Positions 1 to 64,000 of a stretch of 64,000 nt of DNA are shown one piece after another. Under the pieces are notes generated by a model. The model worked only from the letters and a program-made list of their open reading frames with translations. It was not told where the DNA came from and made no database searches. This DNA is from Amoebidium appalachense (lineage: Eukaryota; Protista; Ichthyosporea). The position numbers were made by a program, and so were the translations under genes. The stretch lies in the NCBI GenBank assembly GCA_963693365.1, contig CAVNZM010000002.1, forward strand, positions 7,160,454 to 7,224,453. The letters are read 5' to 3'. Each line of letters starts with the position of its first letter. The first letter of the stretch is position 1.

Positions 1-117
1 TTCAGTGCCATGCTGACGGGTACCATGGTCACGTGGATGAACGCGTCCGTTGCCGGCCTTTTGACGCCATACGACTCATTGCTTATCAAGATGCCCGCTA
101 CTACCCCCCCTGCCTGA
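1..117 (+). CDS. 3' end of a concentrative nucleoside transporter (SLC28/CNT family), partial; tandem paralog of 4072-5748
   Basis: Frame 1 reads FSAMLTGTMVTWMNASVAGLLTPYDSLLIKMPATTPPA* with TGA at 115-117. This aligns with the C-terminus FSAMLTGTATTWMNASIAGFLLS of the downstream transporter. Confidence 0.85.
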   Translation, partial: FSAMLTGTMVTWMNASVAGLLTPYDSLLIKMPATTPPA

Positions 118-740
118 GGAGGTAAAAATAAAGGGCACAAAGGGAACGATAATGTAGGGAGGGGTGGGTAAATGTGTTTGTGTGTGTGTGTGCGTGGGGG
201 GGGGGGGGGGGAGGGAGGGGGCATGTGTGGTGGTGGTGGTGGTGGTGGTGGTGGGTGGGGGGGGGGGGGGGGAACTCTACGGTACGATATAAATAGGTAA
301 AGTAGAACAGTGGTCTTGTTTGATGGCACGATAACTTGTTTCTGGTAATAGAGCCTTAACATAGTGTATATTTATCAAAATGATATAATGATAGCTAACG
401 ATGCACTTATTATAAATAGAAAACATCTACATAGAGCATTGCTCCAGACTTTTTTTCTTTTTTTTTTTCTTTTTTTTTTTCGTTTTTTAAACCGTCGGCT
501 CAGCCGTCTATTTTCTTTGTAACGACCAAACATAGTCTTTTCACACTGGTGGACTACTTGAAAACCAGTAAATGATTTGGTATGTAAGGAAAATCATGGA
601 TTTATGTAGCCATGTAAGGGTGGTCGATTACGACCCGGCCAGTTCAACCCTCACATAAGCACGCATATCCCCAGTAAAGCCGTGCAACCAAGTGTTAGCG
701 GATGTCTCGAGCTCGCAGTTACTCTCTAACACATTCTAAA

Positions 741-771
<31 letters not shown>

Positions 772-1151
772 TTCTCACCCTCCTCTGCCCCCCTGGCGAC
801 TCCTGTCAATCAGAGACACACACGCACCGGGTTGCACTAAACATTTTCACCCCACCACCCCCTCCACCAACCGAGCCACAACGGTGTCGTGCTCTCTTAT
901 CATTTTGAGAAAGACTATTCGTACTAAAACAGTGCACCCTCCTATCACAGCTACATGTCATGTAAGGGGTAGGCTGCTGCTTATAACGTTAATTACAGTA
1001 CACTTTGGCGTTTGCAACACGAAAAGATCAGGGTCATGATCAAGCTTAGCCGTAAGAAAGGTCAACCTGGGAATCATTGCGTATTTGGTGCTCAGAGACT
1101 GACAGACTGCCAGAGATTTTTCCAGAATTCCCAGCTGTCCAGATCCATCCC

Positions 1152-1182
<31 letters not shown>

Positions 1183-1310
1183 AAAAAACCTGGCCACCAT
1201 GGAGAACGTGCCAGTGATCACCATCATGGCCACCACCTATGCAGACACGGCGAAAAGGCACAGACACACGTCGCGCGCACGCGTGCGCACACGCGCACAC
1301 ACAAACACAT

Positions 1311-3384
<2,074 letters not shown>

Positions 3385-4071
3385 GGGGGGGAGGGGGGGG
3401 GGGGGGGGGGGGGGGGGGGCTTCGGCCTACGAGCCCATTTTCCGAAAGTTTTTTTGGCGATTCCGAAAAGGCGGTTTGACGTTCCCCGAAAATCGAACCC
3501 TGGTCGGGGAAGTTCGAATTCTTGGTTTGTGAGTACACCAATCGTTGGGCTTCTGCGAATTCTACGGAATTCTAGCCAGATCCAGCCACAGCATGTGTGT
3601 CGGTGTGGCACCTACATTGGAAAAATAACACACTCATATAGGCAGCAAAAGTAAGATAAAATTTGGAAAACTAAATAAAACAGTTTTTGTGTAAAACCTG
3701 TTTTTATTACATGAACATACCGCGAAATGCCTATAGAGTGGATGTATGTAACAGTATGATTGTTGCAACTTGCCGCAGCTCACTTTCAGTGTCGCAGAAG
3801 CTGATTCGCTGCATATATTTCAAACGCCAATCCGCTTTCAAAGATGGCTCACTTTTAGAAACGGAAAATATGATTGGCGTTATGAAAAGCGTGTTCCGAT
3901 TGGGTGATAGGTTCCTCCGGCTAAATATAAATGCTTTCGGTTGTTGGAGCCACTTTCATCAGTTCTTCGAAAAAAACCCGGAAAAAACACGGCGCAGCTT
4001 GCCCAACGATCGGCTTCGGCGCCACTTCAATACAACAAATACTTCACGCGATAGAACAAAATCTTTTCAAA

Positions 4072-5748
4072 ATGTCTTCAGGAGCGTTTGATACGTCTGT
4101 CGACGTTGACTTGGGCAACAAGAAGGGGGTACTCGAGGCCTCAGTTGCCTACTGCGACGTAAAGGGCACCACCGCAGCCGAAACCGCCTGCGATGACCAT
4201 GAGCCGGAGAAGTCGACGTTCTTCATCACCCACAGAGCCAAGATCAACCTCGGTGCCAAAATCACCCTCTTTCTAGCTTTTTCAGCCTACTTTATCGCCG
4301 CATGTGTGCTGGACTTCCAACGAGCCATCCCTCTTGTGGGCATGACAGCGTTTGTTGCTTTTTGCGTTTTGTGGGCGTTTGTCAGCGACAACTACAGTGA
4401 CAGTCTCTATCGTGCCATTGTCAAGCCGACCGTCGCCGTCGTCCAGGCTAACTGGCGCATTCTTCGCTGGGTGTTCCTGGCTGTTCCCGTCATCCTCTTT
4501 ATTCTGTTCATAATTCTCGATGTGCAGGGCGAATGGTACCGCCTCATCTCTCTTGGCGGTGTGTTCATGTTCATCGGCGTGGGTTATTTGTGCTCGTGGA
4601 AGAGAAGCCATGTGAACTGGCGGCCCATCATCTGGGGTATTTGCATCCAGTTCTGCTTTGGCTTCCTTGTGCTGAAGTGGGAGCCCGGATTCAAGGCCCT
4701 CGACTGGCTCTCCGGACACGTGTCCCGCTTCCTTGCGTACTCGGACGAGGGTGCAAAGTTTGTGTTTGGGGACGTGTTTATGGACCACTTCTTTGCCTTC
4801 AAGGTGCTGCCGGTGGTGATCTTCTTTGCGGCATTCATGGGCATCTGCTACTACTTCGGCCTCATGCAGATGGTCATTGCCAAGATCTCGTGGGTCATGC
4901 AGAAGACCCTCGGCACGTCTGCTGCCGAGTCTCTCAATGCTGCCGGCAACATTTTCCTTGGCCAGACCGAGGCGCCCCTCCTGATCAAGCCGTTCCTCAA
5001 GGGCATGACCAAGTCCGAGCTGCATGCCGTCATGACGGGTGGGTTTGGCACCATTGCCGGCAGTGTCATGGCCGCATTCATCGGCTTCGGCATCTCCGCC
5101 AGCTCCCTGATGGCAGCATCCGTGATGGCGGCACCTGCCTGCCTGGCCATGTCCAAGCTGGTCTACCCCGAGACAGAGGAGTCGGAGACGGCCGCCGGCA
5201 GCGACTTCGAGCTGCCCAAGTCGGAGGCCAGCAACGTCATTGAGGCTGCATCTGCCGGTGCCAGCGATGCCATCCCCCTGGTGGCAAATATTGCTGCAGC
5301 TATGATTGCCTTCGTGTCCCTTCTCGCATTTGTCAACAACGTGTTCCAGTTTGTCGGTTGGATGGTGGGCATCGAGGGGTTCACCTTCGAGCTGATGTGC
5401 TCGTACGTGCTGCGCCCTGTGGCCTTCATGATGGGTGTGCCGTGGGCTGACGCCGGCAACGTGGCATCCCTCATGGGTCTCAAGACTTTTGTTAACGAGT
5501 TTGTTGCATACACCCGTCTTTCCGAAATGATTAAGGCCGGTCTGGTGGGCAAGCGTGCCGAGACGATTGCAACGTTTGCGCTGTGCGGGTTTGCCAACTT
5601 CAGCTCCATTGCCGTGCAGCTTGGCGGGCTGGGCGCCATGGCCCCCAACCGTTACAAGGACCTGGCCACGCTGGCCTTCAGCGCAATGCTCACAGGCACC
5701 GCCACCACATGGATGAACGCCTCCATCGCCGGTTTCCTCTTGAGCTAA
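4072..5748 (+). CDS. Na+/H+-coupled concentrative nucleoside transporter (SLC28/CNT family), intronless
   Basis: Long hydrophobic ORF. The track ORF is 3931-5748; the likely ATG is at 4072 (MSSGAFD). It carries CNT motifs FFAFKVLPVVIFF, GTSAAESLNAAGNIFLGQTEAPLLIKPFL, ELHAVMTGGFGTIAGSV, KTFVNEFVAY and TFALCGFANFSS, plus the eukaryote-type N-terminal transmembrane extension. Confidence 0.95.
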   Translation: MSSGAFDTSVDVDLGNKKGVLEASVAYCDVKGTTAAETACDDHEPEKSTFFITHRAKINLGAKITLFLAFSAYFIAACVLDFQRAIPLVGMTAFVAFCVLWAFVSDNYSDSLYRAIVKPTVAVVQANWRILRWVFLAVPVILFILFIILDVQGEWYRLISLGGVFMFIGVGYLCSWKRSHVNWRPIIWGICIQFCFGFLVLKWEPGFKALDWLSGHVSRFLAYSDEGAKFVFGDVFMDHFFAFKVLPVVIFFAAFMGICYYFGLMQMVIAKISWVMQKTLGTSAAESLNAAGNIFLGQTEAPLLIKPFLKGMTKSELHAVMTGGFGTIAGSVMAAFIGFGISASSLMAASVMAAPACLAMSKLVYPETEESETAAGSDFELPKSEASNVIEAASAGASDAIPLVANIAAAMIAFVSLLAFVNNVFQFVGWMVGIEGFTFELMCSYVLRPVAFMMGVPWADAGNVASLMGLKTFVNEFVAYTRLSEMIKAGLVGKRAETIATFALCGFANFSSIAVQLGGLGAMAPNRYKDLATLAFSAMLTGTATTWMNASIAGFLLS

Positions 5749-6278
5749 AACTCGATTTTTTAAGCTACTAAGGCCTTTAAAAATTAGTTACGTACGCGAA
5801 TCATGGTTTTAAATTATGAGGCTGAAATGTTCTAATAGTTTTAAACTTTAAGCCTTTTATTGTGTACCATATTGGATTGTTTATCACAGTGTACGAAAAA
5901 CATTAGAATTTTGTTGCCTGGCGCAACACCGCAGCTGTACACAAATCTAAAGGAATAAAAGCTTGCTATAAAATCATTCAATGTTCTGGTTTTAACCATG
6001 CCTGTCACAAAATTTTACCGTGGCACCAGTGACCTTTAAAAGTTTGGTGCACTAATTTCATGTGACTGCAGGCTGGCTTCGTCGCAGGTTGTTAGCAAGT
6101 GTGAGCTTGAGGGACGGTGGAAAGACCGAACAAAAGCAGCTATCGAGAGAGAAAGCTGCGTAGCACACGGATGTGAACCGGAGAGTCTACAACACACCGA
6201 GAGCCTCGGAATGGAGAAGGAGGGGGGAACACCGGGAGAGCCTGAGGGTGCGGGAAGGGTTGGTGGTGGTGGTCCGCC

Positions 6279-6317
<39 letters not shown>

Positions 6318-6534
6318 GGGGGGAGGGGGGGGGGGGGGGGGGGTTTGAGGGAAGCATACATGGGCCATCTATGCTGAATTTGGCCGGTGCAAGCTATGGC
6401 ACCACCAGTGACACGGACAGGGGCTGTGTGCTTCTGTGCCGTACGTGAAATATCTGCACACTGGGGGGGAGGGGGGGGGGGGGGGAGGGGGTGGCAGAAG
6501 GGGGAGTGAGGGAAGGAGGGGGGGGGGGGGGGAG

Positions 6535-6621
<87 letters not shown>

Positions 6622-7165
6622 AGACGTTTCCTTCGGGAATAGTTTCTACTTTGCTCTGATGGGAGTCATTTTTTTATGTCCCCTTGGGGGGAATGGGAAG
6701 TGCCACTAGGGTGGGGTTGGGTGGGGGTAGGGTGGGGGGAGGGGGGAGGGGGTTGGAAAGAGGATTTGAAACATTCCATCGTTTGCCAGGTTATAATCAA
6801 AGAACACAGAAAGACTACTCCAAGTGTATGGACTGAAGGCCTTGAAGACTGAACATGTGAAAGCTATCAGGTTGGATACCTTGCATTGAGGGGTGGATCT
6901 AACGGGACATCCACAAAATTATTGGTTTTTGTGTGTATGTATGTGTGTGGTAGGATTGGCGGGGATAGGATGGGGTGGGGGGAGGAGTTGGGTGGGTGGG
7001 TGGGTGGGTGGTGGTGATGGTGGTGGTGTGTGCCAGACTGTGTGTATGTGTGTTTGGGGGGGCGGGAAGGGGGGAGGAGAGGAATAAGGGGTGTGTGTGT
7101 GTAGGAGGGAAGAGGGGAGTCGAGCAGAATCTAAGGGGACGGGGGGGAGAGAGACAGACAGACAG

Positions 7166-7707
<542 letters not shown>

Positions 7708-8543
7708 GTGTTATTGGGGGGAAAGGGGAGGGAGGTGGAGGATGAAACGAGTTTTATCACTGGAATGACTAAAACTTTGCTAAGGAACCATGACAGATAC
7801 CATTACTAGTAAACCTTCAGGGCATTTAGCAACCGAAATTTGGGATACACTTACAGTATTCCTTTCATGATATGTATCCCACATTCCTGAATTTCAAAAT
7901 CACCATGTTCTAGTAGTAACTTTGCTAGACCCAAATGACCTGAAACCGTGCTGGGCATAACTTTCCCTACAGCTTGAAATCAGGTAGGCCTCCCACAGGA
8001 TAACGTTCAACTTTTTGAAAAAGTAATCAGTGACTCGTAATGCAGGTTAGTGCTTAGTGTCTTCTTTCTTTCTCATCCTTTCTAATTAGTCTCCCCTGCC
8101 TCCTCCTCCCCCCCCCCCCCCCCCCCCGCCCCTCAGGGAAAAAAAAAAAAAGGGCCCCGTCCCCTCCCCCTCCCCCCCCCCCCCCTCCCCCCCCTCCCTC
8201 CCCCCCCCCCCCCCCCTCCCCCCAGAAAAAAAAAAAAAAAAAAAGGGCCCCGTCCCTCTCCCCCCCCCCCCCCCTCCCCCCCCCCCCCCTTCCCCCCTCT
8301 CATCCTCCTCCCCCATCCCTCCACTCTCTCACCCTCTCCACCACCTTAACCCTCCAGCCACAGCAAGCCACCCACACAGTCAACACATGGATGCTGGACC
8401 CCCCCCCCCCCTCCCCAGCACGTATCAACCCCCCCCCTCCCCCCCTCCCCCCCCCCCCCTCCCCCCCCCACCCCCCCCCCCCCCAAAAAAAAAAAAAAAA
8501 AAAAAAGCTCAAAATGTTTTCCCATTTTCCACTGTGGTGACAT

Positions 8544-9863
8544 TCACACATCCGACAAATGCATGCTGTCGGCCAGAAACCACTGTATGGCCTTTCTAGC
8601 CACGTCTCTGGGCACGGTGTGACCCCCCTCAAACTCCTCATATTGCACAGCCAGGTTTTGCTTCTGCAGTCTTGGAACTAGCCGGCGACTGCAGCGGTCA
8701 ATGGAAAGAACACCGTCACCCACCTGAAGGGGGGGGGGGGGGGGGGGGGGGGGGTAAGGGGGTACATATGGTGTGGATGAGAAAAATGATATGATACAAT
8801 GGGTGATGGAAAGAGATGTGTTGAGAGGGGGGGAGGGGGGGGCGGTGGGGAAGTGGCTGGGGAGGGGAGGTGGGACGGGGGAGGTGGGGGGGGATTTTTT
8901 TCGAGGGGGGGAGGGGGGGGGGGGAGGAGAAGGGAGGAAGGAGGGGGAGGGGGGGGGGGAAATGGAGGAGGGAGGGGAGGTGGGACAGGCAAGCGCACCT
9001 GAGCTGGAGTAGGGAGGCAGGGGGCCCCGGGGGGGGGGGGGGGGGGGGGAGGGGGGGGGGGGGGGGGGGGGGGGGGAGGAAGGGGGGGAGGTAGAAGGGG
9101 AGAGGGAATCAGAGAGTGCAATGCTGAAGGGAAGTTTAGAAGGGAGGGGAAAGGGGGATAAACGTGAATGTGCAGATCGGGGGGTTGGCGGGAAAAGGGG
9201 TGGGTGGGTTGGGTGGATGGGTGGGTGGGTGAGGGGGGGGGGGGAGAGGGGGGGGGGGGGGGGGGGGAGGGGGGGGACAAAGAAAACCAGTGTACCTTTG
9301 TTTGCATGGGGGGTTTCCGGGAAGAACATTGATGGAAATGAGTTCCCAGGGTTCGAGGGGGAGATAGCTCTATTCTCAGATTTCTTTTTTGCTTCATTTT
9401 CCTTGCTTTCCGTTTTTTCTTTCCTTTTTCATCCCTTTTTGGCGGGTGGATCATTGGGTGGGGTTGGGGAAGGCGGGGGGGAAGGGTGGGGGTTTTGAAA
9501 TGGGGGGGGGGGGGGGAGAAGGGAGGGGGTGGGAGTGGGGAGGTGGGGGGGGGGGGGGGAGAGATAGAGAGAAGGAGGGGGGGGGGGGGGGGGATCAAAA
9601 AAATTTACCCCGTGAGTGATGAAGAAACGAGGGCTGCCATGCACACGGGTGGGAGCCATGAACCCGGGAGAAAATGCCAGAACGTGCCGGAAAAGATCGC
9701 CATTGTTGAGGCCCAGAGAGATGGCATAGGAGGCACCGTCACTGAATCCACCAATGGCTATGCGGCTAGAGTCCACATCATAGCTGGAAAATGTGTGTGT
9801 GTGTGGGGAGGGAGGGGTGGGGGGAAAGGATGGGGGGGATGGGGGGGGGGGGGTGGTTCTGAC

Positions 9864-9895
<32 letters not shown>

Positions 9896-9968
9896 GGGGG
9901 TTGGTCACTGTATGTATGTGTGTGCCGCAGTGTGTGCGTGTGTGTGTGTGTGTGTAGTGTGTGTGTAC

Positions 9969-10048
<80 letters not shown>

Positions 10049-10074
10049 TGTGTGTGCGTGTGTGTCTGTGCGTG

Positions 10075-10133
<59 letters not shown>

Positions 10134-10816
10134 CGAGAAGGGGGGGGGGGGGGGGGGGGGGTGCACTCATGAGGGGTTGTAGTGGCCATAATGAAAATGG
10201 AACAGAGTATGTATTCATATCCCAAAAAAGGGAGCCGAGGGCCTTTTCTATTCTTTTCTTTCTCTTTCTTTTATTTTGTTGTTTTTGGGGAGGGGGGACA
10301 GGGGGAGGGGGGGGAGGGGGGGACGGGTATTTGTGTGCATGTGCCAGTGTGTGCGAGAGGGGGGGAGGGAGGGGGTGGACGGCCGAGAAAGGAAAGAAAA
10401 AGAACTGTTATCTATTCAATAGTGTTTTTTAAATATCACTGCATACTGCTTAGTCCTTTCAGTGTGCATGAGTCGGCTCTGATAACGGTACTGTGTGCAT
10501 GTGTCCACCCATTTCTTTGTCTGTGTGCCCTCGGTGTGCCCGTGGGGGGGAGGAGAGAGGGGGGAGGGGGGCGGGGCCGGGGGGGAGGAAGAGACGCCAA
10601 TCTATGTCTTATGTCTGTAGCAGGTAGTGCTAGAGTGTCTACAGGTCCGAGTCTTAAAAGTGTGTGTTGTCCTTTGTTAGATCCGAACGAGGTTTTCTGC
10701 CGTGTGCATAAAACTGTAACGTAACTTAGAGCTGTGATCGCCGAAATGGTGCGTTTGTATGCCTGTGTTTAGGTTTGTTATTGGAGAGGGCGGGGGAAGG
10801 GGGGAAGGTGGCAGGG

Positions 10817-10848
<32 letters not shown>

Positions 10849-11358
10849 GGGGGGGGGGGGGGGGGGGGGGAGAAGAGGAAGATATGGGAGAGGGGTGTCA
10901 GGGGTGGGTGGGTAGGTGGGTATGTGCATTTGTGAATGAGTTTCGCAGGGAAGGGAGGGAGGAGGGGGGGGGGGGGGGGGGGTCTACTTCAATACAGGAA
11001 TCAACCAGGATTAATCCGTAACAATCATTGAATAACAAAGATACACCTGAGCAGAATCAATTTACCGTCATTGATTTCCGACCGATTCCCGCACAAGAAT
11101 GTTTTTCTTCTTTTTTCCCCCCAGCTGGTCATTGTAGTTTAGAGATCCGATCTCCGAGCATTTGGAATTATCCTTGATTGATTTCTTTATAACTAACTTG
11201 ATTATTTTTTGGGAAGGCCACCCCCCCCCCCCCCCCTCCCAAAAAAAAAAAAAAAAAAAAAAAAAACCCAACAACAACAAGACCCACACACACATACACA
11301 CACTCACACACATACAAAATATCGTAAGTGATCCCCCCCCCCCCCCCCCCCCCTTTCC

Positions 11359-11389
<31 letters not shown>

Positions 11390-11864
11390 GAAGAAAGAAA
11401 AAAACAAAACAAAAAAGAACAAATAAAATAAAGCACACAAGCAAACCCACCTACCCCTCAAACACACGGCCCAGCGCATGGTCCACATAGTCCACATCAG
11501 CCCCAAACCCACCGCGGCTGATCACATCCCACGAAGAAGCGTGGGAGTCGGGTGCAAGCAAAATACACCCATGGTCTGTTGCAAGGCTGGAAAACATGTC
11601 TGTCATCTGACGCCCATCCGCCCCGGCACCGTGAAAGAGAACGAGAAGAGGAGAGGGGTTGTCCAGGGGAAGAGTTTGGGGAACAAAGAGCCAGCCGTCG
11701 CGTGGGTGAGAGGGGTCGAGCGGGTGAAGATGTAGGGGAATGAGACCTCGTTTGGGTCCATGGAGGTGTGGGGGGGTGGGTGTTTGTTCCTGTGTGAGGG
11801 GTGTGTGGGAATGGCGCCAGGGACGGGCGCGGAGAATGCCTGCGGCGGATTCCGAACCAAGCAT
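8544..11864 (-). CDS. Phospholipase/carboxylesterase (alpha/beta-hydrolase, bacterial-type), 3 exons, about 254 aa
   Basis: Exons are 11864-11455 (alternative ATG at 11888), 9783-9609 and 8723-8544, with GT-AG ends and consistent phases. The spliced protein contains RDGWLFVP, LLVLFHGAG, LLAPDS..SWDVI..GFGADV, IAIGGFSDGASYAISLGL (nucleophile Ser in GxSxG), FITHGVGDGVL (Asp) and EFEGGHTVP (His). Confidence 0.92.
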
Positions 11865-13254
11865 GGTGATATGTGAAGCACGGCGCATAAATAACTGGTG
11901 GAGGAACGGAAACAAACAGAAAAAAAGAAAGAGAATAATAATGGTAGTGGTGTTGTGGGAGATTCGTGAGAATGCAGCTTGTAGTTTGGTGTGTGGGCCA
12001 AATTTTGGAATGTAAAAAAAATCCTAGCTCGGACAATTATCGAGGCTTTTGTGGTCCACAGCGCTGGAAGGCTTGTTACTTTGAATGTTGATGGAATAGC
12101 ACGGCCTTCCTAACCATAGCTAACTCAACCTGCTTTATTGCCAGCTCAATATTACTTCGAATAACTTGTATGCCCAACCCGTTTTGTTTTGCATGCACTT
12201 GAACCTGGCCAACACTAGCTACTAAGGTCAAACTCATTCGAAGTTGAACGTTCCTGCACCGGCCTAAGCAAGTTGTCTGTCTGGCGAGGACGTAAGCAAG
12301 GTCGAATTGCCATTTACTGCTTTCACTTGCAATAGTGGTCATCGTATGCTGAGTCAACAGTAACGTGTACATTTTCGGACATGTCATGCCCATGCGGTCA
12401 CGGTGATGCAACTGTCCATGATGGCGTTTAAACATGTGCACCGCCCGCAACCACTGCAAGCAAACCACGCATGTGCACATGATTTGTCTTGATTTGTCCC
12501 CTTAACACACCGGTACGTACGGTACCGCGTGCATGGTTTTTATAAAACTAGAGAAGGCTCTCTGCACACTCTCCGGTCAACAGGGCTACTCTCAGCAGCT
12601 GAGGCTCACATGCATGCCGCAGTGAAGCGGGCGAGTCAGCCCCTCTGCAGGGGCCAGGCTTCTGGCCATGGATCGATCAGCCTGCCCGCTCCTGCCTGCT
12701 CGCACCATGGTGGCCATGTGGACAATCGTCCATCAGAATGCTTCGTTTTGGACGGTTTATTCGTTAGCTAAAGGAGAAGGCATGAAAGTTTTATTTCTTC
12801 TGGCCCCACCTCTCTTTATTTTTTTCTTGTTCTTTTTCTACAAGTGAAGCCTGTCAGCGCAGAGTATACGCATGACGTCATAACAAGCTATGAAACAAGC
12901 AATTTCTGAAAGAATACAGCCCGACACTGTAGACTGGACCTGTGTGATCAGCCCGCTGCCCGGGCCAGATGTCGATGGGCCCGGCGGCGCCTCCGCCCAG
13001 CCTGTCGGCAGGACAGATGCGTGAGCCACGGGCCGGTCAAGCTCGGCGACCCAGCCGGGCCTGTCACAATTTCGGGAACGTTTTTTCTATTTTCAGCTTT
13101 TCTTTTGTCTCAGTTTTTTCAGTTTTTTTCTCAGCATCTTTCGAAGTGGGCGAGAAATTAGTAGAAAATGTGGCCACCCTCAGAAGAAGAGCTTGTAAAG
13201 CTGTACATGGGGGGGCCTCAATGGAGAAAAAAGGGGGGGAGGGGCTGGGTCCTG

Positions 13255-13503
13255 CTATAACATTCCTCGTACCTTCCTGAGGGACTCGTTCAAGTCCAAG
13301 CGCTGCTCATTAGTGTAGGTTTGAAGCTCGTTGTGCCACCCCTCCAACCTAGCACGCCGGGGGAGCCCATTCTCATCCACCAGACCGTCAAAGAGGCCAT
13401 GGTCACGAGCCAGACGGGCCAGCTCCTCCACCCAACCGTCATACCCAGCTGCGCTCGTAATAATGGCACGAAGCTGGGGTGCAGTGTACTGAGGCTGACT
13501 CAT
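13255..13503 (-). CDS. Small hypothetical protein or first exon (MSQPQYTAPQLRAII...LNESLRK)
   Basis: ATG-initiated ORF with non-repetitive, protein-like composition in a microsatellite-free island. It has a possible GT donor after SLRK (AAG|GTACGA) and CCAAT motifs upstream. No family recognised. Confidence 0.35.
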   Translation of the reverse strand: MSQPQYTAPQLRAIITSAAGYDGWVEELARLARDHGLFDGLVDENGLPRRARLEGWHNELQTYTNEQRLDLNESLRKVRGML

Positions 13504-13604
13504 GTTTGCGGTGTCGTGTTATTTGGAAAAACGGGCGATGCAAACTGACCTCAACCGCCAGCGTCGCTGCTTTATGAAGGCTGCGTGAACTCTGCCGCCA
13601 AAAA

Positions 13605-14045
13605 CAGCCAATCAATGTTAAGCGCGCCAAAACTTTTAGCCAATCAGCGTTAACTGGCGACGAGCCCTGACGGGATGGAAATCGACACCTCATTTTATGG
13701 CCGACAGGCTCGTCGGGGTGGCGATGGGCCCGGCCAGGTCTAATCACACAGATCGTTGAACTGATACGAGGAATTTGACCGCATACCAACGGCCGGCGAG
13801 CCGATCACACAGGTCCACTACAGAACCCTGATTTAAGCTCAAATTAGAAAAGGAAACATCCTCTCTTTTTCGTAGATTCCTCCTTATTTTCTTACCACGA
13901 AAAGACATCCACTCCCTCCAAGCGAGTATCGAGGGATCGAGGAAAGAATTGTTTTTGGCACTGGTCGCCACATGATTGGGTCGTTACTAACGGCCAATCA
14001 CCGCCCGTCGTGCACAGCCACCGATTTTCGTATCCAATCAGAGTA
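13605..14045. promoter_or_regulatory. CCAAT-box cluster; candidate divergent promoter between the small ORF and BCKDHA
   Basis: AGCCAATCA at about 13606 and 13638, TGATTGG at about 13973, GGCCAATCA at about 13992 and ATCCAATCA at about 14032. The cluster lies upstream of the BCKDHA ATG at 14321. Confidence 0.4.
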
Positions 14046-14320
14046 GGCGGTCGATAACCGTCTATGGCCAACAATACCAGGGTAACTATAATCACCGCAT
14101 TCTTTTATATTCCAGTCTTTTTCCAAGCATTTTAAAGAAAATGTGACCCGAAAATCCCGGAGTTATTTCCAATATATTCCATTTTATTGAATGAACTCGT
14201 CTACTGTTATAACCCTATAATAAGTTATGTTATTATTACTTTGTCACACAGAAAACTCCGTCCGTGTCGTTCGACGTTCCCAGTCTTTGTTTTGTGGTTG
14301 TATAATAGCTTTGTCTAAAC

Positions 14321-23331
<9,011 letters not shown>

Positions 23332-24214
23332 AGAGAGAGAGAGGGTGTGTGTGTGTGTGTTTGTACGTGTACGTGTAATTGTCCGTGTATGTGTGCCTGT
23401 GGAGTTTTTAAAAACCAATTTTTAGTACATGTTCAAATTTGATACTGTTCTTTTTAGGAGTTTCGGAGTTGAAGTTTTGAGTGTTATCCCGTCGGTTCAT
23501 ATATTAGAATCGGAATTCCGGTTGTCTTCTGGGTCTTGTTCAAACTCCACTTATACCAACACTCCCCATCCTCCTTGTGTATGTGGCCGTGTCAGTTTTC
23601 CTCTATTGTCCCGTATTTTGGGGGGTATTTTGAGTTTCGGGTCTAAATCTCACGTGAAGCTCCGTTCAGCGTTATTTTTTCCCGTTGCTTGTCATTTTTC
23701 CGTGTTTACTTTCCATTATATTCAGGTCATTTTCCCGTGATGGATCACTTTTCTTTAGGCATGCAATTACATGATTTCGATTCTGAGTGTGATTCTCATG
23801 CATTCACGTCTTGTTGTCATGAAGATATATGAACAATATCTCCAACATCAGAAAAAATATCGACCGTTGATGATACATATATTACGGTACGGATGTAAGT
23901 GGTGGTATCGTAGTGAATGAGTGTAAATGCACCTATAGGGGTGTCTTTGACTTGCACTAGCTCTGCGCAGGTGCACAAGTAAATTGCATTTTGGCTCGCC
24001 TGAGTCAGGCTAACCACGTACAACCCACACATGTATGCATGTACATGTGTGGACAAACCCAGATTCACGTCCCCCCCCCCCCCCCCCCCCCCCCGCCGTC
24101 CAATAATCACAAAACACCCCACCCCCACCATGTACCAACACATTCCCCCAAGACATCCCTTCTCACACAATGAACACACAAACACGTGTACCCATGCACT
24201 TTTTTTTTTTTTTT

Positions 24215-24246
<32 letters not shown>

Positions 24247-24887
24247 CAAAGTACACATTCAGAGTGGCGACACATGCACATGCACACTGGCAGACACACA
24301 CGCATGTCACATGTACACATGCACGCAGACACAAACAAGAGGGCCGGAGGATGGGGCGGATTCAGAAAAATTGTGAAATTCGACGTTATAGGGGCCGGGA
24401 CTCTCACAACGGCTGCATGTGTTTTGCCGAATATATCTATCATCTGCATAATTCCTGGTGTATGCGGCATCACAACATGCACACTTGAAGTATGTTTTCA
24501 TTTTTTATTTTTTATGTCAAATTATATTTCTCAATAGGGATATCAATTGCGCTACCCACCTAATAATAATAATAGTGGGTATAAGATATGTATACAGGTG
24601 TTTTCTACGGGTGCTTTCACACGGCACACCTCAATGTTATCTCTAAATGACGCATTCGAATACATACATTTTTAAAGTCATACATACAAAGCAGCAAGAA
24701 AAAAAATATGAGCTCGTGTGTCGCTGTGTATGTGTACACATTCGGCCTTTTGGTTATGGATGGTTATCCACACGAGCACACGAGAGTGTTCGCTGTGTGA
24801 ATGTGTGTGTGTGTGTGTGTGCAGGGTGTGTGCACATGTGTTGTTGCACACGTGTGTAAGTGGTTTAGTGTGCTTGTATGTGTCGGA

Positions 24888-24928
<41 letters not shown>

Positions 24929-25409
24929 TGAGTGTGTGTACCCCTGCATTTGTGCCCTTGTGTAGCACCAAGTTATTTGCCCAAGCAACACTTCTCACCG
25001 GCACCGACTTCATCTAACCTCCAGCCTAACGCCAACATAAATCAGTAATGTGAAAATTCAGCATCTTCAGCACGGCAGCCAACCGATTTTCCATCCATAC
25101 ACACCGAGTTCAAACAGCATAATCTAGATTTTCACTGCAGCATACGAGCGACTTGCACCAACCACTAAATACATAGCCGTCAGAAACAGCTACTTTGTTC
25201 ACCCCAAAATCTTCCGACGCAGTGTCTTCCTATACGTTTCAGAAATCATTACATTACGCGAAGAGCCCCCCCCCCCCCCCCCCCCCCCCCCCCATTTTTC
25301 CCAAAAAAAAGGAAGGGAAAAAAAAAAGGAAGAAAGAAAAAGGAAAGAAACAGAAAAGGAAAAAGAAAAGGAAAGGAAAAGAAAGAAAAAGACAGGGGAA
25401 ACCACCCCC

Positions 25410-58136
<32,727 letters not shown>

Positions 58137-60694
58137 CTGTGGATGTACGTGTGTGCGTGTTTGGGGCAGGGAGGGGGGGGGGAGGGGGGGGGGGGAGGGG
58201 GGGCGAGGGAAGGGGGAAGCCGGAAGGAGGGGGGAGGGGGAGAGAGGGGGAAGGGGGGAAAGAGGGGAGGGGGGGAGGGGGGGGGGGGGGGGGGGATGGG
58301 GGATGTAAGGATAAAGGTTAGAGTCGGGTGGGTGATGATCGAACGGCTCTTGGTTTAGTGTGAATGTGTTGGTGTGAACGGGGGGAAAGGGCGGGTGGGC
58401 AAATGGCTTGGTGTGGAAGAGGGGGGCTGTGCGGCGCTCGGGGGGAGGGGGGGGGGGGGGGAGGGGAGGGGGCGGGAGGGGGGGGGGGGGGGGGTTGTGA
58501 TGTGACTGGGTGTATGTGGGTGCCTAATCGGTTATGTTTGTAAGGGCCCGCAAGTGCATGTGTCTGTATGGTTGGGTGTGTAGGTGAATGGGGGCATTAG
58601 GGGATGGCGCAGTTCATGTGGAGGGTGCTGTGCAGGTGCTCGTGTTGGTGTCTGTGTGTGTATGTATATTTGCGTAGCCCATGTGATTGCTGGAATGTGT
58701 GCATTAGTGTGCATCTAAGGCGGACAGGAGAGATCGATGTGTGTGTGTGTGTGAAGGGGTTGGGCAAGAGGGCGGGAGTGGTAGGAAGCGGGGGGGGGAG
58801 TGGGTGGGGACGGGGGGGGGGGGGGGGGGGAGGGTTACAGACCGTGTGCCCGAATTTACTGGAGAAAGGGGTGGCATGGGTGTAAAAGAAAGGGTAAGGG
58901 GGTTGGGAGTGAAGCAGGGTTGAGGGAATGGGGGGTTTGGGTGTTGTACATAGGACTCCCTCATCTTCTCCTGTAGGGGCTCTAATGCTCTGATCATTTT
59001 GTGACATTGCTGTCTGCTTTACTTTTATTAAGACCACCAATTTATGTCAGCGTGTTGCAGTGAAGTGTGGGGCAGGCTCGTGCTCGTGTACGCAAGAGAC
59101 AGTCGTGTGGCTGCGGAATCGAAGAAAACCAAATCTTTCACAAGACGCATGCCACAACATCAATGTCATGATGAAAATAGTGAAATCTTCTAACCTAACA
59201 AGACTGATGTATTTGAACTGTACTACTTGGCAGAGTGCACAGGCAGAGGATTGACAAAAAGAAATGCACAGCTCCTGAGGCAGCAAGGGGGGGGGGGGGT
59301 AGCAAGGTGGCAGGGGGAGTGGTTTCCGGCAGAAAGCGAACCTGGGAGGGGATGCTGGAAATCGGAGAAGGGAGAGCCTTTGGGGGAAGGGGGGGGGGGG
59401 GGGGAAGGGGGGAGGGGGGAGGAAAAAGGGGGAGGGGGGGGGGAAGGGGGGCCGGGGGGGGGGGGGGGGGGGGGGGGGGGGTTGGTGACATGGAGGGAGA
59501 AGGAATATATTGGCCATATTGGCCTATATGTTGAGGTTGGAAGGGGAGGGGGGGGGGGGGGGGGGGAGGGGGGAGGTTCGGGAACGCGCCAGAGAGTGTG
59601 CGTTTGGTGAGCTCTACAACGTAAAAATGGTGCAGAAACTGCATAGATCAACTTGGCTTCTGCATGCAGCCACGGAGGCAGAAGCACGGACAGCACAAAC
59701 ATCGGGTGCAGCAACTGCTGGAGCTGCCTTCCCCATCGCAAGGCTGGCAGAAGAAATTACAGACTCATGGATTAAACATCGATGCAAAAAAAAAGGGAGG
59801 TGCCAACGCAAAGAATTCTTACATGGTCAGTTAGCAGAGACACATCTCTCCCTTGTCACCGTCACTCTGCTTTCTCCCTCACTTTCACTGGCGAGGTCAG
59901 AATCTCCGCGGGGAGTGCTTCAACATCTGTTTGTGTGCTTTGATTGTAGTGGCATCAAGATACAGTGTGAATAATAGTGGTGCCAGCTCAGAAAAATTAA
60001 TCCTTTTTCAGTATACGACCGACAACTTGTTGATCTTAGAGCTGTTCATGATATTCTGCCATCTACGGTTACAGTTCAACTTGGGCATGTTTTAGACATG
60101 TATCTTGTACCATTCACCGACTAGATCAAGCACCACCATATGCCTTTGCGCCTTTACAATAGCTTAAAACCTTTCCCCTTATGCTACACAGAAGCCATGT
60201 CCTTTCCATGGCTCGTCACTCTCTCGCCTTCTTTTTAGCCTGTGACTGTTTACAATCTATTCGTCTGTATACAGACTCTAAGCGTAGACCGTTGGACTAA
60301 TGCTTTGCTTGATTTTATCTCTGAAGATGACGTCATAGAAAACCACACAATGGGCATAAAAGGTGTTGCTGGCCTTCGTTGCCAGCCCTGTTTGTGTAAG
60401 GCTCGTGACATGTCCGGTTGATGTTTGGTTGTTGTGGGAGGTAATATTTTCTTTACATGTTTCAAAGTTTGCTACGCACATAGGTTTCCATTTGATTTTT
60501 TTCTAGTTAGTTTCTCACCCCCATTCTTGTTGCGTGTTTGTCAAGTGGCAACTCCGAAATCTGTTCTTTGAAGAACACACCTTCCCTTTTTCAGTACAAA
60601 TTTAGAACGTACACATCATACTTCTAGTGCTTTTTCTAGTTTGACGCCAACGTACACATGCAATTTACCGTCTTGTGCACCGAACTCTGGCAAC

Positions 60695-62452
60695 ATGACA
60701 CAGAACAATTCAAGAATGGGTTATTCTGGCCGTTTTGCCCCTTATTCGACACGAAGCAGGAGTCGGGCAGCTACGAATTCTCAAGCTACCCACGTGGAAG
60801 TAATAGAGCTTTCATCAGATGACGAGGACTCTAGCACAACCACCCAAGACGGGAGACTCAGAAACAGTACACGGCGCGACAGCAACAGCCCACCAACGAG
60901 CGCAAGACATGAAAACGCAACGAGAACTGTTAACGAGCAAGTTCAAACATCAACAGGTAGCCAGTCTTCTGCAGCCCCTACGGTGATAGATTTGACAGGT
61001 GAAGATGAACCCGCACCCACACCCGCACCCACCCAAACATCAGCTACAACACACCCACCGGAGCAACCCAGAAGAACCACTCCGCATCCCAATAGAAAGG
61101 GCACCCGTTTTGGCCACATGGAGGTTCTAAAACACAACAATCACATAGTCAACGCGGCTGCAGTTTACCTGGACGGGGTTAGATTCAAAGGAATAGTCAC
61201 ACATGTTAACAAAATCCAGCAAATGGTCGCCGCTGTGAATAGCCGGACGTGGCACCTTCCGTACGATACCAAGTTTGCCGTTTCGAAACATCAAAAGGCG
61301 AACCGCACGGTTTTTCTCCTTTTCACATCAGTTGAGGACGACGCTTTCCTCGGTATGGCGGAGGTGGTGAAACCCGTGGTGGTTAGCGCCAAGGACGGAA
61401 AAAACAAGGTCCCAGTTGACGTTGAGTTCAGGTTGCTACGGGACCTGAACAGCTCCGAATTTGGTAATGTTCTCTGCGAGCCGCAAACTGGGGTGCACAC
61501 GGCCAAAACGAAACTCGTGCATGCGCCGGAGGCGGCGGAGGTTGACCACAAGGGGCTGCACCAGCTCCTGAAGAGTTGGTGCCAAGCAAAGCGAAGGAAG
61601 TCGAAGGTTTTTAAGGCGCTCCAGCACAAAATAGAAAGACCAAACCCACCCACCGGTTCGGAAACCGCCGCGGCAACATCGTTGCCGGCAACCATCCAGG
61701 CGCAACCGAACACGCGCGAGGGCTCGCCAGCGGCGGCGGCGAACGTCGGCGGTGTGCCCAACCCACACACGTCTCTGCCTCCTCCGGCCCAACAACCGTC
61801 TAACACTCACGCTTCCCCGACTTTCTCTCCTCCTTATCCCACAGCAGCGGAAAACTCGAGCATCAGCACACGTGGTTCAACATCATCGCCGCCGGCGCCC
61901 GCAGCTGGCGCAGCTCTGAGGGGTAGGTTTTGGGGGGCATGGCCCTCCCTCCCAACGTTCTCTGGTTTGTCGTCGTCGACACGTCATTTCTCTACCGCCA
62001 TGACCTTCTCCGCCTCGAGTCTTTCCTTTTGCGCAAACGGGGCCGCTACTGTCTGGTCATCCCTGTCGCTGTGCAGGAAGAAATTAACTTGCACTTCAAG
62101 CACGCGCGCGGACCCAAGAGGATGCTCGCCGACCACGTCTTGCGAATCTTCCACGGGTTCCTCACCATGCGGAACGAGAACGTCTACATCCTCTTCCAGG
62201 AGAAAGCGCACGATGAGGATTACCGGCACGCGCTGCAGCAGATGAAACAGACTCGGCCGGCGGATGCGCGCGTGATTGCGTGTGCGTTGTCATTGAACGC
62301 GCAGTACGAGGGGGAGGGTGTGCTGTGCGACCGATGACAACCTCATGAGGGTGGAGGCTGGAGTTGCCGGTCTGGCTACGGTGTCGTCGAGGGCGATGAG
62401 CGAGCACGGCGATAATTTTGACCTGGCGGTACAGTTTCCGAATTCACATTGA
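60695..62452 (+). CDS. Intronless SIM-SIM / YTH-like / PIN-domain protein (about 585 aa), interrupted by two G-run frameshifts
   Basis: ATG at 60695. SIM-like motifs are VEVIELSSDDED and TVIDLTGEDE. The YTH-like segment (about 61174-61580) contains RF..., TW, VFLLFTS, FLGMAEV, VDVEF..LRDL, EAAEV and LLKSW. The PIN segment (about 61960-62390) contains VVVDTS, LVIPVAVQEEI, ADARVIACA and TDDNLMR. The frame changes fall in G runs at about 61931-61937 and 62310-62315. Stop TGA at 62450-62452. Confidence 0.72.
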
Positions 62453-64000
62453 GTGCATCTGTTTTCTTCATTAGGTTTTTTTTTCCATTTTGGTTTTTTT
62501 TATGTGGGGAGGGGGACTGTTTTTTTTGTTTTTTATTATGTGGGTGTGTTTATGTACTTGTGTGTGTGCGTAGGTGCGCGTGCGTGTGGATGGGAGAGGG
62601 GTGAAGAGAGAGTGTATGGCTGGTGGCGTGTGCAAACACGTGCCCATGCTCTTCCTTAAGCTTGGTGGTAACCTGTCTGTTTCCCACGGTTTTCAATGTG
62701 GCTTCATTTGGCTGTGCTCCGCCGTATTTTGCTCCTATACTTTTTTCTTCTGTCAACAAACGTGCACAATTTTGTGCATGCTCAACGACACACACACACA
62801 CACACGGACACACACACAGTGCACTTGCGTGTGCTCAACAGGCACGCGCTCGTGGTATGGTGCCCACAAGAACACACGAACACACCGGAGTACACAACCC
62901 CACCGGAGCACGAAGCACACATGTTCACACACCACGTGTGTGTGCACGCATTTCTGGACACCTCTCTTCCCTTGCCTTTCTTGCCAAACAGTGCCTGGTT
63001 TAAACACCAGGTTGCCGGTGGCAAAACGAGGTTAAGAGAAGAAAGAGGGGAGCATTCTTTCTTTTTGCCTTTGCATATGGGCACCCGAAAGGGTGGCTCA
63101 TCAAAGGCTGAGAGATGGAGATTGTGGTGTCTGGGATGTGTGTGTGTGTGTGTGTGTGGCGTTTAGAGAGTGGTGGGTGGCATGCGCATGTGCACACGTT
63201 CGTGTTGCATGTGTATGCTGCAGGGGTATGGGTGCATGTGGGTGTGGGTGTCATGTGCTGCCGTGGGTGCATGCTTGGGCACTTACACAAACATATCACA
63301 TCACCACACACAAACACACACACACACATGCCAAACTGGGGCCTACAGAGACAAGCACATGCGCACGCTCGAGCATACGTTTCCATTTTTTTTTTCTTTT
63401 TTTTCGTGCTCCTCTTATGTCTATATGGTCGACTTTTTTTCTTTTTTTTTTCTTGTTTCGTTGTAATTATTGGTTGGTTTGCTGGTTTGTGTTGTTGGTA
63501 CGGATTGTATAAAGTAGGCTGACATGTTCTAAGTGTTGCTACGTTTTTCCTGTCTGGGGCATGGGATAAATTTTTGTATGTGAAATCTAAGGCACGGTCC
63601 AGTTTGAAAGCACACACACAGACACAGACACATACTTGCATGGACCGAGACAGACAGATAGACAGTTTGAGTGAAGGCGGCAAAAAGGTGTAGGGTTTTT
63701 TTTTGTCAGTGTTGTTGTTGTTGGGTGTTGGGGGGGGGGGGGGGGGGGGTGTCGGGGGGGGGATTTGTTACGGTAGGATGAGAGTATGGGGCGCATGTGT
63801 GCCCGGAAGTCTTGTCTTTCGCGGTTTTTCTTTCCAAGTCATTATTCTCGTTTTCTTGGTTCAGTAAGTCTATGATATGAATTTACGTTCGAAACCCCAG
63901 TGGTAATATGAATATGAATGTACTCATGGCCATAGAATGGTATCATCAGAGAAGGATATATCTAGGTGTGTGGGAGATATATGCCAAGTGCTGGGTTGTT

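Follow-up and report, generated by a model that had tools for sequence, protein, structure and literature searches.

One intronless reading frame of Amoebidium appalachense combining a divergent YTH with a PIN_4 nuclease-type domain

The locus described here raises the question whether a single eukaryotic protein can combine a YTH domain with a PIN nuclease domain of its own, and, if so, whether its YTH part still reads m6A. According to the available parts of the literature, eukaryotic YTH proteins recruit decay machinery or are joined to a helicase, zinc-finger, KH, DCD or Tudor domain. A protein uniting YTH and PIN would amount to a decay module in a single chain. The window analysed (the whole stretch of 64,000 nucleotides) holds the candidate gene at 60695..62452 on the plus strand, where three frames of the window, joined with X at the breaks, form one intronless frame of 585 codons, which begins with the ATG at 60695 and closes with a stop whose last base is 62452 (Table 1). 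Such an intronless YTH+PIN protein had been proposed in an initial annotation, the three ORF pieces of which were all recovered; both domains were matched in the joined frame, and each of the five public runs that cover the breaks lacks the two shifts.

Table 1. Coordinates of the YTH-PIN gene, its surroundings and other features, in positions of the window
Feature	Position	Strand	Basis or remark
Single reading frame (SIM, SIM, YTH, linker, PIN)	60695..62452	+	Split over three frames in the window by two assembly errors
SIM-like motif 1 (aa 34-44), hydrophobic core, then Ser and acidic residues	60794..60826	+	Sequence
SIM-like motif 2 (aa 96-105), VIDLT core and acidic tail	60980..61009	+	Sequence
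Divergent YTH domain (aa 156-304)	61160..61606	+	Pfam, ESM Atlas, alignments
Linker, about 110 aa, Pro/Ala/Ser/Thr-rich	61607..61938	+	No Pfam match
Assembly error 1	61938..61939	+	One extra base in public runs (5/5 covering)
PIN_4 domain (aa 416-585), starting at an in-frame ATG	61939..62449	+	Pfam, alignment to P0002
Assembly error 2, in G run	62310	+	Public runs one base shorter (5/5 covering)
Stretch under one joint-free X7 contig	60402..62779	Not given by contigs	Inferred transcript
Gap between YTH-PIN contigs and neighbour contigs	60237..60401	.	Likely shared promoter (inference)
Divergent neighbour gene	60236-59823, then 58136 downward	-	GT..AG intron 59822-58137
Concentrative nucleoside transporter (SLC28/CNT), 605 aa, intronless	3931-5748	+	Three Pfam domains
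Dehydrogenase E1 component exon	About 17400-17630, in ORF 16896-17837	+	PF00676, E 1.8e-17
Weak ZIP zinc transporter match, probably an exon	22708-23331	+	E 1.5e-5, under cut-off

Both frameshifts are assembly errors and the gene is real, because all five public runs covering the two breaks (X1, X4, X6, X7 and X13, from four coded studies) lack them, each with an extra base behind 61938 and a base missing at 62310, at full contig depth. X1 and X4 are possible source runs of the assembly, and X6, X7 and X13 are not marked as such; the break sites lie outside the coverage of X14 and X15, and the lone contig from X16 skips 62310. Two single-base shifts within G runs had been predicted, to be resolved by mapping reads over those runs. 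The second is indeed located in the G run at 62310, whereas the first proved to be a missing A behind 61938, which adjoins the G run 61932-61937 and lies outside it. At the second join, the tail alone matched the homolog P0002 (E 1e-5), and reading through raised the score of PIN_4 (PF13638; cut-off 21.9) from 29.5 bits on the middle ORF (model positions 1-106) to 43.5 bits (E 4.9e-11, positions 1-131 of 132). No run has a joint anywhere across the gene, which led us to reject an intron as the cause of the first break. The X16 contig, whose run is labelled with a different organism, agrees with 62185-62448 at 99% or more and skips 80 bases (62274-62353); splicing was rejected as the cause (GA..TG ends, a single contig, depth 4.7), and the skip is a deletion or a library chimera.

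None of the runs is annotated as RNA. We infer that X6 and X7 are RNA runs, because in both the loose end at 59822 continues at 58136, on the far side of a minus-strand GT..AG intron, and because their depth is nil at 59700-59810 and 60255-60365, where the DNA runs X1 and X4 continue. Besides the X7 contig, the gene lies under two overlapping X6 contigs (60436-62779), and X14 starts at 60405. On the evidence of contigs that give no strand, ends or level, the gene seems to be transcribed without splicing and divergently from its neighbour, a spliced gene of host type. The 5' end of the neighbour and the YTH-PIN contigs are no more than about 170 bases apart, and the gap between them is likely a promoter region common to both divergent genes. 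Since the GC3 of the YTH and PIN domains (0.65-0.78) resembles that of the window's transporter (0.72), the gene does not appear to have been acquired recently.

The 120 best listed matches of the transporter were 46-53% identical to it, and those among them named by organism were all from animals (cnidarians, echinoderms, hemichordates and fish), a uniform distance that suggests a source among the unicellular relatives of animals. The exon at about 17400-17630 presumably resembles that of a branched-chain keto-acid dehydrogenase E1 alpha. Throughout the window, very long G and C runs, dinucleotide repeats and microsatellites give rise to numerous spurious ORFs. Coding DNA is not free of single-base assembly errors either, and other frameshifts of the assembly call for read checks.

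The YTH part (PF04146) was matched by Pfam on 61160-61600 with 24 bits (E 3.6e-5, cut-off 22.1), and with 21.3 bits, just below that cut-off, on a 412-aa piece; the two Pfam families expected for the joined protein, YTH and PIN_4, were thus both obtained. In the ESM Atlas, 30 of 30 matches fell in YTH clusters (best 0.91, 194/256 features), independently of the alignment built here. For that alignment, canonical YTH domains were fetched by a sequence motif, the 117 loci giving 116 motif frames, 73 after filtering, 33 after thinning and 27 used, with six rows dropped in which the N-terminal half was interrupted or unalignable. The domain scored 12.6 bits against the profile of these 27, above all 500 shuffles (best 9.3), at an identity of 11-22% to the individual domains. 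A fold model computed on the canonical-YTH alignment (pLDDT 81.8) matched YTH structures at Z 14.5-17.2 and EVE/ASCH structures at 9.7 or less, a circular comparison; a single-sequence AlphaFold model of the domain (pLDDT 34) matched no fold. The domain ends in a basic patch, KRRKSK, a possible candidate nuclear signal.

Alignment columns could be tied to the aromatic cage of human YTHDF2 through one canonical row (L064, E 3e-81 to YTHDF2). That cage consists of W432, W486 and W491, and changes of W432 and W486 reduce binding (available parts of PMC8964710). W186 of the YTH-PIN protein fell on the first cage Trp in 25/27 trimmed alignments and off the cage column in untrimmed ones (0/4 MAFFT modes); its spacing to the next strand equals that in the DC-like row L028, and it is probably the first cage Trp. 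The second cage Trp, found in 25/27 canonical rows, faces a gap and the third faces an Asn, and the inspected alignments have a shortened loop for cage residues 2 and 3 that is free of aromatic residues. At most one of the three Trps (W186) is therefore placeable, and the residues make up neither a W/W/W nor a W/W/L cage. The K-S and S-R-D motifs, which we take to have a role in RNA binding, are replaced by V-T and A-P-E, respectively; both motifs are kept in 27/27 canonical rows, a count that for S-R-D is biased by the rows having been chosen partly for RD. Retention of the first cage Trp alone had been anticipated in the initial annotation and held; the anticipated loss of the reader pocket stood as regards the two missing Trps, but runs deeper than claimed, with K-S and S-R-D replaced too. 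Because at most one of three cage Trps is kept and the S-R-D motif is lost, reading of m6A by this YTH is unlikely, and with K-S, S-R-D and two cage residues gone, its RNA binding may be absent altogether.

The PIN part retains D429, E462/E463, D524 and D547/D548, with S431 two residues past D429. In P0002 (38% overall identity), D429, S431, E462/E463, D524 and D548 are identical, and D547 is replaced by Asn; the four acidic sites called earlier are thus confirmed as D429, E463, D524 and D548, common to both proteins. The site fits the D, N/S, E, D, D pattern of SMG6 (D1251, N1253, E1282, D1353 and D1392 in the available parts of PMC5499597 and PMC13056571) by motif order, not by structure, and a complete PIN site is no proof of activity, as SMG6 has been reported to need the PIN domain of SMG5 (accessible portion of PMC12923823). 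P0002, a 184-aa PIN_4-like protein, was the sole true match to the middle ORF among 1.84 billion representatives; P0001 (E 8e-20) was rejected as a homolog, its score being the sum of 18 weak repeats in a sturgeon protein. The N-terminus of P0002 is Pro/Ser-rich and linker-like, a YTH gave no match in it, and it may be a fragment, its contig being only 1009 bases long. Pfam found no EST1/TPR or WW domain in any part of the YTH-PIN protein, and the solved PIN of SMG6 in PDB gave no sequence match at E 10. By the tests run, the protein is a member of the YTH and PIN_4 domain families, and neither an ortholog of SMG6 or Swt1 nor one of the m6A-reading YTHDF/YTHDC groups.

Both N-terminal SIM-type motifs proposed earlier are present, and the VIDLT core of the second is that of PIAS1 SIMb (available part of PMC3901395). 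The SIMb pattern appeared in 92 of 100,000 shuffles of the N-terminal 155 aa and has three occurrences in a six-frame translation of the window; a second SIM pattern (two matches in 0 of 100,000 shuffles) was drawn up post hoc and not counted as a test. The sequence has the hydrophobic core and flanking acidic residues of a SIMb, with SUMO binding predicted only.

A wider occurrence of the YTH+PIN architecture, for which a search across eukaryotes and giant viruses had been proposed, did not emerge. No second YTH+PIN protein was found in the YTH-region search (137 candidates, proteins of 226-721 aa), nor, as weak evidence, in the PIN alignment search (7997 candidates, proteins of 323-2000 aa), and the 1.84 billion representatives queried with the middle ORF (PIN) yielded no fusion of the two domains. 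Viral contigs, metagenome contigs and prokaryote genomes held no YTH+PIN either, in pattern scans that reach close relatives only. An exact look-up found 0 of 4 queries, sequence searches of PDB returned only nanobody or antibody noise and left Mmi1 unmatched, NCBIfam and PADLOC gave no matches, and the best match among viral structures (BFVD) had E 5e-3, with none under E 0.001. A PIN was present in 0 of the 22 canonical YTH frames scanned (of 33).

The fusion is also undescribed in the main texts of the literature searched, in agreement with the earlier remark that YTHDF, YTHDC1, YTHDC2, CPSF30L and Mmi1 recruit nucleases in trans and carry none, and the supplementary architecture lists of PMC7641849 and PMC4738411 could hold an entry. 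YTH is nowhere mentioned in the main text of the PIN classification PMC5499597, nor is PIN in PMC4738411, and the available part of PMC12787238 adds nothing further on YTH fusions. In the accessible portion of PMC7641849, YTH is joined with DCD, KH, zinc fingers, Tudor, McrB and PD(D/E)xK nucleases, and PIN with GNAT-EVE. The reader-plus-nuclease design is known, and the pairing of YTH with PIN appears new.

A second isolate, X13, about 1% diverged, covers the gene piecewise (60822-61679 and 61756-62453). All seven in-frame substitutions listed are non-synonymous, and two of them make stops, both in the 5' half, at codon 105 and at codon 200, the latter beside a 2-base deletion in the YTH; three further differences near contig ends lie outside these seven. 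The contigs bearing the stops have a depth of 8-10, versus 3.5 for each of two alternative contigs at 61962-62026, one of which has two inserted bases within the PIN. The X13 stops look homozygous, for contigs that can drop alleles. The 5' half contains 9 differences in 775 bases plus the deletion, compared with 6 in 457 upstream non-coding bases, and the PIN half about one substitution in about 560 covered bases, a weak hint, in small counts, that the PIN part may be more constrained than the 5' half. The proportion of synonymous changes (0/7) is compatible with neutrality (P 0.15) and incompatible with half of all changes being synonymous (P 0.008). The X13 comparison thus gives no sign of purifying selection on the gene, in favour of which only the open frame and the intact motifs of this strain might be cited. 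Because no second fusion was found in the collections searched and X13 carries nonsense changes, the gene is dispensable at least in the sister isolate, and lineage-specific rather than part of a conserved pathway; as it is dispensable there, a stage-specific or conflict role fits better than a housekeeping one.

With about an even chance of being right, we propose that the gene is dispensable and lineage-restricted and that its product is an endonuclease that acts on RNA, probably in the nucleus, and is guided by a YTH blind to methylation. Judging from what is known of these families, the protein would reside in the nucleus, where the SIMs would dock it on SUMO-coated nuclear bodies, the YTH surface would pick RNA without reading m6A, as in Mmi1, and the PIN would cut the selected RNA in a metal-dependent manner. 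One chain would then do what S. pombe Mmi1 achieves by recruiting the nuclear exosome. A further-reaching version, which we put forward tentatively as possible rather than probable, makes this the first natural YTH protein of eukaryotes to bring a nuclease with it. In this view a unicellular relative of animals has a SUMO-targeted read-and-cut RNA endonuclease; its YTH would have exchanged the reading of m6A for some other specificity, and the gene would come and go among isolates in the manner of a conflict gene against viral or mobile-element transcripts.

Several other readings were weighed against these. A once-functional, lineage-specific chimera under relaxed selection, still transcribed and open here although its reader is dead and the gene is being lost, would account for the two stops and the frameshift of X13 at apparently full depth, for 5'-half differences at the upstream non-coding rate (9/775 and 6/457) with none of seven synonymous, for the lost YTH pocket motifs and for the lack of a fused homolog. 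In this strain, nevertheless, 585 codons are open, the PIN site is complete, the SIMb core is perfect and the YTH scores above the Pfam cut-off, and the X13 changes are unpolarised and may all be on the X13 branch, with small counts and piecewise coverage; we regard such a relic as rather unlikely. Another reading, in which the functional protein consists of the PIN only, translated from the in-frame ATG at 61939, and the SIM-YTH half is separate or expendable, seems decidedly improbable. The PIN starts directly past this ATG, P0002 is a PIN-only protein of 184 aa, and the X13 stops all lie upstream of the ATG, with about one change in about 560 bases of the PIN half versus 9/775 in the 5' half (weak, small counts). 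Against this, no stop divides the halves in any of the five runs, the RNA-like contigs begin far upstream (60402-60436), one of the two alternative X13 contigs has two inserted bases inside the PIN, and P0002, with its linker-like N-terminus and short contig, may be a fragment.

A modification-dependent nuclease against foreign or mobile nucleic acid, with a YTH reading m6A RNA or 6mA single-stranded DNA through a remodelled pocket, is likewise improbable. W186 lies on the first cage Trp in 25/27 trimmed alignments, the YTH of human YTHDC1 binds m6A in single-stranded DNA (available parts of PMC8964710), and prokaryotic YTH-McrB, YTH-PD(D/E)xK and PIN-GNAT-EVE fusions are known (accessible portion of PMC7641849); but the loop of cage residues 2 and 3 contains no aromatics and changes of W432 and W486 weaken YTHDF2 binding, W186 is off the cage in the untrimmed alignments (0/4 MAFFT modes), and no PADLOC match and no viral or prokaryotic relative was found. 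The reading in which the fusion is an artefact, this strain having either two distinct ORFs or a pseudogene with frameshifts, could appeal to the two frameshifts in the window's own sequence, but is largely refuted by their absence from 5/5 covering runs (four studies) and by the completion of the PIN model on reading through, and now has a probability close to nil.

If the nuclear endonuclease with a methyl-blind YTH is the correct reading, the protein would be the second YTH after Mmi1 to have been re-aimed away from m6A. With an intact copy in this strain and a lost one in X13, the two isolates form a natural knock-out pair. Fusions of RNA-binding domains with PIN-like nucleases are found in Regnase-1, N4BP1 and MARF1. 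The surprise is limited in that fusions of an RNA binder with a PIN-like nuclease are known in the available literature (PIN-GNAT-EVE), and the YTH-PIN protein so far stands alone.

Among known systems, the YTHDF/YTHDC readers resemble the YTH-PIN protein in the modelled order of strands and helices (best match YTHDC2, Z 17.2, rmsd 2.5, 129 aligned residues), and differ in that cage residues 2 and 3, K-S and S-R-D are replaced in the YTH-PIN protein, which adds a PIN. Mmi1 of S. pombe, whose YTH picks out RNA for decay in the nucleus and does not bind m6A (available parts of PMC4737157), was among the top matches of the model (Z 15.5-15.8), tied with other YTHs in an alignment-biased comparison, but it recruits the exosome and has no nuclease of its own, whereas the YTH-PIN protein carries its PIN. 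SMG6/EST1A and Swt1 share with it a full-length PIN_4, four acidic sites and a Ser two residues past the first Asp (available parts of PMC5499597), and differ by TPR/EST1 or WW domains, which were not seen here. ESB2 of T. brucei, an SMG6-like PIN RNase that is lineage-specific, has a predicted SIM and resides in a SUMO-rich body of the nucleus (accessible portion of PMC13056571), offers an analogy only: the passages on ESB2 mention no YTH, and ESB2 is likely essential, whereas the YTH-PIN gene is broken in X13.

Parallels in design also exist among prokaryotes. A PIN and a PUA-like domain co-occur in PIN_15 and PIN_17 (available parts of PMC5499597). In contrast to the prokaryotic fusions, the YTH-PIN protein appears to have a eukaryotic YTH rather than an EVE/ASCH domain (Z 14.5-17.2 versus at most 9.7, in a biased model), lacks GNAT, places the reader N-terminal to the PIN, carries SIMs and is encoded outside an operon. 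With PIN-GNAT-EVE/PUA, YTH-McrB and YTH-PD(D/E)xK proteins (accessible portions of PMC7641849 and PMC5499597) it has in common a reader of the PUA superfamily and a nuclease in one chain.
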